Part shown: positions 1 to 64,000 of the stretch, one piece after another
Numbering within the stretch: the first letter of the stretch is position 1
How the letters are laid out: each line of letters begins with the position of its first letter
Origin: Mytilus trossulus
Lineage: Eukaryota
NCBI RefSeq assembly: GCF_036588685.1
Contig: NC_086375.1
Location: 56,978,001 to 57,042,000, forward strand
Reading direction: 5' to 3'
Length of the DNA: 64,000 nt
The notes under the pieces: generated by a model
Told to the model about the DNA's origin: nothing
Seen by the model: the letters and a program-made list of their open reading frames with translations, nothing else
Databases searched by the model: none
Position numbers and translations under genes: made by a program

Positions 1-139
1 CGTCAGTTTAAATCTGGGCTTCACAATAATAAAGCTACGGTGACCGTGTGTTACCTTTCCTCGTATATAATATGCATTTAAGAGTCCTTTCAGAATTTTT
101 TAGGGGAAAATATCTCTGGTAGCAACTCTTAATTTTTAG

Positions 140-592
140 TAGGGTCATGTAATTCCTAGCATTTTATGCAGACACTTCTGGCTAACAGTCAGTCAGATTT
201 GACTTTTACCCAAAATTTGCATGCATAGCAGAAAAGCAGCAATCATTGTTATTAAACACACAACATTAAGCACTCTTTGTTGATAGGCGCACCACCTTCA
301 CAATTAACATGTTGCAGCAGATAAAAGATAGGCACAACACCTTCAATATCAAAACATTGCAAAAAAAAAAGTAAAATCACAAAAATACTGAACTTAGAGG
401 AAAATCAATTCGGAAAGTCCATAATCACATGGCAAAATCAAAAATAACAAAACGCATTAAAAACGAATGGACAAGAACTGTCATATTCCTGACTTGGTAC
501 AGGCTTTTTCAAATGTAGAAAATGGTGGATTAAACAGATAAAAGACATGCACAATACCTTCGCTATTAACACATTGCATCAGATAAAAGATT
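140..592 (+). repeat. Local duplicate of 5730-5985, with ~45-bp subrepeats (cagataaaaga.atgcacaa.accttc)
   Basis: agacacttct.gct.acagtcagtca.att...ttttacccaaaat.tgcatg occurs at ~170-225 and ~5761-5815, followed by the same subrepeats. Confidence 0.65.
371..535 (+). repeat. Dispersed non-autonomous repeat (gtaaaatcacaaaaatactgaact family)
   Basis: Similar copies at ~3050-3345 (-), ~47121-47230, ~49885-49985 and ~53746-54110. Confidence 0.75.
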
Positions 593-1218
593 CCTTTTGT
601 TTTGTTTTTTTAATCCTTATATGAGATCATTTGCCACGAATTTGTACGCCATATTATCCATATATTTCAGTTTGAAATAATAACTGGTATCGACGTTTCT
701 TAAGTAGCCGCAATATCGTAATATAGTATTTCAAATCAACGACTATATCTTTATCCACCGTATTTAGGATTTTTTGTCACGAGTTGATTTATAATATATC
801 GTGACAAAAAATCCCAAAATATGGTGCATTAAGATAATGAAGTTCTTGGACTACATACCATGAGATACAGTTAGTTTAATCTTGTTCTTCTATATATTTC
901 CAAATGTGTGAATACTATTTACTTTTCTTATAAATATCGGAGGTCCAAAAGAGGCCAGATTTGACATAATCATTTGGTTTCTCTTGTTTTTTTATAAACT
1001 GAAATCGTTTAAGAAAATGCCTCTGAATGCCAAGTAATATACTATTGTCAGTCATTGGACTATTTGAACAGCGGTATACTACTATTGCCTTTATTGGCTC
1101 TAGGTTTCTTATATCTGCAGTCCTTATCTCCTGATGCTATATTTACACATGCAGATAAGACTGTTTAATGGAATAAGTCACATTTCATACATGTACACGT
1201 ATAATAGATCGCTGTACA

Positions 1219-4200
1219 ATGAATGGAATAGTTAAATTATCATTATTTGTCTTCTTTCAAATTTACTTTTTTACAGGTAAGAATGTTTGCTCAATAATGT
1301 TTCTTCACACGAAGGATTCTTTTAAACCGCTCACTGTAACACTTAAGCATTTTATGTATAAGTATAATAGGAGGAAGATCGGAGACATCTTTTATACACT
1401 TATTGTCTCAAAAAAGACAAACATGAAACGCTATTGAAACTTAGACTTGAAGATATCTCGGATAATTTATTTTCAATAACTACATAGAGCAATGAACTCA
1501 GTGAAAAGCTAGAAACCCGGTTTACAAATTAACAGAAATTTGACCTTAACCCCCAATCTCAAACATTTATCATGTTTTTGGTTGTTGCTATTCAGGTCTT
1601 ATTCGATCACTATGATATGTGAATAATAGTTACTTGTAAGTTGACTGAATTGCTATGCAGCTTTTTCGTTTTCTGTAACTAATTCAGAGTTATGTTAATC
1701 GTGAATGTAATAAAAAAAAAAACAATCAAAGGTAACGGATGTACAGATCATATTCTGCTTGGACGAATATCATTGTGTCGCTTTCGATTATTTACCCACT
1801 TGTTAAACGAGGTTTCATCTGCCCGATCAGGTTTAGTTTTGCGCAAAATTTCAAAACTAAGAAACTACTTACCTTTTTTATATAGAAGAACCAACTGGTG
1901 TCAGTTGAAGAAGACCCACATTGAAATGAGATAATTTTGCATTATTTTCACTCATTTAAATGACTTTGATTGACAGGCAATATCTAAGAGCTGAGTACTA
2001 CTATTGAATTATCAGTCAGTTTGTGTGTATTATTTAGAGATGCATGTACAAATTAATACGTTCATTGGTAATTAAGATTAAACACAAATAAGGGCGATGG
2101 AATTCAAAACATTTACAGCGGTCAAAGTTCTTGATTTTTCAAATACAAAAATGTATATACACCTCCTTTTAAAATTATCAACGATTATGTATAACTACCA
2201 GAACTCAGGGTAGCAGTAATAATTTTGAGCAAATCATCCTAAAAGGGAACAGCAAATCTTTTAGTCTGAAAATAATTAAATCTCAAGTTATATCACTCTG
2301 AAAAGCGAAACTATAGATAAGGGGTCACTGTTATAATTATTCTTACTTTAAAACTACGCTATTGTTTAATTGTATTAGTGTTCTGTAACTGTCCAAGTGG
2401 ATGGTCAAGGTATGATAAATCATGTTACCACATCAGTAGAGATTCAGCATCGTGGGCCGAAGCTATGGTAAGTTAATCAATAACCGCGAGGGAAAGATGT
2501 AAATATTGATAATGTTGTATCTTTTATTTGTGCAGAATAATCACCAGAACAGTTATGAAAACCAAACATTGAAATTAATAAAGTTATAACTTCCAAAACA
2601 TAAACGCCCGTCGAAAAGTTAACTCATCAATGATGGTCATACAGTAACATTCGTGTTGTCTCTTGAATGGTTTTTGGTATACAGAACCGTAAGACTTCAC
2701 GCGACCTCTTCTCGTTTACAATATTATGATGATATTTACACACGATATACCAGAACACTAGATCCAAAATGAAAAGGACGAATAGACAAATAACAGCCCA
2801 CAAAACACCACATAGAAAACTATAATAACGGTAAAATGAACCCCAACAATAAAAATAATAATCTGTGGTAACCACTAACGTCGTCTGGAGGGGAAAGCTA
2901 CATTGTACTATTGCAAGAATTAAGGCAACACGGAACTTGGTGATGGTGCAGGTAAATACTGACTACAGTATGATGCAGAAGCCTTTGGTATTAGCACAAG
3001 AATTTACCGCCTTTTGTCTTGATAAACATTGAATATTTGTTTGTTTTAAGATTGTGACACAGTGATGACTGCTGTGCCATATTTTGACTATTTTACCTAT
3101 TATTTCTGTTTAGTTCACGCATCGTTGAAAACATAATGGAATTTGATGCGATTGTCATACGAGTGAGAGGTTTAGCGCTATAAAACAGGTTCATTTCACC
3201 ATTTTCTACGCTTGAAAATGCCTGTTCCAAATCAGGTATATGACAGTTGTTGTCCATTCATTTGATGTGTTTTATCATTTGATTTTGCCATTTTATTAGG
3301 GACTTTTTATTTTGAATTTTCCTCAGAGTTCCTTTTTTTTTGTCATTATATTTTGTGATTTTATCATGTTTGAAGGGAATGCTATATTTTGAGTAGATTT
3401 CTATTACAAAATAAAGAGTGTGTTGGTGTCAAGTAAACTGCGATCATATGTTAAATACGCACAGAAGTATTTTTTTCTAAATAAGATACTGTTCCGTATC
3501 TATTGTTATCTTTTTAGAAAATGTGTGAGATACATGGGAGTTTCCTTGCCAGCATTGAAACGGATGCCGAAGACCAGTACATTAAAACCCTACTTGCAGC
3601 TCAACGACATAGTAAGTAAATACTAGTAATAAAAACACAGATAGGAGTGAAAGGTAATAGACGAATTTGAATCAAACCTTTTCCTTATATATTGACTATT
3701 ATTTTAAATTTCGTATTTATATTGATCTCAATATCTTCAATAGTTGCAGGAAATTTCAGTACATTGGTTTTGGTAATTTAATATGCAGTGGCCAATATTT
3801 CAGACAAAGCCATGTCTCAGATCCAACATTACAAAAAAATCAATACAGTCTAGATTCTGAAGAAGGTCGGCTGGTTTTGTTGTTTTTTTAATTCAAAGAT
3901 TTGTTGATTCAGAGACCTATAATATCTTATGTCTCTGGTTAATTTCATTCACAAATTCTGTCAAGCTGGTTTTTCTTTGTGGCAGTTGTTGCTCATTTAT
4001 GAAAATTCGTTGTTTTGAACTGTTAGTCATTTATTCAGACAAAAGATGTACATACATTCATCACGATTAGGGATCATGATATCCTACAATTTTTATATCT
4101 AAGCATATCAATCATAACAGGATTAAAATGATATAGCTCTAAACGGGAACACACGATGAAGAAGTATTTTTTAGATGACTTCTCAAATCACCCATCCTAT

Positions 4201-5457
4201 AAAAGTAAACGGAATAGTCCTGTACTGTAAGATGACAAAAGAAATCTGAGTACACAGATTAACAGAATAAATAATTCACCCATCCTATAAAAATAAACGA
4301 AATAGTCCTGTACTTTTAGCTTACAGAAGAAATCTGAATACACAGATTAACAGAATAAATAATACGAGCGGACGATTTTGATTATTTATTTCTGTCAAAG
4401 AATAAGATTTACACTGCTGTTTCTGCGACCCATTGTAGGATTGAAATGAGAAAACGGCAACTGCTAAAAAAGTATATTTACCATCTTGAAAGGATTTGTG
4501 CATGCAACCGTCAATTTAGTTTAAAATTTTGAAAACCATTACATACTTTAAAGTTAAAATCAATTGACAGCAGTAGTCCATACAGGACCTTTGGTAGATA
4601 AAACAGTAATTTTGCACCCTTTATGTTTGATACATTTAGCTTCAGCCTACTGGTTAGGTGGATCAGACTGGGAGGTCGAAGGTGAATGGAAATGGGAACC
4701 ACATGCAATTACATTTAATTTCTCCGACTGGCAGAGAGGACAACCAAACAATGGTGGAAATAATGAGCATTGTTTATCTGTTCATAGAGTCCATCATTAT
4801 GAGTTTACAGATGACAACTGTCACTATTCACAACACTACTTGTGTGAAAAACCGTATGTACTAGTGCATATTATGTGTTATATTACAACTATATAAGTGC
4901 TGTCTCCGGTTACATTTGCCCTATTTATAATAGTTTTAAGTCAGATAATCACAATAATCCCAGAAACAACTTTACCCATGTAGGTGGAATGTTATTGATA
5001 ATTGAATGTTTGCTTAACATCCAATTCACATATTTCATGCACTGCTTAATGTCAAACGACATTATATATTTCATACACATCCAGTCCAAGATAAAAAAAA
5101 AAACAAACATTGGCTCTAGTTGAATCATCACTATTGTCTAATCTCAGAGGCCAGCTTGCTTATAATTTAATTCCATCCTATTTATCCTACAATGATTATT
5201 ATAGTGAGCTAGAAATAGTTTAGAAAATGAGTTCTTCATTCCCAAAAACAAAAGCAAGTTTTAAGATTTTGTTTTACCAAATAAGATAATGTTTACATGA
5301 GTTAAGATTAAATGTAATTATATTTGTAAGTAGTATGTATAAAAGTGGTCTTTCAAATAACATCCCAAACCATATCAACCATAGCATCATATTTATGTTT
5401 CCTTTGTTTTATTTTAGGGACACCAATAGCACAGAAACAGAGGTTCTTGGAAAATGA
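1219..5457 (+). CDS. Secreted C-type lectin (perlucin-like); possibly truncated or pseudogenised
   Basis: Signal-peptide exon 1219-1276 (MNGIVKLSLFVFFQIYFFT, G|gtaag). CTLD C-terminal-half exon 4640-4853 (YWLGGSDWEVEGEWKW...WQRGQPNNGGNNEHCL...FTDDNCHYSQHYLCEKP). Last exon 5418-5457 (DTNSTETEVLGK*). Phases are compatible. No intact exons found for the N-terminal half of the CTLD. Confidence 0.75.
4188..4363. repeat. Tandem duplication, 2 x ~88 bp
   Basis: tcacc(c)atcctataaaa.taaacg.aatagtcctgtact...gaaatctga.tacacagattaacagaataaataat occurs twice. Confidence 0.8.
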
Positions 5458-8400
5458 TAAATTAATACTATAAATTATCATTTCAATATCTTACTCATTT
5501 ATTTATAAAGCATTGATTTTTTGGGGGACAGGTTTTTAGTGTGTTGTTTTTATGTACCTTAAGCAATTTCCCTGATTGAGGTAAAAATAAAACTTACTGG
5601 TATTTTCAAAATAACCACATTTTAACTCTGGAAAATGTGTGTGTGCCTGGCTAGTCAGGAACCTTATTAGTTGATACAATTTATATATATACATGTATTC
5701 TTGTCCATTAAAATTTTTCAAATCTAGATTTGGGGTGATAAAATTACTGGCATATTTTATAGACACTTCTAGCTTACAGTCAGTCATATTTTCTTTTACC
5801 CAAAATATGCATGATTGGCAAGGAATAGGAAAACATTTGTTATTGAACCAACAGCACCAGGTAGCTTCCACCACTATCACATTGCAGCAGATAAAAGAAA
5901 TGCACAACACCTTCACTCTTTAACACATTACAGTAGATAAGAGATATGCACGATACCTTTACTATTAATATGTTGCAGGTGATTGAGGACAAATATAACA
6001 CTATTACAAATCAGATAATATTGCATTGAAGAAAATTAAACTTTGATTGAAATCCCTTGAAAATATAAACAACCTCATGATGTCTTTGGATATACCACTA
6101 TGTGTACGTTACCTTGATATACTGATATATAAAACCTCCCTGTTTTAATGTAGGCGTTGTCAAAAGATTAAAACATATATTGACTGAGTAGTATTTTATT
6201 GATACCCTTTGTAACAACAAATGTATATATAAACTATCAAATCGTAAAATTTATTTTCAAAGTTTTACAACAGTTTCATATCAACAACCTCTCATGTTAT
6301 TTATCTCTTTTAAATATCAATATTAAGATAATTTCTAATAAACAAACTTGTTCATAATCTGATTTTTTTTTCAATCAGGCAAGTTTGATCTTAGATATTT
6401 TTGGTCGTCTTATCAAAGACTTTTTTGTAATTAGATTTTTATGTATTAGATCATAAACAGTTTTTGTAGCAACTGCTTCCAATGCATACATTACAGTATC
6501 CTACTGGGAACCAATATCAAATGTATATATAGAACTTATATATAAAATATTCACTGTCAGAAAGCCAGGGTTTGTTCTATAACAAAGAGCTGATAGTATG
6601 TTTTTTTTTTGTACTTGTAAAACTATTAAACTATAAAGAAGTCTAGAAAAATGCCATATTATCTGTTTCAAAAACATAACATTTGTTCACAAAAAATATT
6701 TGTTCATATTTTAAGTAGAATAACATTCATGTATGTTCACATGCATGGATTTCAATATTACTGCAAGTTGGGACTTTTGAAGCATGATCAAAATACATGA
6801 AATAAAAATTAATAAGATGCAATACAATTCAGTTCTCATTTGTAAAAAAAGAATCTAAAAGTACCTAATAAAAAAAGGGAGATGTGGTTTAATTGCCAAC
6901 AAAATACAATCTGCCAGAGACCAAATGATAGCAACTTTAGGTCACTGTGTCTGTTCCATCTCAGGAGCCTTTACTTTATTGGTTGATAGTTGTTTCTATG
7001 TATTGGTAATCATACAACATCTCCTTAGTTTTATAAGGATAGGAATTTAAAGCATGATAATAATAAATGAAATATACTTAATTATAGGGGCAAACATTTG
7101 ATACTAATGGTAAATTTCATTTTTTTACTGAAATTTATATTTTCTATCATTTTATTTTTGGACAACTTGATTTTGTTAGTCACTATGACAGTTATATTTT
7201 TCAAATGTACATTTGCCTTTTGTTTAAAAGATAAATAAAAGGAAGTTATGAAAATAAAAATATCACACAGTTGACTTTCAAATATTAAACACAATTCACA
7301 CAACATCTAAATAAAAGTAGTCTCTAATTGTTAAATCTATTTTTAGCTACCTTTAGTTGATCTAATTCTATAAACTAGTGTGTTATACAATTACAAGATA
7401 ATTTAGACAACAATAACAAAATTTATATGCCATTCTATTACAATTATTAAATAACAAATCTTTTTAATTTGTTTTTTATCAATTAAACACAACATAATTT
7501 GTATATACTAGAAAAGATATCTGAGTATTATTTGACAACAACTCTGATTTAATCAAATCATGAAACTTTGTATAATAATGAAAAACAGTAATAGCATAAG
7601 TTCAAACATATGAATTGTAATTGCTTACAAAATAAATCATGATTTTAAGTATTTTACTTCAATAAAACTCTTGAAGTTTCAAAACTATGGACAGTACAAT
7701 ACTTAAAATGCACAATCTCTTTATGGTGGAAGGATACAAATTGATAATCTTAACATTTCAGGAATTTTTCAAATCACAATGAATTTTCTTATTAATATTA
7801 CTTTCAATAATTTTTTTTTTATCAACATTGATTGTTAGTATAAAAGAAACAAGGGAGTATTCATTAAAAAATAAGCTGAACAAAATTCAATGAAGCCATC
7901 AACTTGAGAATTTTCTTCATGGCAACTCTTAATATGGGACAACTTGAAACTTAAAAAAAATCAAAAAAAACCACACACAAAAAAACTGACAAAAATGTTA
8001 TAGATAAAACAATTTTAAAGTAATGTAAGAAAATTATCTGATGCAAACTAAATTATGCAAATTTTGAAAAATATATTCTCTCATTTTTAAAGTGGTGTCT
8101 CTGGTTTTCTCATTCTAATCCATTGAATTATTGGGGAAAGCTCAAGATCACATGATGCAATAGCAGATACTGAAAAAGACTCTTTTACTAAGGATAACAT
8201 TAGTCTGTAATGATCAAATTAGACTATCATACAAATACACTTATGTACCCAAATAAATCAGCTTCAGTTCTGTGTGCATCATGAAATACACAAACTGATA
8301 ATATAAACATTTCAAAAAATTTAAACTTCACAAACAATTTATTTTCTTATTAATATTACTTTCCATAAAAAAAATATATTTTCTTCTCAAAAACAAGTAT

Positions 8401-8538
8401 ACAATAAAAACTTATGTTATTAAATGTAATAAAGCTAAATGTATAGAGACATCAAAACAATTATATAACAACAAATCTGAATGATAAATTTCTTGATTGA
8501 ATTCTCCTGAGATCAAATTAACAATATCAGCCTGCCCT

Positions 8539-11500
8539 TCACTTTCCTCCATATTTTGCCAGTAATGATTCTATTTCAATTTCTGCTGTCTTGTCCTGTC
8601 AAGAAATACACACCAATCAATGACATAATAAGTATATAAGCTTAAAGATTATAAAGTATGGAAGGATTTCTTATAAACCCACACTACAATGAAATAAGGT
8701 ACTGGTACCTTTGTTATTTCAGAAGCAAAATTTTTGGTCTGTAATAATTTTTTAGAAAACAAATAGAATAACACTTAATACCAATAATCACAATAACCAC
8801 CATTATCTTCCATCAGCAACCACAAAAAAACATAATTAATTAAATAAGGCTAATTCAAATTCTAATTCATATGTAATTTTATATCAAATATTTTTTGCTA
8901 ACATGTATGAAGACATTTACCCACTTTAAAGGCCAAGGCAATAGTACAAATTAATAATTACATTAAATTTATGTTTCATTATAATACTTTATTCTGATTT
9001 GCTAACTGCACATCAAGTGTTATTTCTTAAGCAATTGCATTACTTAATAAATATTTAAGAAATAATTCATGGGGGCTTGAATATATCGTGATTTTACCAC
9101 GGGTTGGCCCTTTATGACAAATATTTTACCCTGAGCGATAGCGAGGGGTAAAATATCGGCATAAAGGGACAACCCATGGTAAAATTTAGATATATTCAAG
9201 CCCCCATGAATTAATTCGATTCTAATAAGACAAATTCGGCAATTCTTTTGGATCGAAGCGCTCTAGGTGGAGGCAAATATTTGCCGTTCCCATAAATAAA
9301 CGCACTTTTAGATTGGCGGTAAAGAACGGAGGAAACAGAATTAGTGACATGCTCAAACTATTTACAATAACATATTTAGATAAATTTGGATGAATTTTAA
9401 TGATAATTTACCAATATATCTTCTATGTATATAAAAAAGGGCTTATACCACATTTTAGCATCGTTTGTTTACGTTTCTTTGTTGTGATGATTTTCGGTAT
9501 CAGAAGCGTGAATTTTCCCGTAACATGCTTAAATTATTACGTCATTATTCTTTGACGTCGTGTACTTCATTCATAAACAATCATGTGACGTGGGAGTACA
9601 ATCGGAACAGCCCAAACAATATATCCATATTTTACCACGGGTGTGAACTCAAAGCGTTTGAAGGACGTCATGTTAGAATATCATTTATAACAAGTGGTCT
9701 CACAATAAAGTGCACATGTGAATTAAATAAAACAATTATAAAATTTGTGTTTTCATGATCATAGCTAAAAAATGTAATTATAAGAATTGAATGCTTCTTT
9801 TTGTAACTTCATAGGGTTGAAAAAGTGTTGACCTTGCGCACATTTTTATAATGAAGTGCTTCTGCGCTTCATACAACATGTACTTCGGTCAACGCTTTTA
9901 CACTCCAATAAAGTTAAAAAAGAAGCATTCAATTCTTAAATAATGAACATTCTTTAGTATCAACAGAATTTCAAATAATGAGGTGTACAAACAAAATAGA
10001 TAATTAATAAGAACAAGTGTTAAACTTACATCTTGACTAACTACAGGCAGAAGACTGGCTTTTTCTAACCATTCTACAGCTTCAGGGTACTTGCTTAGTT
10101 CTACATAACACTGAAAAGTAAGCAAAAGTTTGATGTAATGATTCTTATTACTTAACTAGATATTGACAATGTCCCCTACTTTAAAAATTTGACACAGGGA
10201 CTCAAATGAAAAGAAATAACATAAATACTGAGCTTGTACTCAAATTCAAAAAGGGGAATTCCATAAAAACTTACCAAAGTTTTGTTGTGTTTCATTATCA
10301 TGTTTTCTAACATGCAGTTATATATAGTGTTTCCTTAGATTGATTACTGGTATCTTATCAATTGGGTTTCCTTGAGTTGTGGTTTTACTGAAGACTCATA
10401 TATTTCTAAGGATAACAAATTTTGAGGATCAATGTAAAATGGGATTTTCAAGGATATTTGATTTCACATTTGATATTTTAAACAAGCTTACAGAAACTTA
10501 CTTGGTTGAATATTTCAAATCCTGATAATTTACCTCTTCTCATGATTTTTTTTCTCTCAAATAAAAGTGATATTAAAGTGTGTTATATTTTGCAACTTTA
10601 TATCTGACTAAACAGGGAAAGCATGAATTTGCTGTGAAATTCATTTTTATCAGATTTGCCACTGAGTTATATTGTATTTTCTTTACATTTTCAAATGTTC
10701 ATTGCAGAAGCTTACCTTTCCAATGTATAATAAATTTTCTTTCCATACACCTGGGTTGAGTCTGTCTGCCTGTAATAAAACATTGTAAAGATTTAATTCT
10801 CTAAACATTTTATGTGTATACTGATTCAACATTAAGCATTAGAAAGTAGGTATCAACAACTCAAAGATGTGTTTAAAAGCTAAAGAATTGATGGTGTTTT
10901 TATATTTGTAAAACTTTCAGATGAGTTTTACAAAACTAAAAACTCCATTTTAATTTTTATAAACACAATATGTATAGAGGATTTTGTAAAATTAAAAAAA
11001 AAACCCTCACATTAATATATGTTGTTGAACAAACACTAAAAAAACACACAAAAAAATCTGCATTTACTGCATTGAAAACTCATTAAGATAACAATTATAA
11101 CATTGCAGACCACAACTATATAATTAATATAAATACTTCAAGGTCAGTGAACAAAAACATCGATTAAAGCGCTGTAAGCACTGTAGGCAGTTAACCAAAA
11201 ACCAAGGCAAATATAATAATGAAAACTGTGGCAATGTTGCTTCAACTTTTTTTTAAAGATTTAAAAGAACAAACATTAAACATTCATATTATTCATTTAA
11301 TGAATTAAACATTAAGGCAAATAATTCATTTTTTATCAAGGTTTTCAATAGCAACGCACATGAGCACGAATGGTCATGAGTCTTTCATGAGTCAGCAGTG
11401 GTACAAATTTGCAATGATTGCAATTCTTCTAGTTGAACGTAATTGTTCGTATTAGTTGACTGTTAGTAGTTCAAGTTGACTTTAGTACGAGCTTGCAAAA

Positions 11501-14500
11501 GTATGAATGGACTTGCTTCCCTGGAAAGAAAACTGAGATTGTGTTTTACAGTACAAAAGTTATGAGACACAAATCAGACATATGTTTACTACTACAGGGA
11601 TCAATGGTGAGGTCTGACTGACCTGTCCATAGTAAATGTAAATGACTCCCACCTTCACCCCAAGTCCATGATGTCTAAGTTTGGAATAAAATGACAGGTG
11701 GTAGGGTCTAGAAAAGTGATATGCATATGTGTGGCTTATGAGATTGACCTTGTATGTCATTCAATCTTTTTGAAATGAAAAACAGGAATGAATATGGTTT
11801 AGGCATTGGTATCTAAATCTTTTACAAGTTCTCAAAACACACACAAGAGGGTGTGGGGTGACCCTAGGGACTACCCCTTTTTTTCATTTGATTTTTTATA
11901 TTGTCCCATACATGAATATACATAGTTGATGGGTGGGGATCTCGACCGTTATCAAGTTTTCAAACAGGAGGGGTGGGGATCTGGACCGTTATCAAGTTTT
12001 CAAATAGGAGGGGTGGGGACCCCCATGACTTCCCCTATATTTCATTTGATTTGTTATATTGTCCAATACATGAATATATATTGTTGAGGGTGGGGATCTC
12101 ATCTGTTTCTAAGTATCAAACAGAAGTGGGTAGGGTGACCCTAAGGACTCTCCCTATATTTCATTTGATTAGTTCTCACACATGAATATATATGGTTTAA
12201 TTTAAAGGTGGGGATCTCAACTGTTTCCAATTTCTCAATCAGATGACTGCAGGGACTCCCCCAAAATTTCATTTAATTTAGACTGACCTATCAAAATTGA
12301 GAAGAAAAAAAAAACCCTTGAAATTGCAGTAATATGTTTAATTTGAAAAGAATTTAACATGCATTACAAACATTTAACACTGATAAAAAAAATTATACTG
12401 TTACCAGGAACATATATATTGTTAGATAAACTGTTCCCAGCTGTCACTTGTATTGGATTTTGACATTAAAGTTGGTGTACAAAATAATTTCTGCTTTTCT
12501 TTCTTTTAAACAATTTTGGTTTTCAATTCTTATGTTTATATTTATTTACCATGCGTAGCTGTATTTTGTCACCTGTCTGGATTTTTTTAGTTGATAGCCC
12601 CAAAACCCCGATTACCCTTATCCGCTTCCGGAATCGAATCCGATATTGTAATCTCACGGCAGCCATTTTGTATACAATGTTGTTTTTGACAGAAAGTGAG
12701 ATATGATTTTACTTGGATTTACACATTATTTATCAGCGATTTTCTGTATAAAGCTAGCGTATCAAATTGAACATCGCTGTCATGAATAGTAATGATGAAA
12801 ATAAGTTTGAGATCGTTTTTTAGGAAACTTTGGTAAAAATGTTTGCAAAGTTATTTTTTTATTTTCTTTCAACTCAAGGTCCGTCGGTCATCGTAGCTAG
12901 TAATTAAGTAGAAAGTCTGACTGCAAAAGTGGAAGGTCACAGACCCTAGACCACAGCTAATTTGAACCCCTGCGTCCAAATTAAAAAGATTCGAAAATTT
13001 CGTCTTCTAATTCAAAATTGCAGCCAATAGCGTGATCAGTTGAACTTATATATGAAGTTGACTACGTATTGACGACAAACAATATTCCTACGAAATCTTA
13101 ACTCCTTGTCTTTAGAGATTTTCGGCGATTAAATATTTCATACATTTGTTCTTTGACATCTTAGCCAAAAGCTCAACAGTCAGGGTTAGGATGGAAATCC
13201 ATCCAAACTTAAGATTTAGGTATTTGGATGGATATTCCATCCAAAAGAAAAAGGATGGACTTACCATCCATTTGTTTAACAGTTTTAATGGATGGCTTTC
13301 CCTTCCAATTAGAAGATATATGTTTGATGGATAAACCATCCATTTTTTTTCCCTCTGTGCTTGAAAATAGTAGTATACATCTTACACAAATTCAGCAGTT
13401 AGAAATGAATACAGAGAGGATCATCAAGATTGAATGGTCAATAAAAGGATACCATGCTTTTCGGATAAAGCCTCACTCACAAATTGAGTTAGATGTGTTG
13501 CCCGAGGAAGGAAATCCTTTCAGCCAATATGCAACAAAGGTAGTAATGCCACTGCTTCAAGAGATTTCTCCAGATCTTCACAATGTTTCAACCGACATGA
13601 GAGAAGAAAACCACCAAAGGGGACAGCTTATGAAAGATATTGCAGGTTTGTTCATGTTGTTGTTACTCTATTTATATAGTTCATGTACTTTACCATGTTT
13701 ACATTTACCTTGGTTAAAATTTTACTGACACCTACTCATGACAATGTGTCCCCTAAACATGCTAAATGAGGCTAAGTTATACATGTTATATATTCTTTTA
13801 GTCATTTATATATAATAAACACTTTGCAAATTAAAAAGGATTAACCAGTTTTTATCAAAGCTTGGGTAGCTCAATAAAGTCAGTCAGAACATCAGAAATC
13901 TATTATTTTTCTTTTTTTTTGCACAGGAAAACAAGTGGGGAGAGTTCCTGCAAATCTTTGCACAGCTTTCAGAAATATGATTTCTCGGAACACTATCAGA
14001 TGCATTAAGTGTAAAGTCACAGGACCACCAAGACTCTCAGCAAATCCACCATCAAACCAACGATACCGGTCAAACAATAGAGGTCATGACAGACCAGGTG
14101 GGGGAGCAGACATTCCTTGTTCTTATTATTTGCATATACGTGACCGGATGTTTGCAGATACAATGCATATTCTTGAAGACTGTGTACCTCTTAGGGAACT
14201 TGATGAAAGAGTACACGCATGAACATCATGTAAACAAATTTATTGATATCAATTCATACAGCAAGTTCAAAACAACAAGCATTTGTATTCTTAATCATGT
14301 ATGATACACAACATATTATGTAATCATGTTAGATATGTAATATTTTTTTAATATGTATATAAAAATACAACAATATGAAGAAAACATACCCCCACTGTAA
14401 GGATCACCAAACTTTTATAGAATTTGATAATAATCCAAAAATAATCAGAGCATGAAAATTAAACTTGGTAAAAATGGAAGAGACTACTGCAGCATTCATT

Positions 14501-17500
14501 TATAATTCTTTATTTCTCGAATGTCTAGTTGCATTGTTTTTACATAGAATGTCTTCTTAACTTGTAAATAGACATTTGTTGCTCTCCTTAAAATTTATAT
14601 ATATACATATCATTAAATCAAATCAATACAGTTTTACATTCCCAAACACAATCATAATACATGTACTGGTGCGTGGATCCTTAAATTAACATGTTTATTT
14701 TCTTTTCTTAACACTTTAAATACTGTATGAAAAGCAGGGTGAAAACAAAACAAGTACATGATGAATATTAACAGTAGTAAACATTGTGATTAAGTACAAC
14801 ATATGAATATTAGGATAATCCCAAAGTAAGAATTGGGTGGAGCATATAGAAAATAAATTTATCAAAAATATTGTACACACAGTAAAACAAGTAAACAATG
14901 TAAAGTAAAAAACAGTTATCAAAATACATGAAAATCATAGTAATTCAAACAAATGTAAACAAATTTATCAAAATACATGTAGTTTATAACAAATGCAAAA
15001 TCAAAAACATGGTAAATGGAGGAAGATTATAATATAAACAGCAAATTTGGTACTTCAATCATAAATGAATATGACAATCACATTTATTCAGTACATAAAA
15101 TACAAATTAAAATATAAAATTGACATCATTGTACAAATGTCTCTTTTGTGATCATGACGTTATCAGACTACAACAAGTTAATTCAAGACAATGTGATTTT
15201 TTATTTGAGAGGACTTTTACTCATTATGCTTAAAGTAAGATTAAAACATCATAAACAATTTTTGCAAATACTGCCCTCAATATCAACATGATCAATGAAA
15301 TATATACGAGATATGGAATATCACTAGGGTTGATGATGATTGGAACATAAAAGACACAAATTGTAAACATTTAACATTGCAATTTGTAATAATTAACATC
15401 ATGAATGGATGAAAAAAGCCTACACTATCTTGATGTACATAAAAAATGATTATTTGTTTGATTCAGTGCCTTTCTTTCTCCCTCTGCCCTGTCCCCGACC
15501 TCTGCCCCTGCCCCTTGTTTCAACTCTTTCTTTTGGATTAACTCTGTTTTTCCTAACCCATATACGTTTTTTTATATCTGCTATTCTGTCTTTGTCCAAA
15601 GCAATTGCATTTTCACCAGATACAAAAGCTTCTCCCAATTCCTTCCTTTGGGATTCACCTAAGCCTATACCTGGCAAAAATGAGAACTGCTCTGGTGCTT
15701 TCAGGGGAGAAGGTTCTACAGCTTGTTTTTTAACAGTAGATTTGTTCAATTTCAGGAGCAATGATTCTCTTCTTGTCTCTATCATTCCGTCTTTAAAATC
15801 AAGAAGACTCTCATTTTCTTTGAATTTTTTGATGAAATCGTCTGTACCTGTATAGTGGACCTCTCCATTTTCCCTTTTTATTAGGCAGAAGTAAGCTAAT
15901 CTCTCTGCCCCAACTGATGCATTTGTTAACTTGTCAAAAATTTTAAGATTTCGGTCAAAATGCTTCCTTTTTCTATCCTTCTCTCTTCTTTCCATCTGCG
16001 TGGGCGTACCATTTTGTTTGCTCATAAACTTGCCCTTTTGGTTTCTTTTTCTTCCTGTCAAATGACAAGAAGTTAAAAGTGTTATCATTCCATCAAAATG
16101 GTATCATAATTATTTAAAAAGTTTATATAAACAAATGATAAAATGGACAATACATATACATATTAATTTTATACCAGTTTGTTAAGATTGAGTTGTTGTT
16201 TCTACTTATCAAATGTGTTTTTAATAAAGTTATCATCTCTCTAACTTAGTATGTTTTTTTCTAATGAAAAATAAAATAGATTATAGCTACATGTACAACC
16301 AACAGATCTGACAGCTACACAAGGTGTTGGTGTAACCATATAGATCTTGAAATGTAATAATTATTCAAATTGGTACTCAGTTCATTTGCAACACTCATAA
16401 CTAAAAGAAAGTTTAGCGCTTCAATACTGAAAAATTATGTAATCAGTCATGGTTTGCACTATTGTTTAGAACATAAATTGTTGGTTTTCTTGTTTGGAAC
16501 ACATCATTTTGGGGTCTTTCCAGCGTGCTAGGTGGAAGAATCTTTTGCTCCATGTTGAAGGTAGAAGTGACCTATAGCTGTGTACATCATTTGGTCTCTT
16601 GCAGAGAGTTGTCTCATTGGCAATCAGACCACATTCTTTTCATTTTTAAAATATGTACTTACTTGGACTTGGTGTTTTTGAGGTTGATGGCACTTCTTCT
16701 ACTGCATCTAACATAAAGGTTGATGGTGTTGGTATAACTGGACTCAACTCTTCAGGCATTACGTCATCTCCTAAGTCCACCTCATTACTATCAACTATGT
16801 CAATAGAAATCGGCATAATGGTAGATTCTCCTCCTAAAGTATCAACAGCCAAGTCATGAAGAGAAGGTGCATCTAGATCTTCGTCATTTACTGTGTCCAT
16901 AGCTATATTATTTAGGTGGATATCTATAATATTGCCTTCATTTTGTAACCCATCATCTTCTGCAAACACTGTTCATAAAGAAAATAAAAGTACAAAAAGT
17001 CAATAAATGTTTTGTCTCAATTTGTAAACATGACGTTTTCCCTGTTTTAGTATTATGGCTTCTTATATTCATATTGTAGTTGCCATTTATCAGGTTGAGG
17101 AGGGCCCAAGGCACAGAATATGGACATTTATTATAACTGCAATTAATATGATAAACATGATCAATATCTGAGATTTATACTTTACTAGTCATGATAGTGG
17201 CAACATTAATGAAACAGAAAGATGCCATGAATTAAGAACATTTTCATCATAAATTAAATTCAAAAATGTTTAATATTTACTATATATGATAAATTCAAAA
17301 CAGATTGTATTAGACATTGATAAAGAAGTTGAACTTTCGCAATCTTACCTAAATAATTTTCCTGATTTTCTGCTGCAATCACAAGGTTATAAATAGGGTC
17401 ATCAATTCCTTCTGAAAACAGTAAAATTTATTAATCAGCTGATTGAAAAAATGGATCAATTATGCATGCTACAGTCAAATTATTTCTTCTAATTCGAAGA

Positions 17501-20500
17501 TGCAATTATTAGTAATTTTTTAAGCATGCAATCAGGCAACTGTACGTGTACAAAAATCATGCAATTATCAATATTTTGTTCCTTAATAAATAAAGTTGTT
17601 AAATTATCATACAAATGGTAGTGTCATCTAAATTTAAAAAAAAAATAACGTTCATTTCAAAGTTCTCCCTAGATAAAAGAGTCCAGCAAAGTTCTAAAAC
17701 ACATTTAAATTGGTGTCTCGATTTTAACATGGGATAAAATTTAGTGAGCTTTACATACCACACTAGCATTATAAGTTCTCCAACTCTTCATTTAAGAAAT
17801 TACTATCCCCATCTACACTGTCAAGATAAGCAGCAGCAGTTGATATTTCCTCCAAAAACTTTATATGATCCTCCTTCCGAGTGGTTTTACTTCTTATCAT
17901 TTCCCTATATAAATCAAGGAACATGAGCTTATTAATTTCATCAAGATCATCAATTGTATCTAAAATTTTGTTGTCAATCTCTTGAATTGTAAGTGAATCA
18001 ACAGACAAATATTTTTCTCTCTCTGATGGAAGAATGTAGACAGGATGGTGAATGGATGGATCATTTGGTGGTGGCTGATGTAAAAGCATATCCATTATTC
18101 GATAACCTCTCTTTCTATTTGATTCTCTTGTAAAATACAACAGTTCTTGATCTAGAATATCAGCTGAAATTGATGTTAATACTGGTCCATGTTTTTGGTC
18201 ACTTATATAACCAGTTTGTCGAAGGCGTAGTCTCCACTCATTTATAGGAGCTTCTAAATCTGGTTCTTTTCCATGCAAGTCCTCATATACGCTTCCTACA
18301 ATACTGGTTACAGATTTTTTAATCTGTTTCAGTGATTGATTATTTCTACAAGTTGACAACCATACTTTTTCAGTTGGAACACCTCGTTTCAACCATGTCT
18401 TTACAGATTTATTTTCTTCTTCAAGAATGAAGTCAAACCCTTGACCTTTGCTCTTATTCCCTGATTTGGATAGACTACAGTGAGAGGCAAAATGTGTTTT
18501 TAGTTCAACTGGCATTAGCTGATGTACAAAATGATCAAATACTTCAATGTCTTGGTATTTGGGATGGTTCCTTCCATGAAAGAGCTCCTTACTCATAAAT
18601 TTTCCTGCTTGCAGAAGAATGTAATTGTTGCGTCTCACAGCCATTCTTATATTTATGATAGCTTGAGTATACCTACATACCATTTCAAATAGATACAGAT
18701 AATTCGCATTGTCACTTTTTGTCTTTACATATGAAATGTAGTCTTGAGGACTAGGATCATGCTTTTCATGTAGACATTTTTCAACATATGGCTTGACCAA
18801 CTCTAAAATTGTACCTAAATGAAATATCATGATGAGTTGCCATGTCTTGTGGTTGTCAGAACATGCCAATGCTGATTTCTGGGCCTTTTCAGATCTAAAT
18901 CCCATTACCTCAACTAATGATTTCATGCATACATTCCAGTTCAATTCCATAAAGCTCTTCATAAGGTTCATTTCATAATGACCATCACCACAAATAAGGA
19001 ATACCCAATCAAATTCTTGAACATATCGTGATCTTGTATTAGGATGTGCTTTGACTTCATGATCTTCAACATTCTTAATACCTAAAAATCCTTCTTCACA
19101 TTCTAAGCATACAAAGTACTCTTCAACAACTCTTCGTACCAATCCATGCGGAAGCCCATCACAGCAAACGAATGTCCAAAATCTTTTTGGGGTTTCATCA
19201 TCGTCTTTCAAATATTTAGAAATTCTTCCTTTTTTACCAATATGTCGTAGAACTAATACGATGCTGTCAATAGAATTGGGATTTACAAATACAGGATCCA
19301 ACAGACAAATTTCAGCTGGAATGTCATTATGTGAAGATTCAACATGGCTATATTTCTGTGGATTTTCAACAACTGGTTTGGAAATACCATACTCATTGAC
19401 AGTGCTTTTTCTTGAAAAGTGTTTCTGTTTGACACCATCAGTACTTTTAGTAGTCTTTGCTTCTATCAGCGCCTCATGACACTGTGAGCATTTTCTCTTG
19501 TTTTTCTCAAATAAGCAGCCACACCTTGGACATTTTTTATATTTCTGTTCTATCTCTAATTCAACAATAGTTTTGTCCACATGATCCTTCCATAGATTAT
19601 TTTCCTCGTCAAATATAACTTCCTCTGACACTTGTTGGATAGCTAAGTCCAATACATGATACAGTTCATTGTAGTGATTTTGCTTAATATCCGAATAAAA
19701 ATCTGTACTTGTATCTTGACTATCACCTGACTGACACATACTTTCTATAATGTTCTCTTTTCCTTCAGAAGTTATCCACTTTCCTGGTGTTAAACTTTCA
19801 TTCTGTTGAAGGTTTTTGTTTTCTGTTACCTTTATTGCAGCAACATTTGTAATTACAGACATTTTGACCTTATTATTAGCATTTATGTTCCAACTTCTCC
19901 CTATGACCTGTTCATTATCAAAAACGAATATTACATCCCCACTTGGACAATTGGTCTCTCTTCCAATATTTATATCTGAAACAAAATTATATACTGTGGC
20001 ATATTTTGCCCCTGGAATAGCAGTTCCCAAAACATTACAAGCCGTTTTGTTTTTGGTAAAGGAATAAACAACTAAGTTCTGCATAAAAGACCAGGCTCCA
20101 ATGAACTGAGGGTCGCATAAACGATAAATACTTTCAAGTACCGGAATGAAATTTTCTACTTTAATTGTTGTTGTTGTTTTTCCAGTGAGTGCCAAAACAC
20201 ATTGTATAACAAGCTGATCAAACTGATTAATGTACTCATTGATATCGATGCTCTCAAGTGTTTTCAGATTGTTGTAGGGAAAAGACTTTTGATGATTTTG
20301 TATAATATTTTTCATTTCCTGATTAGTATGAACATGTCCAATCATTTTAGCTATACATTCAAGTTTTTCAGATATTTCTAACGAGGAAAATAACTGTAAT
20401 AATTCATCCATAACATTGTCAGTAGAACATCCTGGATTGTTCGAACTGCAAATTTGACAATCAATGGAATGAGCATGGTACTGGTATAGTTTTATATTAA

Positions 20501-23500
20501 CTGTGGTATTGGAGCTTTTTTTCCGAGTAGATCTATATCTAAACAGAATGCTTCTACATGCATTACACAAAAAATCTGGATGAATCAAAGGGTCATCTTC
20601 ATGCAAACAGATATCAAATATATCCATTAGTTCCTGCGTAAATTTAAATTTTCCTACTCTTTTTTTACACTCAGTCTGCCTGCAACAGAGACGGCACAAA
20701 TTTTGAAGCCTTTTTACATGCTCTGAAATAAAAAAAGAATATTATAGGACAGTTGATATCAAGTGAACGCAAAAATTTTGAAGTCATTAATTTGTTTCTG
20801 AATTTATCACAGCTTAAAATTTACACTAAATATAAAAAATAGAAAATGTGGTATGATATCCAAGGATCCAAGATTGTTAATGTCAGCAATTATATATATA
20901 TCCGTATTGCCTTCAATGAAGAGCAAAAGCCCACACCTCATAGCAAGTTAAATTTTAAAAAATACTGGCCATGGCCATCTTATTTCTTCAAAAGAAATAA
21001 CCAATATCATAGATTTAAAACAAACCTTCTGTCTGTAAACTTATAAATTAATAAGAAACTAAGGTCTGGTTTTGTTAAGGGACTAAGGAAAAAAGTATAA
21101 TTGTCTTGGGGCCGGATTCAGAATAAAAGCAAAACTATCATTTGACTATGTAAAATGTAGGATTTTAAAAAAAAAAAAAATTTCGGGACAGACTATATGT
21201 GAACCAAATCTAGTTTAGTTAAAATTCACTACTTAAAATGCCAATAAAACTTAAGGGTCGACGTTTTGAGCATGTTGTTCCATTAAAAAAAATATGGTAC
21301 GCTTACGGAACACCAGTATACTTATTTTATTTCATCCTCCTTCATCAAAGTTCATTATAAACCATTGAATTTATGTATACTGGAGATAAATGGGCAATCA
21401 TTCATGTCAGACTGTTAAATCATGACAATTATGTTCTACATCTAAAATCCATGCGGGGTATTTAAGACATCATGCAAAACATGCAACTTGTACTTTCATT
21501 TGGTTTGGGGTGGGCTACATGCACTGTTTAAAATTCTGTACACAAAAGTAAATCTTAACAATTCTGACAATATCATACACTGAAAATGATAATTCATACT
21601 CACTTTTTAAGTAAAATTGTAAGACATAAATTGTGACAATTATTTGGGTTTCAGTGTGTCATACAATTTTTCTTCAAAATATTGAGGACAGATTATTTAT
21701 TAAAAATATATAGCTTTCAGACATTAAAGCCAAATTTGTATCTGTAACTTTGTGTATCATGTTTATTATCACATGCCTATTCAGAAAATGATCTGATAAG
21801 GACAAAAAACAAAAGTTGTGTTTACCATATGTAATGTAATCTGTTGAAAAAAAGGGATGTCACAGTAAGTCAATTTTTATTTTATTGAACATGTTGAATT
21901 GCTATTTAGTTTATTTATTGCATGTTTTAGTGTGTTATTGCAATATCAGATCCAGAACAGGTGAAACTGTTATATATATATAGAAGGGATAGGCAAAGAA
22001 CCCTTTAAATAAGTGAAATTCCGTTGAAATAAAATTTAAACGTCACGCAAAAAAGGGGGGTCCACCCAATCATGTCAATATAACAGCACATGTGGGTGAA
22101 AGACAACCAACAGAATCGTAAAGCAGACGGATGGAATTTCCATCCACTTTATGTATAAAATAATGGATGGATTTCCCATCCACTATTATTAACAAAGTGG
22201 ATGGATTTTCCATCAAATTTTGTCTATACGCTTTTTTAAAATAGGATGGATTTTCCATCCAAATTTCAACGATCGTTTTCATGTGGCAGAAATGCATCAG
22301 ACGTTCGGTCAACGTTCGGACATTTCCCGTTGATATTTTGGGTCATTAGGCTATTTTATCATTAAATGTATATCTTATGAATGAAAATATGCCTGTTTTT
22401 ATCATGAGGAAATATTTTGAGCTCCACAAATAGCTATATTCTTACCAGGTATGCTCGGATCGTTTTCAGGTTCAGTCGCCATTTTTCCGTGTTATTGTTG
22501 ATACGAAAATCACGTGATCGATGACAAAACCTCGTGATAACCTATGCTATTTTTACCACGGGATTTTCCTCTAAATTAACACCGATATGCAACGTACACG
22601 CTTAAAATATTCGATTTTCTTTAATACGCAGTATTGGATGGATTTAACATCCAAATATGAGGGATGGATTTCCATCCTAACCCTGACTGCTCAATGGATA
22701 ATAAACTACACAAGGATTCATAATGAGCTCTACTTCCTATGGGCAACTTCAAAACTTTTGGGAAAATCAACAATCATTTAAGGTTTTTCTTGTCATATTT
22801 TTTGTAATCCAGAATGAAAAGTATGAAAAAAACTGTCCAATAAGTTATAAATAATAAAGTAGCCAGCAAGATGATAACAATGGCACGTATTTCAGCATTT
22901 ATTGGGTAGCACACAAATCGAGGGTGCTCGCATAAGGCAGCTTAACTGCCTAAAAATGAGAGATATTTTGAATGCATTTTCCTGAAATTTGACCTGTCTT
23001 TAAAGTAAGTTATTTGAATTTTGACAAATGAATGTAGTTAAATGTCAATTATTTAAAACTTGTACTAAGATAAATAATTAATCAACAATCAAAACTAATT
23101 TTAATACCTATGTGATGTGATATCTGATGAAATTTTAAAACCTTGAGATCTATATAAAAATCTGATGACCTGATGGAAAAGATTTGATTAAGTAAGGTAT
23201 TGGTTTTGAATTCCTATTAATAGCCTATACACCTATTAGAAGAGTTCCAACAACATTATATCACATGCAATGAATTAGATAATAGTGTCCAACCTGATGA
23301 CATATTATTTCAACTTTGAAATTTATCAACAACTAAAATAATGCTATACTTCTGTGATTCTCTATCATAATTAACTCAATATAAATCAAGCTTTCTCCTT
23401 CTAAATTAGTGGCACAAAAAAATATACAGGACATTACCTCTAAAAAGTGTGTCAAAGCTTCCCCAGCTGTTGAGGTAGGTGGTGTAGCAAATAATGTAGC

Positions 23501-26500
23501 TGCTGCCTTCCTCTCTAACCAAGATAACATATAAACCTACAATCAAATGTAAACAGTAAGTATCCTTGTCTCAGGGGTTTAAGTGCTATTTTAAGAATAA
23601 AATTGAGAATGGAAATAGGGAATGTGTCAAAGAGACAACAACCTGACCATAGAAAAAACAACAGCAGGTCACCAACAGGTCTTCAATGTAGGGAGAAATT
23701 ACTAGTGTTGTTCCGATGATCGGAATAAGTCGGAAATCAGTTGGTTGGGACTGGCGATGTCGATAATCGATTGGGATTTTGTTCAATCGATTGTCGTTAA
23801 AGTTTCCGGACTTTGAGCTTGTCAACTTCCGGTCCGTTTATTGTTTGCATTTCATATGCGCAGTCAAACAATATTAACAAAAAATATCAGTCGATGACAG
23901 TAACAATGTCATACATCCTATAATTAAAGAAATAACTAATTTCCTTCGTTATAAACGTGACAAAAAGCATTTGCAGATTGATGGAATGGTATTTAAGATT
24001 AATAACTTTGTATGAAATACTTTCTTTCAATTACTTTCGAAATCATGAAAATACATGTATCATAAAAACATTTTATTAGGCTAATGATATGGTATCACAC
24101 AACACAATTATAGTTCAAATAAAGAAACAATTACAAGAATTATCAAGGTATAAATTCTAAAAATGTAATTGCATACAATTAACCCTAAACTACATGTAGT
24201 ATATAAAAAATCATCATATAACACTCTTATATTTAGGGTATGGGAGGGCGGGTTTATATTTTTCTCTTAAATCTATCGAAATCGTTGATCGACGCTTCAA
24301 CTCGAAAATAGATACAATTTATATATAAAAAAGAACTAAGTGTTTACCGTGTGAAAACCAATCTTGAAGTGAAAATTGCAGGTATGTAAATTCTTTCTCA
24401 GTAATTAATCATTTTTATTAAAATAAAAATTTCCAAATTCCGGTACTTGTTACTTGAGAGCGTACAAATAATTCTGATTTTAGACAAAATAATTCCGTTG
24501 CTTCATTAAAACGTGTTGCAAGTTGCCTTTTATTAATGTGTTATCCATTTGTAGCATCAAAAACGTCATATTCCTTTCCAGATTGCTTGCCAAACATCGT
24601 TTACTTTTGTAAATTTTCCGAAATTTGTTCGCCATTTATAAAAATATAACAATCACGAATCGGATACGGTTCAACTATGTAAAAATTCTGCATTCTTGCA
24701 ATTATAAGTTCAGACACACGAATGACACAATTGAAAGAAAATAATGATTACAAAAGTAATAAAAGCGTTCTACACGAATTAACAGACATTGGCTTAATAC
24801 CCATGTTTACTGTAAAATGCAAATGCATTGTTTTATTTTTTTCTGGTAATTTTAAATTTCTAAAAGTTAAAAAAAACTTTATATATCTTTTCCTAATTTG
24901 AAGCATCCAAATGTTCATACAGCTATGTTATTGAATTTGTTTTGCGAGTTTCACCATTTAAATTTAGAAATGTTAGCGTCACTGTTGGTAATTATGAGAT
25001 AAAATATGTTCAATATGAATCTTGATTCTTATTAATTCATTGTTTTAACTGCTAAATAGATAATTATCAAATGTACTAGAATTATAATTTAGTAGTAATT
25101 ATGCCAGAATATGAAATGGAAACAAAAGATCAAATATGAATACTGGTATATAAACTCTACAGTGATATGGATAGACACATTAGACAAGTACAATGAGACT
25201 AAATGCATGATTTCCTTTAAAAAAAAGAGGGCAAGGTGTTATGATCCGATTATAACCGATATTCGGTTGGTTGCTGTCAACCAATTGTAATAGATAATCG
25301 ATTGGTAATTTTTAATTGTACACAAGAAACTAAAATTAAAATAATACCAGACTAACAAAAGCCAGAGGCTCCCGAATTGGGACAGGCGTAAAAATGTCGA
25401 GGGGTTAAACATATTTATGAGATCTCAACCCTGCATTGTGACGTCACAATTTCCAATGAAAAAACATGCATATTGCGGTGAAGAGTGTGTTACTTACAAA
25501 TATTTGTCTTACAATGCATTTCTTCATGTTTTATGCCTCAAATAGCAAGTACAGGAAAGAAATTACATTGTACAAATTTGGGTCATCTTTTTTAAGGTGA
25601 AGTACAAATTTGGTTCAGTTGAAAAAAAGGTGAATAATATATGCATGTCACAGAAACAGTATTTAGCCATGTAATTTAAAAGAGTTACATTAACAAGATG
25701 TATCACATGCAAGGGAGGTAATATATATATCAGAAGTCGGTATTTTACAATTTATTTACAATGTAAACTATTTCATTATCAACTATCAACAATGTTATAA
25801 CTTACACCATAGCACCATCTCCCAAGTAAATGATGATTAGAAGGGTCTGTTTTGTTGAGTTCTATGGCTTTTTCTATATGCTCCTACAAAAAGTACAATA
25901 TACAGCCAAAAGGTTACAATAATTTCAGCAAATATTGATTATTATAAGATGCACATTCACTAAGTTAAACAAAATATTTTTCATTATGAACTGATTGTTT
26001 CTATACAGTTATTAATATAAGAAGGATAAAATAAATTACAACAACTCCAACCCACAGTGCTCCAACTAATATAACTAAGATGCAGAATATGGAGTGCAAT
26101 AAATTTAAACTACTGGTTTATTTCTTTTTAAAACTCATTTTAAACAATTTTAACATGTTAGTATTTTATTACATCTAATATTTAGTCAAAATAGCTATCT
26201 CACATGTCAAAACTGTAGTAAATCAAATCAGGTGTAGCTTGACCATGACTTTTTTATTTATCTTATACCTGGTGGTGGACAGCTTTAGCCTACATTGTAA
26301 ATCACATGTGGGTTTGCCACTTTAATATAATTCAGAAAAAATATTGAGATTTAGAATGAAAAATATATGCTGTACTAAAAACAATCTCTTGAAAAAAGAC
26401 AAAACTGTAAAGCAACAAACATTTTTATTATATTTCTCTTTTATTCAGATTCCTCCAAAGGCTTACCTTAAATGTATAACCATTCTTTATTTTGTTCTGT

Positions 26501-29500
26501 GTTCCTTCATAGTCACCAATACTTCCTAATGTTATGGAATACCTTAATAAAACAAAAAACAAACCAAGTGTGTGAGATAGGAAAGGGAAATTATAATTAA
26601 CTAACTCTTTTCAAACTAATCCTATTTTTTTAAAGTTCCATGTGATGGTTCTTAATTGAATAAAAAAAATATTAAGTACACATTAATTAATCTCAATATG
26701 GTAGATCTCAAACTACCGTTATGGAAAGCTAAAAGTGACCACATGTAGTTACTGGAGATACAAACCAAGTTACTGGTCTGGAGATACCAGCCAAATAACC
26801 TTTAAGGCTTATAAACATAATAAAATGTTTATAATTCAAAGATAGTTGAAATCAAAGAGCTGAAAGCTCTGAAGAAAAATGACGCCACTGTCTCTAATAT
26901 TGGGATAGTTTTTATGCAAGTCTTGATTTTCACATACCGTAATTAGTTTAACTTTGCAACATGTATCGTAAGCATATAATTGATATTCGTATATGTGTAT
27001 GTGTGTGAAGTGAAGGTGACAACAGGCTGGTTTTTTAAGACAAATGAATAGGTCAAGACTAGCTGAATTGTACAAATAAATACCGTAGAAAGGCTTGTAT
27101 ATTTCTCACTGGTACATAGTCTGAATCTGAGTCCGTTCGCTTCCATTCACGTTTGCGCCCACTCATTTTCACCCCTTTCACTTTCACACCCTACATGTTC
27201 GCACCCAATCTTAATTGGTTTTGTGTTTAATAACTATGTAAGCAAGTGTTTTCTTATAAGTATAATTGTTGTCATTGTCTCAAAATAAAGTGAGACAGCA
27301 ATTTTTTTTTTGTGTTGAATAAATCTTAATTATGTTTTGGATAAGGTATTGCTAAAAATAATAATAATCCTTTCTAAATAAAGTGGTATTTTGTCAACGT
27401 TTTATTTTGTGTTGAATAACTCTTAATCATGTTTTGGTTAGTGTATTGCTATAACTTGTTTCATTGACTTGTTTCAAAATGAAGTGAGATTCTGACTATG
27501 TTTGTTTCTGCGTGTTGAATAAATTTTATCATGTTTTGGTTATATTAGTGGATTGCTATATTTTGGTTTCTATGTTATATTGTTTCGTTGTTTCAGATCA
27601 ATGGGACCAAGCTGTTAAAAACAATTATCTTTTGTGTTTTTTCCTTTAAAATCTTCAATGTTTTACTCATACCAAGCTATAAATACATTCAGTATTTACA
27701 CCAAAGCAATTTAAATCAACAACCATAATTTTCCAATTATTCAACTTGAATTTGAATTAAAATTGGGCGTGAATGAGTAGAGTGTGAATGTGCGAACGTG
27801 TAGGGTGCGAAAATGTATTGGGCACAAACAGACCTGATGCCACACAGTCTGAACCCCCTTCTCCCACAAAATATTAAGTAAATAATCTTTTTGTAACTGC
27901 TATCAAAGGTCTAATGAAACTCAGATAGTTTCAAACATTTGTCAAAGAATTCTAGTCAAACTGGCACCTAGTTAAATTGGCACCTGAACGTCGTAGGAAG
28001 GCGTCCCAGAAAAATAATAAAATAGCCTTGCCAGACGTCATAATTATTTGGACTAATACATGAGATATTGTGTATTTTTCTGCATTATTTTAACCAGTTG
28101 AGCATTTTACAGGATTGTTGGTTTAATGCTGTTTAAACCTTACTAAAAAAAAAAACCACCTTAAATTTGCTAATTATTTGGCATGAAAGTTTGATTTATT
28201 GAAAGGGACTCATAGTTTTCCATTTTATTTTAATAATTGACTTGTTTTTACAATTACACAAATTGTCGAATTGTTAAAACAACAGCTTTGGTAAGGGCTT
28301 CGTTGTTTACCTTTATACACTACATATTCACTTTCGTTTCGTGGTTTACCAAAATACACAACAACATATTCACTATGTACTTGGTAACAGTAATTAATTA
28401 ATTGAATAGAAAATATTATATCAAATATTATTGGATGCCGAATTGACGTCCAATATGTGCCGATTTGACTAGATGCCAATTTAACCAGGTGCCGACTTGA
28501 CTTGTACGTTTCAATTCCTCTGCGATCGTTTGCGGTATTTTCTTGAGAAAACCTATTTTCCATCATCAAAGAGAAGAAGAAACTGCTTTAAAATGATTCT
28601 GGAACGCTTCATGATTGTTAAAATAAGTTTAATTCACTCAAAAACAATTTTAAAACTTGCGATTAAATAGGAAGTTTCCAAAGCACGTGTAAAAGAAGAA
28701 ATTAACCTGTGAGAGTGGAAATCCGTATATGACAGATATCCCTATAGTACGACTTTGAAAGTAAAACAGTTCAATCCTTTTGTAAAACAATCTTTGATAT
28801 ACCTATCACATTAATGTTTGAATGGTCTTAAGCTTATTCAAACCATATAAGTCGGTATGAAACACCAAAACGGAATGAACAATAACCGATTACGTTTTGT
28901 AGTTTACAAATTCTAAAACTGGTTCCCGTCAAACTACAACACTTTGTTCGAGTGTAGTGGAATACAAGCAAAAACCAGTGTAAACTGGGTCCTGGCTGGT
29001 TTAATACTACACAATGATGCATAATGATAACACAAGCAGATTCCAGTTTGTTTGGAAAATAGGAAATACGAAACCAAGCGCGGTAGGCAGAGCAATGTAA
29101 TGAAGTTCAGGTCGGCAGTTATGGAACAATGACTGCGTCATTTTCCAAAAACCCCACAGCACTGTTCATCTAAACTTTAAATGATGTCAGCCTGGAAGTT
29201 AACCAGTGCTTTGATAATAAGAAACATTCGACTTACTGCCCATAAGTGCAGTTGCCTCTAGAAAAGGCTTAGAAATCTAGAGGCATTTTGTGAATCCTTA
29301 GAACATGTAGAACCCAATAAGTATTACAGACCAAAACACATCTGGTTTACCAGGGCAGGGGTACCACATTACATAAGCAATTTACCATTAATGACTGCTG
29401 CACTTACATATACTCTACTCCTAGTAGAATTTAAGACCAAAACAATTCTGTAGATGTGAAGATATTTTTATATCTTTTGGTCTTTTTAGATATTTGTCTC

Positions 29501-32010
29501 CTCAGCAATCATGCCATTATTTTTTTTTATATTTCAAATATAATGAAAATTCTTTAATAAATGTAATTTTTTGATGCAAAAAACAAGAAATTATCAATGT
29601 TTCAATCTTTGAATTGTTTTACATTTGTTATTTGGGGCCATTCATAGCTGACTATGAGGAAGGGGCTTTGCTCTTTGTTGAAGGCTATACAGTGACATAT
29701 AGTTATTAATTTGTGTGTCATTTGGTCTCTTGTGGAGAAAAGTTTTCATTGGCAATCATACCACATCTTCTTTTTATAGATAAAGATAGATTCAAATTAT
29801 TGTATTCTGAAATTTTTAATATCCAAACAGTAGCATTATGTATATTTAAAAATGAAACCTTATTAAATAAATTACCATTTGTGTGAATTAGCTGATTTCT
29901 GATTGAGATGTAAGGCCCTTTCAGCTGTATCTTTGGCTGTGTAAAGCATTTCTTTTTTCTTTTCAATATTTCCTTTCCCTCCTTCTATCTGTGCTAACTG
30001 GTATGTACACTTAGCTAATCTCCAATGGAAATCAGCATCAGTGAGATACTAAAAAAAATTATATGATTAGTGGCATATTTTTTTCACACTTTACCAACAT
30101 CAATTTCAACAATTATACTTTGAAAAAAAGACCCTTATTGCAATGTTTTAAACAGGTCACATGAGGTGTCATAATGGACCCTCTGAACATTTTTTCCTGC
30201 TAGGTATCAAAAGTAATTTCTTAGAGGTACTAATTGGCTCATAACATATTTGAGGCATATCCACTTTTTTTTCTTTTTCTGAGGGGTTTTTCTTGTATTA
30301 ATTTGTAAATTTGTAAAAATGAGGGGTTGATGGCATCAAAAAGATACGTGGGGTTTAAACCTAAGGGATTGAAAATTGCCTTAAATTTTTCTTCAGTTTT
30401 TTTTAACAAGGTATAATAACCATCCACCCCACCCCCTTTCTGATAATAAATGGAATGGCCTAATGCCCCACAGTTGTCATGTAGCACAAAGAAGAAAATA
30501 TTGTTTTTTTATTTTGTTTTCTTCCTTCCTTGAAATGATGAATAAAATAAGTTGTTAATTGTTATTGAAAACTAAATATTTAATTGTAATGTCATAAAGC
30601 ATAATAATATTAATTACCAAACAGCCCCATCAAATTTTAATTTTGTTCTTCACATCTTAATATGTGACAAATTGTAAATGTATAAATTTGAAATATATGT
30701 GACCATAATGTCTCCATTTTTACATATACAAATACCTTAGTTTTGTTGTTTTGAAGAAGTTCATATGCTTTTAATTTTTCTGTTTCTCCCCCATCTATGA
30801 ATGTATCAATCTCTGTATAAAGGGCAGGGACATCAGCACTTTGTTCAACTTTTACTATATCTTCAGTATCGGAATCCCCTTCTGTTGGAGTTTCAAATTC
30901 ACTGGAGCTAAAATATAAAGCATAAATTTATATATTTCACTATCATATCTGTTCAAATGAACTTTTTGTTTTTTGTTTTTAAATCTAAAAAGATTAACTA
31001 GCTCAGCTCTAAAGAGCCTGTGCCACTCACGTTCGTTTATATGCATTTTACCTCTATGTTCTATTTTAAGCCATGTCTGCCATCTTGATTGGGTCATCGG
31101 TTTATTGTGTTTCCTGCCATTTAAATGTACGCTATTAGTTATAATAAGTGTTGTGAGTTGACATGGTATGTATTTACAATGGTATCAGTTAACTTGTGTT
31201 ATGTACATGTATGTGTATGGTTGTATTTGTTTTGTAGTTAAATTGTGAGAGTTGTGTCCCTTTGTATATTGATCATGATGATGCATATTTGTCATGTAAT
31301 TTTATCAGTCTCTTAGGAATAAAGGGGGTCTCATTGGGGTTTTGGATCCCTGATCCTGCTTAGTGTTTTGTCAGATTCCCGTATCCCACTTACACTATGT
31401 ACTACACAAGCAATTCTCATTTTTTTTGTAATTTCCAGTGTCCAGCTAGACTTCATTTCCCGCTTTCACAGCACAATAATTTGAGTTTTAAGTGTCACGC
31501 TTACAAAACAAACGTCAAACCCACATCATGCTTAGAGCCCAATGAGACCCACAATAAACGTGCCATGGCATTAGACTGTTAGATGTTTTTTTGTTGCTTA
31601 AGCAAATATAAATTTAACGGCATGCAGACGCAAGTATATGTCTCCAAGTACATATTACTTGCTTCCCCTTTTATCATATTCATAATATTTATAACCATGA
31701 TAACGTAAACCATCATAAAATCGTACCCTCCTAGAGCATCTTCATAATTGTCAGTTTCATCACCACTACTTGCACTGATAACAGAATAGTATCCAGATCT
31801 CTTTTTTCTCCATTTTGACTTTCCTTCAAGTTTCTCATTTAGGATACTGATTTCTGCTTTCAAAGTTTCTATTGACGACGACAATCTATGGATTTCTCTC
31901 AAGAAAGCACTCGTTAGTTTGAAATAAAGAATGGTGCCTCCTACACCAACACATAAACCTGTACCTAATACCATCATCAGGTTTGAATTGTGTTTAAAAA
32001 AGGTTGACAT
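8539..32010 (-). CDS. RMDN3: Regulator of microtubule dynamics protein, RMDN2/RMDN3 (PTPIP51)-like, 357 aa, 9 exons
   Basis: Exons 32010-31727, 30907-30736, 30048-29876, 26542-26467, 25883-25806, 23536-23438, 10769-10716, 10110-10030, 8595-8539. All GT-AG and phase-consistent (1074 nt). N-terminal TM ([19 protein letters not shown]), coiled coil, acidic segment, then RMD TPR motifs ([57 protein letters not shown]). Confidence 0.92.
9061..9216. repeat. Fold-back palindrome at the end of a dispersed repeat (repeat continues to ~9680)
   Basis: aattcatgggggcttgaatatatc...taccct / aggggtaaaata...gatatattcaagcccccatgaatt inverted arms. Confidence 0.75.
9780..9941. repeat. Fold-back/MITE-like palindrome
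   Basis: taagaattgaatgcttctttt...gttgacc / ggtcaac...aaaagaagcattcaattctta. Confidence 0.75.
11845..12275. repeat. Degenerate GC-richer minisatellite (~120-bp unit, with an internal 35-bp duplication)
   Basis: Recurring ggtggggatctc, gggactcccc..tatttcatttgatt and acatgaatata motifs. Confidence 0.6.
13177..13341 (+). repeat. Left TIR and five subterminal palindromes GGATGG-N4/5-CCATCC
   Basis: Units at 13189-13204, 13226-13242, 13253-13269, 13290-13306, 13325-13341. Confidence 0.9.
13405..14222 (+). CDS. Transposon-encoded HIRAN-like domain protein, 178 aa, 2 exons
   Basis: Exons 13405-13645 (G|gtttgt) and 13927-14222 (cacag|GA), phase 1. Motifs [37 protein letters not shown] follow the HIRAN pattern (G.H.F...E..N..D.YA..V...VG.VP). 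Confidence 0.75.
15450..22482 (-). CDS. Transposon accessory protein, 336 aa: acidic low-complexity N-half, basic NLS-like segment, RG-repeat tail
   Basis: Exons 22482-22446, 17411-17349, 16968-16663, 16054-15450. All junctions phase 1 with gtaag donors and cag acceptors; 1011 nt open. Joins ORF-track fragments 16646..16969 and 15450..16088. Confidence 0.7.
17769..22482 (-). CDS. Putative DDE transposase, 996 aa: RAG1/Chapaev-like N-terminal Zn domain plus Academ/DUF6589-like core
   Basis: Exons 22482-22446 ([13 protein letters not shown]|gtaag) and 20722-17769 (tttcag|AG). N-terminus [13 protein letters not shown]...[14 protein letters not shown]...H...CQIC. Core motifs [37 protein letters not shown]. 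Inserted C4 (CPRC..CSQC) and C2H2 (CLEC..H..H) fingers. Confidence 0.8.
22129..22689 (-). repeat. Right TIR and six subterminal palindromes GGATGG-N4/5-CCATCC
   Basis: Units at 22129-22145, 22165-22181, 22199-22215, 22244-22260, 22636-22652, 22662-22677. Confidence 0.9.
27125..27840. mobile_element. Non-autonomous TIR element with subterminal short-repeat arrays
   Basis: ttcgc(a/g)ccc-type repeats on the left and gggtgcgaa/gggcgtgaa-type repeats on the right, in inverted orientation. Confidence 0.55.
27945..28510. mobile_element. Non-autonomous TIR element with 15-bp subterminal repeats
   Basis: gtcaaactggcacctagttaaattggcacct on the left versus tgccgatttgactagatgccaatttaaccaggtgccgacttgac on the right. 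Confidence 0.55.
31323..31550. mobile_element. MITE
   Basis: TIRs gggtctcattggg / cccaatgagaccc. Confidence 0.65.
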
Positions 32011-32349
32011 TGTGTTGGTTTTTATGTTTTTAAGTATTATTTTAGTTCGAAAAAATCGAAACTTAGGAGGGAGGAAAACCGGAAGTTTAAAAGAATTTAG
32101 GTGAAAACCAACAACGGTCCTAATTGCATAAACAAACTATATTCATTATTTTAAGACTTTTAAATTTAAAAACTCTAATTAACCTACTATAACGTTTTAA
32201 GAAACTAAAAATAACTTAGATGAAAATTGCACCAATCAAGAAGTTGAAATCTCTGAGTTGTTGAAAATCATTGTGACAAGGGAGACAACTAAGACCAGCA
32301 ACAGATTTTGACATTTAGATTTACAAAGTACAAATATCTTCTCTTTGCA
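32011..32349. promoter_or_regulatory. Putative bidirectional promoter for RMDN and GCHFR, with an ETS/GABP site
   Basis: Divergent ATGs at 32010 (-) and 32350 (+) with 339 bp between them; ACCGGAAGT at 32078-32086. Confidence 0.65.
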
Positions 32350-35300
32350 ATGCCACATATAATCATCAGTACACAAATACGGCTGGTAATTTTTTTCAAA
32401 TATACTTATTTCAATCATTCACTTCACAAAATTTGAAGCAACATATTAGAGGGTGATATCCACAGTCTGGTAGTGGTAGGATACAGACAATCTCTAGAGG
32501 GTGATAAAGGGGGGGTTACTAAACACGGAAAAACGTGAATTAAAAATCGCAAAAACGTAGAATGAAAAATTAAAATAGGGAAAAACAAAGCACGAGAAAT
32601 AAAATTGTAAATATTAAGAAAAAAAGTACCAGCAGTTATTACTCAGCCGTTCTTGGAGATCATGTAGACATTGTTAATGGACATAAAGACCTTGTGGTCA
32701 CCTTTAAGCGTATGCTACATTTGTACTCACATATGATTTGAATTTTTTTTTTTATTATGATGGACTTTATTACGTGTATAGCATACAAATAATTATACAA
32801 TAGAAAGTAGAATGGTAACAATATACATCAATTTCTATTATTCTCATGTATTGTTTTTTCGACCTACTAACATATTTTTCCGAATTTCCCTGTGATATGT
32901 TTGAACGAAGACATACCTAATATTTTGAGAGTCGCTAGTATACTTGTGCATAAAATAATTGTATTGGAAATATATTTCGATCTTTAATTTATTTTTTCAT
33001 TTGAGTTCATTAGATCGATGGCACCTTTGTTGACAAAAACAAGCGTCTTGTGTTTTCGACCTATTTAAAAAAGGGGTTAAAAGTCAGAAACGACATGTTT
33101 ATAAATTTGATACTAAAGTTAATATCAAAGTGTTAGAGGCGATCAAACTTATGACTTAAAGAATTTAATGGTTAAATAATATACAACTATAAGATACAAA
33201 ATATTATTTTTATGTCTTTTTTGGACAATTTAATGTACACATTTCAGAATGAGGCACTTTGAAGCCTTGTATGGTCTTGTATACATTCATGTTTTTGTTA
33301 AATACTTTGGTTAATCCACTGGTGAAGTGAGGTTGGTGAGTATTGTCTGTAATTTCTACTGACACTGTTTTTTCTGTAAATAAAATTTAACTGATATTTT
33401 ATTTTTTCGGTAAAAAGCTGTAAGGAGCATGCGTATTTCCGTATTCAAATTAACTTTAAGTATTACAACTAACCACCTGACAGTCATGTGACTTAATGAC
33501 CTTGAAGTTAACTTTGCATGCAAAAAGACCTCTGCCATAAGTTTAGAAAATTCGTTTGTTTTAGACCGATTCTTTTGGAAGGTAAAACTAGCATTAGTGA
33601 AAAGGGTACAAAAATGTGATATCAAATAAAAAAACGTAAATAATTAATATAATAACTTTATTTGAAAAATCTTCACCACACATAGTATCATTTGCTATTG
33701 TTACTATGTATAGCAGCAGAATATGACGTCATGCGGGCATGCGCAGCATACAGGAAGTGGAAGTAGGATTAGGTTGAAAACGTCGGACGGTCGAAAACAC
33801 AATACGAGACGATATATTAAACAAGTTTTAAAAGGTACTATAACTCCCTGACTTTGAGTTAGTTCCAATTTACTTTTTAATCAATTGTGGAACAATGCAA
33901 GAAGTAGAAATTAAGAGCACCGACACGGAACACGGAAAATAAATAAGGGGAAATACGAAGCACGCACATTGAACCAAACATGAGAAAACGAGAAATAAAA
34001 CATCAAAACACGAAAAACATGTGAAATAAAAAGGCCGAAAACGTTGCACGAAAATAACCCTTTACCACCCTCTCTGTAAACATTTATAAAAATAACTTTT
34101 TTGTGTTTTGTTGAGATTCTCATAATTGTGTACTATACCCTTAAATGGGTATTATAATCCCAATCAGGTATCAATTTACATTGACAAATTTTTTTAAAGT
34201 GCCAGTAGAAGGTAGTTCTTTGCATGTGTGTCAATGATGTGAATTTGGTCAAAGGCAGAAGAACATCCATTTTATAGTTCTTATTCTTCTTCTGAAGGTG
34301 TCTAGCGATCCTTCAATTATTGAAGATTATTCGCCGGGTGTCAACTATAAAATTTATAATTTACACTTTAGCAACTAAATCAAAAATAACAAAATTAAAA
34401 AATCAACATAACGTACATGTACATTTGAAAAATTAAATTGTGATAAAACTATATACATTTGATAACAAAATAGTTAGGGATAGAATATAGAACGCTAGTT
34501 AAGTTATACTGTAGATTCTTTTATTTTCATGGATACAAAATATTTTTGTTGATTGTTGAAATGTTGTGTTATCATGAATATTTGATTTTGTGGTTTTGCC
34601 AATGACGGAATAAAATTGAGACAGGAAATAGGGAAATTGTCAGAGAGACACCAACCTGACCAAAGAGCAGAAAACAGCTAGCTAAATGTCAGCATATATG
34701 AGTATTGAAATTCGTAGTTCACCCACGTTTGTGTTATCCCACAAAATCCATGAAAAATTGGTATCCTGTGAATATTATTGAAACCACAGTATGGGACAAT
34801 TCTAAAGCTCACTGCATTTAATGGAAAGATTCAACCTTAATATCTTGAAAAGGATTCAAACTTTAAAGAATTACTGACCAAGCAGATTAATAATAGATTC
34901 TATTAAATTATTCTTGGCTGGTCAGATTTGGAATGTAGTATACATATACAGATCTTATATAATTATGTTTTTAAGCATCACATTTAAGGCAAGGTCTACC
35001 ATTGACCCACAACAAGAGATCACAATTAACTGAATATTCTTTTGTTCTTTTTGGTTTCTTTTTATCTAGAAAATGGCATACATGTATATTTCCTTTACTT
35101 GGTTAAAGTTTCCTTTGATAAATACATGTACTTACTGATTGGCAAGTGACTCTGATTACCATTTGGTTCATGAAAATAAAAGTCTAGGTCAGTAATGAGT
35201 AATTTTGGTGTACCATGTTTCTTCTGCTAGATTGTTCAAACCCTGTCTTTTATCCCATTTAAAATGGTTCTGTATGAAGACTTTTAGAACTGCATTACCT

Positions 35301-36316
35301 CCAAGCTCTACCTACAACTTCTGGATTTTTCATTCTTATATATATATTATTTATTTGTAGGAAAGTGGTCCAACATTTGTTGGTGATGAATGGAGTGAAC
35401 CTAAGTTGATGGAATATCTTGGTGCTACCAAAATGAAAGCTCTCGGAAATAATTTGTAAGTCTTTATTTAAAATGCTAAACTTTAAAGCTGATTATACTA
35501 TTTTTGCTCAACTGCAAGAAAATCATGAATCACAAGACACTGGTATTACTTTTTCTAGTACAAAGTTATACACCAGTCCTTTTGTTTCTTTCACAAGGGT
35601 ATGCATGCAGCTTATGATGTGAACTTGTTAGGAGGTCATTATCACCTGACCTGGATTTCTTTCTTATACTCAAGTGACCATTTTAAAGTTACTTTGATTT
35701 GATATATGTACATGTATCTCAATAGATTTATTATTTAACAGTCACAATAAGTCAATACAATTTGGAAAATTATATGAAATTTTATTGAGAAGTACTTGTC
35801 TTTTATGACCTATGAATATCAAGTTATTAAAGCCAGCAAATTATCCTGTAAGACCTAATGTTCCATTGACCTAATTAATTATTCTTTATATTTAGACTTT
35901 TGAAGGACAAGTACTTCTCTAGATTTAGAATTAAATTATAAAAGCTCACTTAAATGTCTAGGTCAGCTATTATCGATGCTATCCAAATCAATTTATGAAA
36001 TCAGCTTTGATATTAATAAAGGGACCATACACAGCCTTAAAGAAAAATTAAGTAAATCATATAGAAATACTCCAGTAATTTTATAGTTTTATGGTATGAA
36101 AATTTGTAAAGTGGAATAAAATATTATCTTGTAAAGAATTGATAAATGTACCTGAAATGATCCTGCTTTATTTACAGCACAGAGTGGCGAAGTGAAGATT
36201 GTGCCAGGGTAGTGCTTAACAAACTAGAAAAGAAAGGTTACAAGGTAGTGTCTATGACTGGGGTTGGACAGACATGTATATGGACTTTAAACAAACCTGA
36301 GGAGAGTACAAGTTAA
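32350..36316 (+). CDS. GCHFR: GTP cyclohydrolase I feedback regulatory protein, 89 aa, 3 exons
   Basis: Exons 32350-32385 (MPHIIISTQIRL), 35361-35455 (ESGPTFVGDEWSEPKLMEYLGA...GNNF), 36178-36316 (...RVVLNKLEKKGYKVVSMTGVGQTCIWTLNK...*). Phase-consistent, 270 nt. Confidence 0.95.
32496..34074. mobile_element. TIR element in GCHFR intron 1 with a nested TIR element (~32843-33810)
   Basis: Outer ends agagggtgataaaggg / ccctttaccaccctct with cacg(g/a)a subrepeats; inner ends gtattgttttttcgacc / ggtcgaaaacacaatac. Confidence 0.55.
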
Positions 36317-38539
36317 CACACATGTATATCTAGTTTTAAAGAAAAGATGTGTGAGATTGAATAGACATTTGATATTGGGTTATATATACATGTAAATGTG
36401 AATGTTATGATATTATGATATAATTTTACGGAATGTATGCAACATAAAATGATACTGTAAATTCAGAAATTATGGCTTGAATTTATTTTGGGGATTTTAT
36501 AACTTTAGACTAAAATGCAATTCTAATTTTTGTGATATTGAGAAAATTCTGTTTAATTCATATGAGATATTTCTTAATGCGAATTTGAATTATTGCTATT
36601 ATAACCCTGTCACTCTTTTGGTAATAATAAAAACATCGCAATAATTTTTGAATTTAAAGTATGATGTGATTTTAAATTGGCTCTATGTTGTTACACTGGT
36701 GTATCATCTGTCAAGAAATTGATTGACAAAACCATGAATTCAAATATCCACAAAAATGCAATTTTTTTCATCGATCCACAAAATTTGATACCCATGAAAA
36801 TAAATGAATCCACAGTAATGGACCAGTGTGATCTGATGAATGTATCAGAAATAAAAGTTCATAGTATTTCTATGTAAACTTTAACCATTTGCTGTGATTA
36901 AAATGAAATTGTGAGGGAATGCATAGAAATTGTATGTTGTGATTTCCCCTGATATTTATAAAGATTATTACATAAATCCATTTACTGTTGATATTTGCTA
37001 CCAGTATACAATTTTATGACACACACATGTATAAGGGTATTCTATATTTCCATTATATGACAGGGGTATATAATTCTATCGTTCCTAAATCTAACATCTG
37101 TACTTGCTGTTTATTTATTATGTCAGACCCTGTCATCATTCAATTGTAGTTTTCTCATAAGTGAATCAGTATCTGTAGCCTTACATTAGGAAAAAGCATT
37201 TGTTATATGCTTTAGTGTGGGGACACTTTTTTTGAAAATCATTCCAGTAGAGAATTTTATTATTTTTCAATTTTGTATGCTAGATTTATTGAATAATTGA
37301 AAATTTGAGAGCTTATAAAAATGATTCAAACAAACGATATTTCATTTAGTACTCAAGCAGGTTTATATCTGGTTTAATATGGGTCTAATTTTTACATAAA
37401 TTACAATATTTTATAAATTATGCTGTATTTACAACAAGTTGTGTTTTTGTATGAAATATTAGGGTATGCTTTTTTTATATGTTATTTATGTTATTATTAT
37501 AATATAATTAAAAGTAAATATGGTTTAACCTCAATAAAATAAAAAACAAAAACACAAATGGAGACTCAAAATTAATTGCTCTAAAAGCATCACAGAGGAG
37601 AGAAAAAAATGTGTTATTTTACTAGCTTAAAAAGTACTGGAATGTTTTATACAATTTTTAACCAGGCTTCTCATCAGTTATGCTCAATCAAAATAGTTGG
37701 TAGACTAAGAAAATCTGTGCCTTTAGGAAGAAATACTTAATGTTTTGAATAATGCAAACCTTATTTAAACAGTTAATTTATACCTCTAGTCAAAACACAA
37801 TAGAAACCTAAATGTCAATGAATAAGTTTATAACAGATATCCAACTACAAACAGTTCATATTATTAATACAAAAAAGGAAAAACAGTGATTATTTTTTTC
37901 TTTCATTCTTCATTGTGTTATCAGTGGAACCAAGACTAGTTCTAGGGATTAAATTTTATGTGTTTGGATCATACAAGCTATACCCAAAGTGACCATACAC
38001 GAATTCAAATATCATCTTAAATTTCCAGTTTATATGTAAGCTTTGTTTCATGTATTAACTTCTTATCCTAAACACCTTATTAAACATATTATATTATACG
38101 ATATTTACTCACTAATTCAAAATACATCATAGCTCTTAATTCTGATATCAGCACACATGAAAAGAATCATGAACCTTCACTAAAGACATCTATATTGTCA
38201 AATTGCACACCAATATTCACGATTCAGTCTTAAATATAAAAATAAGGAGATGTTGTAGGATTGCCAATGAGACAACTTTCCATGTAGGTTCAAATGAAGT
38301 GGATTTAAGCAATTATAGGCAACTGCAGGGTCTTCAACATTAAGGAAAAACCTACCTTATAGTCGAAATTAAAGGTCCCAACATGAAAAATATGATATAA
38401 TTCAATAAGGGTCTAATTCAAAATAAAACAGTTTTGTAAAAAAAAATATAACAGACATGCACAAATAACAACAACTGAATTTTAGGCTCATAACTTAAGA
38501 CAGGCACCTACAGAATCTGGCTGGAAAAGACATGTTTGC

Positions 38540-40400
38540 GGCTTTAAAGCTTTATATTTTACAAAGTGGAAGACCTAGATCCTGCATACTTAGGATATGG
38601 TTGCCTCATGTTAAGAAGTTTCCATCAGTCACATGTCCAATGTCCTTGACCTCATTTTCATGGTTTAGTGACTACTTGAAAAAAAGTAAAGATGTTTTGT
38701 AATGTTAAATTCTCTCTTATATTTGGTATGTGCGTACCCTGCATTTCATGGATTAGTGAACAATGTTAAGTTTTTGTGTTCAAGTCCATATCTCAGATAC
38801 TGTAAGCAATAGGTCTAGTTTATTCAGTGCATGGAAGGACTGTAAGATGTACATGTCCAACTGGCATGTGTCATCTCACCTTGACCTCATTTTCATGGTT
38901 CAGTGGTTATAGTTAAGTTTTGTGTTTTGGTCTTTTTCTTATACTGTATGCAATAGGTCTACTATATTTTAAGTAAGGAATTATTTTAAGGTATACATAT
39001 CTAGCTGGCAGTTGACATCTTACCTTGACCTCATTTTCATGGTTCAGTGATTAAAGTTTCTTCTTTTTTCTAATACTTATGCAATGGGTCAACTATATTT
39101 GGTGTATGGAAATATTTAAGATCTATATAGCAGTCGTGCAGGTTTTATTATACCCCCGTTTTAAAAAAGGGGGGTATACTGTTTGACCTCTGTCTGTCCT
39201 TCCGTCAGTCCGTCCGTCCCATGAATATTTTTCGTCGCATTTTTCTCAAAAACTACAATACAAGGATTTCTGAAATTTGGTTTCAGGGTTTATCTAAGTC
39301 AGCTATACCGTGTGATGTGTTTTCAGATTCATCACTCGACATCTTCCTGTTAACCGAACACTTGCATATTTTGACACTATTTATATTATCCACTTGCGGC
39401 GGGGGTATCATCAGTGAGCAGTAGCTCAGTCGCAGTTTCACTTGTTAGACCTTGACCTCATTTACAAGATTCATTGCTCAGTGTTAATTTTTTGTAATTT
39501 TCTTAAACTTTAAGCAATAGGTCAATTATATTTGTTGCATGGAATGATTGTTAACTGTACATGCCTGCCTAGCATGGTTCATCTGACCTTGATCTCATTT
39601 TCATGGTTCATTAGTTTTTGTGTAGCCTGCAACTTTTGACGCAGAAAGCCTGACATAGGGATAGTGATCTGGCGGCGGCATTAGCTAACTTACTCAAAAG
39701 CTTTATATTTTAGAAGGTGGAAGATCTGGATGCTTCATACTTTGTATATAGATGCCTAATGTTAGGAAGTTTCCGTCAGTACCATGTCCAATGTCATTGA
39801 CCTCATTTTCAAGGTTCAGTGACAACTTGAAAAAAAGTTAAGATTTTTTGTAATGTAAATTCTCGCTGATTATAAGTAATAGGATACCTATAGTTGGTAT
39901 GTGCGTACTTTGCAAGGTCCCCATGCCCGTCGGACAGTTTTCACTTGAACTCGACATCATTTCAAGGATCAGTGAACAAGGTTAAGTTTTAGTGGTCAAG
40001 TCCATATCTCAGATACTATCAGAAATAGGTCTAGTATATTCGGTGTATGGAAGGAGTGTAAGGTATGCATGTCCAACTAGCAGTTGTCATCTGACTTTGG
40101 CCTCGTTTTCATGGTTCAGTGGTCAAAGCTAAGTCTTTGAGTGTTTTTTTCTATTACTATATGCAATAGGTCATCTACATTAGGTGTATGGAAATATTTT
40201 ATGACCTATATGTCAGTTGCATTGGTTTTATTTGACCTTGAACTCATTTTGACGGTTTATTGCTCAGTGTTAAGTTTTTATGTTTGGGTTTGGGTTTTTT
40301 AAAAACTACATGCCTAGCATTGTTCATCTGACATTGATCTCATTTTCATGGTACATTAATCAATGGTTTTTTTTCTTGGTTAATGTTAAGTTAATAGTTA
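38540..40400. repeat. Helentron/DINE-like composite repeats with tandem ccttgacctcattttcatggttca cores
   Basis: Many copies of gaccttgacctcattttcatggtt; two related blocks starting ~38545 and ~39695. Confidence 0.65.
39148..39445 (+). mobile_element. DINE-1/Helentron-like non-autonomous element
   Basis: tatacccc...ggggtata hairpin, (GTCY)n microsatellite, 3' gggggtat followed by a gtgagc..gctca stem-loop. Confidence 0.65.
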
Positions 40401-40419
40401 CTTATAGTTGATTTCCTGT

Positions 40420-42870
40420 ACAGGTTCCTCTTCACCAGACTCATAATTTAGTGTATTTCTATTACTGTTTTGTCCGTGATTTCCGAATATTTCTGCCCTG
40501 TAGTCATTTTAATATACCGGTATCTCTTCGTCAAACCAAAATATGTCTTATCGAGTTTTAAAGGCATTTATGGATGGTGATATTGTTATTTTATATGGTA
40601 GTTTGTTCCAGGTTTTAGCAATTCTAACAGAGAAATAGTGTTTACGAATATTGGATCGGAATCTTTGATGAATGACTTTATTACTGTTGGTCCTGCTACT
40701 ATATCTTTGTTGAGAATCGTCTGCCTGTCTTAAAATTGAGCTTTCTTCTTTGTTGTAGTATCCTACATTGTTTTGAATCATATCCTCTCTTATTCTCCTA
40801 TTAGGTAATGTTGGTATGCCTAGTTTTTTAAGTCTCTCTGGATAGCTGATGTTGTCTTTGAGACCTGATAATTGTTTTGTTACCCTTTTTTGGACACCTT
40901 CTATTTTGTCGATTTCTTATTTCTTATGGGTACCAGACTGAGCTGGCATAGTCAAGGTGGGTTATAATCATTGTATAATGGCATGGATGTCTCGATTCAA
41001 AGTATTTGAATGTTCTTCTATAAGAACTGCAAATACGGAGTTGGCCTCTTTCACTTTTTCACTTATGTGTTCAAAGGTGAGCTCTGAGTCGATAAGGACT
41101 CCTATATCTGTTCCCTCTTTAACCTGTACTTTTAAAGGATTTAGAAGACTATAGTTTGATGGATAGTCAGTGTTATTAAATTTCTTACATATATTTTTCC
41201 GGGTGAAATATGAGTAGCCATTTGTCACTCCATGATCCCATCTTGTTTAGATCTTCTTGTAGAATTTGTCTGTCATTCAGGGTTTTATAATTCTAAAGAT
41301 CTAGGTATCATCTACAAATAGGTATGCATCAGAATCCACGTGGTCTGGAAGTTCGTTTATATATAGAACAAATAGTAGTGGTCCTAGTACTGATCCTTGG
41401 GGTATCACAGATGTAACGCTAGCCCAGTCTGATTCTTCACCATTCACTATGATCTTTTGGTCCTATCTTCTAAGAAGCTTGTTACTCACCCTACTATATC
41501 TTCGTTGACACCTAGATTCTTGATTTTGACTATTAATCTTTTATGTGGCACCTTATTATAGGCCCTTATAAAGTCGGTATATATGCAGTCTATGTCTAAT
41601 CCTTGATCTAGTGCCTCTATCCACTTATCGATCACTTCTACTAGTTGAAGATCAGTTAAACTTCCTGCAATAAAACCGTATTGCGATTTAGAGAAAAGGT
41701 TGTTCTTTTTCATACGCTCTATGATAAATTCACTTTATTTTGCATACTCCTGATGTCAAACTGACTGGCCTATAGTTTTTGGCTAGTGACTTATTCCTCT
41801 TTTTAAATATTGCACTTATCAAAGCATTTTCCCAATCAGTAGTTACTGTCTTACTGTCAAGTGATTAATTATATATATTACATATTACGGTTTTGCCAAT
41901 AATTCAGTAATCTCTTTAAGCAGCCTGGAGTGTAGTTTGTCCATACCTGGATATTTATCTATTTTAATGCATTTTTAAAAAGTGTTTCAGCACTATTTCC
42001 TCCTATAATTTCTGATTTGACATTACATAAGTTACTTATACCGGCGTTGGTGATGGCACTTCTCCATCAGGTTCCTTGGTGAATACAACGGAAAAGTATT
42101 CTACTAGTAATTTGGCCTTTTTGCTGTTATTTTCTGTTTTATCTGATTTTGTGTCTTCTGGATCCTGATGTAACTCCCTAATTCCTTCTTTGGTTTTAGT
42201 TTTTGACTTGATATAATTCCAGATAGCTTTTGGGTTTCCTTTAGCTTTTTCAGATAGATTTTTCTAATATTCCCTCTTCAACTTATTTACTCTATTTTTT
42301 ACTTGATTCCTTATCTTATTGTATTCCTTCTTCACCATCGGGTCGTTTTTCCCTTTTAATTTTATCTATGGTGTTTTTATCCATTGGAAAGTTGTTTTCC
42401 TTCGTTTGTTGGTATATACTTTTTGTTCATATCTTGAATTATACTTAAAACTGATCTCCAGTTTTCGTTTATATTATTTTCTTTATGTAGTAATTTTTAT
42501 TTTATCTAATTCTTCTTTTATTTTTATGTATTCCTCTACTGAATAATTTAATTAATTTTGGTTTACTTTTAATATTTCTGTAGCAACTTAATTCAAATTT
42601 CATAGTGCAGTGATAACTTTTCCCCAGTGGACTTCGATATTCTAAATTTGATCTAAATTTGTTAAAATCAGATCTAGGGTATTGGAGGTATTGGTACCTC
42701 TCCATCTGGTTGGTCTTGTAACATGTTGAAATAAGAAGTTTTCTCGTAAATTCTATAAAAAATTGTATTCCTAACTTTCTGTACTTTTACCTGGTGAATT
42801 CCAACTGTCCCAGTTTATTTCTGGAAAATTATAATCTCCCATTATTATAATATGTGAGTAGCCTTTACTA
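40420..42870 (-). mobile_element. Degraded, 5'-truncated CR1-like LINE (end of endonuclease plus RT)
   Basis: Frameshifted fragments MGDYNFPEINW, SQYGF, IYTDFIRAYNKVPHKRL, PQGSVLGPLLFVLYINELPD, YLFVDD, RKHYFSVRIAKTWNKLP. Confidence 0.85.
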
Positions 42871-42884
42871 CACTCTTTATGTGA

Positions 42885-43470
42885 CATTTCAGCTTTCCAA
42901 TTGTGAACTTTCCATTTCTAAGTAGCAACATTCCAGCAGCACCTGCATCGGGGTATATATCTCCAAATTGATACGATATTCCCGTTCTTGCATTTCCTAT
43001 CATGATTTTCATGATTAGAGGGTTACTGCTCACAAGGAAGCTATTTAAAACACAAGAGTTCCAAATGGTGCAGTTGAAATCATCCCTTCGTAAATTTTAC
43101 GGACGCCATCACGAGTTAGTTGACCGTTATGGAATAACCGTTTCACAAATGATATCGGATATGTTCCTTACGTCGTAACTACAATCCCCCTCCCTTTCAT
43201 GAATGTGACCTACTGAATTATTATAGACTATTTACCGGATTTGTAATCACATAAGCAACACGACGGGTGCCATATGTGGAGCAGGATCTGCTTACCCTTC
43301 CGGAGCACCTGAGATCACCCCTAGTTTTTGGTGGGGTTCGTGTCGTTTCTATGTTGTGTCATGTGTACTATTGTTTTTCTGTTTGACTTTTTTCGTTTTT
43401 AGCCATGGCGTTGTCAGTTTGTTTTAGATTTATGAGTTTGACTGTCCCTTTGGTATCTTTCGTCCCTCTT
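42885..43470 (+). mobile_element. 3' fragment of a Penelope-like retroelement, plus a dispersed tail repeat
   Basis: Translates as FSFPIVNFPFLSSNIPAAPA, then (frameshifted) YIS.LIRYSRSC and LKSSLRKFYGRHHELV. Related tail sequence at ~54590-54745. Confidence 0.6.
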
Positions 43471-46400
43471 TTGTAATAAAGCTTTATATTTAGGACCATC
43501 AACATAATAGTAAAGAAGGTGAGACATTCCACCGTCTGCACTCTTGTCTTGGTTAATGTTAATAGTTTATGTGATAGTTTTAATAAAGCTTTATATTTAG
43601 AGCTATCAACCTTATATCGATGATTAGTAAAGAAAACGAGAAATTTTAGTATGTGCACTCTTGTGTTTGCGTTTATGATGTTTTTCGTGATTCAAATGTT
43701 TATCATTTCTCATTCAAAAAATGTCAAATTGTTTTACTGGTAATTGTATAATCCGAAATACATTTTTCGTTAACTGGAGGTAGCACAATACAAAGAGTTC
43801 AGCTTCTAGTATGAATTCCACGATATTTTTGAGCCGTTTTACTTGTTCAATCTATTGTTTCTATTAAAGTACTTGTAATCATCATTTGTAATAAACCATA
43901 TGAAAATAATAACATTTACTATTTTTGGACTGTCAAAAGCTCTAATACACAATCTTATCATACATAAGGTCTCTCATTTGATTAAACAGTTCTTGGGAAA
44001 ATCTGGATGCAGAACTTTTATAAGGGTTTCTTCTGCAATGGAAAACAATATGCTATACCTACCGAAACTGTGATAAAAATAAACACCATCTATATATATA
44101 CGTTTTATATGCATTTCGGCAATGATATGTTTCGACAATTGATATTCCTATGGGCAGAGGCAAAATAATTGATTTTGTCTTCCATAAATGTTAATTTCTC
44201 CTGTTTGGACGGGGATTTTCCTTTTGTCCCTTATTAATGTGCGCATATTTCATATCGTGTTTGCTATGCCAGCGATTTAGTGTTTGATTAACATTATTTA
44301 TGTAAAAGTGATAAATTATTAAGACAGGATTTCCGTACCACACAATTTCAGGATTGCTCACCTATGTGTTAATCCCCCACATTTTTATGCGCCTGTTCCA
44401 AGTTAAGTGCTTGCCGTTCGGTCATGTCTTTTAAACATTTGTTCGTATACTGGTGTGTTTAACTTGGGCTGTTTTATTTTTCGTTTGAATCGTATATTTT
44501 ATTCCTATCGAGTTCTTTTATAGCTGAATGTACGGCATGTTCAACTTGATGTCCGTACGGTTGACTTTAATTTCTTATATCAGCTTCATTGGAACTATAA
44601 TGGATCGCTCTATCATTGGCAATCATACCACACATCCTTAATTTTATACAAAGGTTTACAGAATGCATTTGACTCTGTACTTTGCTAATCACCTATCTGG
44701 CTGCACAATAAACCTTTTCTACTTGGACCACCTTCTCTATATGACCAGATAAGCTATTGCTATTACTATCACCCGTCGTTATCGTCTGTCCATCGGCGTA
44801 ATATAAACACTCTTTGAAATTACATGGTCTCAAATAACCAAATCTTTACCTAAATGTGACTTGTATTTATTTATTTGATCTGTAACAAACATGGCCGCTG
44901 ATACAAAAAGAAAACATACTGGCATTTGTTTTTGTTGATTTTGGAATATATAAAAAAGAACTAAATCAGAAAAACTGACAGAGGTTAACACTTATACGCA
45001 GGGTTTCTTCTTAATTCTTTTAACTTAATTTTCTTCATTAGTACCGAATGATATCCGTCAGTACTTTGGCACTTCACATCAAAATACTTGTAAACCTTTC
45101 ATTTATAAATGTCATTTCTATTCAATATGATTTTCTTGATCAAAAATAGCAGAAAAAACTACATACATTCCTGTAAGAACATTAACTTTAAATGTTTACT
45201 GGAATGAAGTTATCTCTCTGATACCTTACATCAATATTTGAAAAGCACGTGTCGTTGATTTAAAATTATTTTACCATAGTAAGTATCGAATATTGACCAT
45301 TAAAATTTCAACATTAGAGATATATTTACAATATATTGACAATTAACTTAATTGCACAAATAAATCGTATTCAGATTCATCAATGGAGCCATTATTTTAA
45401 TGTACTGATTTCAAATTTTAAATACTGCATTAGAATAGTTACTCATAAAAATAACCTTTATGAAACAAGCATCCACCATGAGTGATCATATCTTTTATAT
45501 AACAAGTTTAGTAGAGCCAAGTGGGGCAAGTAGAGTGAAAATGAGTGATTTATTTTGTGAAAGGTTAACTAAAAGAATTTACCTCTCCAAATGTTTCATT
45601 GTGAGATTGAATCCTTGTGATACAAGAATACGCTTTAGAATCATTTTGTCCCTAGAGGGTATTAACTTCAATTTAGTATGCACATTGTTTTTGTTATAGC
45701 TCCATTGTACATTGACATTTTATAGCAGAGAAACATTAATTTTGGTTATTTTATTCCAATTTTGACTTTGATGATCAATATAAATGAGCCCACACAAATA
45801 ATAATAAACATTTTTTTTACTATTTTTATACATGTTTTCCAAAAGTTTTCTAAGCTTTCTAATACCTTATAAATCAAGTACTATAGTTTTCCAACCAAGC
45901 AATCGTAATTATAATGAAATCACACTATTTATAATGAAATTAGACTATTTATATTTTTTTTGATACTCCTATTTAGACACTATATATTTGTTAAACCAAG
46001 CCCATTCATTGTTCGTTAAGGAAGTTGAAGTTGTGATTAACACCTCACATAATAATTATGTGTCAATTATGTACCCAATTTGTTCGTTATATTTTCAATA
46101 TTTGTTCTTGTCTGGTCTTGTTATATTTTTTTTTATTAGACTCACAATTATATAGTCCTATCTTAAGTGCTTTCGCTTTTTTTTTTACAGGAAAGGACAC
46201 TTGTACATGTATATGCTATTTAACAATAAACATTTTACACAGGTCCTAGACCTAGTCTAAAAGATTTATAGAAAAAAATGGCAAAGAAGATTGCGTGAGG
46301 ATGCAATGTTTACAAAAAATTCTTTAATATCACAATGGATAATGGAATTATAAGTAATAAAAAATCATAATAATTATTTTTAAGAAAAGTAATCAACTGT

Positions 46401-48365
46401 AATCGATTACATTTGAAGTTAGAAGTAATTGTAATGCAATCGATTACAATAAGTAATCGAAGTAATTTTAATCTAATCGATTACATTTTAGAGTAATCGA
46501 CCCAATACCAGCCTTCCAAATGAGACGGAGTAAAACATCGATGTTAAGTGATGATCACTGTAACCATGCCAGTACTTTCATCAGTGTTCGGAGACCGAGA
46601 CGATATTATTTCTGGAAGAAGAACAACCAAAAAAAAAATGTTGTTATCAAATAGTTCGTTTCTATCGTTTCTATATATGTTGGCGTTTGTTTTTGTTGCA
46701 CTTCAGTGTTCATTTTGTTCCTGTGTTTTCCTCTTATAATTTCCCTCGGTTTAAGTTTTTAACCCGGATTTGTTTTTTCTCAATCGATTTATGAATTTTG
46801 AACACCAGTACACTACTGTGTTGCCTGTATTTACTTAACTCTGTTCTAAGTATACATGGTGAAGTAAAATGAAAAGAAATAAACTAGAGATATATGAATA
46901 AAATAAACAAATATTATACAATTATTAACCGTTTCAAAACTTTTAAATTTAATACTCTAGCGATACAAATTCCCAATTGACTTTATGTTTGTCCAGTTTG
47001 TTCATTAGTGAAATCAGTCTAATGTTAATATCGTTGGATTGATTTACTCTCAAAGCTGATAAAAATTCATGAAATATTGGAAGTAACTATTCCCTTGGGT
47101 CGAAATTTAGCTAAGTGTTAAGTAAAATCACAATAATACTGAACTATGAGGAACATTCAAAACATAGATTACCTAATCAAATTGTAAAATGTAAAGCTCA
47201 AACACATCAAAAGATTGGATAACGATTGTAGGGGATTTTGATAATTAATGAAGGAACATAAACATAAAAAATCAAATTCAGATAAACAGTTAAATACCTA
47301 GTAAATATTATTCTTAGGTCAGAAAAGAGGGGCTCTACCAAAGTCACGTCATTTAAGATAACACTTTTGGAATTGCTTTGATTTACTCAAAGGATAATTG
47401 CATAACAAATATACACTTATTCTGAAACCAGTTTTTTATAATAATACGGGTTATGTTCTTTTAGTATAATGTATGATAGGATGATAGTGAATTCCTTACA
47501 AAAGGGATTGTTGTTGATTTTAATATGAAAAAGACAAAAGCTTTCAATCATTATAACTAAAGTATGAAGCTTGCATGTCAGTAACTGCTTGTATACTTTT
47601 GTTAATTTAGGTTTTCATTAATTTTGCTTAATTTCTTCTTCTTCTTTTAACTCTTATAGCATGAGATTCTGAGAGAACATGTTAAACCCTCGCCTCACCC
47701 AAGTAGGGAACATCCAGCTTTCATTCAACATTTGTTTTAAAAAAAATCTATGTTTCTGAGTTAAGTGTGTCGCCAATTTCGTTGATCTAGTATACATTAG
47801 TGATTAGGGGCCAGCTGAAACATGCCTTCAGATGCATTGAAAATCCATTGGTAGCTTTTTGCTTTTTTCCCCAAAAACTTTGGTCAGGTTGTTGTCTCTT
47901 TGACACATTCTCCGTTTCTATAATCCAGTTAACTAAATTGAATATTCAGCAACCCATCCATCTACCCCCCCCCCCCCACAAAAAAAACCCAAACAAACCC
48001 AAAACTTTGCCCAAACAAACCCAAAAACTTTGCGGGTAAAGCAAATGTAACACAGCACCTACTAACAGTAAACATTTGTTTAGTTTACACTTATATGAGA
48101 CTAAGAATTCGATCGAGAAAGCGTTCTGGGAGATTTTTAGTTTATACTGTGGAACAGTTACTGATGACGTCGTTGTGAAATTCTATCTTAATAATTATTC
48201 TATTCCCTCGTAAAACTTGTCTAGCACTTGCAATGTCTCAGGACAATAACCTCAACAGTAAGGATAGTAAGTAACAACTCATGGTTAAAACGTCTGTCAC
48301 CCCTAAAGAGAGGACAATGTATTAAATATTTGTTTTTATAATCAATGATCTTAGGCATTTAATTA

Positions 48366-49043
48366 AGGGGCACTAGCTGTCAAATTCATGGTCACCGATT
48401 TTACTCAAATTTTCATATTTTATTTATAACAATGTAAAACGTTTATCCAAACTATAAAAAGTCTAAAATAAACAGTCTACAGAGCATAGGGTCAATAATA
48501 TGTAGTTTTGTTTTGTGTGTATTTTAGTCTAGACTCCGTCTAGTTAGATATCGAGTTAAAGCGATGTAAACATAAATATACTAATGATTAGATATAAATA
48601 GATTAAGCCACACGTGCATTTGAATTTGTATAGATCTGTTTAATTTTATTTTATAGATTAAAATATATATGTTTCTCGTCGTTTTTAAATGTAGAAGAAA
48701 GATTTTTAGTGGATCGAATCAGTCATCAAATGATTTACCTTTGTTTCACTTTCAATGTTGACATTCCTTTCCTTTAAATAAACAGTACATGTACAACGCA
48801 TGCGTTGGTCCATCTCTTTTAAAGGGGTTAAATTAAAGTTCACATGAATACGGAATTAATGAGGTCGACTCATTCACTTGCTAGTGAAACAGTCATTATC
48901 AATATTATTTAGCTTAATTTGACAAAATTAAACCATTTTGGCTGCTAAAAGCGAATTATTAGTTCACTATTTCACTTTTAATATTGATTGAACAAAAACA
49001 AATCATAATTTAATTTTTTATGCATCTCGTAGCTAGTGCCCCT
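48366..49043. mobile_element. Kolobok-like non-autonomous DNA transposon
   Basis: TIRs aggggcactagct / agctagtgcccct in a TTAA context. Confidence 0.7.
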
Positions 49044-49159
49044 TTAAGTAAACTATTTCATGAAATTTTTTATAGAGTTAATATTTATTTCACTTAAATA
49101 TTCATTACTGTACAGAGAACCGAACTAAAAAAACAACAAATAATTCGTAATTTGTAACA

Positions 49160-49322
49160 TTATGAGATTCAACACATTTTCAAAGGAATTTATTGGTGTA
49201 TAAACTCGACCAATTCACTTACAACAAATAAAAGTCCAAAGGACTATTATGAAACGTTTGTGGGTGACTTGGTCCAGTTTATACACCAATAAATTCCTTT
49301 AAAAAGGCGTTTAATCATAATA
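49160..49322. repeat. Fold-back palindrome
   Basis: aaaggaatttattggtgtataaa / tttatacaccaataaattccttt arms. Confidence 0.7.
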
Positions 49323-49984
49323 AGTCTTTAAAATTGGAGATACGGAATATATCTTCAACACGCGAGACATCTATGATCCTCTATCACACGTAAATTATAT
49401 ATTTGTCCATAGACCTGGCGCACCAGTGCATTTGTTGGTTTACACAAAAGTATGTACTCCGTTAAATTGGATATCTGATAAAAAAAAAATAAAAAAAAAA
49501 AATCTTTTTATCATTCAAACAAATGTTTTGTGTTTATTATTTAATTTCATGTTAAATGTGAATTAAAACAAAATTGTTAACGTCGATCCGGATTGTTTTT
49601 TTAACGCAGCTTTCTTGTTGTCATTGGTTAGGAAAAGACGTTTGGTCAACGTCGTCTTTAAAAAAAAAACGACGTCAAAAGCAACATCTGGTAGTTCTCT
49701 CGACCAATTAAATCAGTTATATATAATATCAATAAGTGTTCCCTAATATTCATATCAAATAAGAATTATTTTATGATTTATCAAGGTGACAATATTTTAC
49801 TGATGTTCAAGTCTCACAAATCGACTAAGAAGAAAAATATGAGAGTACAAAAAACAAATTGAGGGTATAGAATGAACTCTTAATGTAAAATCACAAAAAT
49901 ACCGAACGCCGACGAAAATCCAAAACGGAAAGTCCCTTATTATCAAAAGGCATAATCAAAAGTTCAAAATTCAAACAAATGGAT

Positions 49985-50372
49985 AATAGTTATCAAAGGT
50001 ACCAGGATTATAATTTAGTACGCCAGACGTTTGTTTCGTCTTCATAAGACTCATCAGTGACGCTCATATCAAAATATTTATAAAGCCAAACTAGTAAAAA
50101 GTTGCAGAGCATTGAGGATCCAAATTTCCAAAAAATTGTGCCAAATACGGCTAAGTGATCTATGCCTGGGATAAAAAAAAATCCTTAGTTTTTCGAAAAA
50201 TTCATAGTTTTGTAAACAGGAAATTTATAAAAATGACCACATTATTGATATTCATGTCAACACCGAAGTGTAGACTACTGGGCTGGTGATACCCTCGGGG
50301 GCGAAACGTCCACCAGCAGTGGCATCAACCCAGTGGTGTAAATAGTTATCAAAGGTACCAGGATTATAATTT
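49985..50372 (-). mobile_element. Retrozyme-like/Penelope-associated repeat: 356-bp unit with 32-bp terminal redundancy
   Basis: aatagttatcaaaggtaccaggattataattt at 49985-50016 and 50341-50372; contains a hammerhead motif. Confidence 0.7.
50021..50065 (-). ncRNA. Minimal type I hammerhead ribozyme
   Basis: Minus strand reads CGTCA-CTGATGA-GTCTT-atg-AAGAC-GAAA-C-aaac-GTC-TGGCG: conserved core, stems I and II, minimal stem III, GUC cleavage triplet. Confidence 0.7.
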
Positions 50373-51234
50373 TGTATACAGCGATCATGTATGTTCCTGA
50401 TTTGGTACTTGAAAGGAGCAAAGCTTGTTGCGTATAAATGGGACTTCCCAACGAAGGGAGGCCGGGTTGGTATGTATGACATTAATCCAATATCTAATCA
50501 ATATATTGACAATAGGGGAATGCAACATTGTAAGTAACTTATTGCAGCCAGATAAAAATGGAAAGCTCATCAAAACTTGTCTCAAAAACTAAAAACAAAT
50601 GCACTGAGAAGAGTATTTAAAGAAATTCTGTAACGAAGTGATTGTTAAAATAAAAAGTATCTGCAGAACTTTAATACTTACTGTAGAACCCTATCTCCTT
50701 ATACTTGTTTTATTTACATAAAAATGCTCTTTTATCTTTGAATGTCTAATATCTTACAAGTGAACTTATCTTGTTTGAACTCACAAGACAACGATGAACA
50801 TGTTTGAAATTGTCCATAGAATATCTACCTCGCCAAAAAAAAACCTAAAAAACAATTTGAAACAGCTGAAATGAAACTGACTTATAATTACGACATTTCA
50901 ATTGGTAACAATATAATTTGTTTTGCTATTGTCATAACCTATCGTTTATTATTTCAAGACTATCATGGATCAATGGAATATAGATTAAAATGAAAAAAAT
51001 AAAGTTCAGAAACTATATTGAAATTTTAATGTTAGCAACGAAGATTAAATCTTGATAGTTTACATCAATAATTAAATGGCTACTTTGATTATTGACAATC
51101 AAGATTATTCTATTTGATTACGACGGATGACCATTTATATATATATATATAAAAATATTCGGAATAGACAATGCGTTAGTCTTTAGCCAGAAACCTAACA
51201 TACATTACGATCTTTGGAATTTTTGAATTTTTGA

Positions 51235-54200
51235 ATGAAGATGATATTTTTTTTTATTCATATTTTGTATATTTTTAATGAATCTGCATGCTCTTTTTCA
51301 TTTCGATCTGACACATATGAGGTATTAAAAGGAATCAAATTGTTGAATACTTATTACACATTATCATTAAATCATAACAGTACGAATACATGCGCAGTGT
51401 ACTGTTTAGCCGACATAGCATGTGTTTCAGCGAATTACAACATGGTGACAACGCAATGTGAACTAAATTCAAAAGGTCCTCTAGATGAATCAGCCAACAT
51501 AGAAGAAGATAACGAATGGAGAGTGTTGTATTCAAAAGGGGGTAGGTACAAAATATAGGGTGTGTTAAAGTAAAGCTACAAACATGGACATAGACGATAA
51601 CTGTTTAGTGTCTTTAAGGTTCATGTGGACCCTATGGCTAAAATGGCCGTATTTTCACCTCAAAATTTTCTCTGAGTACAGGCAAACCTGTGCATCTGGA
51701 AAAGTTTTAAGGCATAGCATGCCCTAGATAAATAGAATTCAAATGCATTGTATGATTTAGAAAATTCATAACTTAACTGGATTTTGCCGTACACTTTTTT
51801 TCGTCTCTGCAGAAGATGATAAAATTAACAAACAGTTGAGTTTACCTTGATATGGTCCACTCCGGTACACAGTTCATATAACCAATTATTGTCAGGTATC
51901 TATTGTCCATCTAATGTCCATGTCAATTAAAAATGCTCACTTTAATTTCTACCTGTGGGGAAGTTCTCAAACCTGTTTCCCAACTTAGTTTATTTTGGCA
52001 CCTTCTGGAGGAATGAAAAAAAGTGCACGGCAAAATCCTGGTAAGTTTTTATTTTTCTAAAACAAAAAACATACTTAAAATTCATTTATCTAGGGCATGC
52101 TATGCCTGAATTTTTTTACAGATGCACAGGTTTGTCTGTACTCAGAGTAAATTTTGAGGTGAAAATACGGCCATTTTAGCCATAGGGTCCACATGAACCT
52201 TAAATACCAGCTGTATGTGTACGAGGCTAAGAAACCAGGTGTATGCGAGCTTTAAGCGAGCTATTACACCTGTTTTGAGCCGAGTACAAATACCGCTGAT
52301 ATTTAAAGACACTAAACAGTTATTGTCTTTATCCAACAATAAGTTCTGTATATTATTTGTGTTTTGAAAGACACAAAATCATTTGTTTTGCATTTATTTT
52401 CGATTTAAAATCCCTTGAGGCCCGTGTAGTAACACGATACAGTAATCACACATTCAGCTGAGGACGGATTCGCAAAAAAACGAATCTCGAATGGTAAACA
52501 ATAATACATCGCTCAAGGTAACTAATTATTTATTTTAAGAAAACAACTAACTCAAACAGTAAAAACAAATAACAAAACGTTGTCCAGTTTGAAACAGAAG
52601 TGTACGAGTTGTCCTACGTTACAGACTATATAGTCACTAAAATGCATGCTGAAATTGACATGGCTGTTTTTGTTACACAATCATACACATTCAAGTTTTG
52701 AAATCGATAGTTGTCATCATAGAAAACACTGCTGCTCATGTGCGTATGTTATCAGAAAATTGGTGTGATTCTTATTGATCTAAAAAAAATTATAAACAAA
52801 CAGAACGTATAAAAGTTATTGTTAATTCGCAATTAATACGTCATTGGATTGCAACTGCAATACACATTCTGAGGTCACGCAGGGATAACAATACTCAGTC
52901 CGGCAGTGTGCGGAGCTTTTAATAATATACAGATACAGCATAGCGATATCTGTAGGGCTGTATCTGTATAGTAGGACACCCAATTGCAGGATAAAACTAA
53001 ATTCTAGCATAGAACAAAGGACGTATTAATGAAGAAAATTAAATAACGTCATCTGAGTACCTGTTTCTTTTATTTTTTACAAAACATATTAAGGACGATT
53101 CTTTTATGCAGTAATCAAAGCAATTTAAGTTTCATTCCTCTAGGAATCCCTTTGAATATTTTTTATTCCTTATCAAATTAGGGTCTCCGACTTCAACTAC
53201 TACTAAGAAATTTTGAATGATAATGAAAACAACATCTCTTGATTCCGACTAGTATTTCTGTAACAACATTCAACGCCCAAATCAAAACATTTGGTAGCCA
53301 AAGATATATAGACCTTATGTTTTCATATCCTCGCAACGAAATTGCCTAAAATAGACTGTTTGGTGGTTACTTTTAGATGTATTAAAGGTTACATTTTTAG
53401 AACTTATTTTTAACTCGTATAATATCTAAGTGAGCCATTCAACGGTGTTCAAATTTTACGACGTAACAATATTGTTAAGGTTTGAAATATCATTTAATTC
53501 CAAAATAAATTGTATACACCAAAAGGGTATACAGATAAATATATGAAAAAGGACACAGTTAATTGATTTCATACGTGAAGATTCAATCCGACCAAAATTC
53601 CAATTGTTTACATTTAATTTTAAATATCATTTAATCAAAATGATGGTATTGGTACAGAGTTACAAAAAGCAAAATAGAATATATGATTGAGATTTTATTT
53701 CGATGATAGATTAAGATCTAAATTTCTTTTAAATACACGTCCAGAGTAAAATCACAAAAATAATGAACTTAAGAGGAAAATCAATTCGGAAAGTCCGTAA
53801 TCACATGGCAAAATGAAATAACAAAACGCATCAAAAACGTATGGACAAGAACTGTCATATTTCTGACCAGGTATAGGCATTTTCAAATGTAGAAAATGGA
53901 AGATTCAACCTGGTTTTATAGCGCTAGTTCTCTCACTTTGATGACAGACTCAGCAAATTCCGTTATATATACAATGATGCGTTAACTAAACAGACATTGT
54001 TATTTGGATGGAGAGTTGTTTCATTGGCACTCACACCACATCTACCTATATCTATACAATAAATAAAATAGTCAAAATATTGGTACAGAAGTCATCATCG
54101 TGTAACAATTTAAAAATAAACAATCTAACAGAACACAAAAACATCCCTGCATCTCCGGCCACTTCGGCTTCCTCCACCAATAAAAACTGACCGCCACAGA

Positions 54201-57200
54201 ATGACCATAAGGCTAAAAAAATGGCACTATTTTCACCTGCGAGTCCTGCGAGCTCTGTATTTTGAATGGAAAATTGTTAATAAAAGAAACAATCATACCC
54301 AGCATATACGATAAATCGAAGTATAATGAAAATGAGCCTTTTGAAAGATGTATTTAAAAAAAATAGCTGCAGAATTTCTATTACAAAATTGCATTAATCA
54401 ATAAATGTAAAAATGAATGATTAGAAGAATCGTCATGTGTTTAGCGAATTACAAATTTTTGAAAAAAATCAAAACAAGTCTAATAAACAGTTTAGCAACT
54501 GCATGACAAAATAAAAAAATAGAAATATTGAACTTATCCAGATGAGATGGGTAATTCAGAAAGATTGATTAAAATAACTAAGTACTTGTTTTTGTTTGGG
54601 TTCGTGTTGGTTGGTCTTTAGTTTCTATATTGTGTCTTGTGTACTATTATTTGTCTGTTTGTCTTTTTCTTTTTTTAGCCATAGCCTTGTCAGTTTATTT
54701 TCGATTAAGGAGTTTGAATGTCCCTCTGAAATCGTTCGCCCCTCTTTAAAAAAAAACATATTAATGAAATCTTGCTGATTACAAAGATTTTTTTAGGGTT
54801 GCAAATTTGACAAAAGCATCTGCATTTCGAAATGTCGATTTCAGAGGCAATTCACGTTCATCATATTTTGGGCCGTTAATCCACATTGCATTTTATCTTA
54901 TCATAATATCATTATCGACATTTCTAAAACTTAATTAATTATGAATGAGAACCGTATTGTGAAAAAAAAAAAAAACTTGAAGGTAATTACAAAATTTCCA
55001 ATCGACATAATATGCTTTGTATAAATATCATTGGTGCATATATATTACTTTGTTGATTAACTGTAACACACCTCTTCTACATAAAAAACAAAAACAAATC
55101 AAATACTGAATTTTGAATAATATTCAAATCCATAAATAATTAGTTTTAATGGCTTTGAAAAGTCATCAAAAATGCTATGCTTTTAATTTGGAAAATCCGA
55201 CCTACGTTTAGGCTAAACGCACCAGTGACGTTCAAATAAAAACTAAATGACGATGTTGTTCCCCAGAATAGAAAATATCTGGTTTTACGCCATCCACACA
55301 TTTGAGAAAACAAAGCCTTAGTATTTCAAATAATTCTAACAGTTAGCGTGTAGAAAAAATAGAAATTAATGATAGTTCATATCAGCATTTAAGTGCTTAC
55401 CACTGGGTTGGTAATAGAAAATTTCAAGAATTAAGCGTCTGTCGTACCAATTTATAAACTTAGTAGTGTTGATGATTTTTTTTTTATTATTATAAAAAGT
55501 TATCGAAGGTACAGTGAATATAATTTAATACGCAAGACAAGCGTTTCGTCTACACATGAGTCATCAGTGACGGTCAGATAAAAAAAAAAATCAAATACAA
55601 ATATAAAAGTTGAAAAACATGAAAAAATTGCAGCTATTTTTAAGAGTTTTTAATAAAAAAAAAACAATTTCGTATGGAAAGTAATAAAAAAATTTAGGAC
55701 ATAGAATCATTCCTTTCCTAGGGTCAAATCATTATTCATAATCAAATATTTATTCAATTGTTTAATTAAACTAGACACTCTCATAACATGTTAAGCCCAT
55801 CAGTATACCTTGCTATATTCTAATAGGTAAATTTATAACAAAATCATTTTTGTTGTAACCAAGCATTTACAGTATGATTGTGGCAATATAAATAAAAAAA
55901 ACATAATATATAAAAAAAAAACAACAAAAAAAACCCACCCCAAAACAGATTACAAAAATATATAAGAAATAGAGTTACAATATTACTTTATTCAATAGTT
56001 GTATGATAGTCTGGCTTGCAATTTAAAGAAAAATCAGATTCATCTTCGCGATTTTTCAGAGATTTTGTTCTCAAATAATTTTGATGCAATGACCATTTTC
56101 TATTTCAAGACCATGGTCACTAACTTATATGAAGTTTTGTTAAAATATTCCTAATAGAAAAATCATTAAACAAGAAGTAAATATTGAGTTCAAGTGAAAG
56201 TTTTATTCTTAGTTTTTATACTGAAAAGGTTTACTACTTTCGTCGATTTTCCTTGTTTACTTTTATATAGATCTTTATAATAATAAGTTATTCTTTACTA
56301 AATTTCTGATTGTAAACGTTTATCTTTGCAATATTCTTACAGTCGACCAGTTGATCTTATAATTAAGGCCATCAATTTTCTCGTTTGAATTGATTTACAT
56401 TATCATATCAGGGTCTTTAATAGCTGACTTTGTGGCATGGATTTGCTCATTGTTCAAGGCCGTACGGTGACCTAAAGATGTCAATGCCTGTGTTATTTTG
56501 GTCTCTTGTGGACTGCTATCTCATTGGCAATGATACCACATCTTCTTCTATTATATTTGATATTATTTTCTGGATAAACGTTCTAAGCATATGTATACCA
56601 AGAATAAACATCGAGTAAAATAAGGAATTTAAAAAGTTTGAAGGCCTCCTTTAAATTATAGGTTTATTTATCTATTTTTAGTCTAGCAAGATATTAAATA
56701 AGTTGGGTTGTATTAAAATTTTCAACTGGAAGTTTACTTAGTTCCTATCTCGGATTTATATCTGACTGTGTTGGTTAAAAGATGGTATTTACAATTATGG
56801 GGACTATACCTGTGTGTTGTTGGATAAATATTTTAATATGAAAGGATAGTTACCAATCATCACACACACTGTTAGGTTCATCTATTTTATTTTTATCTCC
56901 CTAATTTCAGACATAACAAGAAGGTCATCTTCAAATCAAAATGCACCAACATTAGAATCTAATACTTCTGCGGGTCTTCAGTCTCGTTGTTAAAGCTTGG
57001 ATTTAGCCTGAGGTCACTAATAAACATATTAAATACGGTGGGGTTGATCAAATCCACTTGTTTAATCCCTTTTAGTATGACGACAGAAAATATTGAAGTT
57101 ATCATCCAATTAACCGCTTTGCATGTTATGTTTCTATATATAATCAATACGAATAGATAATGGATTATATATTTCAGTTTGGATTTCCACGCGTCATGAA

Positions 57201-60200
57201 AGATGAAACAAACAAAAAAACAAATCAAAAATCAAACAGGCAATTAACGCAAACTAAACATTTCTCGTACTCCGACTTGAACTTCTTTATCCATGTTTTG
57301 TCAACTCAATTAATGTTGTTCAAATGATTTTCAAGTGCTTTTTATGCGTGTTTAATTGTCCATTTGATGCTGAAATTAAAACATGAATAGTTTCGTTATA
57401 TTCCTATAAAACGAGCAATTTAAACATTTGAAATAAGATATAGACTGTGTGGAACACAATGTATATTTAATCTACCATCTCTGTATGAAAGGTAAAATGG
57501 TATCCTTGTAAATGACTATATCGTATGTTTTGAATCCATGAAGAATAAATATAGTCGAAATATAATTATTGGTGTAATAGGGCACTCCACGGTTAGTTCA
57601 GTCATATTCAATAGGGGCAGATTTTTTTAAAAGAGGTGGAAATAGTATGAAAGTATCGGAAATCCTATGCATGTTTCCAAGCATCTGCTCTGTTTTAATG
57701 ACTTTTTACCGTATTTTTCACTCCATACTCCATGAAAATCTGTCCCCCATCCAATATGGCCGAACTAACTGTGAAGAGCCCTATTGTATACTGTTGTTTG
57801 CCTCTGGTCATTGTTCTTGATTTCGTTAATTTGCCATGCCGTTGTCATTTTGATTTCGACCAAATTGATCTATAGTAATTATACAGTCCGCCATAAGTGA
57901 AGCACCACCTATTCTTTTTGTATCGAAAAAATTGTTCATGTTGCAATTTTGCTAACATATACCATAAACAAACCATAAGCTTTTGTAAAACAACAAAGAC
58001 TTCTAGCTGCCGATATAATTAAAAAGCCAGTACAACTGTGTGGCGAATGACCGAATGACAAAATAAGGATAACGGGAAACTTAATACAACCCGGTAATGA
58101 CAAAACAAAAATCATCAAGAATATATCAAAAATGAAAACAAATTATAACATTATTAAGTATATTAGTTTAGTCCAAACTCTCTTTCATTTCGTATTACTT
58201 TTGATATTTGTTGATTAAGTATTGATTTGTAATTAAGTTCTTGCATCACAAAATGTCTTATTAGTATTTGCTACATGTTGTTTATGTTGTACACACACAA
58301 ACGACTTTTAATATTGCGAAAAAAGGCTAACAATTTGCTCCAACTAACTGTTTGTCAATAGTTCTTCATTTTAGTGGGCTGAATGATCTGTTTTTTAGTC
58401 TTTTCATATTCCGAGTTTTTGATATGCTAGTTTATTTCTATTTCTAATTAAAAAAAAAATACATCAGATATATATTATAATGATTTCTAGATCTACCACC
58501 AAGCTCATGGGAGTTGATATTCAGAGGGACTGCAGGAATTGGTGTAAAGATATATGACTCGTACGTCGGTACAATCTCACTCCCCACCCATGAAGTTGGA
58601 TGTCAGTTACCTGTTACCCATAACTTGACTTGCACTACACATTACCGTGATCCAATTTTAGACATTTGGAGTTCACAAAGCATTCTCAAGGTAAGCTGCT
58701 AGAGGATAAATGACACTAAAGATGAAAATTTGTTGTATTGACATTAGTAAGTAGATATAAAAAGATGTGGTAAGTCTTTATCCAAGTCACAGTTCATAAA
58801 AGTAAACCATTTTAGGCGAAAGTACGGTCTTCAACACGGAGCCGTGGCCCACACCGACCAACAAGCTATAAAGGCCCCAAAATTTCAAACTGGAAAAACA
58901 ACGGTATAATCTATATAAAATACGAGAATCGAGAAACACTTATGAAACACACAACAAACGACAGGTACAGAACATTAGATTCCTGATTTAGAACAGGTAC
59001 AAACAATTGCAGCGGGTTTAAAAGTTTTAATGGTAACAAACCTTCACCCTTATCTGAAACAATATTGTTACATCACAACATAGAAACCCAAACTATAAAC
59101 TTTCGATCGAAATGACTTAACTCAATCAGAAGACATATGAACACAAATGAACTTACAGTGACCGAATAAATTTAATCTATGATACAATGTAAACACAAAA
59201 TCAATAAGATAAGGGATGAATAAATAAAATACCATTATTGCATTGGTTTCGATGAATTACATTGGTTTCCCAGTTAAATAAAAACCTAAAAACCGATAAT
59301 TTCACATGTGAAACAAACGTGATTATTGCAGAAACACTGAAGTGAAACAAAAAAAACCCGACACAGCAACGCACACAAAAAGGACTCTTAGATTACAACC
59401 GCCACCTTCCTGGCTTAGTACAGGACATTTTAAGAACAATTGTGTGTTGAACCTGGTTGGTTACTAGCTTGTTAAATATAACTATAAAACACTTACCAAA
59501 GCAGTTATGTAGACAATCTATAACCCTGAATAAGTAAACATTGAATAAAAAAAACACCAAAAAAACTACATAAGACATAGTACCAACAGGTCAAATTAAC
59601 AAGAAAGTACTATTTACGAGTACTCGCAGTTCGTGACAGTTAGTCATAAATAAGTAATAACAAAAAAAAAGAATGCACCAGAGACAAAAACCAATTGAAA
59701 TACATCCCAGGATATTAACGTCATGGACAGTCAAAGAAGACATGACTTGTGCAATGCCACAAAATAAATGTATCGACAGGCAGTAGGGTAGTTTGTAGAT
59801 AAAAATGAACATAGGTGTGTCTTTATACATCACGTTTTAAAAGAAAACAATTTAGTTATGTTTTAATTTGCTGATTACAAAATCAATGTTAGTGCCAATG
59901 TAAACTCTTTTCAAAGCTCTAATTACAATATTTAAAAGATAACCTTTATTTATACATTTGTTTAAAGGTTCGATGAGTTTACGCTTTTTGTACAATACTA
60001 CCGTAAAATATAAGATGTGAAATACTGTTTTTATAAAAGTTTTCTACAGGTATCAAGCACTTATGTGTTGTTTACATGTGAGACTTATAAAGAAATGTAC
60101 CTTTTTATGATCTTGAAGGTAAAAGTAGCCATGTACAAAGATAGTGTAATGGTAATGAACATGGTTTTCAACAATACAGATAATGGATTGAATACAGACT

Positions 60201-63200
60201 GGTACAGTCCAGATCAACTTATTTATAGTTCGTATACTGACATGACAACAGTTGGAATCACATACAACTACTTCAGTATTCAAGGGTAAGTATTATGACA
60301 AGTTTGAGTAATTTGACAACTTGTCCAATATTTAGCATACCTTACACATGCGGCATACTGTATCATCCTTTGTACAGCTTAACATACTGACAACTGTCAG
60401 TCATTGAATACTTTGTGCCTGTCGTCGTTATCATTTTGTCTGCAAATTAACTATTTATTTATGACATGTTGCTTTATTCGAAACATTAAGGTTGTTCTAC
60501 CCCAGATTACTTTGCCTTGCTTTATTTTGGACACCGTTTTGGAAATACATACTCAGTAAATGGTATTCAACCTATTTTTTTTATTAAGCCTTCTTTTTTT
60601 GGGGGTTCCCTTTGGAATCTAGTGTAGACGAAACTTGCGGCTGGAATGCAAACGTATTCGCCTGGTTTCTTTTAAGATCATCAACATGAGTGGTGATAAT
60701 ACAGGCAATATAGTAATATATTTATATAGTTTGCCGTAAATTTCAAATGTATTTATAGCTTTTAATAACGTACCTACAAACTTATGACATGTGTTTTTCG
60801 TTTATTGTTTTGAACATAAATAAGGCCATTATATTTCATGTTTGAATGATTCAATACCTATCATGTTGGGTTTTTATAGTTTGCTATGCAATATATGTTT
60901 TGCTCATTGTGGAAGGCGACTGATATTTGCTAACTTCTACGTCATTTGTTCTATCTTAAGTTGTTGCATAGTCAATTATACCACAACAACTTATTTTTAT
61001 ATAATCATATGATTTTGTACCGCTTGACTCACATTAAATGGTTCATGGCAATTTGTTTTATGGTACATGTTTATGCCCCACATACAACAGAAGGGGTGTT
61101 TTGGAAAATTGCGTTTTTTTTTATCTTTGTTCGTACATTCGTTTATCCGGTAGCAGGTATTTGTTTTTAACCTTGAGGTTGCGGTCAAGTCAACATCGTC
61201 GCGGTAACAGTTAAGTCTTGATAATCGATTAACATAAGACAAGACCTCTAAATTGTTACAAAATACAATAGGATGAGACTTTCAGCTGTTGTTTTTTGTT
61301 GTTATAAAAAAAGTCAGCTTGTTTCTTTTGATTTACAATACAAAAATAATACTCTTTATTTAAGGATGTTCGCTACTCTAGTATTTTTTCAGATATTCGG
61401 AATCCTCTCGTCTTACTCATGTATTACCAATACAAAATTTGCTCACTGTCCCCTATTTTTCTTATCATGATTTTATTAAAAAAAGTTTGAAAGCCTTATT
61501 TGAACATATCAAAAAGTCTTTGTTATTTGTGTGTTGTTTTTGAAAGAAAAATAGGTACCAGTTTTTAATGTATGAATGATATAGAGAGAATCATTTCCCG
61601 CCAAAATTGCAACGACTTATATCTCGAAAACAAGCACACGTACCCTTCAATTTTTCCGGCTTTTTTTTAAATTGAATTCGTGCGTTTAATTTTTTTCTGG
61701 ACTTAAAGAATTTCACCTTTCTGAATTAACCTTTGACTTTGGTATTTTTATAAATATATTTTTACAATAAAAAAAACTGGAATTGCTAAATAGTTTGCAC
61801 GTGTACTGTTTAGACTTCAGGAAAAACCATCTAAACAAAGCTACTCCTTTTGCATAAACTATTAATGTTTGCAATGAATTCGATATAGACAATCTTAAGG
61901 TTATCAGAAGTCATGTATACATGGATGCTTAACTTAAATGTTTTCTAAAACGATGAACTATTTTGTTTTTTTGTGCCATAACATTTTTTGACATGATATG
62001 GTTAACCAAATATTCCCATGCACTGGATTAATTTATAAAATGATGTTTGTCTATATGTAAATTTGCGATGCATTTTTAAGAAAAGACTTTCAGATTCGTT
62101 TCACAAATCATTCTTTTTTAAGAAAAGCATAACAAAAATACCAAACTCAGAAATCTAAAAAGGAAAAGAAAAGACTTTCAGATTCGTTTCACAAATCAAT
62201 TTCTTTGAAGAAAAGCATAACAAAAATACAAAACTCAGAAATCTAAAAAGGAAAAGACCATAAAGACTACAAAATCAAACTTTATAAACCAACGGAACGA
62301 GTAAAGACAAATGTCATATTTCTGATGTGATTGATACATTTGCGAGGAATGTAGCCTAGGTGCTAAAAAAGCAACCAAAAAGCAATACGATAGGATGTCT
62401 ATCAGGTTTTGTTTTTTAACAATTAAAAATCGTAAAAATATAAAAGCTTTGTTTTAGAAATAGAAGTAGCTTTTCAATAAATAAATTCTGTGAAAAGTGT
62501 ATAGCAAAATTACAAACATAAATTTCCATTAATTCATGTTTAATTAAGCTACACTTAATTTGAAAAATATTATAATTGTTCAAATCTCGATTCATTTCAG
62601 TGATGAAGCGGTAGAACGAAGATTTTATATCAACAACAATTACAATGGATGTCCGTTTGATATGGGATGGATAGCAGTGTTTGAATTTGGTTTTACTTGC
62701 TCATATGAGATAGGATTGCAGTATCCTGCTTTTGCATACATGCCAAATAATATTATGGGTCAATGGGACCTTAAAGGTAATTATCAATACATCAAATCTT
62801 TCATTGATTGTTTTATTACCTTTAAACACCACACATTTTTAACACCTTTCTTACCTGCATGAAAGAACCGATATGTAAATCTAAATGAAACCATGAATAT
62901 GATCATCTTCATACACCATATACATACTCTTATTTAAAAACATGATTTGTTAAAAAAAAAATATGAGTAAACACCATGGTTTCAAATAAATAAGCTATAC
63001 AGGTAAACGGACAAAAAATACGAACTGTTGCATATATTTAATATACGTATGAAAGACGGACTTATTTAAAACATAAATAATTGTAAAAATTATAAAATAG
63101 TTCAGAAAATTAGTGAACGAATATTTTATAAAAGAAAAGTTTTAAGTAAACGTTCTCAAAGCCCAAAGTTAAAAGTCGGAATGTTCATGACTTTGATAAC

Positions 63201-63986
63201 CAAACAAAAACGATTATTGAAATGTCCTTTTTATGCACTCGGTATACTTGGTTGATAACTACACGACAGTTTTTTATATCTGGTCTTTTGCCATGAGTTG
63301 ACGTTAAACACATTACATTAGGATTCAACTCATTTGCATAAATAAAGGTAACAGTAGTATACCGCTTTTCGAAATTCACAAATCGATAGAGAAAAAACAA
63401 ACCCGGACTTACAAACTAAAACTGAAGAAAACTACGACACAACAGAAACACAGCATTGAAATGTAACACCACTGAAACGAACTATATTCTTACAATATAA
63501 CAAAATAATCGACTGATTGATCTAATATGGAAATTTCTTTACTAATTCATATCTGTAAAACACGATCATGATTTATATGACTATCTCATACTCTATTTGT
63601 TAATTAGTGATTGTCATTCACTTAATTTCAGCTTTCCAGTTTGCAGACGCATTAGCAATTTACATACAAAGTAACTAGCCATGTATGAGTCATAGAGGAA
63701 CAACAGTTTATTTCGAAAACAAATACTAATATATAACCCATATTGTTTAGCTGCACAGAATAGAATAACACAAATATCATAAGATTATTGCTAATAGATT
63801 GTACAAAATAACGATAAACGTTGGAAGATAGAGCATACATTCAAAATAACGTTATTCATTACTGATTATCATATGATGTAGTATGTATTTAGTACATTGA
63901 CTTAATAACTTCGTTTTAACATTGTATTTTTTATCCCTAAATTCGCAGCCATCATTGATTTAAAAGCTGTCTGGCCACATGACTAA
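51235..63986 (+). CDS. Secreted PAN/apple-domain protein with an uncharacterised Cys-containing C-terminal domain
   Basis: Exons 51235-51541 (signal peptide; CAVYCLADIACVSANYNMVTTQCELN), 58491-58690 (WELIFRGTAG...CTTHYRDPILDIW), 60119-60285, 62601-62776 (RRFYINNNYNGCPFDMGW). Phase-consistent. Tentative last exon 63949-63986; possible optional linker exon 56911-56973. Confidence 0.75.
51618..52199. mobile_element. Kolobok-like MITE with long TIRs and TTAA TSD, nested in a fold-back element (51593-52328)
   Basis: ttaa|ggttcatgtggaccctatggctaaaatggccgtattttcacctcaaaattt ... exact reverse complement ...acatgaacc|ttaa. Confidence 0.85.
55400..55580 (-). repeat. Degenerate second copy of the hammerhead-containing repeat
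   Basis: Minus strand 55572-55531: CGTCA CTGATGA ctcatgtgtagac GAAA cgctt GTC TTGCG. Confidence 0.55.
57576..57785. mobile_element. MITE
   Basis: aatagggcactccacggttagttc / gaactaactgtgaagagccctatt. Confidence 0.65.
62081..62256. repeat. Tandem duplication, 2 x ~88 bp
   Basis: aaaagactttcagattcgtttcacaaatca...aaactcagaaatctaaaaaggaaaag occurs twice. Confidence 0.85.
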
Positions 63987-64000
63987 GTTATTGTGTTTTT

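Follow-up and report, generated by a model that had tools for sequence, protein, structure and literature searches.

A stand-alone HIRAN-like gene carried by a recently mobile cut-and-paste transposon of Mytilus trossulus

A cut-and-paste transposon of 9.5 kb that has moved recently carries the HIRAN-like gene described here, which is intact and spliced. The element lies in a 64,000-nucleotide stretch of the Mytilus trossulus genome (assembly GCF_036588685.1, contig NC_086375.1, positions 56,978,001 to 57,042,000), which is called the window below; coordinates are window positions unless a locus name is given. The gene is missing from close relatives of the element, and genes like it occur on unrelated elements, which makes it likely that it serves as an optional helper acquired from elsewhere and not as a required partner of the kind that RAG2 is.

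Results

The element, its ends and its copies

The element spans 13177 to 22689 (9,513 bp) and is bounded by perfect 28-bp TIRs that start CAGTC and by a 5-bp TSD (Table 1). All nine GATGG-N4-6-CCATC palindromes of the 64-kb window cluster at its two ends, where they are likely to be transposase binding sites. The genome holds two additional full copies, 99.9% and 99.8% identical and each with its own 5-bp TSD; the transposase is intact in one of them and has a stop in the other. An empty site with a single copy of the TSD was found in one contig and in raw reads, and the site lies in a high-copy host repeat. Joints across the element that contain extra letters were considered as excision footprints and rejected, being better explained by variants of the surrounding repeat.

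Table 1. Coordinates of the element's features in the window
Feature	Positions	Strand	Basis or remark
Left TSD, 5 bp, CTCAA	13172..13176	.	sequence
Left TIR, 28 bp, starts CAGTC	13177..13204	+	sequence
Left subterminal palindromes GATGG-N4-6-CCATC, 4 copies	13190..13341	.	motif search
HIRAN-like gene, exon 1	13405..13645	+	sequence, spliced contigs, protein P0038
HIRAN-like gene, GT-AG intron, 281 nt	13646..13926	+	absent from contigs of three of four runs
HIRAN-like gene, exon 2	13927..14222	+	stop 14220-14222; Arg-rich inserted loop before conserved D-x-x-GGG motif
Downstream transposase-unit exons (17411-17349, 16968-16663, 16054-15450)	15450..17411	-	three joints in contigs
Main transposase exon (996 aa with exon A)	17769..20722	-	domain search, homologue alignment, predicted structure
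Right subterminal palindromes, 4 copies (fifth in TIR)	22130..22260	.	motif search
Transposase unit, exon A (start codon, 12 codons)	22446..22482	-	joint in one contig; intron 20723-22445
Right TIR, 28 bp	22662..22689	-	sequence
Right TSD, 5 bp, CTCAA	22690..22694	.	sequence

Structure and expression of the HIRAN-like gene

The gene had been predicted from the sequence as two exons encoding 178 aa, some 230 bp inside the left end of the element and facing the transposase, and this description proved accurate. Its start is 228 bp from the left end at 13177, it runs convergently with the transposase on the minus strand, and its reading frame is open throughout; spliced contigs contain the gene, and protein P0038, an uncharacterized mussel protein in the database with three accessions, includes all 178 aa at 100%. 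The intron is spliced out in the contigs of three of four runs, which come from three studies and are probable RNA by a tool's guess; the fourth run has no coverage of the gene. In a second set of runs the intron-skipping joint is seen in none of four: two are large, of unknown kind, and have contigs that extend into the intron, and the other two lack coverage of the joint. The gene fell outside the coverage of two RNA runs for which about 6% of the raw reads were scanned, and none of the holders of the gene is recorded as RNA. Two intronless relatives, P0006 (39% identity) and P0012 (36%), align over the exon junction, and the homologue G000:C11:9158847-9159747 has a GT donor and an AG acceptor at the identical protein position.

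Four in-frame ATGs lie upstream, at 13228, 13255, 13288 and 13327. We place the start at 13405 because the upstream ATGs fall within the subterminal repeats, family conservation begins at about 13405, and other samples have indels at 13343-13376 that disrupt the frame from the upstream ATGs. A dN/dS comparison among the three copies of the element is uninformative, with 0 and 1 differences in 818 bp. Comparison with two in-genome homologues gives crude dN/dS values of 0.12 and 0.24, at nearly saturated synonymous sites, and indicates purifying selection on the gene between families.

Predicted fold and binding pocket

The proposed HIRAN-like identity is supported by predicted structure. The AlphaFold2 model, built from a 100-sequence alignment, has a pLDDT of 87.7, and its top ten Foldseek matches are all HLTF HIRAN domains (best TM-score 0.81 on target, probability 1.0). 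VIA aligns it with HLTF HIRAN at Z 13.6 and rmsd 2.3 over 120 of 121 residues, at 13% identity, followed by bacterial lp_0118 (Z 8.9) and Rad5 (Z 7.0). The model therefore predicts a HIRAN domain that stands alone, with the fold of the HIRAN domains of HLTF and Rad5 (PF08797; PDB 4xzg, 6kcs, 4s0n, 6l8o) and of stand-alone lp_0118 (3k2y). Pfam PF08797 does not match P0038; four of seven close relatives match it below the cut-off, and the best score of any relative is 23.5 bits, against a gathering score of 24.7 bits. A genome scan with the same profile, which matched 17 of 18 candidates, likewise does not include the gene at 13405.

A profile search brings in 534 clusters at E<=1e-3, the best 150 of which span 73-281 aa. 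Searches of the ESM Atlas with exon 2 returned unnamed clusters only, below 0.9, and no related loci were found in viral contigs. Metagenome contigs gave three short loci only, one with a weak fragment of a same-type transposase downstream (E 0.014).

Two insertions of about 24 and 20 aa, one of them Arg-rich, set the family apart from a pogo-borne HIRAN, and the family also has a conserved D-x-x-GGG motif that is specific to it. On the strand that probably corresponds to that of Y72 in HLTF, the family has G-Y-H-x-F. The N-x-(Y/F)-D and G-x-V-P motifs of HLTF HIRAN also align with the family. HLTF HIRAN is described, in PMC5773155, as binding the primer 3' end, with D94 reading the 3'-OH and Y72 and Y93 clamping two bases. 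The motif aligned with that pocket is N37-P-F39-S40 in the protein studied here, with Ser40 at the D94 position and Phe at that of Y93, and the nearest in-genome homologue also lacks an aspartate equivalent to D94. Of 86 relatives, 81 keep N, 59 have Y or F and 76 have D. By its sequence the family looks like a 3'-end binder, since the motif is mostly kept, even though the copy in this element has lost the key aspartate. Unlike HLTF HIRAN, the protein is stand-alone and transposon-borne, with two insertions, a serine for D94 and a score below the Pfam cut-off.

Two of these features run against a role at 3' ends for this particular copy: the HLTF pocket is not intact in it, and the two family-specific insertions could alter the ligand. 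Such features could instead point to a re-purposed fold that binds duplex or structured DNA (for example the subterminal palindromes), RNA or a host silencing factor, and so regulates the element. The substitution at the 3'-OH position, the insertions and the family-specific D-x-x-GGG count in favour of this explanation, and several relatives start 200-300 bp inside a palindrome-rich end. We consider it unlikely, as the aspartate is kept in most relatives and the palindrome sequences vary between families while the protein is conserved.

The transposase unit

The transposase has an RNase H core with D269, D522 and E768 (numbered from 20723 downward) as its likely catalytic residues, a G-x-G-H-x-E motif, and inserted C4 and C2H2 fingers. 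Conservation in aligned homologues is nearly complete (D269 56/57, D522 58/59, H582 57/57, E768 55/55). C539/C542 and H716/H720 are also conserved, and the two cysteines could form a local C2H2 finger together with H555/H560. The N-terminal zinc finger is RAG1-NZD/Chapa-like (Pfam RAG1_imp_bd E 1e-4; PDB 21wb E 0.043); RAG1_imp_bd matches a sister transposase above its cut-off (E 2.6e-9) and is precomputed on 21 of 61 homologues. Similarity to DUF6589, which we take to be the Academ transposase domain, is weak (E 0.004 here, below the cut-off, and 1e-5 in a sister), with precomputed matches on 10 of the 61 homologues. All homologues with a name are uncharacterised; their sources are bivalves, echinoderms, an annelid and a lancelet.

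The structural model of the transposase has a pLDDT of 72.5, and its nearest structures are RNase H-fold enzymes. VIA scores for the core are highest for the P element (Z 9.3-9.5) and Hermes (7.2-7.7), followed by RAG1 (5.5) and ProtoRAG (4.3), each with an rmsd of 6-8. A Foldseek search with this model had no significant match, and RAG1 is not among the 50 matches listed in a wide VIA search; by sequence, only the N-terminal NZD resembles RAG1. Complex prediction for residues 150-970 together with the HIRAN-like protein scored 0.04 and 0.00 with alignments unused, values that argue neither for binding nor against it.

The downstream exons of the unit encode a second reading frame, acidic and then basic, with no Pfam match of note. 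Splicing exon A straight to 17411, skipping the main exon, would give a 336-aa product by a hypothetical joint that was not seen in contigs.

Distribution among related and unrelated transposons

Same-type transposases give 63 matches in the genome. Examination of 19 regions yielded five sister elements of 18-24 kb with a CAGTC boundary on each side, four with an exact 5-bp TSD and the fifth with a 6-bp match. Two HIRAN profiles, which tiny exons or very divergent genes could escape, detected no HIRAN within any of the five, and three of these have an intact transposase and a second copy 96-99% identical. The original prediction would have been refuted by absence or decay of the gene in related autonomous elements, and this is in part what we see, as the sisters without a detected HIRAN include intact, recently copied ones. 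The two profiles also gave no match across the shared spans of three further, partly bounded families, and the decayed closest in-genome relative of the element has no HIRAN match. In a FastTree tree of 41 rows, the HIRAN-less families other than that decayed relative form a clade apart from the element, so their lack of the gene does not settle its presence within the element's own clade.

HIRAN-like genes do recur near same-type transposases. At G000:C5:43126354 and G000:C7:50483388 a HIRAN lies upstream of, and points away from, a decayed same-type transposase, and two more loci have HIRAN-like genes near transposase fragments. We considered an EnSpm-like element as the carrier of the HIRAN at G000:C5:43126354 and rejected it, since the frame with the zinc finger overlaps that HIRAN gene and cuts it short. 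The homologues at G000:C11:9159747 and G000:C10:46072002 start 260-280 bp inside a similar end, with no same-type transposase in the 30 kb read.

Similar genes are also carried by transposons of another superfamily. Loci read from among the 17 PF08797 matches include a pogo family of four copies, in which a HIRAN frame lies between the TIR and the pogo transposase, and two of the copies have both ends and measure 5.3 kb. A second family has a HIRAN inside shared ends together with a DDE_1 frame, and at a single locus a HIRAN directly precedes a pogo transposase and is homologous to the family studied here (hhalign 97.6%). These pogo (DDE_1) elements resemble ours in having a small, stand-alone, homologous HIRAN inside their TIRs, but their transposase is unrelated and their HIRAN is shorter, lacks the two insertions and is on the same strand as the transposase.

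The many active sisters without the gene, and the several in-genome HIRAN homologues that are broken or orphaned, would fit neutral captured cargo with no effect for the element. This we regard as very improbable: dN/dS is well below 1 between families, the intron and transcript are kept, and the gene belongs to a set of 534 clusters and recurs inside TIR-bounded elements of a different superfamily.

Discussion

According to Martin et al. 2020 (PMC7204232), the genes of RAGL elements are convergent and their TSDs 5 bp long, and the TIRs of ProtoRAG start CAC. The element shares with RAGL a convergent gene pair between TIRs, the TSD length and the RAG1-type N-terminal zinc finger (NZD/Chapa). 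The gene's position had suggested a counterpart of RAG2L in ProtoRAG, and that analogy is supported only as far as position goes. The ends are CAG and not CAC (the sister families, like all three copies, have CAGTC); the second gene is HIRAN-like and not a kelch propeller, and its pairing with the transposase is inconstant; and the transposase core appears, by predicted structure, closer to P and Hermes than to RAG1 or ProtoRAG. The element is not a ProtoRAG, as the TIRs differ. An obligatory transposase subunit, functionally like RAG2L and perhaps needed only within the element's clade, would account for the convergent layout, the 5-bp TSD and the RAG1-type finger, and the HIRAN-less sisters do sit in a different transposase clade. 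We nevertheless think it highly unlikely, since the gene was not found in the five bounded sisters, its orientation varies, its homologues occur on pogo elements, its fold is unlike RAG2, the ends are not CAC, and the core scores 9.3 with P and 7.7 with Hermes against 5.5 with RAG1 and 4.3 with ProtoRAG.

Academ elements carry a DNA-processing accessory, an XPG nuclease or a RecQ helicase, and Kojima in 2020 reportedly recognised AcademH and AcademX within the Academ superfamily. The weak DUF6589 match and an accessory gene of DNA-processing type recall Academ. However, the TSD is 5 bp in all three copies, compared with 3-4 bp for AcademX and 9-10 bp for AcademH in PMC10045372, the N terminus is Chapa-like, and the accessory is a non-catalytic HIRAN-like protein; XPG and helicase had no Pfam match in the scanned coding exons, and the element has no other long frame. 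The Chapaev/CMCT clade is described in PMC12730594, PMC4411706 and bioRxiv 10.64898/2026.01.24.700457, the first of which defines it by CA..TG termini and a 2-5 bp TSD. The element resembles it in its CA..TG termini, its 5-bp TSD and its Chapa/NZD N-terminal zinc finger; its conserved C-x2-C and H-x3-H may correspond to the CMCT zinc site. It differs from Chapaev, which was compared by description, in that the C-x2-C also fits a compact C2H2 finger, in the G-x-G-H-x-E motif and DUF6589 similarity, and in a predicted structure that favours P/hAT. The Academ TSD lengths differ and the XPG or helicase frame is missing, the termini and TSD length, and possibly the C-x2-C plus H-x3-H, fit CMCT, and we therefore leave the lineage unplaced, with a Chapa-type finger, DUF6589 similarity and a core that by predicted structure would be nearer P/hAT.

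The gene is conserved, transcribed, variably placed within elements, absent from active sisters and present beside unrelated transposases, which argues for an optional helper that acts on a feature common to cut-and-paste elements. After excision by DDE enzymes, the transposon's 3'-OH ends stay in the DDE active site, so the free ligands of a 3'-end binder would be on the host side of the cut: the ends of the donor break or nascent strands at a nearby fork. We give close to an even chance to the explanation that the HIRAN-like protein is an optional helper that binds such free, host-side 3' ends at the excision cut. Capping them could favour templated gap repair, whereby the element would be restored from the sister chromatid and its copy number would rise. 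As this benefit would come through host repair, with no contact with a specific transposase, the gene could be gained, moved and lost. The donor break is chosen over the fork or the transposon end by reasoning only. A gain in copy number is not visible in the genome, where HIRAN-less sister families are equally numerous or more so.

Alternatively, by binding nascent 3' ends at stalled forks, the protein could steer or time transposition; the element would then move out of replicated into unreplicated DNA, or insert at forks. The predicted model shares its fold with HLTF HIRAN, which PMC5773155 places at stalled forks, and PMC3417536 derives HIRAN from the tailed-phage replication apparatus. 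This explanation seems improbable to us, because it needs a link to the transpososome and is hard to reconcile with unrelated transposases that have the gene and close sisters that do not; the three insertion sites yield no usable target bias.

HIRAN, two-gene DNA transposons and the DNA-processing accessories of Academ are all known. In a literature search by title and the start of the abstract, no account of HIRAN genes in eukaryotic DNA transposons was found, and Repbase or supplementary descriptions may exist. What is added here is a HIRAN on an unplaced transposase lineage besides pogo, and a gene that is dispensable among sisters. It is conceivable, though we would sooner doubt it than not, that stand-alone HIRAN serves animal cut-and-paste transposons at large as an exchangeable accessory, captured separately by pogo and by the unplaced Chapa-plus-DUF6589 lineage, and that it is a 3'-end binder that hijacks host break repair or fork processing to turn jumping into net copying, the lineage itself being an undescribed group with a RAG1-type N-terminal finger and a P/hAT-like core. 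The Chapa/NZD finger, stated in earlier work to be known only from Chapaev and RAG1-like proteins, here heads a core that is more P/hAT- or Academ-like.

The copy gain of cut-and-paste elements depends on host repair of the donor break and on timing within replication, and to our knowledge element-encoded factors that control either are barely known. The transposon setting described here provides context for a family of more than 500 unannotated invertebrate protein clusters, and the compact, intact, three-copy element together with its natural HIRAN-less sisters provides a test system with controls. A small, non-catalytic protein of HIRAN fold that recurs on unrelated transposons makes the control of copy gain testable.

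HIRAN homologues elsewhere in the genome

A large decayed inverted duplication encloses both the closest HIRAN homologue (55%) and its element end. Among the other loci, the HIRAN frame of the 14-kb repeat scores over the Pfam cut-off. The frameshifted homologue is followed by a Ulp1 protease fragment (E 1e-6), and the opposite-strand frames beyond this homologue have no Pfam match. The weakly matching frame on C8 faces plus-strand frames that are unannotated and transposase-like in look. HIRAN is also carried by a pogo family, in which a 135-codon HIRAN frame lies upstream of an intact transposase frame of 634 codons.

Features of the element and of related loci in the same genome
Feature	Location	Strand	Remark
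HIRAN homologue, frameshifted	G000:C10:46071694-46080500 (L099)		260 bp inside CGGTCAGG-type end
254-codon frame	G000:C8:12752000-12759100 (L176)		weak HIRAN match
14-kb repeat	G000:C5:69070900-69085300 and C5:55331700-55344900 (L172-L175)		2 copies, ~97% identical
Closest HIRAN homologue	G000:C11:9150470-9161500 (L061, L062)		
Pogo family	G000:C3:64401466-64406808 (L162) and 3 more copies		TIR-bounded, 5.3 kb
Transposase unit	window 15450-22482	-	3 spliced exons beyond transposase stop
Host repeat fragment	window 16587-16634		
Chapa/NZD-like zinc finger	window 20420-20722	-	N-terminal to core
Complete sister element, 24 kb	G000:C1:28202898-28227101		
Copy of other sister family	G000:C1:28181778-28195553		few kilobases from 24-kb sister element

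The transposase unit and its relatives

The frame of the transposase unit is preserved if the large exon is skipped, which predicts an acidic/basic protein of 336 aa. En/Spm elements have a two-product layout, and with this predicted second product the unit may be reminiscent of it. Sister families have downstream frames resembling those of the unit, closed in some families by a Tudor/chromo-like motif. One intron of the unit holds a fragment of a very-high-copy host repeat. On C1, the complete sister element stands head to head with the other family's copy.

The transposase has a Chapa/NZD-like finger, but its core has DUF6589 and P/hAT-like features. In PMC4411706 and bioRxiv 10.64898/2026.01.24.700457, the Chapa/NZD finger is described for Chapaev and RAG1-like proteins only.

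Among database proteins, P0190 is a close relative of the transposase (52%) and P0037 belongs to the HIRAN family. The longest contig given for each is 861,750 bases, and this coincidence hints that the two share one common element.

What the first reader, a model, noticed from the sequence alone, without database searches (positions are those of the whole stretch)
13172..22694. Intact three-gene DNA transposon that fits no superfamily description I know
Seen: perfect 28-bp TIRs starting CAG, a 5-bp TSD (CTCAA), three uninterrupted gene models, and palindromic subterminal arrays. Known: Academ elements carry an XPG nuclease (AcademX, 3-4-bp TSD) or a RecQ-like helicase (AcademH, ~9-bp TSD). 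Chapaev elements have CAC ends and 3-4-bp TSD. Transib/RAG-like elements have CAC ends and 5-bp TSD. This element combines an Academ-like core with no XPG or helicase, a RAG1-like N-terminus, a 5-bp TSD, CAG ends and a convergent HIRAN-like gene. Inference: a possibly undescribed lineage, and a recent or still active insertion.
Basis: partly seen in the sequence, partly recalled or inferred. Interest (0 to 1): 0.93.

Follow-up and report, generated by a model that had tools for sequence, protein, structure and literature searches.

The report
Young RAG1-finger DNA transposon in mussel
This is a real, very recently mobile 9.5-kb cut-and-paste DNA transposon of a mussel genome, and it matters because its transposase joins a RAG1-type N-terminal zinc finger to a catalytic core of the DUF6589 (probably Academ) kind rather than a RAG1/Transib kind.

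Summary
The window carries perfect 28-bp inverted ends (CAG...CTG) flanked by a 5-bp duplication. The genome holds three full copies, about 99.9% alike, each with its own 5-bp duplication. At least 126 uninterrupted copies of the host repeat it landed in carry the target once. Two of the three copies keep an intact 996-aa transposase that matches a RefSeq Mytilus trossulus protein. Spliced RNA-like contigs confirm its exon junctions.

The transposase has three parts: a RAG1 NZD/Chapa zinc finger (profile E 7e-8 to the solved RAG1 domain), a zinc ribbon, and a DDE core. The only Pfam relative of the core is DUF6589. In this genome at least 40 ordinary DUF6589 genes sit next to a helicase gene, as described for AcademH. 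The Chapa-bearing branch, this element included, has no helicase or XPG.

It fails the end and duplication criteria of Academ, Chapaev and CACTA, and the end and core criteria of Transib. A second protein, sharing exon 1 and skipping the transposase exon, is frame-consistent and partly RNA-supported. The "HIRAN-like" label is unsupported.

No Repbase or Dfam search was possible, so "undescribed" remains open. The scan's first readers flagged similar chimeric transposases elsewhere in this genome.

The parts
13172..13176 (.). Left target-site duplication CTCAA
   Evidence: Paralogous empty sites carry the target once.
13177..13204 (+). Left 28-bp terminal inverted repeat (CAGTCAGGGTTAGGATGGAAATCCATCC), which contains one palindromic site
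   Evidence: The pattern with up to 3 mismatches finds only the 6 ends of the 3 copies plus one solo end.
13190..13340 (.). Left subterminal array: 4 perfect GATGG-N4/5-CCATC palindromes (13190, 13227, 13254, 13326) plus one degenerate copy near 13287
   Evidence: 9 matches in the window, 0.05 expected by chance; sequence.
13405..13645 (+). Small convergent gene, exon 1. The RefSeq model starts further upstream, at 13255.
   Evidence: Donor GCAG|gtttgt. P0185 (RefSeq XP_063429019.1, 228 aa) reads ...[12 protein letters not shown]... across the junction. A decayed older copy of this end plus exon 1 lies at L005.
13927..14222 (+). Small convergent gene, exon 2 with its stop
   Evidence: Acceptor tgcacag|GAAAAC and P0185. 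Paralogues lie at C11:9158847 (58%) and C11:46976555 (42%).
15450..16054 (-). Accessory gene, last exon (basic, RG-rich tail) with its stop
   Evidence: Acceptor tttgacag|GAAGAAA in phase 1. A 36%-identical homologue lies 3 kb downstream, on the same strand, of the 47%-identical transposase paralogue on C12.
16663..16968 (-). Accessory gene, acidic exon (exon 4 of the transcription unit)
   Evidence: The 5' junction 17349>16968 is seen in RNA-like contigs of two runs. The 3' donor A|GTAAGT at 16663/16662 is predicted only.
17349..17411 (-). 63-nt exon 3
   Evidence: Joints 17759>17411 and 17349>16968 with GT..AG on the minus strand. The exon is open in phase 1.
17759..20722 (-). Transposase exon 2: CDS 20722..17772, stop TAA at 17771-17769, exon end 10 nt later
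   Evidence: 976-aa ORF; identical to residues 21-996 of RefSeq P0189; joints.
22130..22259 (.). Right internal array: 4 perfect palindromes (22130, 22166, 22200, 22245) inside intron 1
22446..22482 (-). Shared exon 1 coding part ([12 protein letters not shown] + 1 nt), donor CCTG|gtaaga
   Evidence: An X1 contig ends at 20723 with 8 further letters that equal the end of exon 1. P0189 residues 1-20. The junction restores the EHVxxLxxLCRLC motif of the homologues.
22662..22689 (-). Right 28-bp terminal inverted repeat, with a degenerate palindrome just inside it at 22634-22657
22690..22694 (.). Right target-site duplication CTCAA

Best explanation
This is an autonomous, very recently (probably still) active cut-and-paste DDE transposon of Mytilus trossulus.

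Shown:
- It is bounded by 28-bp CAG...CTG inverted repeats and makes 5-bp duplications.
- The five known left flanks end in AA, which suggests a TTNAA-like target.
- One minus-strand transcription unit starts in the right subterminal region.
- Exon 1 spliced to the 3-kb exon 2 gives a 996-aa transposase.
- That transposase consists of a type-I Chapa/NZD zinc finger as in RAG1/RAG1L, a CxxC...CxxC zinc ribbon, and an RNase-H-like DDE core. [quoted passage not shown] Add 20 for RefSeq numbering.
- The core belongs to the DUF6589 superfamily.

Inferred:
- DUF6589 is the Academ transposase, because ordinary DUF6589 genes here are paired with helicase genes.
- This Chapa-bearing branch lost or never had the helicase or XPG partner.
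- Skipping of exon 2 (exon 1>3>4>5, all in phase 1) yields an acidic/basic accessory protein of about 337 aa.
- That protein, or the Chapa finger, binds the palindromic GGATGG-N-CCATCC sites at both ends as a dimer. This would pair the ends for cleavage and could feed back on the promoter, since the sites bracket exon 1.
- The layout resembles TnpA/TnpD of En/Spm.
- The small convergent gene is a long-standing passenger or cofactor of unknown fold.
For: Mobility.

Gene models.

Chapa/NZD domain:
- The A1 profile matches the solved RAG1 NZD 21wb_A at E 7e-8 and full-length RAG1 residues 142-276.
- PF12560 is found in 18 of 50 relatives.
- Residues 1-64 resemble the ZAD domain, VIA Z 6.6, as the 2026 preprint describes for NZD.
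- The ligand pattern is one N-terminal His plus H, C, C, i.e. type I.

Core:
- D, D, E, C2 and H2 are invariant or nearly so.
- The AF2 model has pLDDT 87.
- VIA gives DDE transposases: P element Z 10.0 (353 aligned), ISCth4 8.2, Hermes 8.1, RAG1 6.0, HzTransib 5.1.
- DUF6589 is hit by 27 of 50 relatives, two above Pfam's cut-off.
- hhalign against the P0091-type DUF6589 proteins gives probability 100%, E 1e-108.

Link to Academ:
- At least 40 DUF6589 loci have a Helicase_C hit 2-9 kb away on the other strand, where chance would give about 0.2.
- None of the 56 Chapa-branch loci has one within 20 kb.

Accessory gene: it is conserved next to the 47%-identical paralogue.
Against: - The identification of DUF6589 with Academ rests on the helicase pairing plus the published description of AcademH. 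No Academ reference sequence was available, and KolobokH also pairs a transposase with a helicase.
- Direct hhalign of the helicase-paired DUF6589 proteins against this family is weak (probability 1.5%, E 0.035, C-terminal part only). Homology to them is therefore transitive, through Pfam and the P0091-type proteins.
- The exon 1>exon 3 junction and the exon 4>exon 5 junction were not seen in RNA.
- Two raw RNA-seq runs gave almost no reads.
- Binding of either protein to the palindromes is inference.
Confidence: 0.62

Rival explanations
1. It is an ordinary member of the already described Chapaev group (CMC clade), of the kind known from Aplysia as N-RAG-TP / Chapaev-n_ACa. On this reading it only has unusual ends and a 5-bp duplication, and DUF6589 is simply the Pfam face of Chapaev-type cores.
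For: - The literature says the Chapa domain occurs only in Chapaev, Chapaev3 and TransibSU/RAG1L.
- 5'-CA..TG-3' ends and 2-5-bp TSDs fit the wider CMCT clade.
- A basic GRP/GRG stretch follows the Chapa finger both in relatives and in Chapaev-1/2_NV.
- Two proteins from one transcription unit plus subterminal repeats recall En/Spm.
Against: - The ends are CAG/CTG, not CAC/GTG, and the TSD is 5 bp, not 3-4.
- No relative hits DUF1280, the Pfam family assigned to Chapaev, and that family is absent from this genome.
- There is no LH motif.
- The C2H2 pair is only 12 residues apart, not split by a large insertion domain as in RAG1.
- Structure ranks P element, IS256 and hAT above RAG1 and Transib.
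- Relatives of the core pair with helicases, which is not described for Chapaev.
Confidence: 0.28
2. It is a Transib/RAG-like transposon, i.e. a direct relative of the RAG1 ancestor.
For: 5-bp TSD; CA-start ends; a RAG1L-like N-terminal finger.
Against: - The family profile matches only residues 142-276 of full-length RAG1, and nothing in the core at E<=10.
- VIA Z is 6.0 for RAG1 and 5.1 for HzTransib, below P element at 10.0.
- There is no heptamer-like CACAGTG end.
- No RAG2-like gene is present among the ORFs.
Confidence: 0.04
3. The two non-transposase genes are passengers (captured host fragments) with no role in transposition, so the element is functionally a one-gene transposon.
For: - Neither has a recognisable domain.
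- The small gene has paralogues away from any transposase.
- No accessory homologue was found within 1.5 kb of the more distant transposase paralogues.
Against: - The accessory exons keep the phase of exon 1 through three junctions and stay open.
- A homologue lies in the same position and strand in the 47%-identical sister family.
- A decayed older element end still carries exon 1 of the small gene.
Confidence: 0.3

Closest known systems
Academ superfamily (AcademH / AcademX)
   Same: The core's only Pfam relative is DUF6589. Ordinary DUF6589 genes in this genome sit beside an oppositely oriented SF2 helicase gene, the organisation published for AcademH. The taxon range also agrees (molluscs, cnidarians, fungi).
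   Different: There is no helicase and no XPG nuclease. The TSD is 5 bp, against 9-10 (AcademH) or 3-4 (AcademX). The N-terminal finger is Chapa/NZD, whereas ordinary DUF6589 proteins carry a CxCxxH...CxxC finger. A C2H2 mini-finger is present that the helicase-paired proteins lack.
Chapaev / Chapaev3 (CMC clade), including Aplysia N-RAG-TP
   Same: An N-terminal Chapa domain. [quoted passage not shown] The ends start with CA. The host is a mollusc.
   Different: CAG/CTG ends instead of CAC/GTG. A 5-bp TSD instead of 3-4 bp or TWA. No match to DUF1280. No RING after the Chapa finger.
Transib / RAG-like transposons
   Same: A 5-bp TSD. An NZD finger close to the echinoderm RAG1L type (F..HS..C.IC).
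   Different: The catalytic core is not detectably RAG1-like. There is no RAG2-like partner and no heptamer-like ends.
En/Spm (CACTA) TnpA/TnpD system
   Same: One transcription unit with a shared first exon, the transposase ORF lying inside what is an intron for the second protein, and arrays of short binding-site-like repeats at both ends.
   Different: No sequence similarity. The exon-skipped isoform has not yet been seen. The repeats here are palindromes. The TSD and ends differ.
Drosophila P element transposase (structure 6pe2/6p5a)
   Same: It is the best structural neighbour of residues 170-797 (Z 10.0, 353 aligned, rmsd 6.4).
   Different: 11% identity; no THAP domain; no GTP-binding insertion recognised; a 5-bp TSD against 8 bp.

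Membership tests
AcademX | Transposase fused or linked to an XPG nuclease | tested here: not met
   No XPG domain in the element's ORFs. Genome-wide, XPG_I gives only 3 host-like hits, none near this element or any DUF6589 locus.
AcademX | 3-4-bp TSD | tested here: not met
   5 bp in all three copies, confirmed by paralogous empty sites.
AcademH | Helicase gene inside the element | tested here: not met
   No Helicase_C hit in C3:56991177-57000689 or within 20 kb of any of the 56 related transposase loci.
AcademH | 9-10-bp TSD | tested here: not met
   5 bp.
Academ (any) | Transposase core homologous to Academ transposases | tested here: inconclusive
   The core is DUF6589-related and DUF6589 genes pair with helicases. 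No Academ reference sequence was available, and direct hhalign to the helicase-paired proteins is weak.
Chapaev (CMC) | N-terminal Chapa zinc finger | tested here: met
   The pattern matches the alignment in Additional file 5 of PMC4411706.
Chapaev (CMC) | 5'-CAC...GTG-3' termini | tested here: not met
   The ends are CAG...CTG.
Chapaev (CMC) | 3-4-bp TSD (TWA for Chapaev3) | tested here: not met
   5 bp: CTCAA, ACAAA, TTCAA.
Chapaev (CMC) | C(2)C, LH and H(4)H motifs in the DDE domain | tested here: inconclusive
   C531xxC534 and H547x4H552 are present between D514 and E576. No conserved LH was found, and the spacing is far shorter than in RAG1.
Chapaev (CMC) | Core matching Pfam DUF1280 (assigned to Chapaev by Majorek et al.) | tested here: not met
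   No hit among the 25 families listed (of 53) for the 50 relatives at E<=0.1. The family was not found in this genome.
Transib / RAGL | 5-bp TSD | tested here: met
Transib / RAGL | RAG1-like catalytic core | tested here: not met
   The profile matches only the NZD part of RAG1. VIA Z is 5-6, below other DDE folds.
CACTA / En-Spm | CACTA termini, 3-bp TSD, Transposase_21 core | tested here: not met
HIRAN domain (small convergent gene) | Match to Pfam HIRAN or to a HIRAN fold | tested here: not met
   No Pfam family at E<=1 for P0185 or three homologues. No PDB sequence match. The AF2 model has pLDDT 34, so the fold could not be judged.

The most novel reading that the evidence does not exclude
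A so far undescribed branch of the DUF6589/Academ transposase superfamily has acquired the RAG1L-type NZD/Chapa zinc finger, dropped the helicase/XPG partner, and makes RAG/Transib-like 5-bp duplications. If so, the NZD is a module that moved between unrelated transposase superfamilies. This live mussel element, with palindromic end sites, would then give an independent system for finding out what the RAG1 N-terminal finger binds.
Probability: 0.3. Interest if true: 0.78.

Novelty: new variant of a known kind. Interest (0 to 1): 0.62.

Why it matters
[quoted passage not shown] Current literature holds that, outside RAG1/RAG1L, only Chapaev transposases keep such a finger. Here the finger sits on a core whose detectable relatives are DUF6589 proteins paired with helicases. 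The element is young enough (two intact transposase copies, about 0.1% divergence, spliced transcripts) to be tested directly for activity and DNA binding. It would also be a candidate new active transposon system from a bivalve. If Repbase already files the family under Chapaev or Academ, the value shrinks to a well-annotated active copy with an unusual 5-bp TSD.

Tried and rejected
- Foldseek of the whole model against the PDB gave nothing at E<=0.001.
- The Pfam DUF1280 search of the genome was blank.
- XPG_I gave only host genes.
- The Atlas searches only repeated the DUF6589/Mollusca result.
- A homology search from a DUF6589 protein (P0091) found no XPG or helicase fusions.
- I tried to find the ends of paralogous families, but the 1.5-kb flanks of 27 transposase loci and 8 DUF6589 loci do not reach any terminus, and the L016/L017 break is not a clean end. 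The TSD length of sister families and of helicase-paired DUF6589 elements is therefore unknown.
Elements of other species could not be read.
- The Academ papers (Kojima 2020; Yuan & Wessler 2011) are not held.
- Structure prediction of the small protein failed.
- Segmental duplication is rejected, because the three copies have unrelated flanks and their own TSDs.
- Spliced models were never joined by me for a search. Exons were searched by reference, and the full proteins used (P0185, P0189) are RefSeq products returned by the tools. The joined accessory protein was not searched or folded.
Full report
**Observation**

The window has perfect 28-nt inverted repeats at 13177-13204 and 22662-22689. 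They are flanked by CTCAA on both sides. The genome (1.3 Gb, 541 contigs) holds exactly three full copies plus one 97-bp solo left end. The two other copies, on contig C5, share the same ends to the base but have unrelated flanks and their own 5-bp duplications, ACAAA and TTCAA.

The three copies differ at 19 alignment columns in 9.5 kb. One C5 copy has a TAA stop in the transposase. The other two are intact.

A pattern made of the two flanks with one copy of the target matches at least 126 sites of an interspersed host repeat (consensus ...AAAAG CTCAG GGGATAAT...). The reversed control gives 0. So the element landed in a repeat copy and duplicated 5 bp. The left flanks of all five known ends, including the solo end L004 and an old decayed end L005, finish with AA: CTCAA, ACAAA, TTCAA, TTAAA, TTTAA. 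This suggests a TTNAA-like target, though n=5.

**Genes**

*Transposase.* The 976-aa ORF (17769-20699, minus strand) lacks the start of the zinc finger that its homologues have. An upstream exon (ATG at 22482, donor CCTG|gtaaga at 22446/22445) joined to the acceptor at 20723/20722 restores [13 protein letters not shown]. This matches the homologue consensus. The RefSeq Mytilus trossulus protein XP_063425767.1 (P0189, 996 aa) is exactly this product.

*RNA evidence.* RNA-like Logan contigs from two species labels show GT..AG introns on the minus strand at 17758-17412 and 17348-16969. One contig end carries the last 8 letters of exon 1 joined to exon 2. The transposase stop (17771-17769) lies 10 nt before the exon-2 donor. 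The observed transcript therefore carries exons 3 and 4 as 3' UTR. Two raw RNA-seq runs, sampled at 6% and 18%, gave almost no reads.

*Accessory gene.* Exon 3 (17411-17349), exon 4 (16968-16663, donor predicted) and exon 5 (16054-15450) are all open in phase 1, which is the phase left by exon 1. Skipping of exon 2 would therefore give a protein of about 337 aa with an acidic half, a basic half and an RG-rich tail. That isoform was not observed. Its last exon has a 36%-identical homologue 3 kb downstream, on the same strand, of the 47%-identical transposase paralogue on C12.

*Small plus-strand gene.* This gene (13405-13645 and 13927-14222) equals RefSeq XP_063429019.1 (P0185). An old degenerate element end (L005, 66% identity) still carries its first exon. 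It has no Pfam, PDB or usable structural match. "HIRAN-like" therefore remains a motif-level impression.

**Ends**

Nine perfect GATGG-N4/5-CCATC palindromes occur in the 64-kb window, where 0.05 are expected. All lie in the element: four at 13190-13340, four at 22130-22259 inside intron 1, and one in each TIR, the left TIR's site being the first of the left four. Two degenerate copies bring the total to eleven. On the right side they bracket exon 1.

**Transposase anatomy**

- *N-terminal finger.* The family profile hits the solved mouse RAG1 NZD (21wb_A) at E 7e-8, and full-length RAG1 only at residues 142-276. PF12560 is found in 18 of 50 relatives. The ligand pattern (one N-terminal His, then CxxC, HP..C..C, H...C..C) is the type-I Chapa/RAG1L pattern of the 2026 preprint. 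It lines up with echinoderm RAG1L in Additional file 5 of Kapitonov & Koonin 2015. No RING follows it.
- *Conserved residues.* D261, D514, E576, C531, C534, H547, and a zinc ribbon C390/C393/C404/C407 are invariant or nearly so in 15 to 50 relatives.
- *Structure.* The AlphaFold model (pLDDT 87) is an RNase-H-like DDE transposase. VIA-align gives P element Z 10.0 (353 aligned), ISCth4 8.2, Hermes 8.1, RAG1 6.0 and HzTransib 5.1. Foldseek alone found nothing significant.

**Family**

A profile search finds 4439 representative clusters at E<=1e-3. The nearest Atlas clusters are molluscan. The genome has 56 matches, including many intact paralogues of 885-1142 aa at 33-47% identity.

The only Pfam family for the core is DUF6589. 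The query itself scores weakly (E 0.004). 27 of 50 relatives hit it, two above the gathering score. hhalign against P0091-type DUF6589 proteins gives probability 100% over 784 columns. Those proteins carry a different N-terminal finger, CxCxxH...CxxC.

The genome has over 100 DUF6589 matches. At least 40 of them have a Helicase_C hit 2-9 kb away on the opposite strand, for example C12:49673922(-)/49678115(+), C3:33062379(+)/33059390(-) and C13:176388(-)/181679(+). Chance would give about 0.2 such pairs. None of the Chapa-branch loci has a helicase hit within 20 kb. XPG_I hits are host genes only.

A transposase plus a helicase is the published organisation of AcademH. KolobokH is the alternative, but no THAP domain is present. 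Direct hhalign of the helicase-paired proteins to this family is weak. The link is therefore transitive.

**Comparison with known superfamilies**

- Chapaev: CAC/GTG ends and 3-4-bp TSDs. Chapaev3: TWA.
- Academ: 3-4 or 9-10-bp TSDs.
- Transib: 5 bp.

The element meets the loose CMCT description and carries the Chapa domain. It fails the specific Chapaev, Transib, CACTA and Academ criteria (see the membership table). Pfam's Chapaev family DUF1280 is not matched and is not found in this genome.

**Verdict**

This is a real, young, probably active three-gene transposon. The most likely reading is a Chapa-domain branch of the DUF6589 (probably Academ) superfamily without helicase or XPG. The main rival is that it is simply what Repbase calls Chapaev or N-RAG-TP. 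Repbase and Dfam were not available, so whether it is undescribed cannot be settled here.

**Limits**

The Academ source papers are not held. I searched or folded no joined spliced model of my own.

Noticed in passing
window 13120-13176 and 22690-22760: The element sits inside a copy of an interspersed repeat with at least 126 near-identical sites genome-wide (CATCTTAGCCAAAAGCTCAGGGGATAATAAACTACA[C/T]). The repeat family itself was not characterised.
   Followed up: partly
window 16760-20723 (runs X1, X3 and others): Runs labelled as four other organisms (B-E) hold parts of the element. Organism B's spliced contigs differ at only 3 positions over about 2.5 kb. This points to very recent sharing between species labels, through introgression in the Mytilus complex, horizontal transfer, or mislabelling.
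   Followed up: no
G000 C12:49672422-49680000, C3:33059000-33065474, C13:174888-182100 and about 40 more loci: DUF6589 transposase genes (984-999 aa, intact, in multiple near-identical copies) are paired head-to-head with a Helicase_C gene. These are likely active AcademH-type elements. Their proteins carry a PHD-like cysteine cluster and lack the C2H2 mini-finger.
   Followed up: partly
G000 C14:48545013, C13:51389895, C7:38715296: DUF6589 matches inside very long open frames (1816, 1835 and 2171 aa), possibly fusion proteins. Their sequences were not fetched.
   Followed up: no
G000 C5:39121411-39124464 (minus strand): A 39%-identical paralogue of exon 2 of the small gene lies 2.5 kb from a Helicase_C hit on the same strand. 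This hints that the small gene could derive from a helicase-gene module.
   Followed up: no
window 17769-17759: The transposase stop codon lies 10 nt before a used splice donor, with at least two exon junctions downstream. That layout would normally expose the mRNA to nonsense-mediated decay and may be regulatory.
   Followed up: no
G000 contig C5: Contig C5 holds two of the three copies, the solo end, and a large share of the degenerate transposase and accessory-gene fragments. It may be a repeat-rich chromosome or a preferred landing area.
   Followed up: no

What the first reader, a model, noticed from the sequence alone, without database searches (positions are those of the whole stretch)
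15450..22482. One first exon, two proteins: the transposase exon lies inside intron 1 of an accessory gene
Seen: the 37-nt exon 22482-22446 ends in phase 1. It can splice in frame either to the acceptor at 20722 (996-aa transposase) or to the acceptor at 17411, which starts a chain of phase-1 exons (63, 306, 605 nt) giving a 336-aa protein. The 63-nt exon has no in-frame ATG and begins only ~360 bp after the transposase stop. Known: maize En/Spm produces TnpA and TnpD from one precursor in a similar way. Inference: alternative splicing or polyadenylation sets the transposase-to-regulator ratio, possibly by tissue.
Basis: partly seen in the sequence, partly recalled or inferred. Interest (0 to 1): 0.8.

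Follow-up and report, generated by a model that had tools for sequence, protein, structure and literature searches.

The report
Mussel transposon: transposase and helper co-transcribed
A young 9.5-kb cut-and-paste transposon of the mussel Mytilus trossulus transcribes its transposase and a conserved helper gene as one spliced RNA, much as maize En/Spm does, but the proposed splice that skips the transposase exon to make the helper was not seen.

Summary
The exons are real. Spliced contigs from two public runs, taken as RNA from their splice pattern, show exon 1 (22482-22446) joined to 20722 and the 63-nt exon (17411-17349) joined to the 306-nt exon (16968-16663). NCBI's 996-aa and 280-aa Mytilus trossulus models match the transposase and the last junction.

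That donor lies at 17759, 10 nt after the transposase stop. The transposase exon is therefore an internal 2964-nt (3 x 988) exon, and the observed mRNA carries the transposase ORF followed by the helper exons. The maize Spm tnpD mRNA has the same layout. The junction 22446^17411 was not seen, and no 336-aa product is in the protein collections.

Several indirect points favour skipping:
- The frames are compatible, and all four introns are phase 1.
- The reading frame stays open for 44 codons upstream of the first internal Met.
- Four out-of-frame ATGs lie in the way of that Met.
- A relative has a donor right after its transposase stop.

Helper homologues follow diverged transposases, so it is a conserved partner gene. 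Its core folds weakly like a MADS-box DNA-binding module.

Verdict: one transcription unit is shown; the shared-start exon skip is plausible (about 0.5) but unproven. Earlier notes of this scan on other DNA of this genome already described this transposase type and a helper gene.

The parts
22662..22689 (-). 5' terminal inverted repeat (28 nt, begins CAGTCAGGG)
   Evidence: Perfect inverted repeat with 13177-13204. The same ends occur in two other full copies, L001 and L002.
13177..13204 (-). 3' terminal inverted repeat
22690..22694 (.). Target-site duplication TTGAG (partner at 13172-13176)
   Evidence: The other two copies have TTTGT and TTGAA, so the duplication is 5 bp.
22446..22482 (-). 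Exon 1, coding part (ATG plus 12 codons plus 1 nt, phase 1). The transcription start upstream is unknown.
   Evidence: Joint 22446^20722. N-terminus of NCBI model P0031. A similar 12-residue peptide begins the oyster model P0009.
20723..22445 (-). Intron 1 (1723 nt, GT..AG, phase 1). It contains a cluster of GGATGG-N4/5-CCATCC palindromes at 22120-22266.
17759..20722 (-). Exon 2: transposase exon, 2964 nt = 3 x 988. Stop TAA at 17771-17769, a second in-frame stop TAG at 17765-17763, donor GTG|GTATGT after 17759.
   Evidence: Homologues carry PF12560, and there is a weak DUF6589 match.
17412..17758 (-). Intron 2 (347 nt, GT..AG). An AATAAA lies at 17432, 20 nt before the acceptor.
   Evidence: Joint 17759^17411 in run X2.
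17349..17411 (-). Exon 3 (63 nt). It is open only in phase 1, has no in-frame ATG, and has one out-of-frame ATG at 17402.
16663..16968 (-). Exon 4 (306 nt, phase 1 to 1), acidic. The first in-frame ATG is at 16900. Out-of-frame ATGs lie at 16956, 16953 and 16941.
   Evidence: Joint 17349^16968 in X1 and X2; NCBI model P0023.
15450..16054 (-). Exon 5, coding part (605 nt including the stop). It encodes the conserved helper core and an RG-rich tail.
   Evidence: The junction is as in NCBI models P0023 and P0028. Homologues. Model.
13221..13349 (.). 3' subterminal GGATGG-N4/5-CCATCC palindromes. The 5' sets lie at 22632-22679 and 22120-22266 and flank exon 1.

Best explanation
The element is a recently active 9.5-kb DNA transposon of Mytilus trossulus. 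It has 28-nt inverted ends, a 5-bp target duplication, and three copies 99.8-99.9% alike. It is transcribed on the minus strand as one five-exon unit.

Shown: exon 1 supplies the ATG and 12 codons and is spliced to a 2964-nt internal exon that encodes the rest of the 996-aa transposase. Ten nt after the transposase stop, a donor joins this exon to exons 3 and 4 of the accessory gene. The full-length mRNA therefore carries the transposase ORF followed by the helper ORF.

Inferred: the helper protein is made from a second mRNA in which the large exon is skipped, so that exon 1 joins 17411. It would have 336 aa, with an acidic N-terminal half, then a basic helix, beta-hairpin and helix module, then an RG-rich tail. 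Skipping keeps the frame, so both proteins would share the start codon and the first 12 residues.

Also inferred: the balance of inclusion and skipping sets the transposase-to-helper ratio. The helper may bind the palindromic subterminal repeats that flank exon 1.
For: Spliced RNA:
- Joints 22446^20722, 17759^17411 and 17349^16968 all have GT..AG ends, and coverage is on exons only.
- The genome holds only three copies, each with its introns. The spliced contigs therefore come from RNA, not from a retrocopy.
- NCBI models match: 996-aa P0031 and the exon 4/5 junction in P0023.

Frame logic:
- All four introns are phase 1, and exons 2, 3 and 4 are multiples of 3.
- Exon 3 is open only in the frame that exon 1 would deliver.
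- 44 codons are open upstream of the first internal Met. My rough estimate of this happening by chance at this base composition is about 0.03.
- Four out-of-frame ATGs precede that Met.

Comparison:
- The decayed C12 copy (47% identical transposase) has a phase-1 acceptor and a GTG|GTAAGT donor 7 nt after its stop. A more distant family has AAG|GTGAGA 8 nt after its stop. Sites this strong occur at about 0.0002-0.0003 per nt.
- In two distant families both ORFs begin right after an acceptor. This fits a leader exon spliced to either one.
- Helper homologues follow diverged transposases on the same strand.
- The Spm tnpD mRNA likewise carries two ORFs in tandem (PMC1636069).
Against: - The joint 22446^17411 was not seen in four runs.
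- The joint 17759^17411 rests on one contig with only 21 nt on the shorter side.
- No 336-aa product exists in a collection of 5.8 billion protein clusters; only 280-aa NCBI models that start at the internal Met are there.
- NCBI annotates the transposase and the helper as separate genes.
- Contig depth on exons 3-4 (6.6 and 3.3) is no higher than on exon 2 (2.4-10.6). A skipped mRNA, if it exists, is not dominant in these samples.
- Splice sites in the relatives are predicted, not verified. Two distant families show no clear donor after the stop.
Confidence: 0.5

Rival explanations
1. The helper is a separate gene in practice. Its mRNA starts from an internal promoter near the end of the transposase exon or in intron 2. 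Exon 3 is then untranslated leader, and translation begins at the Met at 16900, giving the 280-aa protein that NCBI annotates.
For: NCBI gives separate gene ids with 280-aa products. No exon 1 to exon 3 joint was seen. In two distant families the helper exon has its own ATG just after its acceptor, and P0040 starts there.
Against: The one contig that crosses the 17411 acceptor continues into the transposase exon. Four out-of-frame ATGs lie between 17411 and 16900. The frame stays open for 44 codons upstream of that Met. The 20 residues just before that Met are identical in the 91%-identical relative P0038.
Confidence: 0.25
2. Exons 3-5 serve mainly as a spliced 3' untranslated region of the transposase mRNA. 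Three exon junctions downstream of the stop could mark it for nonsense-mediated decay. Helper protein would then come from this RNA only inefficiently, by re-initiation, or not at all.
For: The only mRNA form observed has the helper exons behind the transposase stop. Depths on exon 2 and on exons 3-4 are similar.
Against: The helper ORF is intact in all three copies. It is conserved as a protein over 114 cluster representatives and next to diverged transposases. Re-initiation after a 996-codon ORF is not an established route.
Confidence: 0.12
3. The transposase and the helper are joined into one fusion protein, either by read-through of the stop or by an alternative donor upstream of it. The two ORFs are in the same frame in the full-length mRNA.
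For: Exon 2 is a multiple of 3, so both ORFs share a frame. The same holds for the C12 relative.
Against: Two in-frame stops (TAA, then TAG one codon later) precede the donor. No strong phase-1 donor lies just upstream of the stop. No fusion of a full-length transposase to the helper was found; P0100 joins only a transposase fragment to a helper fragment.
Confidence: 0.04

Closest known systems
Maize En/Spm (CACTA) transcription unit: tnpA and tnpD
   Same: It has one transcription unit and alternative splicing. The transposase ORFs lie in what is intron 1 of the helper mRNA. The long mRNA carries two ORFs in tandem. Subterminal repeats surround the promoter and first exon (PMC1636069).
   Different: The superfamily differs: ends are CAGTCAGGG rather than CACTA, the target duplication is 5 bp rather than 3 bp, and there is no Transposase_21 match. 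Here the shared exon would carry the start codon itself. The short helper mRNA, dominant in maize, has not been seen here.
SmTRC1 of Schistosoma mansoni (animal CACTA)
   Same: It is an animal DNA transposon with several spliced transcripts, some with two ORFs in tandem (PMC1636069).
   Different: The transposase family is different. No homology between the helper proteins was tested.
N-RAG-TP of Aplysia (Panchin and Moroz 2008, as cited in PMC8355894)
   Same: It is a mollusc transposon whose protein carries the RAG1 N-terminal zinc domain. PF12560 is recorded for the 100%-identical P0001 and scores above the cut-off in relatives.
   Different: No N-RAG-TP sequence was compared here. Its gene structure and any helper gene are not known to me.
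Drosophila P element
   Same: Alternative splicing of a single transposon transcript decides which protein is made (my own knowledge, not checked here).
   Different: The P element retains an intron and so truncates the transposase into a repressor. Here an unrelated helper ORF would be reached by skipping the whole transposase exon.

Membership tests
En/Spm-type single transcription unit (works-like test) | The long mRNA contains the transposase ORF followed by the helper ORF | tested here: met
   Joints 22446^20722, 17759^17411 and 17349^16968. The exon 4/5 junction is in NCBI model P0023.
En/Spm-type single transcription unit (works-like test) | A short mRNA joins the first exon directly to the helper exons | tested here: inconclusive
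   Joint 22446^17411 is absent from two contig runs and from two raw runs with almost no reads. No 336-aa product is on record. The frame logic favours it.
CACTA / En-Spm superfamily (membership) | CACTA termini, 3-bp target duplication, Transposase_21 domain | tested here: not met
   The ends begin CAGTCAGGG. The duplications are 5 bp in three copies. Pfam gives no Transposase_21 match.
RAG1 N-terminal zinc-domain transposases (N-RAG-TP-like) | PF12560 (RAG1_imp_bd) domain at the N-terminus | tested here: met
   PF12560 is precomputed for the 100%-identical P0001. P0003 scores 27.1 bits and the L006 ORF 37.5 bits, against a cut-off of 23.3. The window's own protein did not reach the listing threshold in hmmscan.
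DUF6589 (PF20231) type catalytic core | Pfam match above the gathering score | tested here: inconclusive
   16.5 bits for the window's protein and 24.2 bits for the L007 ORF, against a cut-off of 27.
Transib / RAG | 5-bp target duplication and a RAG1-core transposase | tested here: inconclusive
   The 5-bp duplication is met. The transposase fold was not modelled here. Pfam shows no RAG1 core match.
MADS-box (SRF-type) DNA-binding domain, for the helper core | Long basic helix, beta-hairpin and helix fold, plus the SRF-TF sequence signature | tested here: inconclusive
   In the model, residues 11-80 have block-mean pLDDT 88-97. The top Foldseek hits are all MADS domains, at E 0.03-0.5. An independent VIA search puts NRF1, SRF, MEF2 and SEP3 on top at Z 4.1-4.9, below the level that excludes a common arrangement. 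There is no sequence match to Pfam or PDB profiles.

The most novel reading that the evidence does not exclude
An animal DNA transposon outside the CACTA group uses a 3-kb frame-neutral cassette exon as a switch. Inclusion gives a transposase that pairs a RAG1-type N-terminal zinc domain with a DUF6589-like core. Skipping gives a MADS-like DNA-binding helper. Both come from one promoter, share one start codon and the same 12 N-terminal residues, and the promoter sits between the helper's or transposase's palindromic binding sites.
Probability: 0.35. Interest if true: 0.65.

Novelty: new variant of a known kind. Interest (0 to 1): 0.45.

Why it matters
If the exon skip is real, it is a convergent animal counterpart of the maize En/Spm tnpA/tnpD arrangement in an unrelated transposon lineage. 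That lineage also carries the RAG1 N-terminal zinc domain. It would make splicing-based control of transposition directly testable in a bivalve, because the element is young, intact and transcribed.

Even without the skip, one result bears on annotation. The transposase mRNA carries the helper exons behind its stop. This explains why annotation pipelines split the locus, and it shows how two-gene transposons in molluscs should be annotated.

Tried and rejected
Contigs of relatives in other species, and the Logan contigs behind P0001 and P0166, could therefore not be read.
- The protein-atlas search could not take the new sequence.
- Two scans of metagenome contigs with the helper profile and with P0025 found nothing.
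- Word searches with exon 5 and exon 4 peptides found only the 280-aa NCBI models and unspliced ORFs. No product starts with the exon 1 peptide.
- Cluster look-ups gave no M. galloprovincialis transposase isoform names that could link LOC143045500 X1/X2 to the helper isoforms X3/X4.
- I tried to find first exons in relatives L003, L007 and L008 by scanning for an ATG plus a donor. The scan recovers the true exon 1 in the window as its top hit but gives nothing convincing in the relatives. Their inverted ends were not found in the 10-kb pieces either.
- The match of acceptor phases between transposase and helper exons holds in 3 of 5 families. This is not significant on its own.
- The 30-nt loose end of X2 at 17834 is not in the window.
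- The joined 336-aa model was not searched, folded or looked up.
Full report
**What is there.** The finding lies inside a 9,513-bp DNA transposon on the minus strand. It has perfect 28-nt inverted ends at 13177-13204 and 22662-22689 and a TTGAG target duplication.

The genome (1.3 Gb) holds two more full-length copies on another chromosome. They are 99.80% and 99.93% identical, with their own 5-bp duplications TTTGT and TTGAA. The element has therefore moved recently.

The proteins are 100% identical to NCBI models of Mytilus trossulus. The contig length recorded for one of those models, 88,129,055, equals that of contig C5. I therefore take the genome to be M. trossulus.

**The observation.** Direct reading confirms the following:
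- The ATG is at 22482, and the 37-nt coding exon ends in phase 1 at CTG|GTAAGA.
- The acceptor ...TTATTTCAG| lies before 20722.
- The acceptor ...CTGTTTTCAG| lies before 17411.

The later exons, with corrected coordinates, are 17411-17349 (63 nt), 16968-16663 (306 nt) and 16054-15450 (605 nt). All four introns are phase 1. Exon 1 plus the large exon gives 996 aa, which is NCBI's XP_063425767.1 (P0031). Exon 1 plus exons 3-5 would give 336 codons.

Exon 3 is closed in the other two frames and has no in-frame ATG.

**RNA evidence.** I had one call each for finding runs and for laying reads. Two runs from different studies, kept as Logan contigs, cover the exons and not the introns. They show three GT..AG joints:
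- 22446^20722: run X2, 30 nt on the shorter side. X1 ends at 20723 with 8 loose letters that equal the end of exon 1.
- 17349^16968: X1 and X2.
- 17759^17411: X2 only, 21 nt on the shorter side.

The runs are only guessed to be RNA. However, the genome has just three copies of the transposase and of the helper exon, all with their introns. A retrocopy therefore cannot explain the spliced contigs.

Two raw RNA runs gave three reads in all and say nothing. The joint 22446^17411 was not seen.

**What this changes.** In fact a donor GTG|GTATGT lies 10 nt after the TAA (17771-17769) and is joined to 17411.

The transposase exon is thus an internal exon of 2964 nt (3 x 988). The mRNA actually observed is exon 1, transposase exon, exon 3, exon 4, and onward. 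It carries the transposase ORF followed by the helper ORF.

[quoted passage not shown] It also reports a similar tandem arrangement for an animal CACTA element, SmTRC1. The En/Spm comparison is apt for the long mRNA. The short mRNA remains hypothetical here.

**For the skip.**
- Skipping the 2964-nt exon keeps the frame.
- Exon 3 is open only in the frame that exon 1 would deliver.
- The frame stays open for 44 codons upstream of the first internal Met at 16900. My rough estimate of this arising by chance at this base composition is about 0.03.
- Four out-of-frame ATGs (17402, 16956, 16953, 16941) would intercept ribosomes scanning towards that Met.
- The 20 residues just before that Met are unchanged in a 91%-identical relative, P0038, whose later part differs at about one residue in ten.
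- A decayed copy on C12, with a 47% identical transposase, has a clear phase-1 acceptor before the same motif and a GTG|GTAAGT donor 7 nt after its stop. A family with a 34% identical transposase has AAG|GTGAGA 8 nt after its stop. Donor scores that high occur at about 0.0002-0.0003 per nt in those loci.
- ORF calls in several bivalve relatives read through an acceptor just before the conserved EHV...CRLC motif. The spliced oyster model P0009 begins with a 12-residue peptide resembling exon 1.
- In two distant families both the transposase ORF and the helper ORF begin within a few nt of an acceptor. This fits a leader exon spliced to either one.

**Against the skip.**
- The junction is unobserved.
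- The exon 2 to exon 3 joint rests on one short contig.
- Word searches with exon 5 and exon 4 found only 280-aa NCBI models that start at the internal Met, annotated as genes separate from the transposase, plus unspliced ORFs.
- Contig depth on exons 3-4 is not above that on exon 2. A helper-only mRNA does not dominate in these samples, unlike tnpA in maize.
- Splice sites in relatives are predictions. Two distant families lack a clear donor after the stop.

**The helper gene.** ORFs homologous to exon 5 lie on the same strand, 0.6-2.2 kb downstream of intact transposase ORFs in four diverged families of this genome. Those transposases are 34-39% identical to this one. A profile search finds 114 cluster representatives at E up to 0.001. 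The helper is therefore a conserved partner, not a captured fragment.

Pfam and PDB sequence searches give nothing.

An AlphaFold model built on 41 sequences is confident (block-mean pLDDT 88-97) for residues 11-80 of the exon 5 peptide. It shows a 31-residue basic helix, a beta-hairpin and a short helix. Foldseek's best matches are all MADS-box DNA-binding domains (SRF, MCM1, MEF2, SEP3), at E 0.03-0.5. An independent all-against-all structural search puts NRF1, SRF, MEF2 and SEP3 on top at Z 4.1-4.9, with the next match at 3.5.

This is weak, and by the tool's own notes it is compatible with a common arrangement. It is a lead and not a classification. A dimeric DNA binder would suit the GGATGG-N4/5-CCATCC palindromes at both ends, which flank exon 1.

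**The transposase.** The N-terminal RAG1-type zinc domain PF12560 is recorded for the identical P0001 and scores above the cut-off in relatives. DUF6589 matches are below the cut-off. The element is not a CACTA member: its ends begin CAGTCAGGG, its duplication is 5 bp, and it has no Transposase_21 match. The nearest described element is N-RAG-TP of Aplysia, as cited in PMC8355894. I did not compare sequences with it.

**An oddity.** Because exon 2 is a multiple of 3, the helper ORF lies in the transposase frame in the long mRNA. The two are separated by TAA, one sense codon and TAG. The C12 relative shows the same phase match. The skip model does not need this. It may be a trace of an ancestral fusion, so I list read-through or fusion as an unlikely rival.

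**Limits.**
- The joined 336-aa model was not searched or folded; the work was done exon by exon.

**Verdict.** A single spliced transcription unit carrying both genes is shown. A shared start codon with skipping of the transposase exon is the best reading, at about 0.5, but it is unproven.

Earlier notes of this scan on other DNA of this genome already described this transposase type and a 'conserved helper gene'. I confirmed the helper's conservation independently.

Noticed in passing
window 13405-14222 (+): A third gene, convergent with the others, lies inside the element. It has two ORF pieces (13405-13640 and 13935-14222), and their sequence looks HIRAN-like by eye. Pfam gave no match at E up to 0.01.
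   Followed up: partly
window 22690-22760: The element sits inside another repeat. The 72 nt outside the 5' end match at least 37 other places in the genome at 92-95% identity, and the matches stop at the insertion point.
   Followed up: no
window 19448; L002 (G000:C5:46750450-46760449): One of the two C5 copies has a nonsense change (AAA to TAA) at the position of 19448. The contig of run X1 carries the same letter, so a copy with a broken transposase is transcribed. Logan ORFs P0034 and P0035 look like the two halves.
   Followed up: partly
window 17834: A contig of run X2 leaves the window sequence at 17834, 63 nt before the transposase stop. It continues with 30 letters that occur nowhere in the window. 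It could be a variant copy, a chimeric contig or an unknown joint.
   Followed up: partly
proteins P0055, P0100: P0055 (1303 aa) has the helper module at its N-terminus, followed by a long array of C2H2 zinc fingers. This may be a domesticated fusion or a merged gene model. P0100 joins a transposase fragment directly to the second half of a helper.
   Followed up: no
proteins P0059, P0061, P0076, P0143: Helper homologues of other families carry an extra C-terminal module with a W-Y-P-G ... F-K-W-P pattern, possibly Tudor- or chromo-like. The window's helper lacks it.
   Followed up: no
protein P0166 (65% identical family): Its ORF ends ...NWYVYIRY. Back-translated, this would read through a TG|GTATGT donor. 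In that family the transposase stop may therefore lie beyond the splice, in the next exon.
   Followed up: no

What the first reader, a model, noticed from the sequence alone, without database searches (positions are those of the whole stretch)
17769..22482. RAG1-type N-terminal zinc domain fused to a non-RAG (Academ/DUF6589-like) catalytic core
Seen: after splicing the protein begins ...[14 protein letters not shown]...[23 protein letters not shown]...H...CQIC. Known: this resembles the RAG1 non-core N-terminus (H..NL..LCRICG...HP..FC..C), also present in Chapaev and molluscan N-RAG-TP transposases. The core, however, reads DN...DGLP...GDGHYEMN...DFILEEENK, the pattern I recognise from Academ transposases, and lacks RAG1 motifs such as GYDEK or a RING finger. 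Inference: the RAG1-N module was shuffled onto a further transposase class, which bears on how RAG1 was assembled.
Basis: partly seen in the sequence, partly recalled or inferred. Interest (0 to 1): 0.85.

Follow-up and report, generated by a model that had tools for sequence, protein, structure and literature searches.

The report
RAG1-type zinc finger on mussel transposase
An intact, transcribed and recently mobile 9.5-kb cut-and-paste transposon of a bivalve encodes a transposase that carries the double zinc finger otherwise known from the N-terminus of the immune recombinase RAG1, joined to a catalytic core that shows no detectable kinship to RAG1's own core; so this RAG1 module also lives in a second, widespread transposon lineage.

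Summary
A 996-codon gene on the minus strand has exon 1 at 22482-22446 and exon 2 at 20722-17769. The splice is seen in transcript-like contigs.

- **N-terminus:** it is a true relative of the RAG1 N-terminal zinc domain (NZD/Chapa). The family profile hits the solved mouse NZD (21WB) at E=9e-9, against ZAD at E=0.6. Pfam RAG1_imp_bd matches 14 of 20 relatives.
- **Core:** the model is an RNase H-fold DDE transposase (pLDDT 83). Best structural matches are P element transposase (Z 11.2), retroviral integrase cores (Z 8-9) and Hermes. RAG1 scores only Z 6. D, D and E are invariant.
- **Family:** the core belongs to the Pfam DUF6589 group, though the window protein itself scores below the cut-off.
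- **Mobility:** the gene sits in a 9,513-bp element with perfect 28-bp inverted repeats and 5-bp target duplications. Three copies are 99.8-100% identical.

The 'Academ' label is not supported: published Academ duplications are 3-4 or 9-10 bp, and no XPG nuclease or helicase is present. Core homology to Academ and Chapaev could not be tested.

The architecture is old. It occurs in bivalves, an annelid and amphioxus. It is probably the kind described in 2008 as N-RAG-TP in Aplysia. This scan has already reported sister families on other DNA of this genome.

The parts
13177..22689 (-). Whole transposon, 9,513 bp, with the transposase gene on the minus strand
   Evidence: Three copies in the genome are 99.8-99.9% identical over ~9.52 kb and lose similarity exactly at these ends.
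13172..13176 (.). Target-site duplication CTCAA (left)
   Evidence: The same 5 bp flank the other end. The two other copies carry different 5-bp duplications, TTTGT and TTGAA in gene orientation.
22690..22694 (.). Target-site duplication CTCAA (right)
13177..13204 (+). Terminal inverted repeat CAGTCAGGGTTAGGATGGAAATCCATCC (28 bp, perfect)
   Evidence: It contains one GGATGG-N4-CCATCC palindrome.
22662..22689 (-). Terminal inverted repeat, the other arm
13189..13269 (.). Three exact GGATGG-N4/5-CCATCC palindromes at the 3' end of the element (gene orientation). These are candidate transposase-binding sites.
   Evidence: 7 exact sites in the 64-kb window, all inside the element ends, with 0 expected from shuffles.
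22129..22260 (.). Three more exact palindromes, inside intron 1 and 430-560 bp from the 5' end of the element
22446..22482 (-). Coding part of exon 1 ([12 protein letters not shown] plus 1 nt)
   Evidence: The ATG and GT donor are read. The joint 22446|20722 is seen in a contig of run X1 and backed by a loose end in X2.
20723..22445 (-). Intron 1 (1,723 nt, GT..AG)
   Evidence: Depth in X1 and X2 is zero here apart from an unrelated repeat.
17769..20722 (-). Exon 2: the rest of the transposase, ending in stop TAA at 17771-17769. The spliced product is 996 aa.
   Evidence: A 976-aa ORF is open from 20741. It is covered by transcript-like contigs and is intact in 2 of 3 copies.
20448..20720 (-). 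NZD/Chapa-type double zinc finger. Numbering follows the spliced model: H14, C22-x2-C25, H60-P, C65-x2-C68, H97-x3-C101-x2-C104.
   Evidence: PF12560 scores 22.3 bits, E=1.1e-4. 21wb_A scores E=6.7e-4 alone and 9.4e-9 with the family profile, with all ligand columns aligned. The AF2 model has pLDDT 88, and its ZFa part superposes on ZAD domains at Z 6.1.
19908..19922 (-). FDNEQ: first catalytic Asp (D281 in the spliced model; D261 in the 976-aa ORF), in strand beta-1 of the model
   Evidence: Invariant in A1, A2 and A6. Model strand 76-87.
19479..19532 (-). CPRCG...CSQC zinc ribbon, inserted in the N-terminal half of the RNase H fold
   Evidence: The four Cys are invariant. There are weak Zn-ribbon and ribosomal zinc-ribbon matches.
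19149..19166 (-). CCDGLP: second catalytic Asp (D534 in the spliced model), directly after a model strand
   Evidence: Invariant. Model strand 330-334.
19044..19109 (-). C-x2-C-x12-H-x4-H finger, 17 residues after the second Asp
   Evidence: All four ligands are invariant across phyla. The model shows a beta-hairpin plus helix.
18966..18989 (-). GDGHYEMN motif, directly after the last core strand
   Evidence: H, E and N are invariant. The corresponding motif FHKEM is present in typical DUF6589 proteins of this genome.
18408..18434 (-). DFILEEENK: probable catalytic Glu (E780 in the spliced model), on a helix after an all-helical insertion domain
   Evidence: D, E and N are invariant. It lies on model helix 576-589, and integrase cores align across model residues 72-620.

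Best explanation
Window 13177-22689 is an autonomous cut-and-paste DNA transposon that was mobile very recently.

**The transposase (996 aa, two coding exons) has two parts.**
1. An N-terminal double zinc finger homologous to the RAG1 NZD / Chapa domain. Its ZFb ligand pattern is the type I pattern (one N-terminal His plus a C-terminal His-Cys-Cys). It lacks the vertebrate H2 helix and has no RING finger.
2. A DDE catalytic core with an RNase H fold. The core carries a zinc ribbon, a C2H2-like finger and a large all-helical insertion domain before the catalytic Glu. The probable triad is D281, D534 and E780.

**Classification of the core.** It is a divergent member of the Pfam DUF6589 group. 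It has no detectable sequence kinship to the RAG1/Transib core or to Transposase_21-type (CMC) cores.

**Inferred mechanism.**
- The transposase binds the 28-bp inverted repeats and the subterminal GGATGG-N4/5-CCATCC palindromes.
- It excises the element and reinserts it with staggered cuts 5 bp apart.
- The zinc domain acts as an accessory DNA-, chromatin- or partner-binding module rather than in catalysis, as in RAG1.

**Age of the architecture.** It is not a local accident. It is the conserved layout of a large family found in bivalves, an annelid and amphioxus, and it is probably the kind reported from Aplysia in 2008 as N-RAG-TP.

**Shown:** gene structure, transcription, copies, termini, duplications, NZD homology, RNase H fold and conserved residues. 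**Inferred:** catalytic roles, DNA-binding sites, the role of the NZD, and identity with N-RAG-TP.
For: **Mobility**
- Three copies are 99.8-99.9% identical over 9.5 kb, and two have intact ORFs.
- The inverted repeats are 28 bp and perfect. The 5-bp duplications differ between copies: TTGAG, TTTGT and TTGAA.
- There are 7 exact palindromes, found only at the element ends, with 0 expected by chance.

**Expression**
- Spliced contigs in runs X1 and X2 join 22446 to 20722. The exon is covered and the intron is not.

**NZD**
- The A1 profile hits 21wb_A (RAG1 NZD) at E=9.4e-9, with H, CxxC, HP..C..C and H..C..C aligned and a 22-residue gap where mouse RAG1 has extra sequence. ZAD scores only E=0.6.
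- The window N-terminus alone scores E=6.7e-4.
- PF12560 matches 14 of 20 members, against 1 of 20 for zf-AD.
- All 14 PF12560 hits in the genome (up to 49.9 bits) lie just upstream of cores of this same family.
- The Atlas nearest named cluster carries PF12560 (0.91), against 0.78 for zf-AD.
- The model has pLDDT 88, and its ZFa part resembles ZAD, as published for RAG1 NZD (bioRxiv 10.64898/2026.01.24.700457).

**Core**
- The model has pLDDT 82.8 and pTM 0.78.
- VIA-align Z scores: P element transposase 11.2 (345 residues aligned), integrase cores 8-9.3, Hermes 8.6, ISCth4 8.3, RAG1 5.8-6.3.
- D, D and E are invariant in alignments that include Owenia, Branchiostoma and Lytechinus.
- PF20231 scores above its cut-off in relatives P0009, P0020, P0024, P0029 and P0032, at 28.7-37 bits.
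- Typical DUF6589 proteins of the genome share the motif order WDN, GDGL, FHKEM, HPKY, DF..E..N.

**Breadth**
- 4,391 clusters score E<=1e-3.
- Named members come from Mytilus, Saccostrea, Ruditapes, Owenia, Branchiostoma and Lytechinus. PF12560 scores 44 bits in amphioxus.
Against: - The window protein itself is below both Pfam cut-offs: PF12560 22.3 bits against 23.3, and PF20231 16.5 against 27.
- A direct profile of the family does not find the typical DUF6589 ORFs of this genome. hhalign gives only a 100-column, low-probability match. The DUF6589 link therefore rests on the Pfam model alone.
- The structural library does not hold 21WB, so the ZFb half of the NZD was not compared in 3D. 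I had no model coordinates to check that D, D and E converge.
- Some features recall the CMC/Transib clade: CA..TG termini, a 5-bp duplication, and a CxxC 17 residues after the second D.
- No Chapaev, Academ or Aplysia N-RAG-TP sequence was available.
Confidence: 0.72

Rival explanations
1. The core is a very divergent member of the CMC/Transib ('CMCT') clade, that is, a Chapaev-type transposon. On this view the NZD/Chapa domain is where the literature already expects it, and no new transposase class is involved.
For: [quoted passage not shown]
- This element has termini CAG...CTG and a 5-bp duplication as in Transib/RAG.
- It has a CxxC 17 residues after D2. The CMC ORFs of this genome have theirs 19 residues after D2.
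- It has FHGRNHP before the Glu, and the Glu sits in E-x-x-N-K.
- The NZD followed by a basic GRP/KRK stretch in paralogs matches the layout of Chapaev-1/2 in Additional file 5 of PMC4411706.
- RAG1 does align over 347 residues at Z 6.3.
Against: - No member of about 40 scanned hits Transposase_21 or the RAG1 core in Pfam.
- The family profiles find no RAG1, BbRAGL or Transib core in the PDB sequences, even at E<=10.
- hhalign against the genome's own CMC transposases matches only the 25-residue finger.
- The P element (Z 11.2) and Hermes (Z 8.6) fit better than RAG1.
- The CxxC belongs to a self-contained C-x2-C-x12-H-x4-H finger that typical DUF6589 proteins lack.
- The first His of H(3)H is not invariant across phyla.
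- None of the 46 Transposase_21 loci of the genome carries PF12560.
- There is no RING. The Chapaev3-type N-terminus (FCYICG...WAPH...DCYFC) is unlike this one.
Confidence: 0.17
2. The core is an Academ-superfamily transposase, as the first reader and earlier reports of this scan wrote.
For:
- DUF6589 is abundant in this bivalve genome, with at least 103 hits.
- DUF6589 is reported as enriched in rust fungi, a group in which Academ is known.
- No direct comparison was possible.
Against: - Published Academ lineages make duplications of 3-4 bp (AcademX) or 9-10 bp (AcademH) and encode an XPG nuclease or a helicase (PMC10045372). This element makes 5-bp duplications.
- Its other ORFs have no Pfam match.
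- The genome has only 3 XPG_I hits, none near a DUF6589 locus.
- Long DUF6589 ORFs of the genome carry no helicase or XPG domain.
Confidence: 0.25
3. The N-terminal module is merely a ZAD-like single zinc finger that resembles RAG1 by convergence.
For: The only solved folds that match the model are ZAD domains: Foldseek TM 0.62, and VIA Z 6.1 over model residues 7-71.
Against: - Sequence searches prefer RAG1 NZD by about 8 orders of magnitude over ZAD.
- The N-terminal His and the C-terminal H-x3-C-x2-C lie outside the ZAD-aligned part. They are conserved and align with the RAG1 ZFb ligands.
- The authors of the solved RAG1 NZD report the same ZAD likeness for RAG1 itself.
Confidence: 0.04

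Closest known systems
N-RAG-TP transposon of Aplysia californica (Panchin & Moroz 2008, BBRC 369:818)
   Same: Both are molluscan mobile elements whose protein resembles the N-terminal, non-core part of RAG1 and not its core (as cited in PMC8355894, PMC8374863 and PMC2996935).
   Different: Neither the paper nor its sequence was available, so identity of the core, the inverted repeats and the duplication length was not tested. This element is from a bivalve, and its ends, splicing and transcription are defined here.
[quoted passage not shown]
   Same: The ligand pattern and order match: H, CxxC, HP..C..C, H..C..C. The similarity is significant in sequence. Like invertebrate RAG1L, this domain lacks helix H2. 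In paralogs a basic stretch follows the domain.
   Different: There is no RING/E3 domain after it. It is attached to a core with no detectable sequence relation to the RAG1 core. The window copy has CRLCC where others have CRxCG.
Chapaev transposons (Chapa domain; CMC superfamily)
   Same: Both have an N-terminal Chapa/NZD domain followed by a GRP/KRK-rich stretch, CA..TG termini and short duplications.
   Different: There is no RING finger (Chapaev-1/2_BF, _NV and -4/6/7_HM have one). There is no Transposase_21-type similarity. The Chapaev3-type N-terminal consensus is clearly different. The Chapaev core itself could not be compared.
Pfam DUF6589 (PF20231) proteins
   Same: Several family members pass the curated cut-off. 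The matched stretches are collinear and cover the second Asp, the H-x-E-M motif, HPKY and DF..E..N.
   Different: The relationship is remote, and the window protein scores 16.5 bits against a cut-off of 27. Typical DUF6589 proteins of this genome have no NZD, no C2H2 finger after D2, and some carry PHD fingers.
Drosophila P element transposase and Hermes (hAT)
   Same: These are the best structural matches. They share an RNase H fold interrupted by a large helical insertion domain before the catalytic Glu (Z 11.2 and 8.6).
   Different: There is no sequence similarity, no THAP or BED domain, and no GTP-binding signature was seen. The duplication is 5 bp rather than 8 bp.
Academ superfamily
   Same: Both are large DDE transposases that are abundant in marine invertebrates.
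   Different: The duplication is 5 bp, against 3-4 or 9-10 bp. No XPG nuclease or helicase is encoded. Core similarity was not testable here.

Membership tests
RAG1 NZD / Chapa domain | Significant sequence similarity to RAG1 residues ~100-220 | tested here: met
   21wb_A scores E=9.4e-9 with the family profile and 6.7e-4 with the window sequence alone. PF12560 matches 14 of 20 members, best 1.7e-8, and scores up to 49.9 bits in paralogs. The window protein scores 22.3 bits against a cut-off of 23.3.
RAG1 NZD / Chapa domain | Two interleaved zinc sites: ZFa (CxxC + C..C) and ZFb (one N-terminal His + a C-terminal H, C, C) | tested here: inconclusive
   All ligand columns are present, conserved and aligned with RAG1. 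The geometry was not checked, because no model coordinates were available and 21WB is not in the structure libraries.
RAG1 NZD / Chapa domain | ZFa part has a ZAD-like fold | tested here: met
   The model has pLDDT 88. ZAD domains are the top hits: TM 0.62, and Z 6.1 over 63 residues.
RAG1 / Transib core | Sequence similarity to the RAG1 catalytic core (PF12940) | tested here: not met
   No PF12940 hit in any member. No core hit to full-length RAG1, BbRAGL or Transib chains at E<=10. No PF12940 hit in the genome.
RAG1 / Transib core | 5-bp target-site duplication | tested here: met
   Three copies carry three different 5-bp duplications.
CMC/Transib (CMCT) clade | [quoted passage not shown] | tested here: inconclusive
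   The termini and duplication fit. The CxxC is present 17 residues after D2, but it forms its own C2H2-type finger. The first His of H(3)H is not invariant.
Chapaev (CMC) | Core similar to EnSpm/Transposase_21-type transposases | tested here: not met
   No PF02992 hit. hhalign against the genome's CMC ORFs matches only a 25-residue finger.
Chapaev (CMC) | Direct similarity to Repbase Chapaev cores | not testable with these tools
   No Chapaev core sequence was available. Only the N-terminal alignment of PMC4411706 Additional file 5 was held.
Academ | Duplications of 3-4 bp (AcademX) or 9-10 bp (AcademH) | tested here: not met
   5 bp here. The literature values come from PMC10045372.
Academ | Encodes an XPG nuclease or a helicase besides the transposase | tested here: not met
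   No such Pfam domain in the transposase or in the element's other ORFs. The genome has only 3 XPG_I hits.
Academ | Transposase similar to Repbase/Dfam Academ proteins | not testable with these tools
   No Academ sequence or profile was available. The Kojima 2020 paper is not held.
Pfam DUF6589 (PF20231) | Score at or above the gathering cut-off (27 bits) | tested here: inconclusive
   The window protein scores 16.5 bits. Relatives score 28.7-37 bits, and 10 of 20 match at E<=0.01. A direct profile of the family does not find typical DUF6589 ORFs.
DDE / RNase H-like transposase | RNase H fold with acidic residues on strand 1, after strand 4, and on a following helix | tested here: met
   Integrase cores score Z 8-9.3 and the P element 11.2. 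D281, D534 and E780 are invariant and sit on those elements of the model. Convergence in 3D was not measured.
Cut-and-paste TIR transposon | Terminal inverted repeats, target duplications, multiple near-identical copies at unrelated sites | tested here: met
N-RAG-TP | Homology to the Aplysia N-RAG-TP protein | not testable with these tools
   The paper (PMC2719772) is not held. No Aplysia protein appeared in the capped searches.

The most novel reading that the evidence does not exclude
The NZD-bearing, DUF6589-type family is a superfamily-level lineage of DDE transposons unrelated to Transib and Chapaev. It has Transib-like 5-bp duplications and is present in both protostomes and deuterostomes. 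It is therefore a third, overlooked home of the RAG1 NZD. The domain must then have moved between unrelated transposase classes at least once, and this lineage, rather than Chapaev, could be the donor or the sister of the RAG1L N-terminus.
Probability: 0.3. Interest if true: 0.75.

Novelty: new member of a known kind. Interest (0 to 1): 0.52.

Why it matters
How RAG1 acquired its N-terminal region is still open. Kapitonov & Koonin (2015) state that the Chapa domain occurs in no transposon outside the Transib/Chapaev group. A 2026 preprint that solved the NZD structure names Chapaev as the only other lineage that consistently retains it.

This element shows a large family that is still mobile and transcribed, found in bivalves, an annelid and amphioxus. 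It carries a bona fide NZD on a core with no detectable relation to RAG1.

That revives the 2008 N-RAG-TP idea with concrete anatomy: ends, duplication length, splice and catalytic residues. It also offers an intact element in which the role of the NZD in transposition could be tested directly.

Tried and rejected
**Searches that gave little**
- Foldseek of the 651-residue core against the PDB gave only weak hits to Hermes and the P element (E>0.1). VIA-align was needed.
- The structure libraries do not contain 21WB, so the NZD model could only be matched to ZAD domains.
- hhalign of the family against typical DUF6589 ORFs and against CMC ORFs of the same genome gave low probabilities. An hmmsearch with the family profile found neither group.
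- Searching the genome for XPG_I near DUF6589 loci, as a proxy for Academ, found only 3 hits, which I take to be host genes, none near a DUF6589 locus.

**Literature**
- Kojima 2020 (AcademH), Yuan & Wessler 2011, Fugmann 2010 and Panchin & Moroz 2008 are not held.
- Searches for DUF6589 and PF20231 gave nothing useful.
- I briefly considered that 'Chapaev-3Aca' in the 2026 preprint was an Aplysia element. The figure legend of PMC4411706 gives AC as Anolis carolinensis, so I took 'ACa' to be Anolis too and dropped the idea.
- I considered Chapaev3 as the true identity. I rejected it because its N-terminal consensus is different.

**Tools and limits**
I could not check whether a fungal relative sits next to a helicase.
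The ends and duplications of typical DUF6589 elements could not be determined.
- The representative search listed only the best 150 of 4,391 hits, all close kin.
- The joined exon 1 + exon 2 protein was not built or searched. Exon 2 was used by reference, and the 12 codons of exon 1 are too short to search.

Full report
**1. What is at the coordinates**

The minus strand holds a 976-codon ORF (17769-20699). It stays open upstream to 20741 behind a pyrimidine-rich tract and an AG.
- An ATG at 22482 opens a 37-nt coding stretch ([12 protein letters not shown] plus one base). It ends at a G|GTAAG donor after 22446.
- The acceptor TTTCAG| lies before 20722. It restores the frame as ...[15 protein letters not shown].
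- The spliced product would be 996 aa.
- Exon 2 was always used by reference (window:17772-20720:-).

**2. The gene model is backed by transcripts**

I laid two contig sets that behave as RNA, plus two raw RNA runs, on 16800-22700.
- A contig of X1 joins 22446 to 20722, skipping 1723 nt with GT..AG ends on the minus strand.
- A contig of X2 stops at 20723 with eight loose letters that equal the end of exon 1.
- Both sets cover the exon and leave the intron empty.
- Two further joints, 17759|17411 and 17349|16968, show that the transcript continues. A donor lies 10 nt after the stop codon, and the transcript runs into downstream exons.
- Raw reads were few, and only about 6% of each run was read.

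**3. It is a transposon, and a young one**

A six-frame search of the assembly found the same protein at three places. Two copies are intact and one has a TAA stop. More than 50 further matches, at 25-49% identity, include many long open frames.

Alignment of the three loci shows 99.8-99.9% identity over about 9.52 kb, with sharp ends.
- The element is 13177-22689 (9,513 bp).
- It has perfect 28-bp terminal inverted repeats, CAGTCAGGGTTAGGATGGAAATCCATCC.
- Its 5-bp target duplications differ between copies: TTGAG, TTTGT and TTGAA.
- Seven exact GGATGG-N4/5-CCATCC palindromes occur in the 64-kb window. All lie in the element's ends, and none is expected by chance.
- Sampled 31-letter words of the transposase exon are held by runs carrying five organism labels.

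**4. The N-terminus is a RAG1-type NZD**

Sequence evidence:
- A profile of 20 family members finds, as its best hits among 177,635 PDB sequences, the solved mouse RAG1 NZD (21wb_A, E=9.4e-9) and full-length mouse RAG1. The full-length protein matches only through residues 102-262.
- The alignment pairs the N-terminal His, the CRxCG, the IDV...IHP..C..C block and the final H..C..C. It opens a 22-residue gap where mouse RAG1 has extra sequence.
- According to the authors of the structure, vertebrate RAG1 has gained helix H2, which invertebrate RAG1L and Chapa domains lack.
- The ZAD of M1BP scores E=0.6 in the same search.
- The window's own 115 residues find 21wb_A first, at E=6.7e-4.
- Pfam RAG1_imp_bd matches 14 of 20 members and zf-AD matches 1 of 20. 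The window protein scores 22.3 bits against a cut-off of 23.3.

Genome-wide evidence:
- All 14 PF12560 hits in the genome (up to 49.9 bits) lie a few hundred bases upstream of cores of this same family.
- Those paralogs show a textbook pattern followed by a basic RGRPKKRK-like stretch.

Structural evidence:
- The AlphaFold2 model has pLDDT 88.
- It matches only ZAD domains, over residues 7-71 (TM 0.62, Z 6.1).
- This is the same partial likeness that the NZD authors report for RAG1 itself.
- 21WB is not in the structure libraries, so the ZFb half was not compared in 3D.

There is no RING finger.

**5. The core is a DDE RNase H-fold transposase**

The model of ORF residues 180-830 has pLDDT 82.8 and pTM 0.78. 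An all-against-representatives structural search gave these matches:

| Match | Z | Aligned residues |
|---|---|---|
| P element transposase | 11.2 | 345 |
| Retroviral integrase catalytic cores | 8-9.3 | ~130, spanning model 72-620 |
| Hermes | 8.6 | 294 |
| ISCth4 | 8.3 | 253 |
| Tn5, Mos1, Mu | lower | |
| RAG1 | 5.8-6.3 | 336-347 |
| BbRAGL | 5.3 | 348 |

Placement of the acidic residues:
- The invariant Asp of FDNEQ lies in a strand.
- The invariant Asp of CCDGLP follows a strand.
- The invariant Glu of DFILEEENK lies on a helix behind an all-helical insertion domain.

Extra modules are a CPRCG...CSQC zinc ribbon and a C-x2-C-x12-H-x4-H finger 17 residues after the second Asp.

The Glu of GDGHYEMN is also invariant and could be an alternative third residue. 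I prefer E780 because the integrase alignments run on to model residue ~620.

**6. Which kind of core**

The link to DUF6589:
- Pfam's only core hit is DUF6589. It is sub-threshold for the window protein (16.5 bits).
- It is above the 27-bit cut-off in five relatives. The matched stretches are collinear.
- Typical DUF6589 ORFs are abundant in the genome, with at least 103 hits. They share the motif order WDN, GDGL, FHKEM, HPKY, DF..E..N.
- They lack the NZD and the C2H2 finger.
- The relation is remote. A direct family profile and hhalign do not recover them.

Against RAG1/Transib and CMC:
- There is no PF12940 or PF02992 hit in about 40 members scanned.
- There is no PDB core hit at E<=10.
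- hhalign against the genome's CMC transposases matches only the finger.
- None of the 46 Transposase_21 loci has a PF12560 hit.

Features that keep a distant CMCT relationship alive are CA..TG termini, the 5-bp duplication and the position of the CxxC. I give that rival 0.17.

Chapaev3 is excluded by its different N-terminal consensus. The RING-bearing Chapaevs are excluded by the missing RING.

On 'Academ':
- The only published defining features I could read are duplications of 3-4 or 9-10 bp and an accompanying XPG nuclease or helicase.
- Neither is met.
- Core similarity could not be tested for lack of any Academ sequence.

**7. Breadth and age**
- The family profile finds 4,391 clusters at 50% identity (E<=1e-3) and 597 at E<=1e-30.
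- Named members come from Mytilus, Saccostrea, Ruditapes, the annelid Owenia, two or three Branchiostoma species and Lytechinus.
- The amphioxus proteins carry PF12560 at 44 bits on the same core.
- D/D/E, the C2H2 finger and the HYEMN motif stay invariant across these phyla.
- The NZD-plus-core layout is therefore ancient in bilaterians. It is not a recent shuffle in this genome.

**8. Relation to the literature**
- Reviews cite Panchin & Moroz (2008) for N-RAG-TP, an Aplysia element whose protein resembles the RAG1 N-terminus. I could not read that paper.
- Kapitonov & Koonin (2015) state that the Chapa domain is in no other known transposon.
- The 2026 NZD preprint calls Chapaev the only other lineage that consistently retains it. 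It mentions only 'sporadic' proteins, such as one from Branchiostoma.
- The present family fits the N-RAG-TP description and fills that gap. I file it as a new member of a known kind.
- Other first-stage notes and follow-up reports of this scan describe sister families with the same architecture on other DNA of this genome. They are not independent evidence. I do not adopt their 'Academ' wording.

**9. Limits**
- No model coordinates were available.
- No Repbase or Dfam sequences were available.

Noticed in passing
window 16800-17771 (minus strand): The transposase stop codon (17771-17769) is followed 10 nt later by a GT donor. Transcript-like contigs splice 17759 to 17411 and 17349 to 16968. 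This leads into the acidic 107-aa ORF (16646-16969), which lies upstream of the basic 212-aa ORF (15450-16088). The frame arithmetic would allow exon 1 to be read through exon 17411-17349 into the frame of the 107-aa ORF if the transposase exon is skipped, but I did not translate that 63-nt exon to check that it is open. No such joint was seen.
   Followed up: partly
window 13228-14222 (plus strand): Two ORFs (166 and 95 aa) lie inside the element and converge on the transposase gene. Another reader called them HIRAN-like. Pfam gives no match at E<=0.1.
   Followed up: partly
protein P0016: A 987-aa member of this animal transposase family is deposited as a protein of a 'Candidatus Thiodiazotropha sp.' MAG, on a 4.6-kb contig. 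I suspect host DNA binned into a bacterial MAG, since to my knowledge Thiodiazotropha are symbionts of bivalves; I did not check this.
   Followed up: no
G000:C5:46752510-46755437 (L003): The third copy of the element has a single TAA stop inside the transposase ORF. The other two copies are intact.
   Followed up: no
genome-wide: The genome holds at least 103 DUF6589 matches. They include open frames of 1,816-2,171 aa and 984-999-aa ORFs, one of which has a PHD-finger match. There are also 46 Transposase_21 (CMC) matches. None of these carries a PF12560 hit.
   Followed up: partly
window 17273-17300 and 21165-21183: A 2.8-kb, high-depth contig of run X2 touches two short stretches of the element on the minus strand. 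This is probably an unrelated repeat that shares a few dozen bases.
   Followed up: no
protein P0189: A 579-aa protein of the glomeromycete fungus Diversispora epigaea matches the N-terminal half of the family profile at E=6.6e-35. This hints that relatives exist outside animals.
   Followed up: partly
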